DNA of 63,838 nt from Myxococcota bacterium (lineage in GTDB: Bacteria > Myxococcota > XYA12-FULL-58-9 > JALHOP01), in contig JBGGMJ010000129.1 of NCBI GenBank assembly GCA_041288095.1, forward strand, positions 1-63,838, written 5' to 3'. The first letter of the stretch is position 1. The number at the start of each line of letters is the position of its first letter. Below, piece by piece: positions 1 to 63,838 of the stretch. The translations under genes and the position numbers were made by a program. The notes below the pieces were generated by a model, which was given only the letters and a program-made list of their open reading frames with translations, ran no database searches and had not been told where the DNA came from.

Positions 1-715
1 GCAAGACCCAGCTCGCGTCCGCCATCGCAGAAGGTCTGGGCCTGCCGATGATCTCCTGGATCGTGAAGTCGACGACCAAGGCGCGTGACGGCCTCTACGT
101 GTACGACACCGTCGCCCGCTTGAACGACGCGCGTTTCAACGACCGCGACATCCGTGACATCGGCAAATACATCAAGCTCGGTAGCCTCGGCCGCGCTCTC
201 GCCGCCACGGAACGTGTCGTGTTGCTCGTCGACGAGATCGACAAGGCCGACCTCGAGTTTCCGAACGACCTGCTGCACGAGCTCGACCGCATGAGCTTCA
301 CGGTCGACGAGACCGGCGAGACCATTACCGCCAAGCACCGGCCGATCGTCGTCGTCACCAGCAACAACGAGAAGGAGCTGCCCGACGCCTTCTTGCGGCG
401 CTGCGTCTTCCACTACATCGCCTTCCCCGACGAGCCGCTCATGCGCGACATCGTCGCGGTGCACCACCCGCGGCTCGAGGAGAAGCTCCTGTCGCAAGCG
501 ATGGCGAGCTTCTATTGGCTGCGCAAGCAGACCGATATCCGCAAGCGCCCCTCGACGAGCGAGCTCATCGACTGGATCGCGGCTTTGCGCGCCGGCGGCA
601 TGACCGCCGAGGCCATCGAGAAGGAGCTGCCGTTCCTGGGCGTGCTCTTGAAGCGCGAGCAAGACGTCGAAGCCGCGGTGCGCGCCCTCGAGAAGAAGGG
701 GGTGCGCGCGTCGTG

Positions 716-716
<1 letters not shown>
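1..716 (+). CDS. MoxR-family AAA+ ATPase (5' truncated by window edge)
   Basis: Frame open from window start with (G)KTQLA Walker A tail, LLVDEIDKAD Walker B, TSNNEKELPDAFLRRC sensor/Arg finger. Confidence 0.9.
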
Positions 717-1960
<1,244 letters not shown>

Positions 1961-2074
1961 CGGACGCAACGCGTGTGCTCATAAGCCGATACACGGCCTC
2001 CCGGGAGTGAGATCGTTATGAGCTGCTACGCAATACGCGCCAATGAGTGCATCGGAACTGGCTCCGAATACATC

Positions 2075-2410
2075 ATGGGGTCGACGATCCCGCAGCTCCT
2101 CGACGACCTCGCGCGCGTCATGCGCGAAAACCCAGACATCGTTCGCGAAGCCAACGCGGTGTACGAATTCACCGTTCACGGGCAGGGTACCTGGACCATC
2201 GACGCCACCGTTCCAGGTGGGATCGTGAGGGAAGGGCGCGCGCAGAACCCCGACTGCACCTTCGCGTTGAGCGAGGAGACTCTGAAGGGCCTGATGGATC
2301 ACACCTTGAGCGCCAAGTGGGCGCTCGCGACTCGCCGTTTGCGCGTCAGTAACATCCCCGCGGCAATGCGCCTCGCGGAGATCATTCGCCGCGTCAAACG
2401 CGAGGGCTAG
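2075..2410 (+). CDS. SCP2 sterol/lipid-binding domain protein
   Basis: YEFTVHGQGTWTID...GRAQNPDCTF...ATRRLRVSN pattern typical of SCP2; start could be 2018. Confidence 0.65.
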   Translation: MGSTIPQLLDDLARVMRENPDIVREANAVYEFTVHGQGTWTIDATVPGGIVREGRAQNPDCTFALSEETLKGLMDHTLSAKWALATRRLRVSNIPAAMRLAEIIRRVKREG

Positions 2411-2419
2411 GCTGTCCGC

Positions 2420-2830
2420 TCAGGCGTACGTGAAGGTCAACGCGACCTGCGTCCGCTCCGAGAGCGTGAGCGCCACCGGGCAGGTGTGCGCGGTCTCCTC
2501 GAGCTGCTTGCGCATGCCGGCCTCGAGGGACGCGGGCATGGTGATGGCTACGGTGAGCTTGGCGACCCGACGCTTGGGGTCGGCGACCATCTCTTTGTCG
2601 ACCGAGGCGCTCATCGGCCCGAGCTCGACGCCGCTCTTGCGCGCGACGATCGCCATGGTCGTCAGCATGCAGGTGCCGAGCGCCGTGCCGACCAGATCAG
2701 TGGGCGAAAACGACTCGCCCAATCCCTGATTGTCACGTGGCGCATCCGTCGGCAGCACCGATCCCGAGGGCGCGTGCACGCAACGGCAGTGCAGCTTGCC
2801 TTCGTAGTCGATGTCGACGCGGACGCCCAT
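2420..2830 (-). CDS. OsmC/Ohr family protein
   Basis: TDAPRDNQGLGESFSPTDLVGTALGTC...CPVA two-Cys OsmC signature; start at MGVRVDI. Confidence 0.9.
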   Translation of the reverse strand: MGVRVDIDYEGKLHCRCVHAPSGSVLPTDAPRDNQGLGESFSPTDLVGTALGTCMLTTMAIVARKSGVELGPMSASVDKEMVADPKRRVAKLTVAITMPASLEAGMRKQLEETAHTCPVALTLSERTQVALTFTYA

Positions 2831-2831
2831 T

Positions 2832-3176
2832 TTAGCAGCTCGGATCGTCCGGGTTGTCGGTGCAGAAGGTGGCGAAGCAATTGACCAGTGCTCGCGACTG
2901 GTCGGCGCACTCCGAGGCCACCGCCGGATCGCAGACGAAATCTTCGCTGCAGCTCTGGAGATCTTCGGCTTCGTCGCCGCAATCGGCGGCATCGATACGA
3001 TCGGCGAGCTGGGCGCAGTCCGCTTTGCACGCGGCCTTTTCCTCGGCGGTCAGGGGATCGGCGCCGTCGCAGGTGCGATCGCAGCCTTCGTCGCAGGTCT
3101 CCTGGATGCTGGCGCCGCCGCACGCCGCGATAGCGCACAAGCCGAGGGTGAGTAGAAGGTTACGGGCGAATTGCAT
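2832..3176 (-). CDS. Cys-rich lipoprotein, paralog 3 of tandem array
   Basis: Lipobox IAAC, 12 further Cys, acidic; aligns with two upstream paralogs. Confidence 0.8.
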   Translation of the reverse strand: MQFARNLLLTLGLCAIAACGGASIQETCDEGCDRTCDGADPLTAEEKAACKADCAQLADRIDAADCGDEAEDLQSCSEDFVCDPAVASECADQSRALVNCFATFCTDNPDDPSC

Positions 3177-3195
3177 GGCGAGTCTCCTGTAGTTT

Positions 3196-3543
3196 TCAGC
3201 AGTCGGGATCGGATGTGTGGGCACGGCAGTAGGCGAGGGTGCAGGCCTCGAGCTCTTCACTCTGCTCGTTGCAGTCGGCGGCGAAGGTCGCCTTGCATTG
3301 GTTTTCTTCGGCGCAATCGAAGAGGGCCGCGAGCTCGTCTTCGCAGGCTTGCTTCTCGGTGCGCGTCTGGATCGCGTCGCACTCGTTGTCGCAGTTCACG
3401 AGCTCGGCGGCGGTAGGCGCTTCTTCGCCTTCGCACGTGGCGCGGCAGTTGTCCTTGCACTTGTCGCCGGCGCTGTCGCTACTGCTACAGGCCGCGATAG
3501 CGAACAAGGCGATCGCCGAGAGGGAAGCGAGCTTCATGTACAT
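3196..3543 (-). CDS. Cys-rich lipoprotein, paralog 2
   Basis: Lipobox IAAC, 12 further Cys with same spacing; start 3543 or 3537. Confidence 0.8.
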   Translation of the reverse strand: MYMKLASLSAIALFAIAACSSSDSAGDKCKDNCRATCEGEEAPTAAELVNCDNECDAIQTRTEKQACEDELAALFDCAEENQCKATFAADCNEQSEELEACTLAYCRAHTSDPDC

Positions 3544-3552
3544 GTCCGGGAG

Positions 3553-3591
3553 TCGAGGGGGTGGCTGACGCAAGCGCCAGCCACCCCTCGA
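3553..3591. repeat. GC-rich intergenic stem-loop between lipoprotein paralogs
   Basis: tcgagggggtggctg ... cagccacccctcga inverted repeat. Confidence 0.6.
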
Positions 3592-3595
3592 TCAA

Positions 3596-3937
3596 CTAGC
3601 AGTTTTCGTTGTCGGGATTCTCGGAACAGAACTCGAGAATACACGCGAAGTACGCCGCACCAGCGGTTTGGCAATCTTCGTTGACTTCGTCGCTGCAAGC
3701 CTCGCCACCGCAACCGGCGAGATCATCCGCGGTGTCGGTGCAACCAGCCGCTTCGTTGAGGGCAACCGCGTCGTCGCAGCTCTCCTCGCACGCAGTGGTC
3801 TCGGCCGCGGTCGGCGCGTTGCCGTCGCAATCCGACTCCGAGCAACCTTCTTTGCACTTGTCGGCGAAGCTATCACCACCGCAAGCGGCGAACGTGGCCA
3901 AACCCAAAACCATCAACAACGCACGGGCGAACTGCAT
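3596..3937 (-). CDS. Cys-rich lipoprotein, paralog 1
   Basis: [19 protein letters not shown] lipoprotein signal, 12 further Cys. Confidence 0.8.
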
Positions 3938-4054
3938 CTAGGGGACTCTCCATGGTCTTCGGCGACATGCCGAGCGTGTCTTTTTGACACTGGACTGGGT
4001 GGTCAACGCAAGTTCTTGATTACTTGGGCCACGCGCGTGTACGGGGAGAACCCG

Positions 4055-5731
<1,677 letters not shown>

Positions 5732-5865
5732 CGACGCCCAGCGTAGACTCTGTCAACGCCGGTTGACACAGGTGGCGCCCTTCGCCAAGAAAAACTCAAG
5801 TAAATTCAGCGCTGTGCTGTTGGCGTGTCTCCTGCAGTAGCCAATGGCCTCAGGAGAATAGCGTC

Positions 5866-7953
5866 ATGCTCAAGCGCCTCACTACACTCGTTCTCGCGGC
5901 GACCTTCGCCGCCGCCTGCTCGGACAACGACGGTCCCGACATCGGCCCGCGCGTCTCGACCAGCGCCGCCCTCGTACGCTTCGATAGCTGCGAAGACCTC
6001 GCCAAGAAGCTCAAAGAGAACCTCCGCGAAGAGTCGCGGACCATGCTCCTGCAGTACCTCGACGAGTCGAACGGTTGGGGCTGGGGCAGGGGCATGGAAG
6101 AGGACGCGTCGTTCGAGGGCGCGCCCAACGCCGCCGCGGACAGCACCTCCGGCCGCCAGGAAGGCGTCGACTACTCCGGCACCAACAATCAGGAGACCGG
6201 CGTCGACGAGGGCGACTTCGTCAAGACCGACGGTGACTACATCTACGTCTTGAACGGCCGCAGCCTGGTCATCGTCGCGGTACCCGAGTTTGGCCAGCTC
6301 GATCAGGTCGGCAGCTACGACGTCGAGGGCTATCCGCAAGAGATGCTGGTGGCGGGCGACACGCTGGTCGTCTTCTCGCAGATCTATCCCTACTACTTCG
6401 GCTACGAGCACCCGCTGTTCGCCGACGCCGTTTTCGCGGACGGCCGCACCTGGCGTACCAGCGAGCTCGTGAAGCTCACCTTCATCGACATCAGCGATCG
6501 CGCAAACCCTGAGACCAAGCGCGAGCTTTACGTCGAGGGCTATTACCAGACGTCGCGTAAGATCCAGACGTCGATCCGCTTGGTTTCCTACGCTCAGACC
6601 AACCTGTGGGACGTCTTCTTCTACCCGCAGTTCCCGGAGAGCTACTGGAGCCTGGACTACAGGAGCGCCGAAGCCCGCGCCATGCGCGAGCGAGCGGTCT
6701 ACGACACCATCGCCAAGAACGACAAGATCATCGACAAGAAGCCGCTCTCGGACTTCATCCCCAACATCTACGAGCGCCGCGTCGACGCCATCAGCACGCG
6801 TAACTTCGCTGACTCCGAGTGCACGTCTTTCGGAATCGCCGACGACGGCCTCGGCCGCGGCGTGACCTCGATTGTCAGCTTCGACACCACCAAGGACGAC
6901 TTCGAAGCCGACCACGTCGTGTCGAACACCAGCATCGTGTACGCTTCGACGGACACGCTGGTGATCGCCGAGCCCTCGTGGAACTGGTGGTGGTTCTACG
7001 GCCAGAACGACACCTTCGACGACTCGACGAACCTGCACCGCTTCCACATCGGCACGCCGGGCGTGTCGACGTATCAGGGCAGCGGCCGCGTCCCCGGCGC
7101 TCTGCGCAATCAGTTCAACCTCTCCGAGAAGGACGGCGTGCTGCGCGTCTCGACGACCTCGAACCAGTGGGGCCGTTGGTGGGTCGAGAACCCGCCGCCG
7201 GTGAGCAGCAACGTCTTCACGCTCAAGGGCGACTTCCACCTCGAGATCATCGGTGAGCTCCGCGGTATCTCGCCGGGCGAAACACTGTGGGCGACGCGCT
7301 TCGTCGGCGACACCGGGTATCTCGTCACCTTCCGCAACATCGACCCGCTCTGGACCGTCAATCTCTCGGACCCCACGAACCTCGTGATGGTCTCGGAGCT
7401 CGAGGTGCCCGGCGTCTCCACCTACGTGCACCCGCTCTCCGGCGGCCGGCTGCTGTCCATCGGCATCGCCGGCACCCTGACGGGCGGGCTCGATTGGGGC
7501 TCGACACAGGTCTCGCTGTTCAACGTCTCGGTCCCGGCAGAGCCGGCGCTCGCGGCGGCGTTGCAGCTAGGTCTCCCCAACGACCAGTCGTGGTCGTACA
7601 GCGAGGCGCAGTACGAGCACAAAGCGTTCACCTACTGGGAGCCGAAGCAGACGCTGGCGGTGCCGCTCTCGAGCTACGGTTACTGGTCGTCGGGCTACCG
7701 CTACTACAGCACCCTCGAGCTGGTCTCCGTTTCGGCGGACGGCCTGGCGCGCGCCGGCGCCATCGACCACACCGGGTTCTTCAACGACCCGACGCGCTGG
7801 TGGTCGAACCCGGGCATTCGCCGCAGCATCTTCATGGGTGATTACGTGGTGGCGGTGAGCGACCGCGGCATCACCGCCACGCACTTGGGGGACCTCGTTC
7901 TGACGGCGTCTTTGCCCCTGCCGGGCAATAACGACCCGATCTGGTTCTACTAG
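5866..7953 (+). CDS. Beta-propeller domain lipoprotein (secreted, Beta_propel-like)
   Basis: Lipobox AAAC; YSGTNNQETGVDEGDFVKTDG, NQFNLSE, RFVGDTGYLVTFRNIDPL, HKAF motifs. Confidence 0.85.
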   Translation: MLKRLTTLVLAATFAAACSDNDGPDIGPRVSTSAALVRFDSCEDLAKKLKENLREESRTMLLQYLDESNGWGWGRGMEEDASFEGAPNAAADSTSGRQEGVDYSGTNNQETGVDEGDFVKTDGDYIYVLNGRSLVIVAVPEFGQLDQVGSYDVEGYPQEMLVAGDTLVVFSQIYPYYFGYEHPLFADAVFADGRTWRTSELVKLTFIDISDRANPETKRELYVEGYYQTSRKIQTSIRLVSYAQTNLWDVFFYPQFPESYWSLDYRSAEARAMRERAVYDTIAKNDKIIDKKPLSDFIPNIYERRVDAISTRNFADSECTSFGIADDGLGRGVTSIVSFDTTKDDFEADHVVSNTSIVYASTDTLVIAEPSWNWWWFYGQNDTFDDSTNLHRFHIGTPGVSTYQGSGRVPGALRNQFNLSEKDGVLRVSTTSNQWGRWWVENPPPVSSNVFTLKGDFHLEIIGELRGISPGETLWATRFVGDTGYLVTFRNIDPLWTVNLSDPTNLVMVSELEVPGVSTYVHPLSGGRLLSIGIAGTLTGGLDWGSTQVSLFNVSVPAEPALAAALQLGLPNDQSWSYSEAQYEHKAFTYWEPKQTLAVPLSSYGYWSSGYRYYSTLELVSVSADGLARAGAIDHTGFFNDPTRWWSNPGIRRSIFMGDYVVAVSDRGITATHLGDLVLTASLPLPGNNDPIWFY

Positions 7954-8049
7954 GCCAGAAACACGGAGGATCGCGCTATCGGGGGTGGCGCGTTCCCTGT
8001 GACGTTCTGGTCCTTGATGGCCGCATCCGCGCATCGGTATGTTGAGGGG

Positions 8050-10212
8050 ATGCTCGCGCACGCCGACGAAACCCTGGACGCCCGTCTCAGCCGCGGGTCC
8101 CTACGGCCGGTCGAGGCGCTCGGCGTGGCGCTGGCCGTCGCGCGCGAGCTCCAAGAAGCTCACGAGCGCGGCACGGTGCACGGCGACCTGAGCCCGGCGA
8201 GCATTCACCTCGGTGCTGATGGCGCCGTCCACGTCCACGACATGCCCCGCGGCCGGCGCATCACGCAGGAGCTCTCGAACGAGGGCAACCGCACCTTCGC
8301 CGCCTTGGAAGAGCTGGCGCAGAGCCGTCCACACGTGCGCAAGGCCGACGTCATCCTCGGCGCTCTCGCCTACAAGAGCCCCGACCAAGTGCGGGGCGAG
8401 CGGGCCGAAGCGAGCGACGACATCTTCGCGCTCGGCGCCATCTTGTACGAGATGCTGACCGGAAAGCGGGCCTTCCCCGCCGAGTCGCGCTCCGAGCTGA
8501 CGCGCCAGATCGTCTCCGCGAGGCCGAAGTCCCTGAGTGGTCAGGTCCCGGCCGCCATCGAGCGCATCGTCGCGAAGGCCTTGGCGCCGCAACGCGACCA
8601 GCGCTACGCCTCGGCGGCCGTCATGGTCGCCGACCTCGAGCGTGAGCGTGGCCCCGAGGCTCCGGAAGTGCGAGAGGCGCCCAAGCCCGCCGCCGCGCCT
8701 ACCGCCCCCGCGCCGCGCCCGACCAAGCCTGGGCGTCGTGTGGGCAAGAACCCGGTATGGCTAGTTGCCGCCGTGATCATCGGCATCGCGACCGCCATCG
8801 CGGTCACGATGTTCGAGCGCAAGAAGGCGCCCCGCATCGATGATCACACCGTGCTCATCGTGCCGATGGAAGTGCGCGGGCAGAACGAAGGCTCGGCATA
8901 CCTCGGCCGCGCTTTCGCCGAAGCCATCGCGGTGAACCTCGCGCTCGCCGGCTTGAAGGTGCTCCCGGTCCCGGATCTCGGAGAGCTCGGCGCCGGCGCC
9001 ATGGATCGCTCACAAGTAGCGCGCGAGCACGGCGCGGGCCGCATGCTCACCGGCGCGGTCACGCGCAGCGGCGAGCAACTGCAGGCCAACTTGAACCTCA
9101 TCGACGCGGTGGAGAACCGCATCGTCTGGGGCACGCAGGCCAGCAGCGCCAGCAACGATCTGTCGAGCCTCGCTCTCGAGCTGTCGCGTGGCGTGGCCAC
9201 GCAGCTGGGCGCTGACCTACCGCGCCTCTACGATTACATCGGCAATCTCACCGGCGGCCCGGCCATGGCGCGCTCGCCCGATACCAGCATCGCGCTCGGT
9301 GCCATCCGCACCGGCGACGCGGTGCGCGCGCTCGAGTCGACCGCGCGCCTCGTGCACACTTTCCCGCAAGAGCTTGCCGCGCACGCCTTGCGCACGCAGG
9401 CGCTGCTGCTCGCTTGGGACGCCGACCCGTCGACGGAGAACGCCGCGCGCCTACGCGAGGCCATGACGGCGCTCGAGGTCATCGACGCCAAGAACCCCTA
9501 CTCGCTGTTCTACCGCGCGTATCTCGCCTACGGCCGGGGCGACATGAAGACAGCGCTCGAGCTCTTCGCCGCCATCGTCGAGCGCGACGACTTGTCACCA
9601 GCGGCGCGCGCTTGGGTGATGCGCTATCGCGCACTGGCTCTCGGCGTTACCGGCGACAAGGCGCGCAGCCTCGCGGTCCTCGAGGAAGCGTTGTCCATCG
9701 ACCCAGCGAACGCCTGGACGGTCGCGTCGCTCTCGGAGAGCCTGGGTGAGCTCGACCGCCCGCACGACGCGCTCGAGCGCGCTCAACAAGCCGTGGCGCT
9801 CAATCCGCTCTCGTGGCGCAACTACGTGACGCTCGGCCTGTCGTTCATGCGCCTGTCGCGCTTCGCGGAAGCCGGCAAGGCATTCGCCACCGGGTGCAAG
9901 AGCAGCAACGCGCAGTTCGCCTGCGCGCTCGAAGCGGTGGCGCTCGAGCACGCCAGCAAGAAGGACGAAGCGCGGGCGGCCGCCGAGCGCGCGAGCAAGG
10001 CGACGGACAGCACGTGGGGCACCTACAACCTCGCCTGCTACTACGCTATCGCGGGCGACAACAAACGCGCTCTCTTCTATCTGAGCCGCGCGGTCGAGCT
10101 CGGCTTCCCCAATACGAGCTTCGAGACCGACCCCGACTTCGCGGCGCTGCGGGGCACGCCCGAGCTGCAGAAGCTGTCGGTGGTCGTGCGCCAGCGCACC
10201 GGCCGCGAGTAG
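8050..10212 (+). CDS. Membrane protein with degenerate Ser/Thr kinase C-lobe, TM helix, TolB-N-like domain and TPR repeats
   Basis: VHGDLSPASI, AYKSPDQ, DDIFALGAILYEMLTG, RY; TM VWLVAAVIIGIATAIAV; TPRs; YNLACYY...DPDF C-terminal motif. Confidence 0.8.
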   Translation: MLAHADETLDARLSRGSLRPVEALGVALAVARELQEAHERGTVHGDLSPASIHLGADGAVHVHDMPRGRRITQELSNEGNRTFAALEELAQSRPHVRKADVILGALAYKSPDQVRGERAEASDDIFALGAILYEMLTGKRAFPAESRSELTRQIVSARPKSLSGQVPAAIERIVAKALAPQRDQRYASAAVMVADLERERGPEAPEVREAPKPAAAPTAPAPRPTKPGRRVGKNPVWLVAAVIIGIATAIAVTMFERKKAPRIDDHTVLIVPMEVRGQNEGSAYLGRAFAEAIAVNLALAGLKVLPVPDLGELGAGAMDRSQVAREHGAGRMLTGAVTRSGEQLQANLNLIDAVENRIVWGTQASSASNDLSSLALELSRGVATQLGADLPRLYDYIGNLTGGPAMARSPDTSIALGAIRTGDAVRALESTARLVHTFPQELAAHALRTQALLLAWDADPSTENAARLREAMTALEVIDAKNPYSLFYRAYLAYGRGDMKTALELFAAIVERDDLSPAARAWVMRYRALALGVTGDKARSLAVLEEALSIDPANAWTVASLSESLGELDRPHDALERAQQAVALNPLSWRNYVTLGLSFMRLSRFAEAGKAFATGCKSSNAQFACALEAVALEHASKKDEARAAAERASKATDSTWGTYNLACYYAIAGDNKRALFYLSRAVELGFPNTSFETDPDFAALRGTPELQKLSVVVRQRTGRE

Positions 10213-10560
10213 GGCGAACGCCTGACAATGTGTCGGGATGCCACACCTGGGTTTCGCGGACTGTCCGCCGGGGCGGTGCTCCGCTTACGCGCTGACGTCG
10301 CGTACCGTTTGCCAACGAATGCAAACTTTTCCTGCTTGCGTTAGCGGACGTAGACCGTTAATCCAAGCACGACGCGAGTTTGCCGGTCGTTCGGGCTACC
10401 CAATGAGCCGCGCTCTTCGCGTTTGCAGTCTGCGATTGCAGTCGTCGTCCGTAGCTTGTCCGCGTACGCGGGCACCAAAAACGACACAAAATCGCAAAAA
10501 AAAGCATCTCGTCCGCGATAGCGGTTCACGGCGGCCCGCGGATCGCATAGCTTTCGCGGC

Positions 10561-10818
10561 GTGAAATCTCGTGGAATTCGAAACACATTGGCCCATAATG
10601 TTCGTCGCGCCACGGAGAAGCAGGGCTTGGGTGTAAACAAGCTCGCCGACTTCGCCGGGGTGTCGCGCTCCCAGTTGTATGACGTGCTCGGCAGCAAGAA
10701 GGGCGCCTCAGTCGACTGGATCGACAAGATCGCCGAGGTCCTCAAGATGGAGCCTTGGCAGCTTCTCCGTTCCGACGGGAGCGGTGGCGGCGGCAAGAAG
10801 AAGGCCAAGAAGCGCTAA
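10561..10818 (+). CDS. XRE/Cro-C1 family HTH transcriptional regulator
   Basis: LAHNVRR...GLGVNKLADFAGVSRSQLYDV...SVDWIDKIAEVLKMEPWQLL. Confidence 0.85.
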   Translation: MKSRGIRNTLAHNVRRATEKQGLGVNKLADFAGVSRSQLYDVLGSKKGASVDWIDKIAEVLKMEPWQLLRSDGSGGGGKKKAKKR

Positions 10819-11162
10819 GGCGTTTCTTCCACCAAGGCCGCGCAAGCGACTGGTGGCTCCAACGTGCTCAAGCGTCGCAACGTCGACGAGGTCAGCTAGG
10901 TGTGCTCCAGGGCCAGCACGATCAAAGCGCGTGAGTAGACACCCGGAGAATCGAAGGATCTCCAATCGACCGCGCGGTCGTGACAACCTGAGCCTGACGC
11001 GCCACCTGCGAGCCCGTTGACTCAAGTACTCCTTTCGCGGCCCGGCCGATCAGGCCGGGCTCCCGCGAACCCCCGCCTCGTTTTCTCCGAAGCGCCGCAG
11101 TGACTTGACCGACCTCCCAGGGTCACGTCTATCTCAGCGTCTGTCACGCGATCGGAGCCCCA

Positions 11163-12671
11163 ATGGAGTCAGTGTTCCACCCGGGTGAGGCATCGGCCAT
11201 CGAAGGAATGGTCGAGCGCCGGCCGGGCCCCTGCAGTGTCGTCATCTTCGGAGCCTCCGGCGACCTGGCCAAGCGCAAGCTCTTCCCCGCGCTCTACAAG
11301 CTCGCGCGTGGCGGCGACCTGCCCGAGAAGTTCATGGTCATCGGGGTCGCGCGCAGCATCCAGGACGACCAAGCCCTGCGCACGACCGTGCGTGAGGCGC
11401 TCGGCAAGTTCAGCGGTGAAAAGGAGGTCGATGAGGCCGCCTGGAAGCGGCTCGAGAGCTGCCTCTACATGGTGCGCGGCGACGTCGACGACATGCGCAC
11501 CTACGAAGAGCTCCGCCGCGTCATCGACAACGGCGAGAAGGCGCATGGCACCGGCAAGAGCGTGCTCTTCTACCTGTCCGTTCCGGCGTCCGTCTTCCCG
11601 GAGATCCTTCCGCGATTGCAGTCAGCGCAGCTCGTAAGCCCCAAGGGCGCCTCGGACCGGTGGACGCGCGTCATCGTCGAAAAGCCGTTCGGCCAGGATC
11701 TCGAGTCGGCGCGGCGTCTCAACGAGCTGTCCGCCAAAACGCTCGACGAGTCGCAGGTCTTTCGCATCGACCACTATCTCGGCAAGGAGACCGTGCAGAA
11801 CTTGCTGGTCTTCCGTTTCGCGAACGGCATCTTCGAGCCGCTCTGGAACCGCAAGTTCATCGATCACGTCCAGATCACCGCCGCCGAGCACATCGACATC
11901 GAAGGCCGCGGCCGCTTTTACGAAGAGACCGGTATCTTGCGCGACGTGGTGCAGAACCATCTGCTGCAGGTGCTGGCGCTGTTCGCCATGGAGCCGCCGA
12001 ACTCGCTGCAGGCCGATGAGATCCGCGGCGAGAAGGCGCAGCTCTTGCGCGCGCTACGGCCCTTCGACCCCAAGAAGGTAGCGCAGCAGGCCGTCCTCGG
12101 TCAGTACACCGGCTACCGCGAAGAGAAAGACGTAGCGCGCGATTCGCAAACGCCGACCTACGCCGCGCTCAAGCTCCTGATCGACAACTGGCGCTGGCAG
12201 GGTGTGCCGTTCTACCTGCGCGCCGGCAAGGCGATGAAGTCGCGCGTCACCGAGGTGAAGATCTGCTTCACCGGTATTCCGCTGTCGCTGTTCGGGCGCG
12301 CTACCGACGCCATCCGCAACAACGTGTTGACGTTGCGCATCCAGCCAGGCGAGGGCATCGGGCTCGGCTTCATGTCGAAGGTGCCCGGTGTCGAGTTCGC
12401 GCTCGCCAACGTCGACATGCAGATGCGCTACGCCGAAGTCTTCTCGAAGAAGCCGGCGGAGGCCTACGAGCGTTTGTTGCTCGACGCCATGCGCGGCGAC
12501 GCCACCTTGTTCCCGCGCCGCGACGAGATCGAAACGGCGTGGCGGTTCATCGATCCGATCTTGCGGCCGTCACAGGAGCTGCAGGTGCATTCGTACGCCA
12601 AGGGCTCGGATGGGCCGGACGCGGCTCGGCAGCTCATCGAGGGCGATCGGCGCGAGTGGTACCCGCTGTGA
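11163..12671 (+). CDS. zwf: Glucose-6-phosphate 1-dehydrogenase
   Basis: IFGASGDLAKRKLFPALY, EKPFG, RIDHYLGKETVQN. Confidence 0.97.
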   Translation: MESVFHPGEASAIEGMVERRPGPCSVVIFGASGDLAKRKLFPALYKLARGGDLPEKFMVIGVARSIQDDQALRTTVREALGKFSGEKEVDEAAWKRLESCLYMVRGDVDDMRTYEELRRVIDNGEKAHGTGKSVLFYLSVPASVFPEILPRLQSAQLVSPKGASDRWTRVIVEKPFGQDLESARRLNELSAKTLDESQVFRIDHYLGKETVQNLLVFRFANGIFEPLWNRKFIDHVQITAAEHIDIEGRGRFYEETGILRDVVQNHLLQVLALFAMEPPNSLQADEIRGEKAQLLRALRPFDPKKVAQQAVLGQYTGYREEKDVARDSQTPTYAALKLLIDNWRWQGVPFYLRAGKAMKSRVTEVKICFTGIPLSLFGRATDAIRNNVLTLRIQPGEGIGLGFMSKVPGVEFALANVDMQMRYAEVFSKKPAEAYERLLLDAMRGDATLFPRRDEIETAWRFIDPILRPSQELQVHSYAKGSDGPDAARQLIEGDRREWYPL

Positions 12672-13348
12672 GCGAGGCACTGGGGGAGCTGCGCGTCAGC
12701 AAGACGCCGGGCGACGCGCAGGAGGCTTGCGCGGTGTTCGTCGAGAACGTCATCGCGGACGTCGTCGGACGTCTCGGCCGCGCCGCCATCGCCGTCTCGG
12801 GCGGGTCGACGCCACGACCGACGTACGCGCGCCTCGCGGTATCGAAGCGCATCCACTGGCCCAGCGTCGACGTCTACTTCGCCGACGAGCGCTGCGTGCC
12901 GCCTACGCACGACGACAGCAACTACCGCATGGTCCGGGAGCTGCTCGGCCCCAGCGTGAACATCGTGCGCATGGAGGCGGAGCGCAAAGACCGCGAGACC
13001 GCGGCGCGCGACTACGAAGAGCTGCTGCCCAAGGCCTTCGACCTCGTGCTCCTCGGCATGGGACCCGACGGTCACACGGCTTCGCTCTTCCCGGGCAAGC
13101 CGGCGCTCCGCTCGAACAGACGTGTGTTGTTCGTGCAAGACAGCCCGAAGCCGCCACCCGAACGCATCACCATCGGGCCGGATGTCGTGAAGGCGGCGGA
13201 GCGTGTGGTCATGCTCGTGGCCGGCGCGGACAAGAGCGAGATGCTGGCGCGGGCGCGCGACGAAGCGACGACGGTCGACGATGTGCCGGCGCGGCTTGCA
13301 CGGCGTGGAATTTGGTTCGTGGACGAAGCAGCAACGAAGGGGAATTAG
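12668..13348 (+). CDS. pgl: 6-phosphogluconolactonase
   Basis: SGGSTP, ADERCVP, DLVLLGMGPDGHTASLFPG; GTG overlaps zwf stop. Confidence 0.95.
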   Translation: MSEALGELRVSKTPGDAQEACAVFVENVIADVVGRLGRAAIAVSGGSTPRPTYARLAVSKRIHWPSVDVYFADERCVPPTHDDSNYRMVRELLGPSVNIVRMEAERKDRETAARDYEELLPKAFDLVLLGMGPDGHTASLFPGKPALRSNRRVLFVQDSPKPPPERITIGPDVVKAAERVVMLVAGADKSEMLARARDEATTVDDVPARLARRGIWFVDEAATKGN

Positions 13349-13351
13349 CAA

Positions 13352-14770
13352 ATGGCAGCGCAGGCAAACTTCGGAGTGGTCGGTCTCGGCGTCATGGGCG
13401 CCAATCTCGCCATGAACTTCGCCGATCACGGGGCGCGCGTCGCCGTGTGGAACCTCGAGCGCGACAAGCAGGAGAAGTTCCTCGCCGAGCATCCCGGCTT
13501 CGTCGACGCCAAGGATCTCGCGGCCCTGGTCGCGGCCATCGAGAAGCCGCGGCGCATCCTCGTCATGGTGACTGCCGGCAAGGCGGTCGACTCGGTCGCC
13601 GAAAACCTTTCGCAGTTCCTCGAGAAGGGCGACGTCATCATCGACGGCGGCAACTCGCTCTACACCGACACCCGACGTCGCGAACAAGCGATGGCCGCCA
13701 AGGGCCTGCGCTTCGTGGGCATGGGCGTCTCCGGAGGCGAAGAGGGCGCGCGTCACGGGCCGTCACTGATGCCCGGCGGCGCCAGGGAAGCCTACGAGCA
13801 CTTGAAACCCCTGCTCGAGAGCGTCGCCGCCAAGACCGAGTCCGGCCCCTGCGTGACCTATTGTGGCCCGGATGGCGCCGGACACTTCACCAAGATGGTG
13901 CACAACGGCATCGAGTACGCGGACATGCAGCTCATCGCCGGGGCCTACGACGTGCTGCGCCGGGGCATCGGCCTCGACAACGATGCGATCGCGGACGTCT
14001 TCGCCAAGTGGAACGAAGGTCCCTTGCAGTCGTTCCTCATCGAGATCACCGCCAAGATCTTCCGCGTTCGTGACGGCGACACGAAGAAGCACCTGGTCGA
14101 TGTGGTCCTCGATCAAGCGGGGCAAAAAGGGACCGGCCGCTGGACGGTCGAAGCCGCGCTCGAGGTGGGTGTAGCGATCCCAAGCATCGCCGCCGCTCTC
14201 GATGCCCGCGTCATCTCATCGCAAAAAGACGCCCGCGTAGCCTTGGCGAAGAGCTTCGACGAGCCTGCTCGCGCCAGCGTATCGGCCAGCGACCGCGCCG
14301 TCCGCATCGCCGAGGTCCACGACGGCCTCCTCGCCGCGAAGATCTGCGCCTACGCCCAAGGCATGGAGCTCATCCACGCGGCGTCGCAGGCCTACAAGTG
14401 GGACATCGACCGCAAGGAGGTCGCGCGCATCTGGAAGGGCGGCTGCATCATCCGCGCGCGCTTGCTCGACACCATCATGCAAGCGTTCGGCAAACAGAAG
14501 GACCTACGCAACCTCATCGCCGACGCCTCGTTGGGCGGCGACGTCCGCAAAGCCGCCCCCGCCTGGCGCGAGCTCCTCGCCCGCTCGATGCGCGAAGGCA
14601 TCGCCATGCCCGCATTCGCCGCGAGCCTCACCTGGTTCGACGGCGTCCGCAGCCCCGATTTGCCGCAAAACCTAACCCAAGCCCAACGCGATGCCTTCGG
14701 CGCCCATACGTATATTCGCCGTGACAACGTGAAGTCCGGCCCAGTCCACTCCGAATGGCTGAAGGAGTAG
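13352..14770 (+). CDS. gnd: 6-phosphogluconate dehydrogenase (NADP, decarboxylating)
   Basis: GLGVMGANLA, GMGVSGGEEGARHGP, KMVHNGIEY, QAQRDAFGAHTY. Confidence 0.97.
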   Translation: MAAQANFGVVGLGVMGANLAMNFADHGARVAVWNLERDKQEKFLAEHPGFVDAKDLAALVAAIEKPRRILVMVTAGKAVDSVAENLSQFLEKGDVIIDGGNSLYTDTRRREQAMAAKGLRFVGMGVSGGEEGARHGPSLMPGGAREAYEHLKPLLESVAAKTESGPCVTYCGPDGAGHFTKMVHNGIEYADMQLIAGAYDVLRRGIGLDNDAIADVFAKWNEGPLQSFLIEITAKIFRVRDGDTKKHLVDVVLDQAGQKGTGRWTVEAALEVGVAIPSIAAALDARVISSQKDARVALAKSFDEPARASVSASDRAVRIAEVHDGLLAAKICAYAQGMELIHAASQAYKWDIDRKEVARIWKGGCIIRARLLDTIMQAFGKQKDLRNLIADASLGGDVRKAAPAWRELLARSMREGIAMPAFAASLTWFDGVRSPDLPQNLTQAQRDAFGAHTYIRRDNVKSGPVHSEWLKE

Positions 14771-14782
14771 GGAAGCCCAATA

Positions 14783-14910
14783 GGGTGGCATAGCCGGCAC
14801 CGCAGCCCCGGGGCCCCACGCCCAGCAGGCGGACATCTCTGCCCACGCACCCCAGATCCGCCGAGGACAGCGTGGGGCCCCGGGGCGAGGCGCGCAAGGC
14901 GACGCCACCC
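14783..14910. repeat. Long GC-rich hairpin (REP/MITE-like) downstream of gnd
   Basis: Perfect 17-bp IR gccccggggccccacgc (14805-14821) / gcgtggggccccggggc (14870-14886), closed by gggtggc/gccaccc. Confidence 0.6.
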
Positions 14911-14955
14911 GATCGCCCCGCTGTCAGGAGTCTGCTATAGCGGACTTGGGGGACG

Positions 14956-14989
14956 AAAAAAAAGCGACCCCCCCGAGTCGCTTTTTCTT
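14956..14989 (-). terminator. Intrinsic terminator (possibly bidirectional)
   Basis: Minus strand AAAAAGCGAC-TCGGGGGG-GTCGCTTTTTTTT; plus strand also ends in tttttcttc. Confidence 0.8.
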
Positions 14990-15085
14990 CTGGCGTGCGA
15001 CGCTCAAGCGCGTCCCCGGTTGGCCCCCCATGCCTCGCAGGGACGCGCCGAGCATCACCCCCCAGGACGTTCCATCGAACAGTGC
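14956..15085 (-). ncRNA. Candidate sigma-54-dependent small RNA (~130 nt)
   Basis: Bounded by -24/-12 promoter and U8 terminator; ~17-bp internal stem with G-U pairs only on minus strand; no credible ORF. Confidence 0.55.
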
Positions 15086-15094
15086 CCCTAAGGT

Positions 15095-15112
15095 TTGCAG
15101 AGGGCGTGCCAG
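15095..15112 (-). promoter_or_regulatory. Sigma-54 (-24/-12) promoter
   Basis: CTGGCACGCCCTCTGCAA vs consensus YTGGCACG-N4-TTGCW; exact GG-N10-GC spacing. Confidence 0.7.
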
Positions 15113-15119
15113 CGTAGAC

Positions 15120-15210
15120 CGCTTCAAAACCCCACTTTTAAGCGGGTGCGGCAATCGGGGTGGTTCCAAATTTCACCACCGGCCCCTTGTTGGGGCGATT
15201 TGCCACACCG
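15120..15210 (-). promoter_or_regulatory. Putative enhancer (bEBP binding) palindromes
   Basis: TGTGGC-AAATC-GCCCCA at 15191-15207 (about -114 from predicted TSS) plus related TG(C/G)GG half-sites and GGTGG..CCACC. Confidence 0.45.
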
Positions 15211-15274
15211 GTCTGACGTGTAGGGCACGGTTTTTTCGTGACTTAGGGGAACTCGCGAGCCGCTTCGGCGTTGC

Positions 15275-16882
15275 TTACGCGATCTGCTCGGCCCGCAACG
15301 GCGGCTCATCGCCATCGCCATCGTCATCACTCGGCGGCTCAACCACCTTCTTCGGCACCGGCGTATCCGCATTCAGCCAAGCCCCAACCCGCGTCGCCGA
15401 GGTAGCAACCACACAGTTCGCCGCCGACACCAACAACACGCCCATCCACCCAATCATCCCCATGTCGCCGAACGCCTGGAACACGAAGCAGATGATGACG
15501 CACACCGAGGTGAGCGCGGCGACCGCGATGTCTGGGTCAGTCGTGATCCGATAGACGCGCGCTCCGAGGAAGATCGAGATGACGTAGTAGAGCCACATCC
15601 CCGCGAAGCCGACGCCGCCGCACAACATGAGCAACCACAACACGCTGTTGTGCGCGATGTACCGGTAGTTCGGCATCGCATGCGAGATGTCGTAAGCGAC
15701 GCTGACCTCGGTGTACTCGTGCCCGAAGCCCAGCCCCAGGATCGGCGCCTCGCGGAAGGTGTAGAGCAGGTTGTAGTTCTCGATGTCGCGCGTCTGGTTC
15801 GACGCGTTCTTGGTGTCGGCGACCGAGACCAAGCTGCGAATCGGGAAGAAGATGATCGACTCGCCCTTCGCCGCGATGCCGGCGCCGACGTACATGATGA
15901 GGATCGGCGCGCCTATGAGCATCCAGCGAACGATCCGCTTGCGCAGATTCACGTTCATCACCAGGAAGATCGCGGCCAGCGACATCGCCAAGGACACATA
16001 GGCGAGCCGCCGGTGGTTCACGACCAGGCCGACCGCGATGACCGGGAAGATGCACATCACCGTCATGATCATCCGCTTTGTCGGACGCTCGAGGACCATG
16101 GCGCCCAGCATCACCACGGTGGTGATGAGGAGGATCGAGTCCTCGTGGGTGATGCTGTATTCGACGAAGAGGGCGCGCGGCTTCACCATCGCGTAGAAGA
16201 AATAGATGCCGTCGAGGCAGCGGATGAGCGCGACGCCGATGACGATGAAGCCCAGGGCCCGATGCCACTTGGGCGTACGGAAGGCGTGGATGAACATCGC
16301 GCTCATGAGCGGCGCCCACATGATCTGGCGCGTCTGCCAGAGCATCTGTTGGGAGTTGCCGCCACGCGCCACTCCCCAAACGATCCACGTGAACAGCGTT
16401 ACCAGGCACAACACCATCGCGAGCTTCAGCGGTTTCGCGGCGCTCGTACCTTCCGGATTGTCGATGCGGCTGCCGACGAGCCAGCGCAGCAGGACGAGGA
16501 GAGCGAGGAAAAACAGCACCGCCTCGATGGCGTTGAAGCGCAGCGCATCGAGGCCGACGATGTTGCGCAGGTTGTCGTAGAGCAGACGCCCGACCGGTTG
16601 CAGCGGCCCGTCCCACTTGCCGTCGTGCGGCCGCATGCCGGGGTTGTGCATGAGCAGGCACACGCCGAAGAGCACGATGAGCGAGTGCGAGATCGGCTTC
16701 ACCGTCATGTACCAAACGACGCCGATGAGGATGGTCGGCACGAGGGCGACGACGAGGTTGCCGTCGCTCACCAGGAGCATCATCACGGTGATGAGCGTCA
16801 GGCCGACGGCGCCAAGCAGGATGGGCAAAGGGAGCTTCGGAGCTTGGAGCTTCATGACCTTTGCTTGGGCACTCAAGGGCAT
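15275..16882 (-). CDS. O-antigen ligase/Wzy-like polysaccharide polymerase membrane protein
   Basis: Many TM helices, NHRR, R-x-IEN, PILGLGFGHEY, HNSVLW (Wzy_C HN motif); start 16882 or 16855. Confidence 0.8.
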   Translation of the reverse strand: MPLSAQAKVMKLQAPKLPLPILLGAVGLTLITVMMLLVSDGNLVVALVPTILIGVVWYMTVKPISHSLIVLFGVCLLMHNPGMRPHDGKWDGPLQPVGRLLYDNLRNIVGLDALRFNAIEAVLFFLALLVLLRWLVGSRIDNPEGTSAAKPLKLAMVLCLVTLFTWIVWGVARGGNSQQMLWQTRQIMWAPLMSAMFIHAFRTPKWHRALGFIVIGVALIRCLDGIYFFYAMVKPRALFVEYSITHEDSILLITTVVMLGAMVLERPTKRMIMTVMCIFPVIAVGLVVNHRRLAYVSLAMSLAAIFLVMNVNLRKRIVRWMLIGAPILIMYVGAGIAAKGESIIFFPIRSLVSVADTKNASNQTRDIENYNLLYTFREAPILGLGFGHEYTEVSVAYDISHAMPNYRYIAHNSVLWLLMLCGGVGFAGMWLYYVISIFLGARVYRITTDPDIAVAALTSVCVIICFVFQAFGDMGMIGWMGVLLVSAANCVVATSATRVGAWLNADTPVPKKVVEPPSDDDGDGDEPPLRAEQIA

Positions 16883-16947
16883 CGCCTAAATGCTTGCTAT
16901 CGGCTGGGCCGTAGCGCAAGGGCGGGTCGGTTTGTTAGTGCACGTTT

Positions 16948-17634
16948 GTGCAACCCACGATTTTGCTCTTCGATGTCGACGGCACCCTCATTGACAGCAC
17001 CGGCACCGGCCGAGTCGCCCTGGAAGACGCGTTTGAGGCGCTTTATGGGCGCAGAGACGCGATTTCGAGCTTCCGCCTCGACGGCATGACCGATCCCGCC
17101 ATCGTCCGCCAAGGGCTGCAGGTGCTCGGCGCCGAGGTCAGCGACGCCGCCATCACGCGGGTGCTGGACGCGTATCTCGCCCGCCTCGAGCATCACGTGA
17201 CGACCATCCCGCTCGAGCGCTATCGAGTGCATCCCGGAGTGCGCACGACCATCGATCGCGCTCACGCAGCGGGCCATGCGGTCGGACTTGGCACGGGTAA
17301 CATCGTTCCCGGCGCCAAGATCAAGCTGTCACGTGTCGAGCTCTACGAGCGCTTCGATTTCGGCGGCTTTGGCTCCGACGCGGAGGACCGGCCGACGTTG
17401 ATCCGTCATGGTGCCGAGCGCGGCGCGAAGCGCCTGGGACGGCCGCTCGCGGAGTGTCGCGTCGTGGTCATCGGTGACACGCCGAAGGACATCGCCGCGG
17501 CGCACGCCATCGGGGCGCAGTGTCTCGCGGTCGCGACCGGCCACTTCGACGTCGCCGCCTTGTCCGAGCACGGCTGTCTCAAGGCGGTCGAGCATCTCGA
17601 TACACCGGAAGCGCAGAAGGTCTTGTTCGGCTAG
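16948..17634 (+). CDS. HAD-family hydrolase (phosphoglycolate phosphatase-like)
   Basis: LFDVDGTL, GTGN, IGDTPKDI motifs. Confidence 0.9.
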   Translation: MQPTILLFDVDGTLIDSTGTGRVALEDAFEALYGRRDAISSFRLDGMTDPAIVRQGLQVLGAEVSDAAITRVLDAYLARLEHHVTTIPLERYRVHPGVRTTIDRAHAAGHAVGLGTGNIVPGAKIKLSRVELYERFDFGGFGSDAEDRPTLIRHGAERGAKRLGRPLAECRVVVIGDTPKDIAAAHAIGAQCLAVATGHFDVAALSEHGCLKAVEHLDTPEAQKVLFG

Positions 17635-19004
17635 CGCCAACAGTCGACGACGCTTTTCTCGCCGCGCCTGCGATTCGCTGGATTCACCGCGACGAGAATA
17701 CGGTCGACCAGATCACCTCGCGAGAGCTCGGGGCCTGAGCAACCGAAACCCGTCCGCTCGAGCGCCTGTAACGTCTCTTGCTCGGGTGGCCTCTCGAAGA
17801 TGATGCGCACCTTGAGCGCGGTCTCGCCGCTGAGCTTCTCCACCAGCTCGCCAGTGCTGTAGACATGACGCAGCTCGAGGTCTCTGCCCGCGTACATGTC
17901 CGGTGTGAGCAGGCGGCCGAAGAAATACAGGCGGCCGAATCCGCCATCGCGGCCGGCTTCGACGATGGGTCGCGTAAGGCTGCGATGACCGTCCGATACG
18001 GTGACCACCGCGAGCACGACGCAGTTCACCACCCAGTAAGTGATGCGCGCGCCGCGCGGCACGAGGGTGAGCGCGGTCCCCAGCAACACGAAGAAATACG
18101 GGAGCACCGCGAAGATGAAGTGTTCCTCCTTGTGACCAACCAGGGAGTGCGCGAGGACGAACACCGCGAACGGCACGCTCACCAGCACGTGACTCTTCGC
18201 CGCGCGCCACAGGGGCTTCGCCAGCCAGAAAGTCACGGGTGGCAGCGTCAGCAGCACGAAGTCGAGCACATAGGTGAACCACGGCGAGGTGCCGTAGCGC
18301 TCCGAGCCACCAGCGACCGCGTTGAAGCCGAGGTAGGCGAGCACCGAAGAGAAGCGATCGACGCCGAATTGCGCGAGGGTCGCGCATGCGCCGCCAAGCA
18401 CCAAGCCGGCGAGCTTCGATCGGTCACGCCAAGCGAGTAGCCCGAGAATCGTGAAGCACACCAAGCCCACCTGGAAGCGAAACATGGCGGCGATGCCCAA
18501 GAGCAGCCCTGCGATGACCCCGTCGCGCAGCGGCTGGGCGCTTTCTCGATCCGCGAAAACGGTACCCCAGGCGAGGGGCACCATGGCAACGACGCTGATC
18601 AGCGCCCGCGTCGCGATGCGCGGGAGCAACGCTTCGGCGGACATGAGCCACGCCGCCGAGAGAGCGGCGTGTGGCCCGAAGCGCCGCTCGGTCAATCTGT
18701 AGACCGCGGGAATCGCCGCGGCGTTGAAGGCGCCGAGGACGAGATAGGCGACCTGCACGTGCGCGATGGGGTCGGCGCCGAACAGCCAGCGCGCCGCAAC
18801 GAAACAGGCCCAGACGATGCGCGCGAGCAGCGGCGAGCGAATGTCCGAGTTGAACGGCGCCGCCGGATCATCGAGCCACGTCGCCGCCATCCCGAGCACG
18901 TGCGTGTAGTCATCGCTCGCGAAATAGCCGTAGCCCGCGAGCGCCGCGACGACGCGTAAGAACGCACCGGTGACGAACGGTGCGAGCCACGGCGGCCGGC
19001 TCAC
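17631..19004 (-). CDS. GT-C membrane glycosyltransferase (Alg9/PIG-B mannosyltransferase-like)
   Basis: DD in first loop, [27 protein letters not shown]; multi-TM. Confidence 0.7.
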
Positions 19005-20022
19005 GACCAGTCGAGGATGACCTTGCCGGACTGTCCGCCGCGCACGGTCGCGAAAGCCTCCTCGAAGTCCTTGGCGGCGAAGCGATGTGTGAGCACGGGC
19101 GTGATGTCGAGGCCGCTCTGCAACATGCTCGACATCTTGTACCAGGTCTCGAACATCTCGCGGCCGTAGATGCCCTTCAAGATGAGGCCCTTGAAGATGA
19201 CCGTGTTCCAGTCGATGGCGATCTCATTCGAGGGGATACCGAGCAGCGCCACGCGGCCGCCGTAGTTCATCGATGCCAGCATCTGGCGGAAGGCGCGGTC
19301 GTTGCCCGACATCTCGAGGCCGATGTCGAAGCCCTCGGTCATGCCGAGCGACTTCATGGTGGAGGCGAGATCCTCGGTCGCGACGTTGATGGCCTTGGTC
19401 GCGCCCATCTTGCGCGCGAGCTCCAAGCGGTACTCGTTGACGTCGGTGACGACCACGTAACGGGCACCCACGAAGCGGGCGATGGCCGCTGCCATGCAAC
19501 CGATGGGGCCGGCGCCGGTGATGAGCACGTCCTCGCCGACGAGGTCGAAAGAGAGGGCGGTGTGCACGGCATTGCCGAGGGGGTCGAGATAGCCGCCGAT
19601 ATCGTCCGTGATAGCGGTCGGAAGCTTGAAGGCGTTGGCGGCGGGGATGACGAAGCGGTCCGCGAAACAACCCGGCCGCTGCACGCCGAGACCGACGGTG
19701 TTGCGGCAGAGGTGACGCTTGCCGGCGCGGCAGTTACGGCAATGGCCGCAGGTGATGTGACCCTCGGCGGCGACGCGGTCGCCCTTCTTGAAGCCGGCGA
19801 CGGCGCTACCGACTTCAACGACCTCGCCGCAGCCTTCGTGGCCGATGGTGAGCGGCACCGGGATGGTCTTCTGCGCCCAGGCGTCCCAGTTGAAGATGTG
19901 AATGTCGGTGCCGCAAATGCCGGTCGTCCGCGTACGCACCAACAGATCATTGGGGCCGATGGTCGGCTCGCCGACGTCTTCGATCCACAAGCCGGGGGCG
20001 GACTTTGCTTTGACCAATGCTC

Positions 20023-20026
<4 letters not shown>
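19001..20026 (-). CDS. tdh: L-threonine 3-dehydrogenase
   Basis: [42 protein letters not shown]. Confidence 0.97.
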
Positions 20027-21213
<1,187 letters not shown>

Positions 21214-21272
21214 GGGCGGGGCAGCTATCACGCCTACCGTCGAGGCGTCGAGGCGCGTATGGTCGCGCCGTC

Positions 21273-21695
21273 ATGACCAAGCGATTCTGGGCGGAAGGCA
21301 TCCGTTTCGAGTGCCAGGGGAGCGGCCACTGCTGCACCTCGCGCGGCGAATACGGCTACGTCTATCTCACGCGCCAGGACCGCCGCCGTTTGGCCGAGCA
21401 CCTCGACCTGCCGCCGCCGGAATTCATGGAGAAGCACTGCGCGGTTACCGACGGCCACGTGCACTTCAAGGACCCCGAGAAGGATTGCGCGTTCCTCGAG
21501 GGAAACCGCTGCGGTGTCTACGAAGCGCGGCCAACCCAGTGCCGCACCTGGCCGTTTTGGCCGGAGAACATGACCCCGAAGGCGTGGACCGAAGAAGTCG
21601 TCTCGAGCTGCGCCGGCGTCGGCAAGGGTCGGGTCTGGTCGGCTTCGGAGATCGACGGGCTGGTGCAGCTCGGGATGCGCTCCACGAAGAAGTAG
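21273..21695 (+). CDS. YkgJ-family Cys-cluster (CxxCxxCC-like) protein
   Basis: FECQGSGHCC, CAFL...CGVYEARPTQCRTWPFW. Confidence 0.88.
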   Translation: MTKRFWAEGIRFECQGSGHCCTSRGEYGYVYLTRQDRRRLAEHLDLPPPEFMEKHCAVTDGHVHFKDPEKDCAFLEGNRCGVYEARPTQCRTWPFWPENMTPKAWTEEVVSSCAGVGKGRVWSASEIDGLVQLGMRSTKK

Positions 21696-21713
21696 CACTC
21701 GCCGTGCAGGTGC

Positions 21714-22457
21714 CTAGGCCGTGTGCGAGACGCCGCCGACGCTGATGCAGAGATCGTGGCCGCGCACCCAGTGCCACCAACCGCGGGGGATGTAGAGGAG
21801 ATCTCCGGGCTCGAGCTCGGCGATGATTGGCTGGGCTCGCGCGAAGCCCGGGTGCTTGGCGAGGTCGGGCGCCATGACATTGACCGCGCTGTACAAGCCG
21901 TCTTGAACGCTCTCTCGCGTCTCGGGATAGAGCAGCTCGGTTTGCGCCGGGTCGAAGAGGGTCACCGTCTTGTGGCCCACGAAGTGCGCGAGCAAGTTCA
22001 CCGCCACCTCGTCGGTGTGCAGGCCTGTCGTGTAGCCGGGAGGGCCGAGCCACAGGTAGTGCTCGAAGCGCTTGTGCCCGCGCGGGAAGAGGCCGGCGAA
22101 GTCGAGCTCCTCCACGAGCTTCGGCACCTTGAAAAACAGCTCTTGGGACTCGCGCACCGACCAAGCCTTGACGCTGTCGTCATACGGTTGCGCGCCGCTC
22201 GCGGCCTGCATCCACGCGCGCAAGCTCGTGTGCCGCGTCGTGTGCGCGGTCTGCACGAGGAAGGTTTCCTCGCTGTCACCCGCGTATCGGCGCAGCGTGA
22301 GCTCGACGTCACCAAGCTCGTTCGCGAAACGCTCCGGCGTGAAGGTCGTGCGCGCCGGCCACTTGGCCGTCATCGCGGTCACTACCACCGGGCGCACGTC
22401 GAGGTACTCGTTGTGGAAGCGCGTCGCGGAGAGGAACGGCACGCGCTCGACCTGCAT
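21714..22457 (-). CDS. JmjC/cupin-8 Fe(II)/2OG-type dioxygenase
   Basis: LWLGPPGYTTGLHTD, GHKTVTLF, LEPGDLLYIPRGWWHWV (HxD...H triad). Confidence 0.88.
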   Translation of the reverse strand: MQVERVPFLSATRFHNEYLDVRPVVVTAMTAKWPARTTFTPERFANELGDVELTLRRYAGDSEETFLVQTAHTTRHTSLRAWMQAASGAQPYDDSVKAWSVRESQELFFKVPKLVEELDFAGLFPRGHKRFEHYLWLGPPGYTTGLHTDEVAVNLLAHFVGHKTVTLFDPAQTELLYPETRESVQDGLYSAVNVMAPDLAKHPGFARAQPIIAELEPGDLLYIPRGWWHWVRGHDLCISVGGVSHTA

Positions 22458-22471
22458 GGCTGGCAAGGACG

Positions 22472-22813
22472 TCAGGGCGCCTGAGTGTCGTTCGCCGAGG
22501 CGACCAACCGGGTCAGACGTTCGGCGTGCTCCGGTTGGACACGCTCGAAGGTAAGACCGACGTCGAAGGCGGCGTCGGCGTCGGGCTGCAAGACGTTGAC
22601 CCAAACCACCCGCACCGTCGCTTCGATGTCTTCGCCCTCGGGGGTGAACAAGGTGATGTCCAACCGATCCCCGACTTTCATCTCCTCGTCGCTGAAGAGG
22701 CGGACACCACCGCCACCCAGATCGATGAGCTGCGCGGGCGACGACAGCAAACGCGCGGGCTTCCAGAATGCGGGTGCACGTAGGCGTGGGTATTCGCGCC
22801 GTTCGCTCGACAT
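22472..22813 (-). CDS. PilZ-domain c-di-GMP receptor
   Basis: ERREYPR (RxxxR) and DLGGGG (DxSxxG-like). Confidence 0.85.
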   Translation of the reverse strand: MSSERREYPRLRAPAFWKPARLLSSPAQLIDLGGGGVRLFSDEEMKVGDRLDITLFTPEGEDIEATVRVVWVNVLQPDADAAFDVGLTFERVQPEHAERLTRLVASANDTQAP

Positions 22814-22828
22814 CCCGGCATTGTAACA

Positions 22829-23977
22829 CTAGGCGGGGGAGGCTGCTCGCTCGTTGAACACGCTCAACGCTTCCTCGTAGGAAATGGGCTTGGCGTCGTC
22901 ACGCACCGCGGCACGCTCGGTCGTGGCGACCGCGATGGCGGCATCGATGATGCGGGCGTCGAGCTCCGGGAGCTTGGTGGCGAGCGACATGGCTTGGCCG
23001 AGCACGCGATAAAGAGCGAGCTCCTCACGGGCGGCGCGCAGCTGCCATTCGAAGTGGGTGATGAGGCGGGCGCGGGTCGCGGGCCCGACTTCGCCCGGCC
23101 GGCTAAGCGCCGCGTCGGCCGCCAAAGCGGTCTCGAGTCCGCCATGACGGAAGTCGATGTCGTAGCCGGTGCCGTTGCGCCGCGTGAATGAGAAGGCCAC
23201 CACGCCGGGGCCGAGTGTCTCACCGACGAGCTGGGTCAAGGCGCCACGCCGCAGCGCCGCGAGGACTTGCTTCGCGGTCGCGGCGTTGCGAAGCGCCGTC
23301 TCCAAACCGGCGACGACGTCGCGGAAGGCTTCCTGGAAAGGCGCCTTGGCGTCCGCTACGTCGCCACGGGCGGCGGTCGCGACCTTCCGCAGAGCATTGA
23401 CGATGCCGGCGAGATAAGCCTGCGGCTCATCGCCGGCTTGGTGGCTCGCGTAGGTCCAGTGCGGCGCACCCGGGAGGTGCGAGCCGTCGCGGGCGGTGAA
23501 GGTCGCGCCGTGCGGTGAATCACCGACCGCTTTGGGCAGCACGACATGGATGCGCTCATGCGCGATGCTCGGCGCGTTGGGATCGAGCTCGAGCATGAGG
23601 CGTGTGCCCAGCACGAGCACCGCACCCCCGTTCGGGCGGCGCACGATGCCCGCGGCGAACTTGCCCTCGGTGTGCGCCGGGATGAAGCAGACGTACATGC
23701 CTGTCTCGGCGAGCGTCCGGATGAAGGCGTTGAACGGGTGGCCACCTTCGCCGGTGAGCTGCACCATGCGCTTTTCCGGGTAGGGCGCATGACCGATATC
23801 GGCCTCACGAAGATGGGCGACCCCCCGCGCGAAGGCTTCGTCGATGTAGCGCTCGTATTCGGGCGTATCGCGAGGAGGCGCCGTGCCGAGATAGGTGTCC
23901 CAGAAGGCTTGCAAGGCAGCCGTGCCGCTCGTGCCCGGCGCAAACAGCGGCAAATCGGCGGCCCGCTCGGCCACCAA
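22829..23977 (-). CDS. Hypothetical protein with HExxH zinc-metallopeptidase motif
   Basis: IAHERIH followed by DEPQAY; start uncertain; no Sec signal. Confidence 0.6.
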   Translation of the reverse strand: MVAERAADLPLFAPGTSGTAALQAFWDTYLGTAPPRDTPEYERYIDEAFARGVAHLREADIGHAPYPEKRMVQLTGEGGHPFNAFIRTLAETGMYVCFIPAHTEGKFAAGIVRRPNGGAVLVLGTRLMLELDPNAPSIAHERIHVVLPKAVGDSPHGATFTARDGSHLPGAPHWTYASHQAGDEPQAYLAGIVNALRKVATAARGDVADAKAPFQEAFRDVVAGLETALRNAATAKQVLAALRRGALTQLVGETLGPGVVAFSFTRRNGTGYDIDFRHGGLETALAADAALSRPGEVGPATRARLITHFEWQLRAAREELALYRVLGQAMSLATKLPELDARIIDAAIAVATTERAAVRDDAKPISYEEALSVFNERAASPA

Positions 23978-24145
23978 CGCCGGGGCTTGTGCCTCCTGGG
24001 TCTGCTGGTGGGCCCGGTGAAACCAGGAGCCGATTGGCGCGCCTTCGAGGCGCGGTGGTGAAGCTTTGAGATCCGTGCCGAGCCTCCGAAAAGGTCTTCA
24101 ATCGTTATCGGCCGGTCACGCCGGGCGGCGCCAAAAGCGAGCCCC

Positions 24146-24174
24146 CTGACTTTCCGAGGTGCTGGTGTTATGGT
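24146..24174 (+). promoter_or_regulatory. Sigma-70-type promoter of ssrA
   Basis: CTGACT-N17-TATGGT with extended -10 TG. Confidence 0.5.
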
Positions 24175-24193
24175 GATGGGCTCAGTTGCTCAT

Positions 24194-24588
<395 letters not shown>

Positions 24589-24589
24589 T

Positions 24590-24618
24590 CGGGCCCGCTC
24601 TACGGGCCCGTTTTTTTT
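24590..24618 (+). terminator. Intrinsic terminator of ssrA
   Basis: cgggcccg-ctcta-cgggcccg followed by T8. Confidence 0.85.
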
Positions 24619-24704
24619 GCCGATTGCCCTTGCTGGGCGCTGCTTTGCGCGGCGCCGCCTCGCGACGGGCGGTGGCTCGCCCCGTCGGGTATCTTCCCGT
24701 CACC

Positions 24705-25532
24705 ATGGCAAGCCCCAGGCAGACCGAAGACGAGCCGTACGTCATTCGCACGGGCGACTTTCAGGACGTCTCTCTGGAGCGTCCAGCGCTGCAGCCGGCA
24801 AAGACGTCGGTGCCGTGGACGTTGATCCTCCTCGCGGTCCTGCTCACCGCCGCGGCGGTCACCGGCGCCTACTACGGCTTGCCGTTGTATCGCGAGCTCG
24901 AGGAGCGACGCGTCGCCGCCGAGCGGTTCGAGACGCAGCTCAAGGAAACCAACCAGCAGATCACCGCCCTGCAGCTCGAGAAGGCGACGCTCGATGCCGA
25001 GAAGACGCGCCTCACTGGCGAGCTCGCCGAGAAGGCCGCGGCGGACAAGGCCGTGGTCGACGAGGCTCAGCGGGTAGCGGACGAGCTCGGCGCTTTACTC
25101 CAGGAAGAGATCAAGAAAGGCGAAGCGGAGGTTCGCGTGGTGAATGCGCGGACCATCGTCGATGTAAGCGACGGAGTGCTCTTCGACCTGGGCAAGGCGG
25201 AGCTCAACGAGCGCGGCAAGGGCATCCTGCAGCGCCTCGGCGAGACCCTGACGAAGGTCGATGGCAAGGTCGTGCAGGTCGGCGCTCACAGCGACACACC
25301 AACGATCAGCGGCAAGCTGGCCCAGACCTTCGCGACGAGCTGGGAGCTGTCGTCGGCGCGCGCCACCAGCGTCGTTCGCTTTCTCGAAGAGCAGGTGAAG
25401 ATCCCGGGCGCCCGTCTGGTGGCGGCCGGCTTCTCCGCCTACCGGCCGGTGGCGAGCAATGGCTCGTCCAGCGGGCGCCGTAAGAACCGGCGCATCGAGA
25501 TCGCCCTGCTGCCTCTGCCCGACAAGAGCTAA
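24705..25532 (+). CDS. OmpA/MotB-family membrane protein with coiled coil
   Basis: TM helix, coiled coil, VLFDLGKAEL, HSD, SWELSSARA, KNRRIEI. Confidence 0.9.
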   Translation: MASPRQTEDEPYVIRTGDFQDVSLERPALQPAKTSVPWTLILLAVLLTAAAVTGAYYGLPLYRELEERRVAAERFETQLKETNQQITALQLEKATLDAEKTRLTGELAEKAAADKAVVDEAQRVADELGALLQEEIKKGEAEVRVVNARTIVDVSDGVLFDLGKAELNERGKGILQRLGETLTKVDGKVVQVGAHSDTPTISGKLAQTFATSWELSSARATSVVRFLEEQVKIPGARLVAAGFSAYRPVASNGSSSGRRKNRRIEIALLPLPDKS

Positions 25533-25930
25533 GGGAGACCAGCGACGCGCCAGAGGGCGGCGAGTCCTTCGTTCGTCCCCGGCCAGTTTCGCCGAACGGC
25601 GTCAGGCCCGGCTCGGCGGACCACGGCGCGAAGGACGGCGCAGACGATGATCGCGTCGTCGGCGTAGCCAATGACCGGGATGAAGTCGGGGATGAGGTCG
25701 ATGGGGCTCGCGAGGTAGGCGAACAAGAGCCACAGGCGGACGCGAACGCCTCGCGCCAACGTGCGGTCCGTGGCCAAGCGCCGCAGCAGACCGATGGTGT
25801 CGGGAAGCAGACGCAGTGCCTCGCGCAGGAGCGAGCCCTTGGGGCGCGCGAGGATCAGAAACACGACGAGCACGGCCCAGCTCAGCAGCAGGCCGAGCGC
25901 GAGGCCGGCAATTGTCCGCCAAAACATCAT
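25529..25930 (-). CDS. DUF1232/YkvA-family membrane protein
   Basis: AYLASPIDLIPDFIPVIGYADD. Confidence 0.9.
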   Translation of the reverse strand: MMFWRTIAGLALGLLLSWAVLVVFLILARPKGSLLREALRLLPDTIGLLRRLATDRTLARGVRVRLWLLFAYLASPIDLIPDFIPVIGYADDAIIVCAVLRAVVRRAGPDAVRRNWPGTNEGLAALWRVAGLP

Positions 25931-25961
25931 GCAGCGCGTAAGCCCCTTCGCAGAGCGGCGC

Positions 25962-26360
25962 TCATCGCCAACCGTTGGTCGCGATGAGAGCGTCCACGCG
26001 CGTGACGATGTCGTCGCGGATCGCGCGCACCCGCTCCAGCGGCTGACCCTTCGGGTCGTCGAGCGGCCAATCGCCGCGCTGAAGGCCCGGTACGACGGGG
26101 CAGGCGTCACCACATCCCATGGTGATGAGATGGGTCGCGCCGCGCGCCAGCTCATCGGTAAGTTTCCGTGGCCTGGCACCCGCGAGGTCGATGCCGAGCT
26201 CGCGCATGACGGTTACGACCTCCGGATGAACGCGTTCGCCGGGCTGCGTACCGGCGGAGATCGCGCGTGCCTTGCTCGGTTCCGCGCGCGCGTTGAAGAG
26301 CGCCGCCGCGATTTGCGACCGCCCGGCGTTGTGGACGCAGGCGAAGATGACCGTGTTCAT
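25962..26360 (-). CDS. arsC: Arsenate reductase (LMW-PTP/thioredoxin type)
   Basis: [28 protein letters not shown]. Confidence 0.93.
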
Positions 26361-27421
26361 GCTTGGCTCCCGAGTGACGCCGGCGGCGCTTCATCGAAAC
26401 GGGACTTGAAGGCGAGCGCGACACGAACCAAGCCGACGAGGACGGGCACCTCGACCAGCGGCCCGATGACCGCCGCGAAGGCAGCGCCGCTCTGAATCCC
26501 GAAGGACGCGATAGCGACAGCGATAGCCAGCTCGAAGTTGTTCGACGCGGCGGTGAACGACAGAGTCGCCGACTGTTCGTAGCTCGCGCCCGCTTTGCGA
26601 CTCATCCAGAACGACGTGAGGAACATCACGACGAAATAGATGAGCAGGGGAGCCGCCACGCGGGCCACGTCGAGCGGGCGCTCCAGGATCTGCCGACCCT
26701 GCAGCGAGAACATGACGACGATGGTGAAGAGGAGGGCGACCAGCGTCAGCGGTGCGGTGCGCGGTACGAAGCGCCCGTCGAACCAGGCGCGCCCTCGCCG
26801 AGCGACGAGAACGCGGCGGGAGAGAAAGCCCAACGCGAAAGGTATCCCGAGGTAGATCGCGACGCTGAAGGCGACATCGAGAATGCCGACGTGGACGATG
26901 GTCCCCTCGAGACCCAGCCATGACGGCAACAGCGTCGCGAACAGGTAGGCGTAGAGCGGAAAGAAGAGCACCTGGAAAATGGAGTTGAAAGCGACGAGGC
27001 CGGCGCAATAGTCGCCGTCCCCTTGGGCTAGATCGTTCCAGACGATCACCATCGCGATGCAACGGGCGAGTCCAATGAGGATGAGGCCGAGCATGTAGTC
27101 GGGCCGGTCACGCAGGAAGAGGACCGCGAGCCCGAACATCAGCAATGGCCCGACGACCCAGTTCTGCAGGAGCGACAACGTGAGGACGCGACGGTTGCGA
27201 AAGACGCGGCCGATCTCCTCGTAACGAACCCGCGCGAGCGGCGGGTACATCATCACGATGAGCCCCGCGGCGATGGGGATCGAGGTCGAGCCGATACGCA
27301 TGTCCGCGATGGCGAGCGTCACCCCTGGGGCGAAGCGCCCGGCCAGGAGGCCGAGCGCCATCGCGAGGAAGATCCACACCGTCAGGTAGCGGTCGATCGT
27401 CGAGAGACGCTTCAACAGCAA
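26357..27421 (-). CDS. acr3: Arsenite efflux transporter ACR3
   Basis: [51 protein letters not shown] start overlaps arsI stop. Confidence 0.95.
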
Positions 27422-27894
27422 CCCGAAGTCGCGGTCTCGCTCTTCTCGGCCGGCCCGCAGCACGTCGCCGCGTTTGCCTTCTCTTCAGTGGGTACGCAGC
27501 ACGCCGACGCCGTGCGCTCATGCCCGTAGACGGTGCTCTCACCGCTCGTCAGGAACGTTTCCCACGAGATGCCCTGCGGGTCGTCGACCCAGCTCTTTTC
27601 GCTCTTGGCGTAGCAGCAGACGGTTGCGCCTTCCTCCAGCACCGGCGCGTCCGCTTTGGCGAGTCGGGAGTAGACCTCGCGCAGCTCGGTGTCGGTCTCG
27701 GCCTGAATGCCGAGATGCTCGATGCCGATCTCGCCGCCGCGCGCGCTGATGGCGAAGTTCACGCGCGGGTCGTCGAGCATCCACTTCGCGTAGTCGTCCT
27801 TGCGGACGGTTGGCTCGGCGGAAAACAGGTTCGAGTAAAACCGCACGGACTCTTCGATACTCTTCACACCAACATGCACATGCATCCGCAACAT
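27412..27894 (-). CDS. arsI: ArsI/CadI VOC-family metalloenzyme (C-As lyase-like)
   Basis: [44 protein letters not shown], Cys-pair tail. Confidence 0.88.
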
Positions 27895-27943
27895 GATTCA
27901 GCTCCTTACAGCGTGACGCTGTGATTGAGACCTTCGCGACGGA

Positions 27944-28267
27944 TCAGCAGCACTTGGCGCCCTTTGGAGAGGAGCCATCGCCGCAACAGTTTTCGGTGAG
28001 GTAGCCGACGAGGGCGCTCATCGCCCCATAGTCGGCCGCGTAGATGATGTGTCGACCATCGCGGCGCTGGGCGATGAGGCCGGCGTGCGAGAGCTGCTGC
28101 AGATGAAACGTCAGCGACGACGGCGGGACGCCCAGCTTCTCGGCGAGGATGCCGGCGGAGAGACCCTCTTCGCCGCGCTGCACCAGAAACCGGAAGAGCG
28201 CGAGGCGATGCTCGTGAGCTAGCGCGCCGAGGGCTTCGACTGTCTTTGCCGCGGTAAGGCGTCCCAT
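27944..28267 (-). CDS. arsR: ArsR/SmtB family repressor
   Basis: ALAHEHRLALFRFL, SSLTFHL, YLTENCCG and terminal CC. Confidence 0.9.
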   Translation of the reverse strand: MGRLTAAKTVEALGALAHEHRLALFRFLVQRGEEGLSAGILAEKLGVPPSSLTFHLQQLSHAGLIAQRRDGRHIIYAADYGAMSALVGYLTENCCGDGSSPKGAKCC

Positions 28268-28277
28268 ATGACCTCGA

Positions 28278-28305
28278 TGTCGAATGTCGCTACGACATTT
28301 CGACA
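28278..28305. promoter_or_regulatory. Putative ArsR operator
   Basis: tgtcgaatgtcg-cta-cgacatttcgaca imperfect palindrome immediately upstream of arsR; TTGACA-N16-TATTTT on minus strand at 28339-28312. Confidence 0.65.
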
Positions 28306-28384
28306 AGAGTCAAAATATACTAACGGCGGACCGTGTCAAGGACATTTCGATTAAAGTCGAAGGGTCGTGGCCGGCGGGTCGGGC

Positions 28385-29974
28385 CTATTTGCGCGCCAGC
28401 ACTTCACCCGCGGCGCGAATGCCCGACAAGCAGGCGCCTTCCATGAACCCTTGCCAGCTGTAGAACGAGTCGGTGTGCTCACCGGCGAAAAAGAGGTTGT
28501 CGACGGCTGTCCCTTCGAGGCCGGCGATGCTGGTGAACTGACCGGGCAAATAGCAGGTGTAGCTACCCTTGGTGAGCGGGTTCTTGGGCCACGCTTCCAA
28601 GTGGGCTCGGTAGTTGCCACGCTCGTCGCGCGACGCGGCGGCGGCGGCGCCGGGAAAGACGAGCTCGAAGTCGCGAAGGAAGTCGCCAACCTGCCGCTGC
28701 AGGCGTGCTGGGTCGAGGGCGGCGCCTCGGCTCGCGCTTGCATAATCGGTGATCACCGCGCGCGTCGGCGTGGCCAAGCTCGGGTTCGTCTCCCACGTGG
28801 TCTGCACGTTGGCGAGGTCCGCGTATGCGGCGCCGTTACCGCCGGAGGCGCTCCATGGCCGTCCGCTAAAGCCGACCAAAGTCTTGGCGTTCATGCCGTA
28901 ACCGAGCTCGGCGATGGCGCGGCGCTTCGCGGGCGGTAACGCGAGCGACGCGTCGAGGCTCACATCGCGTAGGGCCGTGAACGGCAGAGTGAGGACCACC
29001 GCGTCATGGCGGGCCACATGCGTGCGGCTCCCTTCGCGCAGCGCCAACTCGACGCGGTTGCCCGACGTCTTGCGCGCCGCGACGAGCTGCATGCCGGTAT
29101 GAACTTGGCCGCGAAGCTGCTCCGCGAGCCCGCTGGCGATGGCGTCGTTGCCCTCGACGACGTGGTAACGCTCGTCGCTGAAGACGCCGAACGGTGTGAA
29201 CTTGGAGCGCCGGTCGGCGTGGATGAACAGCAGGAAATTGAGCGCGCTCTGCTCCGCCGCGGCGAGGCCGTACTCCGCCTCGTAGGCCTCCTCGATGACC
29301 GCCCGCAGGACCGGCGACGCCCGTCGCGTCGCGAGATACTCGGCGAGACTCATGCGATCGAGAGCGACATCCGCGGCCGTATTCACCGCGGCGGACGGCT
29401 CACTCGACAGCGTGCGCAGGTCATCGCGCATCGCGGTGACGAAGGCGCGGTATTCGTCGACGATGACCGACTCGGCGTAGTGGCGGCCCCCGACGTAGTA
29501 AGCCACGTCACCCGGCTGCTTCCCCATGTCCTCGAGGGTGAGACCCAAGGCGCTCGCATAGCCCAACATCGTCTTGTGCAGATTGTCGATGAGCTCGCCG
29601 CCACGCTCGGCCACCTGCCCAGGGAAGACGCCTCGCAGCGAATAGCAGCGTCCACCGACGCGCGGCGATGCCTCGTAGACGGTCGCGTAGATGCCGGCGC
29701 GCTGCAGGGTGATGGCGCATGACAAGCCCGCGAGCCCCGCCCCGACAATGGCGACGTCGAGGTCGGACGACCGTGGTGCCGCCCAGACCGGCCGCGCTGC
29801 CACACCCAGACTGGCCGCGGCCGCGAGCTTACCGGTGGCGGCGAGAAAGTCTCGGCGCGAGCGAGCCGCGGCGGCGCTGGCGAGTGCCTGGTCGGTGCTG
29901 AGCCGCTGACGATGAGCGTACCCACCGAGACTCACCACCCGAGCTAGCCCATCGAAAAGCCGCGACCGACCCAT
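28385..29974 (-). CDS. Flavin-dependent amine oxidase (MAO family) with twin-Arg motif
   Basis: SRRDFL, IVGAGLAGL, RVGGR, ERGGELID, FAGEHT...GFMEGACLSG; GGAGG RBS before ATG 29974. Confidence 0.9.
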   Translation of the reverse strand: MGRSRLFDGLARVVSLGGYAHRQRLSTDQALASAAAARSRRDFLAATGKLAAAASLGVAARPVWAAPRSSDLDVAIVGAGLAGLSCAITLQRAGIYATVYEASPRVGGRCYSLRGVFPGQVAERGGELIDNLHKTMLGYASALGLTLEDMGKQPGDVAYYVGGRHYAESVIVDEYRAFVTAMRDDLRTLSSEPSAAVNTAADVALDRMSLAEYLATRRASPVLRAVIEEAYEAEYGLAAAEQSALNFLLFIHADRRSKFTPFGVFSDERYHVVEGNDAIASGLAEQLRGQVHTGMQLVAARKTSGNRVELALREGSRTHVARHDAVVLTLPFTALRDVSLDASLALPPAKRRAIAELGYGMNAKTLVGFSGRPWSASGGNGAAYADLANVQTTWETNPSLATPTRAVITDYASASRGAALDPARLQRQVGDFLRDFELVFPGAAAAASRDERGNYRAHLEAWPKNPLTKGSYTCYLPGQFTSIAGLEGTAVDNLFFAGEHTDSFYSWQGFMEGACLSGIRAAGEVLARK

Positions 29975-30049
29975 GACGCCTCCATTGGCTGAACGCCGAT
30001 ATATCGGCACTCAGCCATTGGAATTGCGCATGAAAGAACCGGCCGGCGG

Positions 30050-30856
30050 CTAGGGGCACTGTGTCGTTGGCGCCGCACCCGCGTTACCAATGACCAGGGC
30101 GTCGCTGCCGGTGATGGTCTCGCTGCCGCAGAGTGCGTTGCCGAGGAGCGTGACGTCGCTGCCGCCCGCGGTGACCGAGCCGTTGACGCGCGAGAACGAC
30201 AACCCGACACCGCTCGCGGGAAGCGCGAGGTTACCGGTGATGAGAGCGCCGCGAATACGGCTGTTGCTCCCGGAGACGGTGACATTGCCGCGCAGCTCGA
30301 CGTTCCCACCCAGCGCGCCCTCACCGAAGAGGGTGACGCGGCTGCCCGAGAAGGTCAGGTCACCCTCGTAGACGCCACCGCGAAAGAAGACGACCGTATC
30401 GCTCACGGCGAGCGCGGCGTTGACGTCGGCGAGGCTCGTCGAAGGCGTCAGCTCGGTGACGTTGTCCGTCGTGTAGTCCAGGTTGGCCATGATCTCGGTA
30501 CTCGATTCCCGGGCGGCGACCGCGACCTCCCGCAGCGCGCCGTCCTCCATGGTCACCTGAAACGTTCCGCCGGTGTTGTCGCCAGAGACGGTGATGACGC
30601 GTACACCCGCGTCGAGGGGAGCGAGCACCGCGATCCCGTCGTCATCCGTCGTCGCGGACACGCCATCGTCGGAGCTCAGTCGCACGCCCGAGCGCTCGCT
30701 CGCGGGCGGCGGCACGGATTGCTGGTTCGCGTCGTTGACGCGGGGATTGACGACGACGACGAGAGCGGTCGTTCCGAAGGCCACGTCGGTAGGGCCGGGC
30801 TCGGAATCCGAACAAGCGACAATTCCGAGGAACGCAACGATGAGCATCGAACGCAT
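30050..30856 (-). CDS. Lipoprotein with Ig-like and beta-helix-like regions
   Basis: MRSMLIVAFLGIVAC lipobox; repetitive GxxxxxGxx beta pattern. Confidence 0.7.
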   Translation of the reverse strand: MRSMLIVAFLGIVACSDSEPGPTDVAFGTTALVVVVNPRVNDANQQSVPPPASERSGVRLSSDDGVSATTDDDGIAVLAPLDAGVRVITVSGDNTGGTFQVTMEDGALREVAVAARESSTEIMANLDYTTDNVTELTPSTSLADVNAALAVSDTVVFFRGGVYEGDLTFSGSRVTLFGEGALGGNVELRGNVTVSGSNSRIRGALITGNLALPASGVGLSFSRVNGSVTAGGSDVTLLGNALCGSETITGSDALVIGNAGAAPTTQCP

Positions 30857-31003
30857 GGTGTTGACCTCCGGGGCTGCGTTCGACGGAACGCACCAGCGTG
30901 GCATTCAGCTGCACGGAGCGGGTGTGGGTGTCGCTAATGAGGAGCGGAGCCGACCCCGCGAGACCCACTTAAGTCCCGATGCGAAACGGTGTAAGCTTCC
31001 GCG

Positions 31004-32392
31004 ATGCGCGACCTTCGCTCTCCCGCGCGCGCGGCCCTCCTCGTCGCGGGGGCGGTCTGCCTTCTGGCCTGCCAGCGCGCCGATCCAGAAGCGCTCTACA
31101 TCACCGGGGACTTCCTCGAGGCGCGCAAGCATTACAACGCGGAGGCGTGCGCCAGGCTCTCGGAGGAGGCCGCCAAGACCTGCAACGAAAGAGCCGCGGA
31201 GATCAGCGAGGCCCTCGTGGGCGCCGCCCAATATCTCGGCCGGCGGGCGAACGAGCGCATCCGTTTCGGCAAGCAAATCCAATTCAATCAGTACGGGGAG
31301 GCGGTGCGCAGCCTCGAGTTGGCGCTCGCGATCTTGCCGCCCGACCATCCTTCGCGCTCGGACTTCTCGAGCGGTATCGAGCGCATTCGCGCCACCCAGA
31401 CCGCGTTGGCAAGCGAGCTCGATCAGCAGCTCGCGCGACTCCGGGCCCTGCTCGAGGCGGGCACCTACGATCCGGAGGTGTGGAACGAGGTTCGTCTGAC
31501 CTTCGAGCGCGTGCGCGTCCTGGTGCTCGCCGTCGGCAAGGCGGATGCCCGGCCGCGCGACCTCGCGCGCGAGCTCATGCAACAGTTCCGAAGGCACGGG
31601 CGTTACGAGCATGCGCGCATCGCCGGCGACCTCCTCGAAGCGGTCGACACGGCCGTGCAGCCGAGGTCCACGCACACCGACAACGAGCTCGTCACCTTGG
31701 GCATCATCGACTACATCGCGCAGCAGCAAGAAGCCGCGCGCCAGGCCAAGATCACCGCTCTCGCCCGCGAGGCCATCGCCGCCTTCGAAGCCAAGAAGGG
31801 CGAGCTCGCCGCCAACAAGGCGCGGGCGGTCCTCGAGCTCGGCCCCAACGTCCGCACCGCCCGTCACATGCGCGCCATCTTGGAGAACACCGAGGGCGCC
31901 ACGGGGCAGGGCGTGCGCGCGAGGGAGTCGAGAAGGGTCGTCGCGGAGACCAGCGGTGACATCACTCCGGTGCCCTTGGCCAAGGCTCCATCGTCCGCCA
32001 TAGAGGACGATGCTTCGGCCTCGGCGGCAGCACCGGTCAAGCCAGCCGAGCCGCAGGTGGACCGCCGGCCGGTGCCGCAGCGCTTGAAGGACCTCGTGCG
32101 GCTGTACGAGGACAAGCAGCTCTACGAAGCGGTCTCCGGACTCGAGCTCCTGCAGCGCGACGCCCGGGCCACCGCTGACAGGCGCAAGGTCGCCGAGCTG
32201 CGGCGACTTTGGACGCCCGACCGCAAGAAGCTCATCGCCGAGACCGTCGCTAAAGCGGACAGTCTCTACGTGCTCATGGACGAGGGGAGCCTCGCTGAAT
32301 ACCGTCGCGCTCAACGCCTCTCGCCCGACGGCGACATCGCCAAGCACGTGAACGAGCGCGTTCAGACCCTGCAGCGCATCCTCAGTTACTGA
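31004..32392 (+). CDS. Hypothetical helical (TPR-like) lipoprotein
   Basis: LLAC lipobox; all-alpha pattern; GC3-biased codons. Confidence 0.65.
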   Translation: MRDLRSPARAALLVAGAVCLLACQRADPEALYITGDFLEARKHYNAEACARLSEEAAKTCNERAAEISEALVGAAQYLGRRANERIRFGKQIQFNQYGEAVRSLELALAILPPDHPSRSDFSSGIERIRATQTALASELDQQLARLRALLEAGTYDPEVWNEVRLTFERVRVLVLAVGKADARPRDLARELMQQFRRHGRYEHARIAGDLLEAVDTAVQPRSTHTDNELVTLGIIDYIAQQQEAARQAKITALAREAIAAFEAKKGELAANKARAVLELGPNVRTARHMRAILENTEGATGQGVRARESRRVVAETSGDITPVPLAKAPSSAIEDDASASAAAPVKPAEPQVDRRPVPQRLKDLVRLYEDKQLYEAVSGLELLQRDARATADRRKVAELRRLWTPDRKKLIAETVAKADSLYVLMDEGSLAEYRRAQRLSPDGDIAKHVNERVQTLQRILSY

Positions 32393-33951
32393 GCGCGGAG
32401 CGGTAACCGCGTCCGCGTCTGCAAATAGCTCTCTGCCTCCGCCATCGCTTCCGCGTATTGCGCGTCCGTGAGCCGCAGAACGGCGCGAGCCTCTTCGGTG
32501 TCGAGTGCTTGGAGCACGGCGGCGCGCAGATGGTCGTTCTCGGCTTCCGAGCGGAAGCCGGCGACTCGGTAGAGATGCACCGGCTTCGCGAAGCCCTTGA
32601 CCGGCTCCGCGGTGGGCCCCTCGGCTTCGAGACAGCTCTCACCTTCGACGTTGAGGTAGGTGAAGCGATCGATGACCAAGCCGCCGGGCGCGGCCATCCC
32701 CTCGAGCCGCGAGGCGAGGTTCACGGTCTCTCCCATGATCGTGTAGTCGAGCTTCACGCCGCGTGCGCCCAGGGGACCGACGACGCAGCGCCCGCTGGCG
32801 ACCCCGAAACGGAAGCGCAGAATGCGACGCTGGTGGTAGCGCTGGAACAAGACGTTGGCGATGTTGAACAAGTGCTGCCCGGCGACATGGGTGCGCACCG
32901 CTTGCAGCGATGCATGATGGCTCGTCGTGCTGCGCAGGCCGTAGTAGGTCATCACCGCGTCGCCCATGAACTTTTCGATGATGCCGGCGTGGTTCGCGAC
33001 GAGCTGGCCGAATAGCGTGAAGTAGTCGCTGAGGTACGTGCTCGTCTCGTTCGGTGCGTGAGCGCTTGCCCAATCGGTGAAGCGAACGCCGTCGCCGAAA
33101 CCGACGGCCAAGCGGACGTCGACGGGGTTGTCCGGGGCTCGTCCGGCGAGGATCTCCTGCACCAGCGCTGGATTGCTGAAGCGGACGAAGACGCGCTGCG
33201 CCGCGCGCATCTTGATGAAGCTGTCGGTCGCGACTCCGATTTCGTCGTTGCTGGACGGTGTCAGGGGATGGTCGGCGTTGCCGGCCGCGAGCGCTCGGGC
33301 CGCATCACCGAGATCGACGACCGGCTTGAGAAACCTCTGCAGGACGCGGCGCGTGAGCGGCACCGTCACGAGTGCCGCCAGCAAGAACAAGACGGAGAAC
33401 GAAATGAGAATACTACGCCGAGCGGCGGCAAACGCGCGTTCGCTCAAGGTGATGACGACGTAGCCGAGGGTGTGCTTGGTCGCTTGGCCCCACTGCACCG
33501 GTGCCGCGATGCGCGTCCCGAGTCCGCCGATGTGCACGCTCTGGATCGAGGTGATGTCCTTGAGGCCGGAGAAGCGCGAGTACTTCTGTCCTAGCTGCGA
33601 CGCATCCTTGGCAGCCAGCACCGTCAGGTCCCTGGAGAGAATCAGGGCGTCGGCGACGCGGCCTTCTTTGTCGATGGTCAGGCTCTGGTTGAGGATGACC
33701 TGCAGCTCACCGGCGGCGTTCGGGTTGGTGATGATGGTGGCGATCGAGCCGGACAAGCCGTTCACCAGCGACCGCCCTGCGAACTCGATCTCGTCTTCGA
33801 CGCTCGCGCTCGCGACGAAGTACGCCGCCGCGCTGCTCGCAAGGGTCACGGCCAGCACCAATGCGAGCGTCACCAAGACGACGCGGGTCACGAACCTCGG
33901 GCCGCGGACGAGCCGCAGGCTTCGGGTCACGTGCGCTGAGGATTTCGCCAT
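32386..33951 (-). CDS. Membrane class III adenylate/guanylate cyclase with HAMP domain
   Basis: Two TMs around sensor domain, HAMP (NDEIG), GDGVRFT, EKFMGDAVM, DYTIMGETVNLASRLE, VKG. Confidence 0.88.
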   Translation of the reverse strand: MAKSSAHVTRSLRLVRGPRFVTRVVLVTLALVLAVTLASSAAAYFVASASVEDEIEFAGRSLVNGLSGSIATIITNPNAAGELQVILNQSLTIDKEGRVADALILSRDLTVLAAKDASQLGQKYSRFSGLKDITSIQSVHIGGLGTRIAAPVQWGQATKHTLGYVVITLSERAFAAARRSILISFSVLFLLAALVTVPLTRRVLQRFLKPVVDLGDAARALAAGNADHPLTPSSNDEIGVATDSFIKMRAAQRVFVRFSNPALVQEILAGRAPDNPVDVRLAVGFGDGVRFTDWASAHAPNETSTYLSDYFTLFGQLVANHAGIIEKFMGDAVMTYYGLRSTTSHHASLQAVRTHVAGQHLFNIANVLFQRYHQRRILRFRFGVASGRCVVGPLGARGVKLDYTIMGETVNLASRLEGMAAPGGLVIDRFTYLNVEGESCLEAEGPTAEPVKGFAKPVHLYRVAGFRSEAENDHLRAAVLQALDTEEARAVLRLTDAQYAEAMAEAESYLQTRTRLPLRAQ

Positions 33952-34003
33952 CGAGCTCGCAACGTAGTCGGCGTGGTGGGCGCGTGCAATGAAACCCGGT
34001 TCT

Positions 34004-34525
34004 TTAGCCCTTGCTCGCGACCAGGCTCAAAGGCACGGCACGGCCGGGGTTACCGATGACCAGGCTATCGGGTGGCACGTCGCCGACCACGACCGTACCG
34101 GCGGAGACCGCGGAGTTCTTGCCGATGCGGACGCCGGGGCGGACGACGGCGCCGTGGGCGAGCCAGACATTGTCCTCGAGAACGATGGGGCCACTCCGCT
34201 CACCGTCCTTGTCGGTGATGAGGACGCTCGAGGCGATGAGGCAGTCGCGTCCGATGATGATCGACCCGTGGGCTTCGTACGTGGAGCCCGAGTTGAGCAT
34301 GCAGGACGGGCCGATGCGGAGCTCGGCGCCGGGATGGGCAATGAAGCGGGAAGGCACGAGACCACCCATCATGCTGACACGGTCGCCGATGCTGATCCGC
34401 CCAAGCGGACGGGCTTCGACGCGACCGTAGGTGCCGACATTGAAGCCGATGTCGCAGCCTCGCAGCTGGAGGCGCGCGTAGGCGACCATGGCGATGCGTT
34501 TCAAGCGACCGATGTGGCGGTTCAT
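34004..34525 (-). CDS. Hexapeptide-repeat (LbH) acyltransferase
   Basis: PIVLEDNVWLAHGAVVRPGVRIGKNSAVSAGTVV...GNPGR. Confidence 0.85.
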   Translation of the reverse strand: MNRHIGRLKRIAMVAYARLQLRGCDIGFNVGTYGRVEARPLGRISIGDRVSMMGGLVPSRFIAHPGAELRIGPSCMLNSGSTYEAHGSIIIGRDCLIASSVLITDKDGERSGPIVLEDNVWLAHGAVVRPGVRIGKNSAVSAGTVVVGDVPPDSLVIGNPGRAVPLSLVASKG

Positions 34526-35031
34526 TTGCGAACCGGCCGCGCGGGGTTACCGCCCACCTCGGCGCCGGGAGGCACTCGACGGCTGACCACCGCGAACGCC
34601 TGGACCTTGGCGCCAGCGCCGATGGTGACGCCAGGCAGGACGATGGCTCGCTCGCCAAGTTCGACGGCATCCTCGATGATGACGGGCTCCGGCGGCGGAC
34701 GGTCGTGGCGGTTTCCGTGGAGCGAATGGAAGTTCGAGTCCATGATCTTCACGAAGGGTCCGACGCGCACGCCGTCACCGAGCGTGACCCGCTGACTGGC
34801 CTCGATGGAGACACCCTCGCTGAAGGCGCAGCGTTCGCCGAGGTTGAGCTCGGCCCCAGGAAACGTACGCAGCTCGATGCCGACCTCGCCGCCGTCGAGT
34901 GTCGTCTCGCGGCCGACCGCGACCTTGCCCGGGCCGTGCAGCCAGAGCCGTCCAACGATGCGCACGCCGCTCTTCTTGGCGCGCAGGCGGCGAGCCGCCA
35001 GGGCGGTGGTGATGCGGTGCCAGAGTCTCAC
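34522..35031 (-). CDS. Hexapeptide-repeat (LbH) acyltransferase
   Basis: MDSNFH, PVIIEDAVELGERAIVLPGVTIG...GGNPAR; GTG overlaps asnB stop. Confidence 0.85.
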   Translation of the reverse strand: MRLWHRITTALAARRLRAKKSGVRIVGRLWLHGPGKVAVGRETTLDGGEVGIELRTFPGAELNLGERCAFSEGVSIEASQRVTLGDGVRVGPFVKIMDSNFHSLHGNRHDRPPPEPVIIEDAVELGERAIVLPGVTIGAGAKVQAFAVVSRRVPPGAEVGGNPARPVRK

Positions 35032-37031
35032 GCCGCCTCCGCGACACGGTCGATGTCCGTTTTGATGGACACATCCGGCCCCTCGCGCCGATGAGCGACG
35101 AAGTCGCGATGGAGGATTTGCGTCGACAACACCGCGACGATGGCCATGTTGTCTGCGTTCGAAAACTGCGACGCGTCGCCACGTTGCAGTGCCTTGCTCC
35201 AAAGCTGGCCCACGGCCTTCGCGTCGAATACTCCCGCGGCTTCGATAGCGGACGCGCTCATGAGCTCGTCCACCCACTTTGGCCGTCCCGCGCCGACGAA
35301 AGCCATGGCGTCGGGAGCTCGGTAGGGCTGCTTGGGCCGCTCGCGGATGCTGTCGGGCACGAGCTCGCGGGCCGCTGCTTTGAGCACGTGCTTCTCGTCG
35401 AGCACCGCGAGCTTGTACGAGTCGGGAAAGCTGTTGGCGAGCGCCATGACGTCTTTGTCGAGGAAGGGGAAGCGTCCCTCGACCGAGCTCGCCATGAGCA
35501 TGCGGTCGCCTTGCGACGACAAGAGGTAGCCCGAGAGCAGTGTGCGCACCTCGAGGTACTGATCCTGCGCGAGGTGTGACCAGGCGCTGAAGGCGTCGGG
35601 CAGGTCGGCGAGGAGCTCGGCGACGACGTCGTGGCGGCCGACCGCTTCGCGCTGCGCCGACGAGAACAAGCGCTTCAACGCGGCGGCGCTGCTCCAACGC
35701 GGATGATGGGCGAAGCCGGGCTCGCGGGCCAGCTCCAGGCCGCGGCCGAAAAACTGGCGGGCGGTGGCCTGCTGCGCCACCGGGGAGCGTGTGAGATAGG
35801 GATAGAGCCGCTCGAGCAGACGCGGCCGCCACGTCGAATGCGGCCTGCGCGCCCAGAAGCGACGCACCTTGCCTTCGCGAAACAAGTCGTAGCCGGCGAG
35901 CACTTCATCAGCGCCCTCCCCGGTGAGCACCACTTTGATGCCGCGCTCACGCACGAGTTGCGACAGCAAATAGAGCGGCGCCGGGCCGCTGCGCAAAAGT
36001 GGCCGTTCGGTGTGCCAGATGACCTTGGGAAAGACCTCGGCGATGTCGCGCGTGCCAACGACGATCTCCGCGTGGTCGGTGCCGAGACGCTCGACCATGG
36101 CGCGCTGATAGGATGTCTCGTCGTATTCGGGATCGGCGAAGCGCAGCGAGAAGGTAGTGAATCCACTCGGCTTGGCGCGCTTCGCGAGCGCCGCGATGAC
36201 GCTGCTGTCGAGCCCGCCGGAAAGATAGCTGCCGACCGGCACGTCGGCGCGCAGCATGCGCAGCGCGGTGGCTCGCTCCAGAGCCTCGCGCAGGGCCACC
36301 GAGGCGTCCTCGATGCTTCCGCTGAAGCGGTCGACGTCACCCCGCGGATAGCGCGGTTCGAAGTAGGGCGTCTCGCGCGCCGCTTGCCCGGGCTTGTAGA
36401 TGCGCAGGTGGCCGGGGCGCAGCTCGTTCACGCCGCGAAAAACCGTTCGTGGCGCCACGACACTCCAGAACGTGAACGTCTGCTCGATACCCACGGCGTC
36501 GAAGGCTCGAGGCAGCTCGGGCACACCCGCGAACAGCGCCTTCACCTCGCTCGCGAACGCCAAGCGGCCATCGTGCTCGGCATAATAGAGGGGTCGTACG
36601 CCGACGCGGTCCCGGCAGAGCACCAGCATGTCCGCGCGAGCATCCCAAAGGGCTACGGCCCACTGTCCGTTGAAGCGGCCAAATGCCTCCTCACCCCATT
36701 GCTCCCATGCATGGACGATGACCTCGGTGTCGCTCTTGGTGGCGAAGCGATGACCGTACCCCTCGAGCTCGCCGCGCAGCTCGACGTAGTTGAAGATCTC
36801 GCCGTTGAAGACGATCCACAGATCGCCACTCTCGTTGGCGAGCGGCTGCTGACCGGTGCTCAGATCGATGATCGACAGGCGCGCATGCGCGAGGCCGGCC
36901 CGCTTGTCACGATAGATGCCGAGCTCGTCCGGACCCCGATGCGTCATGATGCCGAGCATGCGCGTCAGCCGTTCGCGCTCCACCGGCTCCGGGCGTCCGC
37001 GTAGATCGACGATGCCCGCGATACCGCACAC
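35028..37031 (-). CDS. asnB: Asparagine synthase (glutamine-hydrolysing)-like amidotransferase
   Basis: N-terminal CGIAG, HRGPD, NGEIFN, SYLSGGLDSS, TGEGADE, VEGRFPFLD. Confidence 0.9.
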   Translation of the reverse strand: MCGIAGIVDLRGRPEPVERERLTRMLGIMTHRGPDELGIYRDKRAGLAHARLSIIDLSTGQQPLANESGDLWIVFNGEIFNYVELRGELEGYGHRFATKSDTEVIVHAWEQWGEEAFGRFNGQWAVALWDARADMLVLCRDRVGVRPLYYAEHDGRLAFASEVKALFAGVPELPRAFDAVGIEQTFTFWSVVAPRTVFRGVNELRPGHLRIYKPGQAARETPYFEPRYPRGDVDRFSGSIEDASVALREALERATALRMLRADVPVGSYLSGGLDSSVIAALAKRAKPSGFTTFSLRFADPEYDETSYQRAMVERLGTDHAEIVVGTRDIAEVFPKVIWHTERPLLRSGPAPLYLLSQLVRERGIKVVLTGEGADEVLAGYDLFREGKVRRFWARRPHSTWRPRLLERLYPYLTRSPVAQQATARQFFGRGLELAREPGFAHHPRWSSAAALKRLFSSAQREAVGRHDVVAELLADLPDAFSAWSHLAQDQYLEVRTLLSGYLLSSQGDRMLMASSVEGRFPFLDKDVMALANSFPDSYKLAVLDEKHVLKAAARELVPDSIRERPKQPYRAPDAMAFVGAGRPKWVDELMSASAIEAAGVFDAKAVGQLWSKALQRGDASQFSNADNMAIVAVLSTQILHRDFVAHRREGPDVSIKTDIDRVAEAA

Positions 37032-37032
37032 G

Positions 37033-37308
37033 CTACCAGCCGAGCTTTCGCCGTACGTACGCCGCGAGGTTGTCGACGCTATCCAAATTGGCCGGGATCA
37101 TCTCGGCGTCGGCCACCTTCAGCTTGAACTCCTCCTCGAGGAACATGATGATCTCGAGGATGCCGGTGGAGTCGACGATGCCGCCGTCGAGGAGCGACGC
37201 CGAGTCGACGAGGTCGCTCGCGTTCGCAACGTAGAAATTCTTGAGGATGAAGGCGCGGACCTTCTCGCCTGGGCTGGGTTCCGGGGGAATGCTGAGTTGG
37301 GAGCTCAT
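37033..37308 (-). CDS. Acyl/peptidyl carrier protein
   Basis: SLLDGGIVDSTGILEII (Ppant Ser), NLDSVDNL. Confidence 0.9.
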   Translation of the reverse strand: MSSQLSIPPEPSPGEKVRAFILKNFYVANASDLVDSASLLDGGIVDSTGILEIIMFLEEEFKLKVADAEMIPANLDSVDNLAAYVRRKLGW

Positions 37309-37330
37309 TTGCGGAGGACTCTCTGGGCTC

Positions 37331-38905
37331 TCATCGGAGGCCCGATTTTGTGATCTTGCCGGTCGTCGTCTTGGGCAGCTCGGAGATGAGCTCCACGTGC
37401 TTGGGCACCATGAAGCTCTCGAGCTGTTTCTGGCACTCCTTCATGATGTCCTTTGCCGTCAGGGCCGCGCCCTGGTCGAGAACCACGAAGGCCTTGATGG
37501 CCTGGCCCAACAACTCGTCGGGCACACCGATCACCGCCGCCTCCCTCACGCCGGCGATGTTCATGATAGCGCACTCGACCTCCTTGGGCGCGACCTTCTC
37601 GGCCCGGGTCTTGATGATGTCGTCCATGCGCGCGACGAAGTAGAGGTAACCTTCGTCGTCGAGTCGGCAAAGGTCGCCGGTGTAGAACACCTGCTCGCCG
37701 GGCAGTGGACCAGGTCGCAGCACCAGGGCCGTCGCTTCCGGTTTCTCCCAGTAGCCTCGCATCACCGTGGCGCCGCGGATGACGAGCTGACCCACGACGT
37801 TCGGGCCGACCTTGTTGCCTGTCTCGTCGACGATCCAGAGCTCGGTGTTGGGGATGGCGATGCCGACGCTCGTCGGTTTGCGCTCGAGGTCCTCGGGGGG
37901 CAGGTACGTGCAGCGCTTGCACTCGGTGAGGCCGTACATCGAGTAGATGCGGGCCCGAGGGAATGCCCCGCGCAACACGCCGATGTGCTTGTCCGTGAGG
38001 GCCGCCGCGGTGTTGGTGATGTAGCGCACCGACGAGAGATCGAACTGCGCGAGGTCGGTCATGCCGGCGAGGACGGAGAAGATGGTCGGTACGCCGGGAA
38101 AGCCGGTTACCTTTTCGACCGCCATGACGGACAGCGTTTGCGCTGGGTATGCAAAGCCTCGTTCGAGCACCACGCGTCCGCCGACCGCGAACGTCATGAT
38201 CATCTGGTAGAGGCCATAGTTGAAGGCGAGCGGTAGCGCCGCGAGCACGACGTCGTCGCCGTCCATCTCGAGCAACGTGGTGATCGAGCGCGTGGCGGTG
38301 AGCATGTTGTGGTGCGTGAGCATCACGCCCTTGGGCTCGCCGGTGCTGCCGCTGGTGTAGATGATAGCCGCGAGATCGATGTCCAGGTTGTGTCGGCGCG
38401 GTGGCTCGGTCGAGGCGTCGAGCGCGGCCGACCAGGGCAGCACGTTCTTCACGTTCGGCAAGCGGGCAGGATCGAGGGCGCCGGCGACGATGGTGTGGCG
38501 TGGGTGCTTCGCCTTGGCGACGCCGCCGTCGACGACCGGCGATAGGTGGGCCTCGGTGATCAACACCTTGGCCCGGCAATCGTCGAGCAAGTAGGCGAGC
38601 TTGTCCTGCTTGGTTAGCGGATTGATGACGCTCGGCACGGCGTTGGCCTTGAGCGCCGCCCAGAACGAAACCACGGTCTCCCGCGAGTTGTCCGCGAAAA
38701 CGAGCACGCGATCACCGCGCTCGACGCCGAGCCGCTGGAGTGTATGGGCCACGGCGTTGGCTTGGCGGTCGAGCTCGCCGTAGGTCGTGCGCGTTCCTTT
38801 GACGACCAGGGCGACCTTGTCGGGATGACGGACCGCCGCGTCCTCGAGGAAGTCGTGCAACAGAGGCGTTGCGCGCGTGTGCTGGGTGGGCGGCGGGCCA
38901 AACAC
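37331..38905 (-). CDS. ANL-superfamily AMP-forming ligase (carrier-protein loading)
   Basis: YTSGSTGEPKGV, MYGLTECKR, YTGDL, PKTTTGKI. Confidence 0.9.
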   Translation of the reverse strand: MFGPPPTQHTRATPLLHDFLEDAAVRHPDKVALVVKGTRTTYGELDRQANAVAHTLQRLGVERGDRVLVFADNSRETVVSFWAALKANAVPSVINPLTKQDKLAYLLDDCRAKVLITEAHLSPVVDGGVAKAKHPRHTIVAGALDPARLPNVKNVLPWSAALDASTEPPRRHNLDIDLAAIIYTSGSTGEPKGVMLTHHNMLTATRSITTLLEMDGDDVVLAALPLAFNYGLYQMIMTFAVGGRVVLERGFAYPAQTLSVMAVEKVTGFPGVPTIFSVLAGMTDLAQFDLSSVRYITNTAAALTDKHIGVLRGAFPRARIYSMYGLTECKRCTYLPPEDLERKPTSVGIAIPNTELWIVDETGNKVGPNVVGQLVIRGATVMRGYWEKPEATALVLRPGPLPGEQVFYTGDLCRLDDEGYLYFVARMDDIIKTRAEKVAPKEVECAIMNIAGVREAAVIGVPDELLGQAIKAFVVLDQGAALTAKDIMKECQKQLESFMVPKHVELISELPKTTTGKITKSGLR

Positions 38906-38907
38906 GG

Positions 38908-39873
38908 CTATGCGGGCTCCATGAGCTTGGGTGGGCTGTGCAGGTACACCGCGAAGCGGCGCTTGCTCTGGATGTCCTTGTAGACGCGCTCGACCTGTTC
39001 GGCGGTGATGCCGATCACCGGCGCGGCGTCCGTGGCGGAAACCTCATGGTTGAAGGCGTAGAGGCAGAGGTCCATGCGGTCGTAGGGCAGGGCGAAATAG
39101 AACTCTTCCTGCGTCTGCGGCATCGAGTAGGTGTCGGTCGTGGGCGTGCGGCTACGAATCTGCTCCGGCACACCAAGCGCCGCGGCGAGGGCGAACACCT
39201 GCGTCTTGTAGAGGTGCGCGATGGGCTTCAGGTCCGCCGAGCCGTCGCCGAGCTTCACGAAAAAGCCCTGGTCGTACTCGAGCAAGTTCGGTGTGCCCGC
39301 TACAGCGTACGTCAGCCGATCCGCGTGGTAGTACTCGGTCATCTTGCGGACGCGCTGCTTGTAGTTGGTGGACGCGACGATCTGCAGATACGCCGCGGGC
39401 GGCATGCGCTCCGTCATTTGACGCCCGTCCGGCGTTTGCACCGTTAGGCGGTAGACGTTCAGGCGGTCGCTATCGAGGATCGACGGCAAGGTGATCTTGC
39501 ACTTCCAGCCGTCGCCGTAGTCGGGGAAGACGGTGCGGATGGCCTCGTTCTGGCGCGCGTAGCAGCCGGCACCCTCGAGGGCCGGTGCGATGTCCTCCGT
39601 GAGGGCTTTGATGCCGAGCGACTCCGCGAGCGCCTTGCCCAGGATGAGCGCGTCATCGCTCGTGTGATGCTCGGGCATGAACAGGCCCAGGACGCGCTCC
39701 TTACCCAGCGCTCGTACCGCCAGGGCAGCCGTGACCGAGCTATCGATGCCTCCGGACAGCCCCAAGACGATGCCACGCCGCTTCAGGTCGCCGATCGTGG
39801 TCCGGATGAAAGCGCTGATGCGCTCGATCTCACGCTCGCAATCGATATCCAAAACGCTCTTCGAGAAGGCCAC
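38908..39873 (-). CDS. nadE: NadE-like N-type ATP pyrophosphatase (NAD synthetase paralog)
   Basis: LGLSGGIDSS, NYKQRVRK, GTPNLLEYDQGFFVKLGDG, PIAHLYKTQV; GTG with GAGG RBS; real substrate may not be NaAD. Confidence 0.75.
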   Translation of the reverse strand: MAFSKSVLDIDCEREIERISAFIRTTIGDLKRRGIVLGLSGGIDSSVTAALAVRALGKERVLGLFMPEHHTSDDALILGKALAESLGIKALTEDIAPALEGAGCYARQNEAIRTVFPDYGDGWKCKITLPSILDSDRLNVYRLTVQTPDGRQMTERMPPAAYLQIVASTNYKQRVRKMTEYYHADRLTYAVAGTPNLLEYDQGFFVKLGDGSADLKPIAHLYKTQVFALAAALGVPEQIRSRTPTTDTYSMPQTQEEFYFALPYDRMDLCLYAFNHEVSATDAAPVIGITAEQVERVYKDIQSKRRFAVYLHSPPKLMEPA

Positions 39874-40024
39874 GGTACCTCGGGGCAGCAGAGCCACGGC
39901 GTTGCGCCGGGCTGGGGACGCATTGGGGGGCAATGCGCATGACAAGCATACACCCTCTTGGACGCGAGTGGCGCTGGCTTCATCAGCGCCCGTCGCCTAC
40001 ACTTTCCTCTAAATCGGCAAGTCC

Positions 40025-43000
40025 ATGAAAACCTTCGGGTCGCAAACCTTTCGCATCGCTCTGCTCGCTTTTCTATCGGCGTGCAGCGGGCAGCTTTCGC
40101 TCTTCGAGGACACCCTCGGGCAGCGCTGCGTGAGCTCGGCGGATTGTGGCTTTTCGCAGATCTGTTCGGCGGAGGAGCGCTGTGTTTCGTCGTCGGGCGC
40201 GTGCTCGGCGGCGGTGCCGAACGGCGACTGCGGGCGTGGACAGATCTGCAGCGGTGGGGTGTGCGTCTGCGTCAACTCGCAGTTCTGCGTGTGCGAGGGC
40301 CAGTGTCTCACCGGCTGGTGTGATTGCGACCCAGCGGAGGGCTGTGACGACGGCACCTGCCTGCCCATCGTCACCAGCGGACCAGGCGCCAACAGCTGTG
40401 CGCCCGAGCGGCCGAGTGGTCTGTGCGCCGATGGAGCCGCCTGTTGCGGCGGTAGCTGCTGCGTTCGCTCCGACGTCTGCGTCGACGCATGTGTGCCCAA
40501 CGAACGACCGTGCTCACCGGACGAGCCGCGCGGCTTCTGTGGCGCCGGCCTTGGCTGCAATAACGGTCGGTGCGAGCCCCTCGATCAATGTGCGTGCTCT
40601 CCGAATCGCACGCAGGGCTGCTGTCCCGACGGCCAGGCCTGCGACGGGGGTGCCTGCGTCGCCCAGGTTTGCGCGCCCGGAACGCCCGGAAGTTGTCCGC
40701 CAGGGCAGACATGTACGTCGATTGGCTGCGAGGCCATCCAGTGCGCGCTCGGCCACCCCGAGGGGCTCTGCGATAGCGGCTATTGCAGCGTCAACGGTAC
40801 CTGCATCCCGAACGGCACCTGCGGCGCGCGCGGCGACTGTGACGAGCAGTACTGCGCTTCGGACAATCTCTGTCGCGACTTCGATACCTGCCTCGTCGAC
40901 GGCGATTGCACCATCCAGCTCGGTCAGGGCTACGCGTGCGTCGGCGGGGGCTGCGTCGAGAACACCACCTGCGATGCGAGCAGCGATTGCAGGCCGCCGA
41001 AGTTTTGCAGCGCCGCCGGCAATTGCTTGGTGCCGGACCGCTGCGACGACAACTCCGACTGCACCGCGGGGAGTGAGTACTGCGCCGGTAACCAAGTTTG
41101 TACGCCGAACGGCTGCTGCGCCGTCGACCTCGACTGCGGTGGCGGCAAGATCTGCGTCGAGCGCGGCACCTGCGACGTCTGCATCGATCTCGGCACCTGC
41201 GAGCTGTCGAGCGACTGTCCGCCGGGGTACGCCTGCAACGCCGGTTCCAATGCTTGCGAGCTCACGGGCCAGGTCTGCAATAGCAACGACTTCACCGCGA
41301 GCTGTCCACCCGGTGAGCTCACGTGCTGTGCGAGCGGCAATTGCTGTCCCTTCGGCCAGCGCTGCGGCACCGTCGGGCGCTGCATCGGCTTCGGTCAGTG
41401 CAACGTCGCCGCTGATTGTGTCGACGGCTTCGCTTGCGTGGACTTCCGTTGCGTACCGCCCTCCGACAACGCCTGTCCGTGCCCGCTCGGTGAGCATTGC
41501 GCCACGGTGCGCGACGCCTCGGGCTTCGACGTCTCGGGCTGCGTCGCCGACGGGAGCTGCGCCGGCACCGACTGTCCCAACGATTTCCGCTGCAACGCCG
41601 AGTACCAGTGCGAGGTCAACCCACGCTGCGGCAACGAAGACCTCGCCGTCGGCGCCATCGTGCCGCCCAATGTGCTCATTGCCTTCGACCGATCCGGCAG
41701 CATGAATCTCTGCGGCGGCGGGCACGAAGCCTTCGGCGACTGCGGCTTCAACTACAGCGGCGATGGTTGCAACGACCGCAACCTCGGAACGACGTGTACG
41801 CCCTGCACTGACGATCCGAGCTGCGGAGGTAATCGCGAGTGCACGGCCTTCGGCTTCGATGACCCAGTGGGCGGCACGTTGGTGTGCAGCGACGAGGATT
41901 GCACCGCCAACTGCCTCGATCCACCGGCATGCACGCAGACGCAGACGGTGCCGCGCTGGACCGAAGCGCTCCTCGCCATCAAAGGCGGCACCGGCGGCAG
42001 TGGCGTGATCGGCCTCATCGACAGCTATCTGAACCAGGTCGCCTTCGGTCTGGCGATCTTCCCGCACCCGACTCCCGGCGCTACGTGCGCGCGCCCTTGC
42101 AACTGGACGAGCTGCAGCGACCGGAACAACACCTCGGCCGGCGTCGTCGATGTGCCCGTGGCGCTCAACAGCCGGCCCGCCATCGAAGACGCTCTCGACG
42201 GCACCGTCCCCGGCGGCGCGACCACGACAGCCGGCACCCTGCGCAACATTCTCGCGTTGCCCGACCGTGGCGGCTTGAACGACCCCGACCGTGCCAACGC
42301 CGTGCTCTTGGTCACCGACGGCGAGCCGACCTTCGACACGGCGCCGGTTTCGCAGTGCCAGCCGCCTTGCAGTGACGGCATCCAGGACGGTGACGAGACT
42401 GGCCGCGATTGCGGAGGCCTCTGTCCGCCCTGTCTCGATGTCGGCGGCGAAGCCTGCGGGAACGACGCGGCCTGCGACAGCAACGACTGCTTCGGCGCGG
42501 GCGGCTGCGCGCCTCCCACCTGCATCAGCGACGACGACTGCTTCTCGCATCTCTGCCGCAGCGGCGCCTGCCGGCCGGCGAGCTGCGGTGACGAGCTGCA
42601 ACTCGGCGCCGAGACCGACGTCGATTGCGGCGGCCCATGCCAACCGTGCGCCGACAGCTTGAAGTGTGTCGACGACGCTGACTGTTTGAGCGGTGTCTGC
42701 ACCGGCGCCTTCTGCAGCGCGCCCATCTGCACCGACGGCGTCGCCAACGGTACCGAGACCGGCGTCGATTGCGGCGGCACGTGCGCCGCCGGCTGCGGCA
42801 ACAACGCGGCCTGCCGCGAGGACGGCGATTGCCAGAGCGGGTTCTGCGACCCGGTCTTGTTGGTGTGCAAGCCGGGGCATTGCGACAGCGGCACGACCAA
42901 CGGTGGCGAGACCGGGGTCGATTGCGGTGGGCCGTGTCGGCCATGCGCGAGCCCTTGCACCAACGGCGTCCAAGACGGCGCCGAGACCGACGTCGATTGC

Positions 43001-43600
43001 GGTGGCGGCAGCTGTCCGGACTGCCCCGGAGCGCGCACCTGCTCCGGCGGTGGTGACTGCTTGAGCGGCACGTGCACGACCTGTGGCACCGTCATCTCGG
43101 GGGCCGACCAGAGCTGCCGCGTCAACGCCGCCATCGACCGGCTCTACAGTCAGACGCCGCGCATCAAGACCTTCGTGGTCGGCTTCGAGCTCGCCCAGAG
43201 TGCCAACCTCAACTGCAACGCCGTGCACGGCCGCACCCCCAACCGCAACGTCGCGGGCTGCGATGCGCTCACGCGGACGACCTGCGACGACGTCGGCGCA
43301 CCGACGTGTTACTACGAGGCCGGCGACGCCGGTGCCTTGCAATCGGCTCTGAACGACGTGATCTCGCGCGTCACGACGTGCCGCTTCGACCTCGCCGGGA
43401 TACCGATCAGCCGATCACAGCTCTCGGTCTTTCTCGAGAACACGGGCGACCCTGAAGATCGGGTGCAGATCTTCGACGGCGTCGGTTGGCGTTACGACTC
43501 CTTGGTCAATCAGCTCGAGCTCTTCGGCTCGAGCTGCGCCCTGGTGCGCGGTGGCACCCGGCGCCCGATCGTCGTCTTCCGCTGCGGTAGCTCCGGCTAG
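40025..43600 (+). CDS. Very large Cys-rich lipoprotein with interrupted VWA domain (CglB-like architecture)
   Basis: LSAC lipobox; many CxxxxDC repeats; NVLIAFDRSGSM MIDAS, LLVTDGEP, KTFVVGF; five ETxxDCGG repeats. Confidence 0.85.
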   Translation: MKTFGSQTFRIALLAFLSACSGQLSLFEDTLGQRCVSSADCGFSQICSAEERCVSSSGACSAAVPNGDCGRGQICSGGVCVCVNSQFCVCEGQCLTGWCDCDPAEGCDDGTCLPIVTSGPGANSCAPERPSGLCADGAACCGGSCCVRSDVCVDACVPNERPCSPDEPRGFCGAGLGCNNGRCEPLDQCACSPNRTQGCCPDGQACDGGACVAQVCAPGTPGSCPPGQTCTSIGCEAIQCALGHPEGLCDSGYCSVNGTCIPNGTCGARGDCDEQYCASDNLCRDFDTCLVDGDCTIQLGQGYACVGGGCVENTTCDASSDCRPPKFCSAAGNCLVPDRCDDNSDCTAGSEYCAGNQVCTPNGCCAVDLDCGGGKICVERGTCDVCIDLGTCELSSDCPPGYACNAGSNACELTGQVCNSNDFTASCPPGELTCCASGNCCPFGQRCGTVGRCIGFGQCNVAADCVDGFACVDFRCVPPSDNACPCPLGEHCATVRDASGFDVSGCVADGSCAGTDCPNDFRCNAEYQCEVNPRCGNEDLAVGAIVPPNVLIAFDRSGSMNLCGGGHEAFGDCGFNYSGDGCNDRNLGTTCTPCTDDPSCGGNRECTAFGFDDPVGGTLVCSDEDCTANCLDPPACTQTQTVPRWTEALLAIKGGTGGSGVIGLIDSYLNQVAFGLAIFPHPTPGATCARPCNWTSCSDRNNTSAGVVDVPVALNSRPAIEDALDGTVPGGATTTAGTLRNILALPDRGGLNDPDRANAVLLVTDGEPTFDTAPVSQCQPPCSDGIQDGDETGRDCGGLCPPCLDVGGEACGNDAACDSNDCFGAGGCAPPTCISDDDCFSHLCRSGACRPASCGDELQLGAETDVDCGGPCQPCADSLKCVDDADCLSGVCTGAFCSAPICTDGVANGTETGVDCGGTCAAGCGNNAACREDGDCQSGFCDPVLLVCKPGHCDSGTTNGGETGVDCGGPCRPCASPCTNGVQDGAETDVDCGGGSCPDCPGARTCSGGGDCLSGTCTTCGTVISGADQSCRVNAAIDRLYSQTPRIKTFVVGFELAQSANLNCNAVHGRTPNRNVAGCDALTRTTCDDVGAPTCYYEAGDAGALQSALNDVISRVTTCRFDLAGIPISRSQLSVFLENTGDPEDRVQIFDGVGWRYDSLVNQLELFGSSCALVRGGTRRPIVVFRCGSSG

Positions 43601-44640
43601 CTGAGCGCTATAGCGACCAGCGAGAGCGTGATGCTGGCCGGCCTGTATTTCCAGCGCTGGGCCGACGGGCACGTCGTGCTCAAGTGATCGAGGCCGGAGA
43701 TGAGCGCGTAGCGGCTGTTCGGTAGGAACGCGTCATCCGGCACGACCAGGCCGTCGGAGCGTTTGCGATAGCGGAGGCGCATGTAGTCGTTCGGCACGCG
43801 GTTCAGGGAGAACCAATCGCTGTCGGTGGTCGCGAGCGAGACGATGTTGAGGTCCTTCGGGAGCGGATGTTTCGCCAAGAACTCTCGGCGCTGCGAATAC
43901 GTGAGGTCCCGCGCCATGTCGCGGTTGCCGCGGATCAGGCCCTCGAGGAGGAACATCGTCACGTTCTTCTGTAGCGGATCGTCGGCGATGTCTTGGGCGA
44001 CCGGCGAACCGGCGTAGGGCGACTGCATGGTGATGAGCGCGTGCGTGACAGCAGCCACCTCGGGATACATGGCGATGGCGGCCGCGGAATCGAGCCCGCC
44101 CTTGCTGTGGCCGATGAGCACGACCTTCTTGCCGCCACTCGCCGCCGCCATCACGGCGTCGCGCACGACTTTGGCATTGGTCGCAACGCCCACCAAGCTG
44201 TCGATCTGGATGCGGCGTACGTCGAGGCCGGCGCCGCTGAGCGCCGCCATGTTCTCCTTCAGATAATACGCGCTCGGCACGCGGTCGCTGAAGATGCCGC
44301 CAATGCACAGGTAGACGAAGTCATTGGCGTTCGCGGGCAACACGTCGCCACCAGCGAAGGCTTTGGCGTTGAGCGCTTCGAACCGATCGGTGACGTTGGC
44401 GGCCGGCGGCGCTTCCTTCGCGAGCCAGCCGATCTGGTCGGCGCAGCCGGTGCCGCGCCAGTAGAACGGATTGCCGCGCCCAAAGCCCAGACCGGTGTCC
44501 CGTCCACGGGCGGCGGCGGCCTCGGCGGTCGGGCGGCGCATGGGGGTGACCTTTGGGGGGGCCTCCCTGGCTGGGCCGGCGTCGGTGGTCGTCCGCGGAG
44601 TGGCCGAAGGCGTTGTCGCGGTTGGGATTCGCTCGGTCAC
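43597..44640 (-). CDS. Alpha/beta-hydrolase (lipase-like) with disordered N-terminus
   Basis: VLIGHSKGGLD nucleophile elbow, SPYAGSPVA, SDGLV, LDH; Pro/Thr/Ala-rich N-terminus; GTG start inferred. Confidence 0.85.
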   Translation of the reverse strand: MTERIPTATTPSATPRTTTDAGPAREAPPKVTPMRRPTAEAAAARGRDTGLGFGRGNPFYWRGTGCADQIGWLAKEAPPAANVTDRFEALNAKAFAGGDVLPANANDFVYLCIGGIFSDRVPSAYYLKENMAALSGAGLDVRRIQIDSLVGVATNAKVVRDAVMAAASGGKKVVLIGHSKGGLDSAAAIAMYPEVAAVTHALITMQSPYAGSPVAQDIADDPLQKNVTMFLLEGLIRGNRDMARDLTYSQRREFLAKHPLPKDLNIVSLATTDSDWFSLNRVPNDYMRLRYRKRSDGLVVPDDAFLPNSRYALISGLDHLSTTCPSAQRWKYRPASITLSLVAIALS

Positions 44641-44702
44641 GGGTCCGTTATCGGCATCGGCGGCGGGCGGGTGCGCGGCCCGCATGGCACAACTCGGAGT
44701 GC

Positions 44703-45416
44703 GTGCGTTTCTTGTGGATCGTCGGGGTGTTGGCGCTTCCGGTGGCGGCCCGAGCAGAAGGCCCCAGGCGCGTCCACGTGTTCGTCGCGCTGGCTGACAA
44801 CGCCCACCAGGGCATCGTTCCGGTGCCGGCGAAGCTCGGTAACGGCGACGACCCCGCGAACAACCTTTATTGGGGCGCCGCCTACGGTGTGAAGACGTAC
44901 TTCAAGCGCCATGCCGGCTGGGTCCTGGTACCGAGCGACTCACCACTGCCGGCCAACGTCCTCGAGCGCGCCGTCTTCGAGCACCGCGCCAGCAAGACCC
45001 GGCTCACTGCGGACGCCTATCGCGGCATTGCCATCAAGAGCGCCATCGAGGACTTCCTCGCCGCCGCGGCAGGCTCCGACATCGAGCTCGCGGTCTACGT
45101 GGGCCACGATGGGCTCATGGACTTCTCGCTCGACCAGCTCCCCGCGAAGGCGGACGCCAAGACGCGCGACGCCATCATCCTCGCCTGCGTCAGCAAGTCG
45201 TACTTCGACAAGCCGCTCGCGGCGACCGGCGCCCGTCCTCTATTGTGGACAACCGGGTTGATGGCACCCGAGGCTTATACGCTGGCCGCCGCTCTCGACG
45301 GTTGGATCGCCAAGGAATCGGACACGCAAATCCGTGACCGTGCGGCCGACGCCTACCATCAGTATCAGAAGTGTGGTGTGAAAGCGGCCAGAAGGCTGCT
45401 GACGACCGGGCGCTAG
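44703..45416 (+). CDS. Secreted conserved hypothetical protein
   Basis: Signal peptide ending ARA; HVFVALADN, NNLYWGAAYGV, YVGHDGLMDF, ILACVS. Confidence 0.7.
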   Translation: MRFLWIVGVLALPVAARAEGPRRVHVFVALADNAHQGIVPVPAKLGNGDDPANNLYWGAAYGVKTYFKRHAGWVLVPSDSPLPANVLERAVFEHRASKTRLTADAYRGIAIKSAIEDFLAAAAGSDIELAVYVGHDGLMDFSLDQLPAKADAKTRDAIILACVSKSYFDKPLAATGARPLLWTTGLMAPEAYTLAAALDGWIAKESDTQIRDRAADAYHQYQKCGVKAARRLLTTGR

Positions 45417-45427
45417 GGGACACGCAC

Positions 45428-46762
45428 ATGGACATCACCCGTAGAGGTTTCGTGCTCGCTCAGAGCGCGGCGGTAGGCATTGCACTGACTCCGAGCACCT
45501 TGCTCGCGGCTCTCGAGAGCGCCGCCAAGCCTAGCCCCAAGGCCGAGACGTGGGACGCGGTGCGCAAGTTGTTCACGCTCTCACCCGACTGGATGCACTT
45601 CTCCGGGTTCTTCATCGCCTCGCATCCGACGCCGGTGCGCGAGGCCATCGATGCCTATCGCAAGGCCATCGACGCGAACCCGTTCACCACGGTCGAAGAA
45701 GGCCTGTTCAAGCGCGAGGGGAAGAGCGTCCAGGATCAGGTGCGCGACGATATCGCGGCATACCTGGGCGGCAAGGGCGAGGACGTGGCGTTGGTGTCGA
45801 ACACCACCAGCGGCCTCGCACTCGTCTATAGCGGACTACCGCTAAAGCCCGGCGACGAGGTGCTCACCACCACCCACGATCACTATGTGCACCACACCGC
45901 CATCAACCTCGCGGTGAAGCGCAATGGCGCCTCGGTTCGCAAGGTCGCGCTCTATGAGGACGCCGCCAAGGCGACTGTCCAGGGCATCGTCGAGCGCGTG
46001 CGTCGCGAGGTGAAGCCGTCGACGCGCGTTTTCGGCATCACCTGGGTGAGCTCGCAGACGGGCCTCAAGCTGCCGATCAGGCAGATCGCCGCCGCTGTAG
46101 CGGACATCAATCAGAAGCGAGCCGCCGACGAGCGGGTCGTGTTGCTGGTCGACGGCGTGCATGGTCTGGGCTGCGTCGATGAGACCGTCGCCGAGATGGG
46201 CGCCGATGTCTTCGTCGCCGGGACGCACAAGTGGATGTTCGGACCCCGCGGCACCGGTATCGTCTGGGCGAAGCCGGCGGTTTGGGCGCGCATGACGCCG
46301 TCGATTCCCTGCTTCGGCGACCCCGAGCAGTTTCAGGCCTGGGCCGAAAATCGCGAGCCTACGACTCCCGCCACCGCAGCGCGCATGAGCCCGGGCGGCT
46401 TTCTCGCCTACGAGCACCAGTGGGCGCTCGGCGCCGCGTTCCGACTGCATCGCGAGCTCGGTCGCGACCGCATCGCCGCGCGTGTCAGCGAGCTCAACGG
46501 GCAAATCAAGGAGGGGCTCGTGAAGATCCCCGGCCTCACGCTGTTCACGCCGCGTGACCCGCGGCTCTCGGCGGGCATTTGTTCGTTCGTCATCAAGGGC
46601 CGCGATACGGACGCTATCGTGGACGGTCTCAAGGCACGCAGGGTCATCGCCAGCCACAGTCCCTACCGGCCGTCATATCCGCGTTTGTCGGCGGGCATCT
46701 TCAACACGCCCGACGAGGTGCGTGCCGCGCTCGAAGCACTCAATACCGTGGCGCGCGCCTAG
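45428..46762 (+). CDS. Tat-exported class V PLP enzyme (PvdN/isopenicillin-N epimerase-like)
   Basis: TRRGFV twin-Arg; HDHY, VDGVHG, GTHKWMFGPRGTG. Confidence 0.85.
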   Translation: MDITRRGFVLAQSAAVGIALTPSTLLAALESAAKPSPKAETWDAVRKLFTLSPDWMHFSGFFIASHPTPVREAIDAYRKAIDANPFTTVEEGLFKREGKSVQDQVRDDIAAYLGGKGEDVALVSNTTSGLALVYSGLPLKPGDEVLTTTHDHYVHHTAINLAVKRNGASVRKVALYEDAAKATVQGIVERVRREVKPSTRVFGITWVSSQTGLKLPIRQIAAAVADINQKRAADERVVLLVDGVHGLGCVDETVAEMGADVFVAGTHKWMFGPRGTGIVWAKPAVWARMTPSIPCFGDPEQFQAWAENREPTTPATAARMSPGGFLAYEHQWALGAAFRLHRELGRDRIAARVSELNGQIKEGLVKIPGLTLFTPRDPRLSAGICSFVIKGRDTDAIVDGLKARRVIASHSPYRPSYPRLSAGIFNTPDEVRAALEALNTVARA

Positions 46763-46766
46763 CACT

Positions 46767-47543
46767 CTACCAGAGCTCCGGCGAGACGATGCGCAAGCCA
46801 AGCGTGCCCCACTGCTCGGTCTCGCCGCCCTCGACCTCGGTGAAGGTGCTGCCGAAGGTGCCGTCGCACTGGATGCTTGCGTTGAAGATGTAGCGGAACC
46901 CGACCTGTGTCGCCCAAAGGGCAAAGCCCGGCGCGTAAGGATCGCCATAGAAGATCTCGAAGACGCCGTGCATGCCCCCGAGCACCTTGATCTGCGAGCC
47001 GATGCCGGCCGTGACGTTGACCTCCTCGAGGTCGTCGCCCGTGGTGACGCCCAGGTTCACGTGGATGAGGATGGCCTCCGCTTCGAGTGACTGCGTCGCG
47101 GCGGCGTAAGCGAACGCGCCCCAGCCGGGTTCGCGAAACTCTCCACGGCCCCAAGGAAAGAGCGCTCCGCCAGCGAAGGCGAGCCCGGGATGGCCATTGT
47201 CGACCGCGGGCATCGCGAGGACCTTGCCCTGCAGGAGGGGCCCCTTGATGGTGTAACCCGCGCCGTCGCCTTCGATGACCGCGCCGTGAACGAGACCACC
47301 GGAGAGCTCCAGCCAATCGGTGGGACCAAACGCCGCCAAGATGTTGTGCTCGAGCGACTGTACGTCATAGCGAACCCAGGTCTCGAGCTGGGCCAACCGG
47401 GCGCCGACTACGCGGGCGTCGTCGGTTACGAACGGGCGGATGGCTAGGGCCTTGGCGGGCAGCCAGCAAGCCGCGCAGAGAAGCAAGACCGACAACCGGC
47501 GCAGGGGAGAGTGGTTCACGACGGGATGCACGTCTTGCGCCAA
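46767..47543 (-). CDS. Secreted/outer-membrane beta-strand-rich protein
   Basis: Signal peptide then RPFVTDDARVV; alternating beta pattern; terminal W; start uncertain. Confidence 0.6.
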   Translation of the reverse strand: MAQDVHPVVNHSPLRRLSVLLLCAACWLPAKALAIRPFVTDDARVVGARLAQLETWVRYDVQSLEHNILAAFGPTDWLELSGGLVHGAVIEGDGAGYTIKGPLLQGKVLAMPAVDNGHPGLAFAGGALFPWGRGEFREPGWGAFAYAAATQSLEAEAILIHVNLGVTTGDDLEEVNVTAGIGSQIKVLGGMHGVFEIFYGDPYAPGFALWATQVGFRYIFNASIQCDGTFGSTFTEVEGGETEQWGTLGLRIVSPELW

Positions 47544-47606
47544 AGAGCGGTGGCAAGCAAGCCGTAGTTGCGCGCGGCCGTCGGCAGTTAGTTATACTCG
47601 CGCCCG

Positions 47607-48803
47607 ATGCCCATGACCCAACAGCGAACGCGCCGGTGCGCGCTGATGCTTCTCCTTGTTGCCTCGCTCGGCTGCGCGACGACGACGACCCGGCTCGACA
47701 ACATCGTCATGGCCTACGACGAGACCACCGCGGAGACCATTTCGAAGCTGTTGCTGCTCAACATCGCCCGAGCGCACCAGAACCTGCCGATGCACTTCAC
47801 GGGGGTCTCCAGCATCCTCGCCACCTACAAGTTCACGTTCAGTGGCGGCGTCGGTCCGGCGGCGACTGGCGACTACGGTTGGCTGCCGGTTCCGCAGATC
47901 AGTGGAAGCACTGAGGAGAACCCGACGGTCAGCATCACGCCCATGCAGGGTGAAGAGTTCACCCAACGGATGTTGACGCCGTTCGAGGAGCAGAAGCTGA
48001 CGCTGTTGCTCCGCCAGGGCTACGACGTCGACGCGTTACTGCGCTTGCTGGGCGCCGAGGTGCATCTCGAAGACGATGGCACCGCGTTCCCCGGGGTCCA
48101 CCGCAACCGTCCTTCGGATCGAGAGGGCTACCAAGTCTTCCGCCGCGTGGTGTCCCATCTCTCGGCCATTCAGGATCGCCACGGCCTCTACGTCGAGCCG
48201 TTGCACTTCCAGCACACCTGGACGGTTCCAGCGGACACGGTGACGCCCGAGGCGTTTCAGTCGACGTACAAGGATTACTCGCTCACCTACGACCCGCAGC
48301 AGCGTCTCTACCGCGTGACCAAGCGGGTCAACGGCCGCGTGATGATCAGCAACTATGACCCCTCGGTGTTGTCGGACGACGAGCGCCGCCGCCTGCACGA
48401 GCAGGCCGAAGAGGTGCCGTTCAACGACGTGCTCATCGACATTCGCGCCGGGACGAACGCCGGCGATCTGCCGATCCACGGCCGCCTGCGGCTGCGCAGC
48501 TTTCACGAGGTGCTCACCTTCGTCGGGCGTGCCATTGGTGAGGAGCCGGAGACCGACGTCGTGCCGGATCCGCGTACGCTACCAGTCTCCGAGAATCCGA
48601 TCGTCACGCTCGAGGTCGTCGAGGCGCCCGAACCACCCGAGGGCGCGGGATTCTCCGTGGCGTTGAACGGCAAGCACTACGCGATTCGCCCGCAGCAGGG
48701 CTACCAGTGGAACCTGAAGGCCTTCAGCATGCTCTGTCAGCTCTTCCAGATGAGCGTGGCGACGGTGACGAGTACCGGGCCGTCCATCGCTATAGCGAAG
48801 TGA
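47607..48803 (+). CDS. Hypothetical lipoprotein
   Basis: SLGC lipobox; LLLNIARA...PMHF, ENPTVSITP. Confidence 0.7.
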   Translation: MPMTQQRTRRCALMLLLVASLGCATTTTRLDNIVMAYDETTAETISKLLLLNIARAHQNLPMHFTGVSSILATYKFTFSGGVGPAATGDYGWLPVPQISGSTEENPTVSITPMQGEEFTQRMLTPFEEQKLTLLLRQGYDVDALLRLLGAEVHLEDDGTAFPGVHRNRPSDREGYQVFRRVVSHLSAIQDRHGLYVEPLHFQHTWTVPADTVTPEAFQSTYKDYSLTYDPQQRLYRVTKRVNGRVMISNYDPSVLSDDERRRLHEQAEEVPFNDVLIDIRAGTNAGDLPIHGRLRLRSFHEVLTFVGRAIGEEPETDVVPDPRTLPVSENPIVTLEVVEAPEPPEGAGFSVALNGKHYAIRPQQGYQWNLKAFSMLCQLFQMSVATVTSTGPSIAIAK

Positions 48804-48816
48804 GCATGCCGTCGGC

Positions 48817-50277
48817 TCAAGTCGCGGCCTGAACCGAGCGCTTTCTGACGGCTCGCTCCAGGACCTTGATGCCGTCGGCTTCGATTTCGCGACACAGGGC
48901 TTCGAACGCTTCGCCCACGTGCAACGCGACTGGGCCGTTGGGATCGAGGTTACCCCAGTTGTCGAAACGCACGACGGCGTACTCCGGTGGGTAACGCCGC
49001 AGCTGCGTCACCAGGACCTCTCTCAAGCAGACGTTGATGGCATCCACCATGTAGGTGTTCATGGCGCCCCAACGCCAAGCAAACACCGGGTTCTTCGCCG
49101 CGTCGTCACGGGGGATGAATCGGGTTGCCAGGTACACGGGCGCGAGCGGCTCTTTCGGCGTCTTCGACCCTTGAGCACGCGCGAGCTCGAGCTCGAGGCG
49201 CGACGCTCGCATGGCTCCCAAGGCCATACGCCAGGTGGTGGAGCCGGGCTTCAATTTGGAGTCACCGTCGGCGCGCCAGTGAAATCCGCCGGGAGCGGGC
49301 AGCCCGGACGGATACACCGCCGAGACGACATTGAGGCCGTTGCCGTCGGTGTTGTGGCAGGCGAGGGCGACGACATCGCCGAGCGAGAACTTGCCGATGA
49401 TGGTCCCCGCGTTCTTGTGGATGGCCTCGAGCGCCTTGCTCTCGACGAGAGAGCGGGGCCAGAACCAGGGCACGTCGCCGCGCGCGTCGAGGCTCTGGAC
49501 GATGCGCTTGACGACGTATTTCAGGATCTGGTTGACGGAATCTGGCTGCTCCCGCCGGTAGGTTTCGCGGATCTCGGCGACCGGGGCGCGGATGTGACCA
49601 GCCGAGAAGGTATCGGACAGGAAGTGCTGGCTGCAGGCCTCGTCGGTGACCGCGGCGGCAAACAGGGCGTCGTTGCCGGTCGCCCCGGCTTCGTGGGCCT
49701 TACGAAGCGCTTCGGCGTGACCACGCTTGTAGGTCTCGAGCGCGGTGCCGCCATGGCTGAAGTGGGTCGAGTTGTCGGCGGCCAGGCCTGCGAGGCGTAG
49801 GAGGACGCGCTTCTTCGCTTCGGCTGGCACGTTGGGCTCGGGCTCACGCCCCTGGCCTAGCGCCAGCCATCGTGCCCAGATGAGCTCGTCCTGGCCCGCG
49901 GGGGTCTCGGCAAGGGTCCGGAGCTCCGCAACCGACCCTACGAAGTCACCGGAGAGGGCGACGACCTCGCCGAATGACAGCTTGGTGCCGTCCTTGAGGC
50001 GCAGCTCCTTCACCAGCTCGTTGCCGGTAGCGGCGTTGCCGAGCAGCATGTGCTCGGTGGAGGCGAAGTCCGTGCGGTTCGTGTCCAGCGGGCATGGTGC
50101 GAGAAGGAGGTCTGGGGTGCGCGGAAGAGCGCTGCGCATGAGGGCGGGGCTCGAGAGCAGCTGGCTCTTCGGGGTCGCCGTGGCTTGGGGAGCTTTGCCC
50201 GCACCTTGGGCAGAGGTACGCGCCGCGGGAGGGGACCCCTCCGCCGGTGACTCGCCAGCCCGCACGATCTTGGACAT
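48817..50277 (-). CDS. Zn-dependent phospholipase C/nuclease P1-fold-like protein with disordered N-terminus
   Basis: EHMLLG, ALSGDF, NSTHF, HFLSDTFSAGHIR, HNTD metal-ligand pattern; no signal peptide. Confidence 0.65.
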   Translation of the reverse strand: MSKIVRAGESPAEGSPPAARTSAQGAGKAPQATATPKSQLLSSPALMRSALPRTPDLLLAPCPLDTNRTDFASTEHMLLGNAATGNELVKELRLKDGTKLSFGEVVALSGDFVGSVAELRTLAETPAGQDELIWARWLALGQGREPEPNVPAEAKKRVLLRLAGLAADNSTHFSHGGTALETYKRGHAEALRKAHEAGATGNDALFAAAVTDEACSQHFLSDTFSAGHIRAPVAEIRETYRREQPDSVNQILKYVVKRIVQSLDARGDVPWFWPRSLVESKALEAIHKNAGTIIGKFSLGDVVALACHNTDGNGLNVVSAVYPSGLPAPGGFHWRADGDSKLKPGSTTWRMALGAMRASRLELELARAQGSKTPKEPLAPVYLATRFIPRDDAAKNPVFAWRWGAMNTYMVDAINVCLREVLVTQLRRYPPEYAVVRFDNWGNLDPNGPVALHVGEAFEALCREIEADGIKVLERAVRKRSVQAAT

Positions 50278-50378
50278 GCAATCCCTCGGGTAGCGAGAAT
50301 GGTCGGCAAACCTGGGGTTCTGTTGCGTGGCACCCGGGTGATAGACGACACTCCGAGGGTGACAGCCCGCGAGCGACG

Positions 50379-51191
50379 ATGAGCTGGGAGCTCCTGCAAG
50401 ATTCGCGACTCATGTCGGTGCTGGTGGCTACTGCCGACGTGGCAGTGGTGGCCTACCTCATCTATCGCGTGTTGCTGCTCATCCGCGGCACCCGCGCGCA
50501 GCAGATCCTGGTGGGCTTGGGCCTCGTCGCGGTGGCCTTCTTCGTCTCCAAGCTCTTCGGTCTCAAGACCGTGAGCTGGATCCTCGACAACTTCATCAGC
50601 TCTTTCCTGCTCATCGTCATCGTCGTCTTCCAGCACGACATTCGCCGCGGGCTATCGCGCGTCGGGCGCAGGCCTTTCAGCAACATCGCCTACGGCCAAG
50701 GCGCCTTCATCGTCGACGAGCTGACGCGGGCAGCCGAAGCGATGGCCAAGGACCGCATCGGTGCGATCTTGCTGGTCGAGCGCGACGCCGACCTCTCGGA
50801 GCTCGCGGAGACCGGCATCCGCGTCGACGGCCGCATCTCGACCGCGTTGCTCATGCAGATCTTCACGCCACCGGGGCCGCTGCATGACGGCGCTCTCATC
50901 ATCCAGCAGGGGCGCGTGTCCGCCGCAGCGGTCTTCTTGCCCCTGACGTCGAATCCGAAGCTCGACCAACGCCTGGGCACCCGGCACCGCGCGGCGCTCG
51001 GCGTTACCGAGGAGGTCGACGCCGTGGCCATCGTCGTCAGCGAAGAGCGCGGCCAGATCTCGATCGCCGAAGGCGGCACCCTGACGCGTGACCTCGACGG
51101 CATCATGCTGCGCAAGGTCCTGCAACGCTACTTCGGACCGCGGCCCACCAAGGCCAAGCGTGAGCCGTCACCGCAAGGAGCGCCGGCATGA
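50379..51191 (+). CDS. cdaA: Diadenylate cyclase CdaA/DacA
   Basis: Three TMs, PLHDGA, LGTRHRAA, VSEERG. Confidence 0.95.
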   Translation: MSWELLQDSRLMSVLVATADVAVVAYLIYRVLLLIRGTRAQQILVGLGLVAVAFFVSKLFGLKTVSWILDNFISSFLLIVIVVFQHDIRRGLSRVGRRPFSNIAYGQGAFIVDELTRAAEAMAKDRIGAILLVERDADLSELAETGIRVDGRISTALLMQIFTPPGPLHDGALIIQQGRVSAAAVFLPLTSNPKLDQRLGTRHRAALGVTEEVDAVAIVVSEERGQISIAEGGTLTRDLDGIMLRKVLQRYFGPRPTKAKREPSPQGAPA

Positions 51192-52144
51192 CCCAGCGCT
51201 TCGAGTGGCTGACCCGCGATTATCCGCTCAAGGCGTTTTCGCTGGCGTTGGCGCTGGCGCTCTACTTCTTCGTCAGCGTCGAGAACGACCGCTCCGTGGA
51301 CGTCGACTTCCCCATCGAGTACCGCACCGCCGACGACATCGAGCTCATCGGCGAGTACCCGACGACCATCAACGTCACCATCGCCGGCCCTTGGGCGAGC
51401 GTTCGTTCCTACGATCCGGAAAAGCTCGCGCCCGTGCGCATCGATCTACGTGACGCGGGGCCTGGGTCGGTGCGCCGCAAGCTGGATGTCAGCGACGTCA
51501 ACGCCCCGGGTGGCATGACCGTCGTGGCGATGACTCCGACGCAGATCGATGTCAGTCTCGATCGCAAGGTGGAGAAGCAGGTGCCGGTCGCCATCGACCT
51601 GGGGATCGACAAGCCGGCCTACGGCTTCGAGGTCGTTGCTTCGATGGCCAACCCCGAGAAGGTGCGGGTCATCGGGCCCGCGACGGTCATGCAGGGTATC
51701 GAAAGCGTCTACACGCGCCCCCTGAACCTCGCGGGTCGCGAGGAGGGCTTCAGCGAGGAGATCGAGCTGCGGCCGCTGCCGCCGCCGATGCGGCTGCGTG
51801 ACAAGGTCGTCGCCGTCGACATCGACATCCGCGAGGAGACGGCCACGAAGGTGCTCGCCGCCACTGTCCGCTGTCGCGATCTGCCGGCCGGCACCGAGCT
51901 CATCCTCGACCCGGAGGTGGTCAAAGTCGAGGTACGCGGACCGCGGCGTTTGGTCGACGGCTTTGACAAACAAGGCCTCGTTGCTTACCTCGACATCGGC
52001 ACCGAGCTCGACGAAGGCGTGCGTGACTTCGAGAAAAATGTCACGGTCGAGGGCTTGCCGGATCGCGTTGGCTTGGCCGGCAGCTTACCTTCCGTACGCG
52101 TCAAGGTGACGAAGCTCGTGAACCGACGCAGGGGTAAGGGATGA
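51188..52144 (+). CDS. cdaR: CdaR/YbbR-domain protein
   Basis: N-terminal TM plus YbbR-like repeats; lies between cdaA and glmM. Confidence 0.88.
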
Positions 52145-53529
52145 AGACCGAGGCCAAGAGCGAGACCAACGGTGGGACGGAGCGCCGCCTGTTCGGCACC
52201 GACGGTGTCCGCGGGGTCGCCAATCAGTTTCCGATGACCTGCGAGATCGCCTTGGCGTTGGGTCGCGCCGTCGCGCATCAGTCGAAGCACGGCACGCACC
52301 GCCATCGCATTCTCATCGGCAAGGACACGCGCCTCTCCGGCTACATGCTCGAGATGGCCTTCGCGAGCGGCGTCTGTTCGATGGGCGTCGACGCGTTGCT
52401 GATCGGCCCGCTTCCTACCCCCGCGGTCGCGTTCCTGACTCGCGACATGCGCTGCGACGCCGGCGTCATGATCAGCGCCAGCCACAATCCGTTCGAGGAC
52501 AACGGCATCAAGATCTTCGCGCGCGACGGCTTCAAGCTCCCCGACGCGAGCGAGCTCGAGCTCGAGCGCTTGCTCGACGACGAGCGGCTCGGAAAGGTGC
52601 GCCCGACGAAGAGCGCCGTTGGCAAGGCCTTCCGTATCGACGACGCTCAAGGCCGCTATATCGGATTCTTGAAGAGCGCATTCCCCAACGAGCTCGATCT
52701 CGACGGCATGAAGATCGTCGTCGATTGCGCGAACGGCGCCGCCTACCATGTCGCGCCCAAGGTCTTCGAAGAGCTCGGCGCCACGGTCATTCGTCTGGGC
52801 GTCTCGCCCGACGGCCGCAACATCAACCGCAAGTGCGGCGCGCTTCACCCGGAAGGCGTGCAAGCCGCGGTGAAGAAGCACAAGGCCGATCTCGGCATCG
52901 CCCTCGACGGCGACGCGGACCGACTCATCGTCGTCGACAACCGCGGTGAAGTGGTCGACGGTGACCACCTCCTCGCCATCGGCTCGCGCGACATGCTGCG
53001 CGACGGCTCGCTCAAGAAGAAGACGGTGGTCGCGACGGTCATGTCCAACCTCGCGCTCGACCGTAAAGTGGAGGAGTGGGGCGGCAAAGTCGTGCGCACC
53101 GCGGTAGGCGATCGCTACGTGGTCGACTCGATGCGCAAGCACGGCTACGTCTTCGGTGGGGAGCAGTCGGGCCACATGGTCTACCTCGGCCACTCGACGA
53201 CCGGCGACGGTATGCTCGCGGCGTTGAAGCTCCTGGCGGTGATGCGTCGCGAGAAGCAGACCATCAGCTCCTTGCGCGAGCTCTTGCCGCTCTATCCCCA
53301 ATCGTTGGTGAACGTGAAAGTGCGCGAGAAGAAACCGCTCGCCGACCTGCCGTCGGTCCAGAAGCGCATCGGCGAGGTCGAGAAGCGCCTCGGCCGCGAT
53401 GGCCGCGTCGTCGTCCGCTTCAGCGGAACAGAAGCGAAGGCACGCGTCCTCGTCGAGGGGCCGGTCGCGAAAGATGTCGCCAAGTGGGCGAATGAAATCG
53501 CCAACGAGATCGTTTCGGCAATCGGCTAA
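52141..53529 (+). CDS. glmM: Phosphoglucosamine mutase
   Basis: [35 protein letters not shown]. Confidence 0.97.
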
Positions 53530-53552
53530 TCGGCATTCGCTCAGGAGAACAG

Positions 53553-54281
53553 GTGCACAGGAAGCTTGGCGTCAACATCGATCACATCGCCACGATCCGA
53601 CAGGCGCGGCGCACGAAATACCCCGACCCAGTGGCCGCCGCGGCTATCGCCGAGGCAGCCGGCGCCGATCAGATCACGGTGCATCTGCGGGAGGATCGAC
53701 GCCACATCCAGGAGCGTGACGTACGCATCCTCCGCGAGACCGTGCAGACGACGCTCAACCTCGAGATGGGCGCGACGCAGGAGATGCTCAAGATCGCCCT
53801 CGACGTTAAGCCTGACATCGTCACCCTGGTGCCCGAGCGTCGCGAGGAGCTCACCACAGAGGGTGGCCTCGACGTCAACCATCACCGCGATCACTTGAAG
53901 AAGTACGTGCAGTCGCTTCGTGACGCCGACTTGAAGGTCAGCCTCTTCATCGACCCCGACCTCGAGATGCTGCGCGCCGCCCACCGCCTCGACGCGCCGT
54001 CGATCGAGCTGCACACGGGCAAATATGCCGACGCCCGCGACGACGTTTCGCGCAGGAACGAGCTACGCCGCATCGCCGACGCCGCCCGCGCCGCCGCCAA
54101 GCTGGGCATGCGTGTCGCCGCCGGTCACGGCCTGCACTACACGAACGTGCAAGAGCTGGTGCTGGTCGAGGAGATCGAGGAGTTCAACATCGGGCACAGC
54201 ATCGTCGCGCGTGCCATGCTGGTCGGCATGGACCAGGCGGTGCGCGACATGGTGCATGCGCTGAAGGCTCCACCGAAGTAG
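53553..54281 (+). CDS. pdxJ: Pyridoxine 5'-phosphate synthase
   Basis: [39 protein letters not shown]. Confidence 0.97.
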
Positions 54282-54290
54282 AAAGGTCGC

Positions 54291-55820
54291 ATGCGCTACG
54301 CGGTGAGTGCGTTGGAGATGGCGGAGCTCGAGCGCCAGACCGCCGAGGATCTGGGTCTTCAGGCGCGCATCATGATGGAGCTCGCCGGCAGCGCCGTCGC
54401 CGACGCCGTGCAGCGCCGGCAGCGCGAGGGCGGCCGGGTCATCGTCGCCTGTGGCCCGGGGAACAACGGAGGTGACGGCTTCGTCGCCGCGCGGGCGCTC
54501 GCGAACCGCGGCTTCGGCGTCGAGGTGTACGTTTTCGCGGAACGCGTCCGTCTCAAGGGTGACGCCAAAAGCGCTTTCGCGGCCCTCGAGAAGCTGGGTG
54601 GCGTGCCTGTACGCTTCGTCGAGGACGCGCGTGCTCTCTACGACTTCTCCTCCGCGGTGCGCAGTGCCACGCTGGTGATCGACGCGCTGCTCGGCACCGG
54701 GGCCAAGGGTGACCTGCGCGGGATCATCGCGAACGCCATCGACGTGATGAACGAGAGCGGGGTCGCCATATTGGCTGTCGATGTCCCGTCGGGTGTGGAC
54801 GCCGATACCGGTGCCGTCCTGTCGCGGGCGGTGCAAGCCACGAGCACCGTCGCCCTCGGTTTCGCCAAACGCGGCCACTATCTCCATCCCGGCGCGGCGC
54901 ATGCAGGCACGGTCGAGGTCGCCGACGTTGGCGTTCCAACCGCTTTCGCGGACAAGTTGGGGATCGTCGGCCGCGTCATCGATCGAGGTGATGGGCCGTC
55001 GCTCCTGCGTAGGCGGGACGGCAGTGCCCACAAGGGCACCTTCGGCCGCGTCGTCGCCGTGGCCGGCGCGCCACATACGCCGGGCGCCGCGTTGCTCGCG
55101 CTCGCGGGAGCGCTGCGCGCCGGCGCCGGCAACGTCACCTGGGCCGCCGACGCCGAGTCCGTGCACCACGCTCACGGGCTGGCGCCGGAAGTGATGCTGC
55201 GCCTGCGTGCTGGTGCCGCGACCGATGCTTGGGTCGCGAGCATCCTCGAGCGTGCCAACAGTCTGGTCATCGGACCCGGGTTGGGCGAAGGTCCCGAGGC
55301 CACGGACCTGGTCGCGGCGCTGCTCGCGGCATCGACCGTGCCTGTTTGTTTGGACGCCGACGGCCTCAACATCGTCGCCAAGTCACCGGCGCTCTGGGAG
55401 CGCATTCAGGCGCCGCTCGTGCTGACTCCGCATCCGAAGGAGATGGCGCGCATGGTCGGCGTCACGGTGGACGACGTTCAACGCGATCGCGTCGCCATGG
55501 CTCTTCAGCTCTCGGTCGCCCGCCAGTGCACCGTGGTCTTGAAAGGAGCGGGCACCGTCATCGCGGACAGCGACGGCGCGGTGACGATCCTCTCGGCCGG
55601 CAATCCCGGCATGGCGGTCGGTGGCAGCGGCGACGTGCTCGCTGGCGTCGTCGGTGCCTTGCTCGCGAATGGCCTGGCTCCCGCCGAGGCCGCCCAGGCG
55701 GGAGCGCTCTTGCACGCTTGCGCCGGTGACGTCGCCGCGGAGCGCCACGGGCAGGCGGGCTTGCGCCCCTCGGACATCGTCGAAGCCATGGGCGAGGTGT
55801 TGGCGCAGTGGAAGAGGTAG
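54291..55820 (+). CDS. nnr: Bifunctional NAD(P)HX epimerase/dehydratase
   Basis: CGPGNNGGDG, DVPSG, HKGTFG, DADGL, TPHPKE, GSGDVLAG. Confidence 0.95.
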   Translation: MRYAVSALEMAELERQTAEDLGLQARIMMELAGSAVADAVQRRQREGGRVIVACGPGNNGGDGFVAARALANRGFGVEVYVFAERVRLKGDAKSAFAALEKLGGVPVRFVEDARALYDFSSAVRSATLVIDALLGTGAKGDLRGIIANAIDVMNESGVAILAVDVPSGVDADTGAVLSRAVQATSTVALGFAKRGHYLHPGAAHAGTVEVADVGVPTAFADKLGIVGRVIDRGDGPSLLRRRDGSAHKGTFGRVVAVAGAPHTPGAALLALAGALRAGAGNVTWAADAESVHHAHGLAPEVMLRLRAGAATDAWVASILERANSLVIGPGLGEGPEATDLVAALLAASTVPVCLDADGLNIVAKSPALWERIQAPLVLTPHPKEMARMVGVTVDDVQRDRVAMALQLSVARQCTVVLKGAGTVIADSDGAVTILSAGNPGMAVGGSGDVLAGVVGALLANGLAPAEAAQAGALLHACAGDVAAERHGQAGLRPSDIVEAMGEVLAQWKR

Positions 55821-56254
55821 CTCGGCTCCCGACCTTGGCGGCGACGCGCAAGCTCGGGAAGCGCCTGGCCCAGAGCCTCAAAGCCGGCGACGTGTTGGCG
55901 TTGGTGGGTGACCTCGGCGCCGGCAAGACCACGCTCGTTCAAGCTATTGCCCGTGCCCTCGACGTCGCTGATCCCGGTGAGGTCGTCAGCCCGACGTATA
56001 CGCTGGTGAACGAGCACCCGACCGCTCGAGGAGCTCTGATCCACATCGACCTCTACCGCTTGACCGACGCCGAGAGCGCCGTGGCCTTGGGCCTCGTCGA
56101 GCAGCTCCACCGCCGCGACGCCATCGTCCTCGTCGAGTGGGCCGACCGTTTCAGCGAGCTCATTCCAGCGCACGCGACTTGGGTCACGCTGCGTGTCGGC
56201 CAAAGCGGAGAGCGGGCCGCAACGCTTCGTCGCAGCCCGCCCTCGCTACCCTAG
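55808..56254 (+). CDS. tsaE: tRNA t6A biosynthesis ATPase TsaE
   Basis: GDLGAGKTT, SPTYTL, HIDLYRL, VEW. Confidence 0.95.
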   Translation: MEEVARLPTLAATRKLGKRLAQSLKAGDVLALVGDLGAGKTTLVQAIARALDVADPGEVVSPTYTLVNEHPTARGALIHIDLYRLTDAESAVALGLVEQLHRRDAIVLVEWADRFSELIPAHATWVTLRVGQSGERAATLRRSPPSLP

Positions 56255-56271
56255 ACCATGCTGAGAGGCGC

Positions 56272-57825
56272 TTAGGCGCGCACACCGCCGACGTTCACCT
56301 GGCGAACCGAGCGATTCGCTTCGTTGCGAAGCGCGCCGTTGGTGCGGGTGACCTCGTTCTCGCGGTTCACGTCCTGCATGCGATCCATGACCCGGCCGAG
56401 CTGCTCGCGCGCAATGGTTCGCATCTGCTGATTCTCACCAACTTCACGCTCGAGCTGACGCTGGAAGTTCAGACCCTGCGCGCCGTCGTTGAGCGGCGTG
56501 ATGCGGTCGTTGGTCCGCGTGATGTCACCGTTGCGCTGGAACTGGCCGTCCAGCTGCTGGGTGCCGTCATCGTTGTTCGTGACCGCCATCTTCACCTTGA
56601 GCGCGTCCACTTGGAACTCGGCAAGGAGCTTGATTTCGGTCTCGTCGGCGTTGACGTCGTCGTTGGCGTCGATCCAAACCTTGACGCCATCGAGCTCGGC
56701 TCCGCTCACGACACCGTCACCGTTGGCGTCCAGCTCTTCGAGGCTCTCGAAGCCATCCAGAGCCTGGTTCGCCTGACCCAAGATGTGGTCTTGGTCGATG
56801 CGGCGGCGAGCCGCGGCAGCTGCCGAAACCTCGCCGTCGGTGTCATTGACGATCCACGCGTTGTCCTCGAGGGCGAGGAGCGACGCGAGCTGCTCTTCGG
56901 TGGGATCCAATGGATTGTCGCCGTCGACACCGTCCATCGGCCCGACCGGATTGTCGTTCTTGAGCTCGAGGCCTTCCTCGGCGAGCGAGTCCTCCAGCGT
57001 GATGAGCGCAAGCGCGCTGATCTTGCCTACGTTGTTCGCGTCGACGTCGCGGGCAAAGTCACCGCCGGCATCGTACAGCTTGCCGAGGGTCTCGCCGTCG
57101 TACCACTTGCCGTCGGTGCCCATGACGTAGATCTGGCCGTCTTTGTTCGCGCTGTCGTAGGCAAGGCCGCCGGTGGAAGCAACGGTGCCTGCACCGCCTG
57201 CCTTGACGTCCATGGTGCCGAGCGAATCGCCGTACTGGATGTTGAGCTTGTCCGAGAGCGTGATGCCCTGCTGCACCTCGGTGGTGTCGCAGAAGATCTT
57301 GGTGCCGTCCGGCAAGACGAAGGTGCCGTCTTGGTCGAAGTGCCAATCGGCGTCGCCGTCGTTGCCTTCGTCGACGTGGGGGTCACCGAAGATGCGCGTT
57401 TCGAGACCGCTCGGGTCCTTCACGCGCCACTGGTGATTGCCGTCGTTGAAGATGGTGAAACCACCGGGCGTGGTGATCGAGCCGTCCGCGTTGGCGGTCA
57501 GCTGACCCGGCGGTAGCGAAGGTGGCGACACCTCCGGTGACTCGATGCCCGACGACAAGATGTCGGCTGCTCCGGAGAGCTCGACCTGCGTCGTGTCTAC
57601 GAGGTCACCGACGGCGTTCGTGTTGCCGTTTGCGTTGTTGCCGGTCGCGATACCGCGGTCGGCGAGGCGCTCTAATCCGCGTTCGCGGAGTGCGCCTACT
57701 TCGAATCCATCACGCATCTGCTCGACGCGCATGATGTTTCGGTTGGGATTGGCGTTGACGTTATCGAGCGGCGCTCGCAACACCCGCTCACGATTCTCTG
57801 CTCCGTTGATCGTAGTGATGCTCAT
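56272..57825 (-). CDS. Acidic Ca-binding protein with GDPHVD (DUF1521/MIIA-like) autocleavage motif
   Basis: TRIFGDPHVDEGNDGDADWHF, FVLPDGTKI; EF-hand-like LDANGDGVVSGAEL; AGGAG RBS; no Sec signal. Confidence 0.7.
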   Translation of the reverse strand: MSITTINGAENRERVLRAPLDNVNANPNRNIMRVEQMRDGFEVGALRERGLERLADRGIATGNNANGNTNAVGDLVDTTQVELSGAADILSSGIESPEVSPPSLPPGQLTANADGSITTPGGFTIFNDGNHQWRVKDPSGLETRIFGDPHVDEGNDGDADWHFDQDGTFVLPDGTKIFCDTTEVQQGITLSDKLNIQYGDSLGTMDVKAGGAGTVASTGGLAYDSANKDGQIYVMGTDGKWYDGETLGKLYDAGGDFARDVDANNVGKISALALITLEDSLAEEGLELKNDNPVGPMDGVDGDNPLDPTEEQLASLLALEDNAWIVNDTDGEVSAAAAARRRIDQDHILGQANQALDGFESLEELDANGDGVVSGAELDGVKVWIDANDDVNADETEIKLLAEFQVDALKVKMAVTNNDDGTQQLDGQFQRNGDITRTNDRITPLNDGAQGLNFQRQLEREVGENQQMRTIAREQLGRVMDRMQDVNRENEVTRTNGALRNEANRSVRQVNVGGVRA

Positions 57826-58055
57826 GGCGGCTTCTCCTACCTGCATGGTGGGTCAGGTAGGGGTACATACCCACCCCGGCTCACAGGGGGCTGTTTGTGG
57901 ATGGGGGTTGCTGCTTTTGTTGCTCCTTTTTTCGAAAAAAAAGAACGACGCGACGCGTTGGTAGGGAATCGCGACCCACGCGTAGATCCGCGTCCGCCTT
58001 GACAGAAGTGGGGCTCGGAACCCATCGTGCCGCCACTTTCTGAGGATCCCACTTT

Positions 58056-59684
58056 ATGATCAACGCCGTCAGCACGATCGCCGCACCCGTCAACGAACCG
58101 GTTCTGTCGTATGCGCCCGGCACCCCTGAACGCCGTTCGATCAAGGAGACCCTGACCGCGTTGGCGGGCGAGCATACGGAAGTGCCCAACACCATCGCCG
58201 GAGAACGGGTTCGCACCCAGAAGACGCAGCCCATCACCATGCCGCACGCCCACCAGAAGCAGCTGGGCACCCTGCACATGGCCGACGGCGCGCTCGTGAA
58301 CCGGGCCATCGACGCGGCATTGAAGGCAAAAGCGGAGTGGGCCTCGGCTTCGTTCGATGATCGCGCCGCGGTTTTCCTCAAAGCCGCGGACCTCCTGGCT
58401 GGTCGCTATCGCGCACGTGCCAACGCCGCGACCATGCTCGGCCAAAGCAAGACGGTGCACCAGGCCGAGATCGACGCCGCTTGCGAGCTCATCGACTTCT
58501 GGCGTTTCAACGTCTTCTTCGCGCGCCGTCTGCTGGAAGAACAGCCGCTGTCGCCGCCCGGGAGCTGGAACCGACTCGATTGGCGGCCGCTCGATGGCTT
58601 CGTCGCCGCCATCACGCCGTTCAACTTCAGCTCCATCGGCGGCAACTTGCCGACGGCGCCGGCCATCATGGGCAACACGGTGGTTTGGAAGGCCGCGACC
58701 ACCGCGGCGCTCTCGGCGCAGGTCATGCTCGAGATCCTCGAGGCAGCTGGCATGCCGCCGGGCGTCATCAATCTGGTGAACGCACCAGGCGCACAGTTCG
58801 GCGAAGCCATCTTGAAGCACCCGGAGCTCGCCGGCGTGCACTTCACCGGCTCGACCGGCACCTTCAACTCCATCTGGCAGTCGGTCGCGAGCAACATGTC
58901 TGGCTACCGTGCCTATCCGCGCCTCGTCGGTGAGACCGGCGGCAAGGACTTCATCCTGGCGCACGCTTCAGCGGACCCGCACGCGCTCGCCGTCGCGATG
59001 GTACGTGGCGCGTTCGAATACCAAGGTCAGAAGTGCTCCGCCGCCTCGCGCGCTTATGTGCCGAAGAGCTTGTGGCCCGAGGTCTCGCAGCGCGTCGAGG
59101 CCGAGGTGAACGCCATCAAGATGGGCGACATCAGCGACTTCCGTAACTTCATGGGCGCGGTCATCGACAAGAAGAGCTTCGAGAGCATCCGTGGCTACAT
59201 CGAGGCCGGCAAGAGCGGCGGCGCCAAGGTGTGGCTCGGGGGTGAGTGCAATAGCGAAGTGGGCTGGTTCGTACGGCCGACGGTGGTCGTCGCCGACGAT
59301 CCGAAGCACAAGCTCATGCGCGAAGAGATCTTCGGGCCGGTGCTGACCGTCTACGTCTATGACGACGCCAAGCTCGAGGAGACCGTGAAGCTCGTTGACG
59401 AGGGCTCACCGTACGCTTTGACGGGCGCAATCTTTGCCCGCGACCGCGGCGTCGTTGCGCGCTTGAGTGACCAGCTGCGCTTCTCGGCGGGCAACTTCTA
59501 CATCAACGACAAGCCGACCGGTGCCGTCGTTGGCCAGCAGCCTTTCGGCGGGAGTCGCGCGTCGGGCACCAACGATAAGGCGGGTAGCTTCTTGAACCTC
59601 GTGCGTTGGACGAGCGCGCGGGCCATCAAGGAGACGTATGACGCGCCCCGCAGCGTGGGCTATCCGTTCATGAACGAGGCGTAG
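58056..59684 (+). CDS. pruA: Delta-1-pyrroline-5-carboxylate dehydrogenase
   Basis: NEPVLSYAPG, QAEIDAACELIDFWRFN, GETGGKDF, FEYQGQKCSA, QQPFGGSRASGTNDKAGS. Confidence 0.96.
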   Translation: MINAVSTIAAPVNEPVLSYAPGTPERRSIKETLTALAGEHTEVPNTIAGERVRTQKTQPITMPHAHQKQLGTLHMADGALVNRAIDAALKAKAEWASASFDDRAAVFLKAADLLAGRYRARANAATMLGQSKTVHQAEIDAACELIDFWRFNVFFARRLLEEQPLSPPGSWNRLDWRPLDGFVAAITPFNFSSIGGNLPTAPAIMGNTVVWKAATTAALSAQVMLEILEAAGMPPGVINLVNAPGAQFGEAILKHPELAGVHFTGSTGTFNSIWQSVASNMSGYRAYPRLVGETGGKDFILAHASADPHALAVAMVRGAFEYQGQKCSAASRAYVPKSLWPEVSQRVEAEVNAIKMGDISDFRNFMGAVIDKKSFESIRGYIEAGKSGGAKVWLGGECNSEVGWFVRPTVVVADDPKHKLMREEIFGPVLTVYVYDDAKLEETVKLVDEGSPYALTGAIFARDRGVVARLSDQLRFSAGNFYINDKPTGAVVGQQPFGGSRASGTNDKAGSFLNLVRWTSARAIKETYDAPRSVGYPFMNEA

Positions 59685-60282
59685 CGCTCAAGAGGCCGCG
59701 CAAGCGGTCATGCACGTCCGGCCACTCGGCCGCGACGATGCTGTAGACGCAGGTATCGCGCAGGCTGCCGTCCGGCATGACCATGTGGCTGCGCAGGATC
59801 CCATCGAGCTTCGCGCCCAGGCGCTCGATGGCCCTTCGGCTCTGTTCATTGGCGACATGCGTGCGAAACTCGACGGCAATGCACGCGAGCGTGTCGAAGG
59901 CGTGCGTCAGCAACATCAGCTTGCACGCGGTGTTGAGCGGCGTGCGTTGCACCGAGCGTCGATACCAGGTGGCGCCGATCTCGACGCGCCGCTGCTCAGC
60001 GTCGACGTTCAGATACGTGGTCATGCCGACGGCCTTGCCGCTATCTGGCTCGATCACCGTAAACGGCAACATGCTGCCTTTGGCTTGCAAGGCCAGCCGC
60101 CGATCGATCTCGGCGCGCATGCGGTCGGGGGAGGGGATGATCGTGTACCAGAGGCGCCAGAGCTCGCCGTCGCGCACCGCCTCCACAAGGTCGTCATGGT
60201 GCGTCTGCGATAGCGGCTCGAGGACCGCCTCGGGCCGCCGCAGCGTGATGGGAACGAGCCAAGCCACGTGTAGGAATTCCAT
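59668..60282 (-). CDS. GNAT (RimJ/RimL-type) N-acetyltransferase
   Basis: RVEIGATW, QRTPLNTACKL, SRRAIERLGAKLDGILR, RDTCVYSI; start 60282 or 60267. Confidence 0.9.
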   Translation of the reverse strand: MEFLHVAWLVPITLRRPEAVLEPLSQTHHDDLVEAVRDGELWRLWYTIIPSPDRMRAEIDRRLALQAKGSMLPFTVIEPDSGKAVGMTTYLNVDAEQRRVEIGATWYRRSVQRTPLNTACKLMLLTHAFDTLACIAVEFRTHVANEQSRRAIERLGAKLDGILRSHMVMPDGSLRDTCVYSIVAAEWPDVHDRLRGLLSATPRS

Positions 60283-60367
60283 TACCGGAAGCGTTTCGCC
60301 TTGTGAAAATTTCGGCCGCCCGCCTCTTTTTTTCTGCTGATTTTCTCGCGTCCTACGATCGCTGGGC

Positions 60368-61204
60368 ATGTCCAGCGCAATTCGTCTTGCTGAAACCCAG
60401 CTCCTCAAAGCCCGCCCGTTTCTCAAATGGGCCGGCGGCAAATCGAAGCTCGTCGAGACCATCATGGCGCGCTTCCCGCACAACTTCGGCTGCTACTTCG
60501 AGCCGTTCTTGGGCGGCGGCGCCGTGTTCTTCGGCCTCGAGCCGGAACGGGCGGTGCTCGCCGACATGAACCTCGAGCTCGTCACCGCCTACACGGCGTT
60601 GCGCGACGAGCTGCCGCGGGTCATGGCGGCGCTGCGCCGGCATCGCGCCGAGCGGGAGCACTTCTACGCGGTGCGCGCGCAAGGCACCGACGGCATGTCC
60701 ACGACGGCTCGCGCCGCGCGCATGATCTTCTTGAATCGCACCTGCTATAACGGACTCTATCGGGTCAACCGCTCGGGCGCCTTCAACGTGCCCTTCGGCA
60801 AATACGACAACCCGCGCATCTGCGACGAAGAGAACCTGCGCGCCGTCTCGCACGCGCTGCAAGACGCGACCATCGAGCACGCGGACGTCTTCTCGACGGT
60901 CGCCAAAGCGCGCGCGGGGGATCTCGTCTACTTCGATCCTCCGTATGACCCGGTGTCGAAGACCGCCTCGTTCGTGTCTTACACCGACAAGGGCTTCACC
61001 TCGGAAGATCAGGAGCGCCTGGCGCGAACCTTCCGCGAGCTCGCCGAGCGTGGCGTGCACGCCGTGCTTTCGAATTCGGACACGCCCTTCATCCGCAGGC
61101 TCTTCAAGGGCTTCCGCATCGAGACGGTGCACGTGCGGCGCGCCATCAATAGCCGCGCCGATCGCCGTGGGCCGGTCGCCGAAGTGCTCGTCTCGACTAC
61201 CTGA
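60368..61204 (+). CDS. Dam-family (D12 class) N6-adenine DNA methyltransferase, orphan
   Basis: PFLKWAGGK, YFEPFLGGGAV, NGLYRVN...FNVPFG, YFDPPY, SNS. Confidence 0.92.
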   Translation: MSSAIRLAETQLLKARPFLKWAGGKSKLVETIMARFPHNFGCYFEPFLGGGAVFFGLEPERAVLADMNLELVTAYTALRDELPRVMAALRRHRAEREHFYAVRAQGTDGMSTTARAARMIFLNRTCYNGLYRVNRSGAFNVPFGKYDNPRICDEENLRAVSHALQDATIEHADVFSTVAKARAGDLVYFDPPYDPVSKTASFVSYTDKGFTSEDQERLARTFRELAERGVHAVLSNSDTPFIRRLFKGFRIETVHVRRAINSRADRRGPVAEVLVSTT

Positions 61205-61206
61205 GT

Positions 61207-63837
61207 CTACTCGCAGGTGCTGGTTGATTCGATCCAGTGTCTGAGGATCGCCAGCGCGTGGGTGTGCGCGACGCTCGACGCTAGTGGTGGCATGCGGTAG
61301 CTCGCGTTCAGGGTCTCGGCACGCTTGTAGACCTGCGAGTGCTCGGCATCACCCGGCATGAACAACATGCTCGGACCGGTGATCACGTCCTCCAAGGCGC
61401 TGATGCTCGGCGGCTGGTTGCAGACGTTCATGTCCGCGAACGCCGTGGCGTAACGGAAATCGGGCGGCGTGAAGGTCGGGCCGTTAGGCCGGTGACAGAT
61501 CGAGCAGTTGACGTGCAGGTACGAGCGCGAACGCTCCTCGACGCCGGTCGAAAGGTCAGTGAGCGGCACCAAACGCGGCCACGGGCCTGGTGCGCCCGCG
61601 GTGTCGACGAGGCCGATGTGGTCGAGCGTCGCCATCTGGTTCGCGGTCATGCCGGTCGCCGGATAGGCGATGGCGTGGTTGAGCTGTGCGGTCTCCGGGC
61701 CGAGCGCCGTCTTGTCGATGGTGTTGTGACACTGGAAGCACTGCGCGCGTCCTGGGTATTGCCAGGGTTGGCCGCCCCAGTCTTTCTCGGCGCCGAGCTC
61801 GCCGACCAAGGCAGCGTCGGTTTGCTCGTCGTTCCACTCGTAGGTGTAGGCGGCCCAGCGGCCGTCCACGACCTGACGCACCATGAAGCGCGTCTCGATC
61901 TTCTGGTCGCCCAAGCTGAACTCCTTGACCAGGACGCTGCCGGGCGGGAATTCGAAGTCGCCGCTCGCATCGAGCGTGATCTCGACGTCGTCAGGCACCG
62001 TCAGCCAGCGGCGCTTGGTGGCGCCGTCGGACCAGAGCTCGGCGGCCGGCGCGAACGGGATGAGATCGTCGACCGGCTCGTCGACCGTCGGTGTGCCTTC
62101 GTCGTCGATGACGTTGAAGCAACCCGTATCGGAGAGCAGCGCGGGTGGACCGCCGGAGCCGCCGCTCGCCGGGGTGGCTCGCAACATGCCGAGCCAGCCG
62201 TTTCCGGTCCCCGGAGCGCCGAAGAGCATCACGGCGTAAGCATTGCCGTCTTGGTCGCGGTTGAACGACGCGACGGGCACACCGGTCTGCACCAGCTCGA
62301 AGTCGGCGGTGCAGCGCGCTTCAGCCGCCGGTGGTGGGCCGACGATGCCCGCCGCGAAGCCGTTCTCGTAGGGGACTTCACGGGCCTTGCAAGTGAGCCC
62401 CGCATCGCAGTCCGCGGACGAGGTGCACGCGACGCCGCTGTTCGGCGAGATGGCGTCGACGTCGCGGATCGCCCAGATGCGCTGGGTCGAGTAGTCGCCG
62501 AAGAAGTAGGCGCCGGTGAACGCCGGTATGGCGGTGCCGCGGTACACCAGGCCGCCGCTGATGGCACGGCCGTAGATGGTGTCGGGGAGGCGATCCGCTT
62601 CAGCGGTCCCGTTGCGGTCGTAGCCCGGACCGTGGCGCAGCTGCACGATCGGCCAACCCACTTGCGTCGCGTAAGCCGTGCACGCTGGGGAGAGCGTGGC
62701 GTCGTCGACGAAGGGGTACTCGTTGCTGCCCCAGCCGTTGGCGCAATCGTAACCCTCGAAGTAGCCCCAGCCATAGTTGCCGCCGGCGACGACGTTGCGG
62801 TTCACCTCTTCCCAGGTGTTATTGCCGACGTCACCGAGCCAGATGGTGTTGTCGGCGGTATCGAAGCTCCATTGCCAAGGGTTACGGAAGCCGCGCGCGT
62901 AGATGAGGGGCTGCACCGTACCGGGCTCCAGGTTGTGGGTCGGATTGGGATCGGCGCCGAAGTAGGGATTGTCCGGCGGCGTGTCCACCGCGGTGTATTG
63001 CCAGCCCTCGTTCCAGCCGAGCAGCGAGGAGTCGATCTCCTTGGTGAGGTCCGAGACGTCGATGCGCAGGAGCTTGCCGCGCAGGGTCGACAGATGCTGC
63101 GCTTGCTTACCGCCGCAGTGGCCCTGCGGTCCGCCATCGCCGACAGACCAGTAGAGGTAGCCGTCGGGCCCGAAGTGCGCCGCGTCGCCTGCGTGTAGGC
63201 CGTCTTCGTTGACGGTGTGGCCGCATGCGCGGGTGTACTCGGGGTCGGCCGGATCGGCGGTCTCGAGGTAGTTGATGGCGATGACCACTTGCTCGCTATC
63301 GCGGTCGAAGGTGAGACCACCGTCGGTCGAGTAGAAGCGCGACAGGCGCACTTGGATGTGCGGGTTGCCACCGCCCGCATCGAACTGGTGGCAGTAGGCG
63401 ACGTAGGCCGCCCCGTAGGTCTCGAAGTCGTTCGGGAACACTAGCGCCGCCGCCGAGCAATCCCAGCCGGTGAACTGCACATCGGAGAGGTCGAGTGCCT
63501 CGAGCTTGTCGGCCGCGGTGACGGTGGGGTCGTTCGGGAACGAGTAAATGTGGCCGTCGCGCTGGTTGACGAAAATGCGCGAGTTGTCGCCCGGCCGCTG
63601 TGACATCGACACCGAGCCGCTGAAGCGGATGTTGGGGAAACGGTCGACGAACTGGACGTTGTCGGTCACCGGCGGCGCGGTGAATGCCTGACAGGTCCGC
63701 TGCGACGGACGCTCGTCGAGGCCGAAGATCGGTGCTGGGCCTTCGTCACCGGCGTCACCTCCGTCTCCATCACCAGCGACGTCATCGGCGTCGCCATGGT
63801 CGACCTCGTCGCTGTCCCCGTAGGGATCCGCGATGAA
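61207..63837 (-). CDS. PQQ-dependent sugar dehydrogenase (GSDH beta-propeller) fused to c-type cytochrome domain (5' truncated)
   Basis: FGPDGYLYWSVGDGG, LRGKLLRID, GFRNPW, GGNYGW; LWSDGATKRRW; CFQCH and CSICH heme motifs; frame open to window end. Confidence 0.88.
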   Translation of the reverse strand, partial: FIADPYGDSDEVDHGDADDVAGDGDGGDAGDEGPAPIFGLDERPSQRTCQAFTAPPVTDNVQFVDRFPNIRFSGSVSMSQRPGDNSRIFVNQRDGHIYSFPNDPTVTAADKLEALDLSDVQFTGWDCSAAALVFPNDFETYGAAYVAYCHQFDAGGGNPHIQVRLSRFYSTDGGLTFDRDSEQVVIAINYLETADPADPEYTRACGHTVNEDGLHAGDAAHFGPDGYLYWSVGDGGPQGHCGGKQAQHLSTLRGKLLRIDVSDLTKEIDSSLLGWNEGWQYTAVDTPPDNPYFGADPNPTHNLEPGTVQPLIYARGFRNPWQWSFDTADNTIWLGDVGNNTWEEVNRNVVAGGNYGWGYFEGYDCANGWGSNEYPFVDDATLSPACTAYATQVGWPIVQLRHGPGYDRNGTAEADRLPDTIYGRAISGGLVYRGTAIPAFTGAYFFGDYSTQRIWAIRDVDAISPNSGVACTSSADCDAGLTCKAREVPYENGFAAGIVGPPPAAEARCTADFELVQTGVPVASFNRDQDGNAYAVMLFGAPGTGNGWLGMLRATPASGGSGGPPALLSDTGCFNVIDDEGTPTVDEPVDDLIPFAPAAELWSDGATKRRWLTVPDDVEITLDASGDFEFPPGSVLVKEFSLGDQKIETRFMVRQVVDGRWAAYTYEWNDEQTDAALVGELGAEKDWGGQPWQYPGRAQCFQCHNTIDKTALGPETAQLNHAIAYPATGMTANQMATLDHIGLVDTAGAPGPWPRLVPLTDLSTGVEERSRSYLHVNCSICHRPNGPTFTPPDFRYATAFADMNVCNQPPSISALEDVITGPSMLFMPGDAEHSQVYKRAETLNASYRMPPLASSVAHTHALAILRHWIESTSTCE

Positions 63838-63838
63838 G

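Follow-up and report, generated by a model that had tools for sequence, protein, structure and literature searches.

Downstream of the 6-phosphogluconate dehydrogenase gene (gnd) of an uncultured soil myxobacterium with a genome of 5.85 Mb, the minus strand very likely carries a sigma-54-driven gene for a non-coding RNA of about 130 nt. The gene lies at positions 14956 to 15085 of the DNA we analyzed, a stretch of 63,838 nucleotides that we refer to as the window. Because the RNA is almost unchanged in the sister species, we regard its gene as very probably real and new. The original prediction was of an unannotated minus-strand small RNA controlled by sigma-54 and an enhancer-binding protein (bEBP), and this reading came through comparisons that addressed the conservation of the promoter box and stem, membership in a repeat family, and read-through from the upstream gene. 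The RNA appears to represent a new, genus-restricted family of small RNAs that would be controlled by a bEBP and sigma-54 in the manner of Pxr or Qrr. The sequence features described below, their conservation, the strand-specific fold, and the rpoN and bEBP genes were computed directly from the genomes.

Genomic setting and predicted promoter

The gnd gene (13352 to 14770, plus strand; Pfam domains 6PGD and NAD_binding_2) is convergent with the RNA gene and is the sole neighbor retained in all four species in the synteny comparison. The opposite flank varies, with a Wzy_C gene in this genome and a radical-SAM-type gene in congeners. The near-consensus -24/-12 box that had been proposed on the minus strand is present at 15111–15096, with its GG at 15110/15109 and its GC at 15098/15097. 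Across the four species the box has a mean pairwise identity of 90%, and substitutions occur at non-consensus positions alone. The GG and GC are invariant in all four species and also in three promoter variants found on metagenome contigs.

Taken by itself, the sigma-54 motif is weak evidence on the scale of the genome. A degenerate 16-nt form has 11 matches genome-wide, the box of the RNA being one of them, versus about six expected from base-composition arithmetic; for the 500-bp gap the same arithmetic gives about 0.0005. Seven of the 11 matches fall outside crudely called ORFs, and four of those seven precede a same-strand ORF by 29–87 nt, which indicates that the motif marks real promoters in this genome. 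The RNA promoter is alone among the matches in having no same-strand ORF within about 2.2 kb, and it is among the 10 top-scoring sites of a genome-wide sigma-54 scan. The genome contains a single-copy rpoN (one Sigma54_DBD match, 219 bits) and about 34 bEBP genes (41 Sigma54_activat matches, 34 of which score at least 83 bits). The contig that carries the RNA (C129) has no Sigma54_activat match, and the domain is absent from the 28 of 52 window ORFs that were searched with Pfam.

Two conserved inverted repeats upstream of the box, centered at about -114 and -85, are candidate activator sites that fit the expected range of 80–150 bp. The first corresponds to the 17-bp palindrome of the original prediction (15191 to 15207, minus strand), which proved to be an imperfect 6-5-6 dyad with five of six positions symmetric per arm and which is retained with small changes in all three congeners. 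The second, a candidate for a further bEBP site (15159 to 15180, minus strand), has outer arms that are conserved in all four species, and the repeat also occurs in a loose contig end from metagenome run X3. Between these repeats and the promoter lies an A/T-rich inverted repeat (15124 to 15141, minus strand, about -56 to -39), which forms a perfect 6-6-6 repeat in a single congener but is incomplete in the other species and which is possibly a bending site.

A degenerate form of the first dyad has eight sites in the genome. Two of these each lie at most 160 nt 5' of a strong sigma-54 box, and they precede two of the 11 strongest boxes: that of the RNA gene and that of an operon encoding DUF1328, where a dyad of the same type, at C164:15608, is found at about -87. 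Both promoters are conserved in all four species, and the four letters from +1 to +4 are identical in the two. The RNA therefore probably shares its activator with this DUF1328/YgaP-like small-membrane-protein operon, which is located elsewhere in the genome, and a common activator would point to an envelope or stress signal. The shared enhancer motif may define a small regulon and could help to assign a signal to one of the approximately 34 uncharacterized bEBPs. A common origin of the RNA and the DUF1328 leader was considered and rejected, as their local alignment score of 16 was reached by 253 of 2000 shuffles and is not significant.

Extent and fold of the predicted RNA

The stretch of about 130 nt ending in a hairpin and U8 that had been proposed for the minus strand was found in its place; it would begin at a predicted +1 at 15085, 12 nt past the C of the -12 element, and end at 14956. 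The predicted fold has three parts. The small 5' hairpin SL1 (15068 to 15081, minus strand) has weak support, since a pair is disrupted in one congener, whose minimum free energy (MFE) fold lacks SL1. The long hairpin SL2 (14990 to 15065, minus strand) comprises about 31 pairs and, above them, an apical stem of 3 bp that closes a 7-nt loop (15031–15025). The 17-bp stem described originally (14999–15016 with 15040–15056) is real, but it is only the core of a longer, near-continuous helix that pairs 15065–15038 with 15018–14990. The third part is a bidirectional intrinsic terminator (14956 to 14990), which consists of an A run, a G+C stem, a G7 in the loop and upper stem, and U8 on the minus strand. 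All 15 predicted pairs of the terminator are invariant in the four species, and on the plus strand it plausibly also serves gnd.

A simple terminator scan did not list this terminator; we think that the A-U extension of the stem consumes the U tail. Just beyond it is a 16-bp palindrome (14945–14930) that is also conserved, and a further hairpin is found at 14804–14900.

The minus strand folds with -77.5 kcal/mol (z = -6.7) and the plus strand with -54.4 kcal/mol (z = -5.6); across the four species the z-scores of the fold range from -5.4 to -7.2. The G-U pairs had been described as specific to the minus strand, and this is borne out by five to six such pairs and by sense folds that are 12–23 kcal/mol better than the antisense folds in each of the four species. 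SL2 shows one G-C to A-U double change in two of the four species and several G-C to G-U changes, and in one species the stem is longer by an inserted G...C pair. Of 51 pairs compared across the four species, 43 are constant and a single one differs at both of its positions; the observed covariation score was equaled or exceeded in 87 of 500 shuffles. With 43 of 51 pairs invariant the covariation test has no power, and the case for an RNA structure rests therefore on thermodynamics and strand asymmetry.

The stretch was also said to hold no credible ORF. Four ORFs of at least 20 aa overlap the RNA, and each of them either begins 5' of the promoter and continues through the terminator or is located on the other strand. 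One congener has two 1-nt insertions and one 1-nt deletion within the RNA body.

Conservation and distribution

A blastn search recovered the locus in all three congeners, with the promoter and the two upstream inverted repeats retained. These congeners, and contigs from four further metagenome runs, preserve the GG-N10-GC box as well as the stem; all four runs examined contain a near-invariant body together with promoter variants that keep the GG and GC. The RNA body is 94.4% identical across the four species, the flanks 62–68%, and the gnd coding sequence 81–88%. The conservation profile of the four species gives 62% for the enhancer region, 90% from -26 to -11, and 68% from -10 to -1, so that the onset of conservation coincides with the predicted +1. 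In the 30 nt past the terminator identity is again low (64%). The locus is single-copy and not part of a genome-wide repeat family. In two congeners the upstream gene, which is of the radical-SAM type (83% amino acid identity, GC3 0.78–0.83), is divergent with respect to the RNA, and read-through from this gene therefore cannot supply the transcript in these species.

Outside the genus the RNA was not detected. Covariance-model matches (E values of 1e-23 to 1e-26) are confined to the genus, with none in 18 other genomes of the order and none in the 147 other genomes of a phylum sample that comprised 151 genomes in total. The locus was likewise not recovered by blastn from any of 57 non-congener relatives. 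This type of gnd occurs in only two other genomes of the order, where a model search of both loci without filters returned 8 bits at best. A gapped pattern of two G tracts matched the three congeners only among genome contigs and nothing among metagenome contigs. An invariant 20-mer matched four metagenome contigs; none of the four fits the covariance model at E <= 1 and their flanks are dissimilar, and we dismissed them as chance matches.

No Rfam 15 family matches the RNA region at its gathering threshold or with E < 0.08, and the sole Rfam match in the window is a tmRNA (24194–24590). Within 14700–15400, sbcD scores highest with 21 bits against a threshold of 40, and most of its match (14804–14993) falls downstream of the RNA. 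STnc250 follows with 17.6 bits against a threshold of 42, its similarity peaking over the terminator hairpin.

G tracts and the search for partners

Three G tracts are present on the minus strand at the coordinates first given for them: a G6 at 15058–15063, a second G6 at 15024–15029, and a G7 at 14968–14974. Their placement was only partly as described. Tract 2 is indeed fully within the apical loop of SL2, with an unpaired probability of 0.91–1.0, and is invariant in all four species. Tract 3, however, is half in the stem and half in the loop of the terminator, and tract 1 is not free on the 5' side of the long stem but is part of the imperfect lower helix of SL2. The suggestion that the tracts are exposed thus fits tract 2, whereas the fold predicts pairing for tract 1 and for half of tract 3. 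Runs of at least six G number 827 in the 5.85-Mb genome when both strands are counted, and 0.009 are expected per 130 nt; no other locus in the genome has three such runs inside 110 nt.

Gaps of 28 and 39 nt lie between the tracts, apart from one gap of 6 nt. A quadruplex had been offered as one role for them but is not favored, since the G4-aware MFE equals the plain MFE and contains no quadruplex; an intermolecular or protein-aided G4 is conceivable. Together with the following four nucleotides, tract 1 shows complementarity to the 16S rRNA 3' tail of this same organism (contig C138). The predicted duplex has 10 contiguous pairs and -18.6 kcal/mol, which is equaled by only three of 2792 predicted gene leaders and three of 1500 random 130-nt windows. 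This stretch is invariant, and the other two G tracts match the 16S tail less well.

Searches for mRNA targets gave no signal. Duplex energies of the three G-rich segments with 8,505 crude gene starts were no stronger than those with coding controls (for segment 2, means of -17.0 kcal/mol at gene starts and -17.6 kcal/mol in coding controls). A C5 run directly 5' of an ATG occurs at 12 of 2793 starts, about the level given by base composition and not an enrichment. Six candidate target loci were retrieved and three were searched in the congeners. An epimerase start, whose C6 is lost in one congener, and a C-rich lipoprotein leader, whose C runs are not conserved across species, were rejected, and the third candidate has an orthologue in just one of the three congeners. 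For a C-rich partner RNA, 185 intergenic runs of at least six G or C were listed and no second cluster was found among them. The A/G-rich linker and U8 resemble an Hfq module; no partner was found here. Members of the Hfq and CsrA families were found in none of the four genomes (84–97% complete), which makes action without a chaperone plausible. Just one GGA motif is located at a loop edge, and the RNA has no GGA-in-loop repeats like those of a CsrB/RsmZ-type sponge.

Proposed mechanism and alternative explanations

From these data we infer that the RNA is produced, where exactly it begins and ends, that it depends on sigma-54, and all steps after transcription. In the mechanism that we propose, an enhancer-binding protein bound to the two conserved inverted repeats would activate the -24/-12 promoter at 15111–15096. 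Sigma-54 RNA polymerase would start near 15085 on the minus strand and stop at the hairpin and U8 at 14956, and the product of about 130 nt would consist of a small 5' hairpin, a long, almost perfect hairpin, and the terminator. The activator would probably drive the DUF1328/YgaP-like operon as well. The RNA would most likely be a chaperone-independent regulator that pairs in trans, with invariant G-rich stretches, chiefly the G6 of the apical loop and perhaps the 5' arm of SL2, contacting C/U-rich RNA partners. An independent sigma-54 small RNA gene acting in trans by base pairing is the explanation that we favor overall and consider probable; that the pairing occurs through the G tracts is a tentative suggestion. 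The near-total invariance of both helix arms and of the terminator exceeds the needs of a seed-plus-scaffold model and counts against base pairing. In a bolder form of the proposal, which is unlikely, the RNA is a genus-specific "poly-G" regulator with one dedicated bEBP for it and the DUF1328/YgaP-like operon. Its G6–G7 tracts would capture the pyrimidine-rich 16S 3' tail, the RNA holding or being shielded by the 30S subunit, or would sequester C-rich RNAs by means of several contacts made of G-C pairs only, the host apparently lacking Hfq and CsrA, unlike small RNAs described so far.

The lack of signal in the mRNA target scans would also be expected if the G tracts and the long helix were recognized by an RNA-binding protein that is titrated or delivered by the RNA. 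Three copies of a motif, some of them in loops, conform to the usual sponge design, and near-invariant helix arms together with a near-invariant whole terminator are easier to reconcile with protein contacts than with a short seed. However, the known partners CsrA and Hfq were not found in any of the four genomes, GGA-in-loop repeats are absent, no candidate G-tract-binding protein was found, and one tract alone is fully exposed; we consider a role as protein sponge or scaffold rather doubtful. It is quite unlikely that the RNA is a cis-acting or antisense device for gnd, either by pairing with the 3' end of the gnd mRNA (the G7 with a C7 loop) or as a leader with conditional read-through into gnd antisense. 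This reading would account for the retention of gnd alone among the neighbors in all four species, opposite a variable second flank, and it agrees with the invariance of the terminator that both genes share and with the conserved palindrome at 14945–14930. However, antisense partners co-vary automatically, which leaves the 94% conservation of the whole body unexplained, and identity drops to 64% within 30 nt past the terminator. In addition, known ligand-sensing leaders do not resemble a long perfect hairpin, and the two genomes of the order that have this gnd type are without such an RNA. The duplex of G tract 1 and the next four bases with the 16S tail raises the further question of whether the RNA mimics a Shine-Dalgarno sequence, either as a stabilizer that protects its 5' end from decay or to hold the 30S subunit. 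The invariance of the stretch and an energy of -18.6 kcal/mol that so few leaders (3/2792) and windows (3/1500) match or exceed favor this idea, but the match is a post hoc observation, the predicted fold places the stretch in a paired part of the lower helix, and the other two tracts match the 16S tail more poorly. Furthermore, the AUG is just 2–3 nt away, and its frame crosses the terminator and is broken by indels in one congener. We therefore regard such mimicry as very improbable.

Two other explanations dispense with a minus-strand RNA gene. The functional molecule could be a plus-strand RNA from the gnd 3' UTR, the minus-strand promoter match being fortuitous. Its loops would be C-rich, as in known anti-Shine-Dalgarno small RNAs, it folds well (z = -5.6), and this genome has a plus-strand terminator-like site at 15217–15239. 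The last is not conserved in the congeners, however, and the plus-strand fold is 12–23 kcal/mol worse in all four species because five to six G-U pairs become C-A mismatches. Such a transcript would need to pass the strong terminator at 14956–14990, and no sigma-70-like promoter was found in 14500–15600. A plus-strand RNA would also give no reason for the conserved -24/-12 box, for the conserved enhancer repeats, or for the onset of conservation at the minus-strand +1, and we give this explanation only a very slight chance. It is equally improbable that the locus is not an RNA gene at all but an element acting at the DNA level or a gene for a very small peptide. An invariant 6-codon ORF (15075–15055) with G's at a plausible distance upstream is compatible with a peptide gene. 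However, invariance at all codon positions gives no support to coding, indels disrupt every longer frame, and a leader peptide would have no downstream gene to control. The strand-specific G-U pairing and the paired insertion indicate selection on RNA.

Comparison with known systems

The closest parallel is Pxr of Myxococcus xanthus and other Cystobacterineae, for which these reports describe a predicted sigma-54 promoter with an upstream enhancer-binding region and three predicted stem-loops, as well as a narrow phylogenetic range with very high sequence conservation (PMC5684412, PMC5568312); M. xanthus is described as lacking hfq (PMC5684412). The locus studied here resembles Pxr, as far as described there, in being a predicted myxobacterial small RNA with a putative sigma-54 promoter and enhancer region, three predicted stem-loops, a narrow range, high conservation, and a host without hfq. 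Homology to Pxr found no support in the part compared, which was SL1 only: the complement of the 26-nt SL1 probe (PMC5568312) has no match in the genome at up to six mismatches. The Pxr gene is described as immediately following the gene of its NtrC-like regulator, pxrR, but the contig here has no bEBP gene, and Pxr SL1 is C-rich, judging by the probe, whereas the present RNA is G-rich and tied to gnd. The family, detected in an uncultured organism and its congeners, is limited to one genus. If our interpretation is correct, Pxr would be its only myxobacterial predecessor among the sigma-54-dependent small RNA families that we found in the literature, and no earlier one would have come from the uncultured lineages that prevail among soil Myxococcota. 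For metagenome-assembled genomes (MAGs) that lack RNA data, the pairing of an orphan sigma-54 promoter with an abrupt conservation boundary offers a way to recognize small RNA genes.

Other small RNAs that depend on sigma-54 and a bEBP are Qrr (LuxO), GlmY/GlmZ (GlrR), CrcZ/CrcY (CbrB), and NrsZ (NtrC). The predicted RNA shares with them an orphan -24/-12 promoter, upstream activator sites, and a short, terminated non-coding transcript. In contrast, these RNAs use Hfq, Crc, or CsrA-type partners, none of which was found here, and we know of none among them that is built on G6–G7 tracts.

With respect to the tracts, the nearest likeness is to small RNAs with C-rich loops, such as the 6C RNA of Actinobacteria, RsaE/RoxS of Firmicutes, and the cuckoo/CcsR RNAs. 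These contain short homopolymer-like tracts in loops or linkers, and their G-C-rich contacts can act without Hfq. Repeated homopolymer-like tracts are common to them and to the present RNA, but the tracts are G here and C there; the 6C family of Rfam has no match on either strand at E values up to 10. Because the composition is mirrored, an RNA with G tracts cannot mask Shine-Dalgarno sequences in the way that C-rich small RNAs do. Two systems offer precedents for a G-rich element. GcvB has a G/U-rich seed and depends on Hfq, and the cryIIIA STAB-SD is a stabilizer Shine-Dalgarno element located in an mRNA. In both, as proposed here, a single-stranded purine- or G-rich element pairs with C/A- or C/U-rich RNA, be it mRNA sites or the 16S 3' tail. 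They differ from the present RNA in that there is no homology, and binding to the 16S tail is here a computed duplex. The G-tract design mirrors that of the C-rich small RNAs of Gram-positive bacteria, and a mechanism of this kind could widen the range of known seed types.

A conserved, putative transcription unit beside gnd

The candidate RNA is encoded on the minus strand of the complete 63.8-kb contig C129, part of a 5.85-Mb MAG with 66% G+C. It lies in a 504-bp gap flanked on one side by gnd (13352-14770, plus strand, Pfam 6PGD), with zwf upstream of it, and on the other by a gene with a Pfam Wzy_C domain (15275-16882, minus strand). Read along the minus strand, the gap contains an imperfect 6-5-6 dyad (enhancer site 1, 15207-15191), a second inverted repeat (15180-15159), an A/T-rich inverted repeat (15141-15124), a 16-nt sigma-54 box (15111-15096, with GG at 15110/09 and GC at 15098/97), a structured stretch, and a terminator (14990-14956) composed of a G+C stem, a G7 loop region and U8. 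Re-reading the sequence confirmed this observation, including every coordinate and G run of the original prediction. Its interpretation, a new sRNA controlled by sigma-54 and an enhancer-binding protein (bEBP), appears well supported by the comparison of related genomes.

Searches with blastn recovered the locus in all three congeners, and 57 other relatives gave no match. Mean pairwise identity is 62% in the enhancer region, 90% from -26 to -11, 68% from -10 to -1, 94% in the RNA body and 64% in the 30 nt that follow it, compared with 81-88% for the gnd coding sequence. This profile reveals that the RNA evolves more slowly than the adjoining housekeeping gene, and that the conservation boundary coincides with the predicted start. 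Metagenome contigs from four of four runs (soil, biofilm, activated-carbon) carry the RNA body, with zero or one change in three of them and with one congener's variant in the fourth; their flanks differ and retain the -24/-12 box with GG and GC intact, and the second enhancer repeat also occurs in the flank of one contig. Within the phylum and order sets, which are samples that include several incomplete genomes, the RNA was found in a single genus, with 4 of 151 genomes (1 of 95 genera) positive in the phylum and 4 of 22 genomes in the order.

A profile search of the genome found rpoN and 41 Sigma54_activat matches, 34 of them strong. A degenerate form of the box has 11 matches genome-wide, seven outside the ORFs of a crude caller; four of these seven have a same-strand ORF 29-87 nt downstream, which suggests that the motif marks working promoters in this organism. 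Only the RNA's box has no same-strand ORF in the next 2.2 kb or so. By our own arithmetic, base composition predicts about six matches genome-wide and about 0.0005 in the gap; the box motif by itself would be weak evidence, and the weight rests on conservation and position.

Because the Wzy-like gene is co-directional, read-through into the RNA is possible in this genome. Two congeners instead have a divergent, well-conserved radical-SAM-type gene upstream, adjoining a DUF4130-UDG gene, so that there the RNA requires its own promoter. This opposite-strand gene (L017:1515-2828 and L019:1560-2798 in the extracted congener loci) encodes 412-437 aa with a CxxxCxxC motif and has no Pfam match at E<=1e-5. 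The Wzy-like gene occupies its position in the genome studied here, which indicates that the flank was rearranged while the RNA and gnd stayed together. The locus is single-copy rather than part of a repeat family, and no Rfam family matched, the best sub-threshold scores being 21 bits for sbcD, mainly downstream of the RNA, and 17.6 bits for STnc250, peaking over the terminator hairpin. A coding function for the region was rejected after ORF and indel comparison.

Other features were noted nearby. The stretch from the gnd stop to the shared terminator includes a long inverted repeat (14804-14900; 17-bp arms, 46-nt loop), on which the sbcD match falls well below its threshold of 40 bits. It is absent from the congeners, and consequently the spacer from gnd to the terminator is about 185 nt here versus about 60-95 nt in the congeners. 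A 16-bp palindrome with an A/T centre (14930-14945), about 10 nt beyond the terminator, is kept in all four species; changes in its arms maintain or improve the symmetry while the surroundings diverge, and it may serve as a protein site or form a hairpin in the gnd 3' UTR. A plus-strand terminator-like hairpin with a T run (15217-15239), between the enhancer region and the Wzy-like stop codon, is not kept in the congeners. The window also contains a full-length tmRNA gene (24194-24590, 165.6 bits).

Predicted structure

With +1 set at 15085, 12 nt past the C of the -12 element, the RNA is 130 nt long and is predicted to fold into a small 5' hairpin, one long helix and the terminator (-77 kcal/mol, z = -6.7, equalled by none of 200 shuffles). 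The three congener RNAs adopt the same predicted fold (z -5.4 to -7.2). The 17-bp stem originally described is present as the core of a longer helix that pairs 15065-15038 with 15018-14990 and carries a 3-bp stem with a 7-nt loop at its tip. The G runs had been assigned to the two hairpin loops and to a position 5' of the long stem; the apical G6 (15029-15024) is indeed looped (unpaired probability 0.91-1.0), whereas tract 1 (15063-15058) falls inside the imperfect lower helix and the G7 (14974-14968) lies partly in the upper stem of the terminator and partly in its loop. In all four species the sense strand folds 12-23 kcal/mol more stably than its complement, on which five or six G-U pairs become mismatches.

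The observed substitutions fit the predicted fold. The apical stem has one G-C to A-U double change, with two species each way; in one species the helix is lengthened by an inserted G that faces an inserted C; and further changes convert G-C to G-U and U-G to U-A. Eight of ten variable columns within the RNA fall in the 3' arm or the internal loop, and neither the 5' arm nor any of the three G tracts varies. These four near-identical sequences leave a formal covariation test without power: 43 of 51 pairs show no variation, and the observed score is reached in 87 of 500 shuffles.

A probable shared regulon

Dyads of the type of enhancer site 1 occur in eight copies in the genome, two of which lie at most 160 nt upstream of two of the 11 strongest sigma-54 boxes: that of the RNA and a promoter on another contig (C164:15608-16240; L031:1309-1941), ahead of genes for a 66-aa DUF1328 protein and a YgaP-like membrane protein. 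In the four species this promoter has the dyad (centre about -87), the -24/-12 box and the same letters from +1 to +4 as the RNA promoter. This likeness supports the predicted RNA start site and suggests that one activator may serve both promoters; because the DUF1328 promoter is kept in all three congeners, the two probably belong to the same regulon. No bEBP gene lies beside either locus. A broader likeness between the 5' part of the RNA and the DUF1328 leader was not significant (253 of 2000 shuffles).

On a further contig (C128:20304-20500; L051), a 24-nt stretch matches enhancer site 1 plus adjoining sequence at 22 positions. The congeners share its right half, inside a conserved intergenic region. 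Three tandem units come next in this genome only; each measures about 30 nt and contains a 5-bp G+C hairpin. No sigma-54 box was seen in the 160 nt downstream of the stretch.

G tracts and possible modes of action

The three G6-G7 tracts are real outliers. The genome has 827 runs of at least six G when both strands are counted, which gives an expectation of 0.009 per 130 nt, and the RNA is the sole site with three such runs inside 110 nt. We rank base pairing through G-rich surfaces as the leading candidate mode of action, followed by protein binding, a cis role linked to gnd, and mimicry of an anti-Shine-Dalgarno sequence. Searches of the four genomes found no Hfq and no CsrA, which makes an Hfq-type or CsrA-sponge mechanism unlikely; chaperone-free pairing would be well served by strong G-C contacts. 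Searches for partners gave negative results: duplex energies of the G-rich segments at gene starts were no better than at coding controls, C5 spacers ahead of ATG were not enriched, the target C runs were lost between species in both candidates that could be compared, no C-rich RNA locus stood out among intergenic G/C runs of at least six, and a search of the genome with the complement of the published Pxr SL1 probe revealed no Pxr-like C-rich stem-loop. The quadruplex that was also proposed is not favoured by a G4-aware fold. The lowest-ranked mode, anti-Shine-Dalgarno mimicry, draws on a post hoc observation: tract 1 and the next four bases could form 10 contiguous pairs with the organism's 16S rRNA 3' tail (predicted -18.6 kcal/mol). 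Only three among 2792 predicted leaders, and three among 1500 random windows, equal or exceed that strength. In the predicted fold of the RNA itself, the complementary stretch is base-paired.

Several likely start codons in the genome have a run of five or six C between a GGAG-type Shine-Dalgarno sequence and ATG, and of the 827 G/C runs of at least six, 185 lie outside called ORFs, a portion that makes up 11% of the genome. A terminator-like hairpin with a T run just upstream of an epimerase-like gene (L038:60-130, contig C192) is identical across three aligned species; the next spacer differs, with a 49-nt insertion in one.

Comparison with known sRNAs

The candidate RNA is notable for its unusual G-tract design and clean promoter architecture, within the limits of a narrow range and an uncultured host. 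In its logic the locus resembles Qrr, GlmY, CrcZ and NrsZ. It also resembles Pxr of Myxococcus, whose described features are a predicted sigma-54 promoter with an enhancer region, three stem-loops, a narrow range, high conservation and a host that lacks hfq (PMC5684412, PMC5568312); the candidate RNA has counterparts of all of these, no hfq having been found. Unlike Pxr, however, it has no adjacent regulator gene and shows the opposite base bias, and no probe-level homology to Pxr was found in this genome. On these three counts the candidate RNA is not a Pxr family member but a new family of a kind already known.
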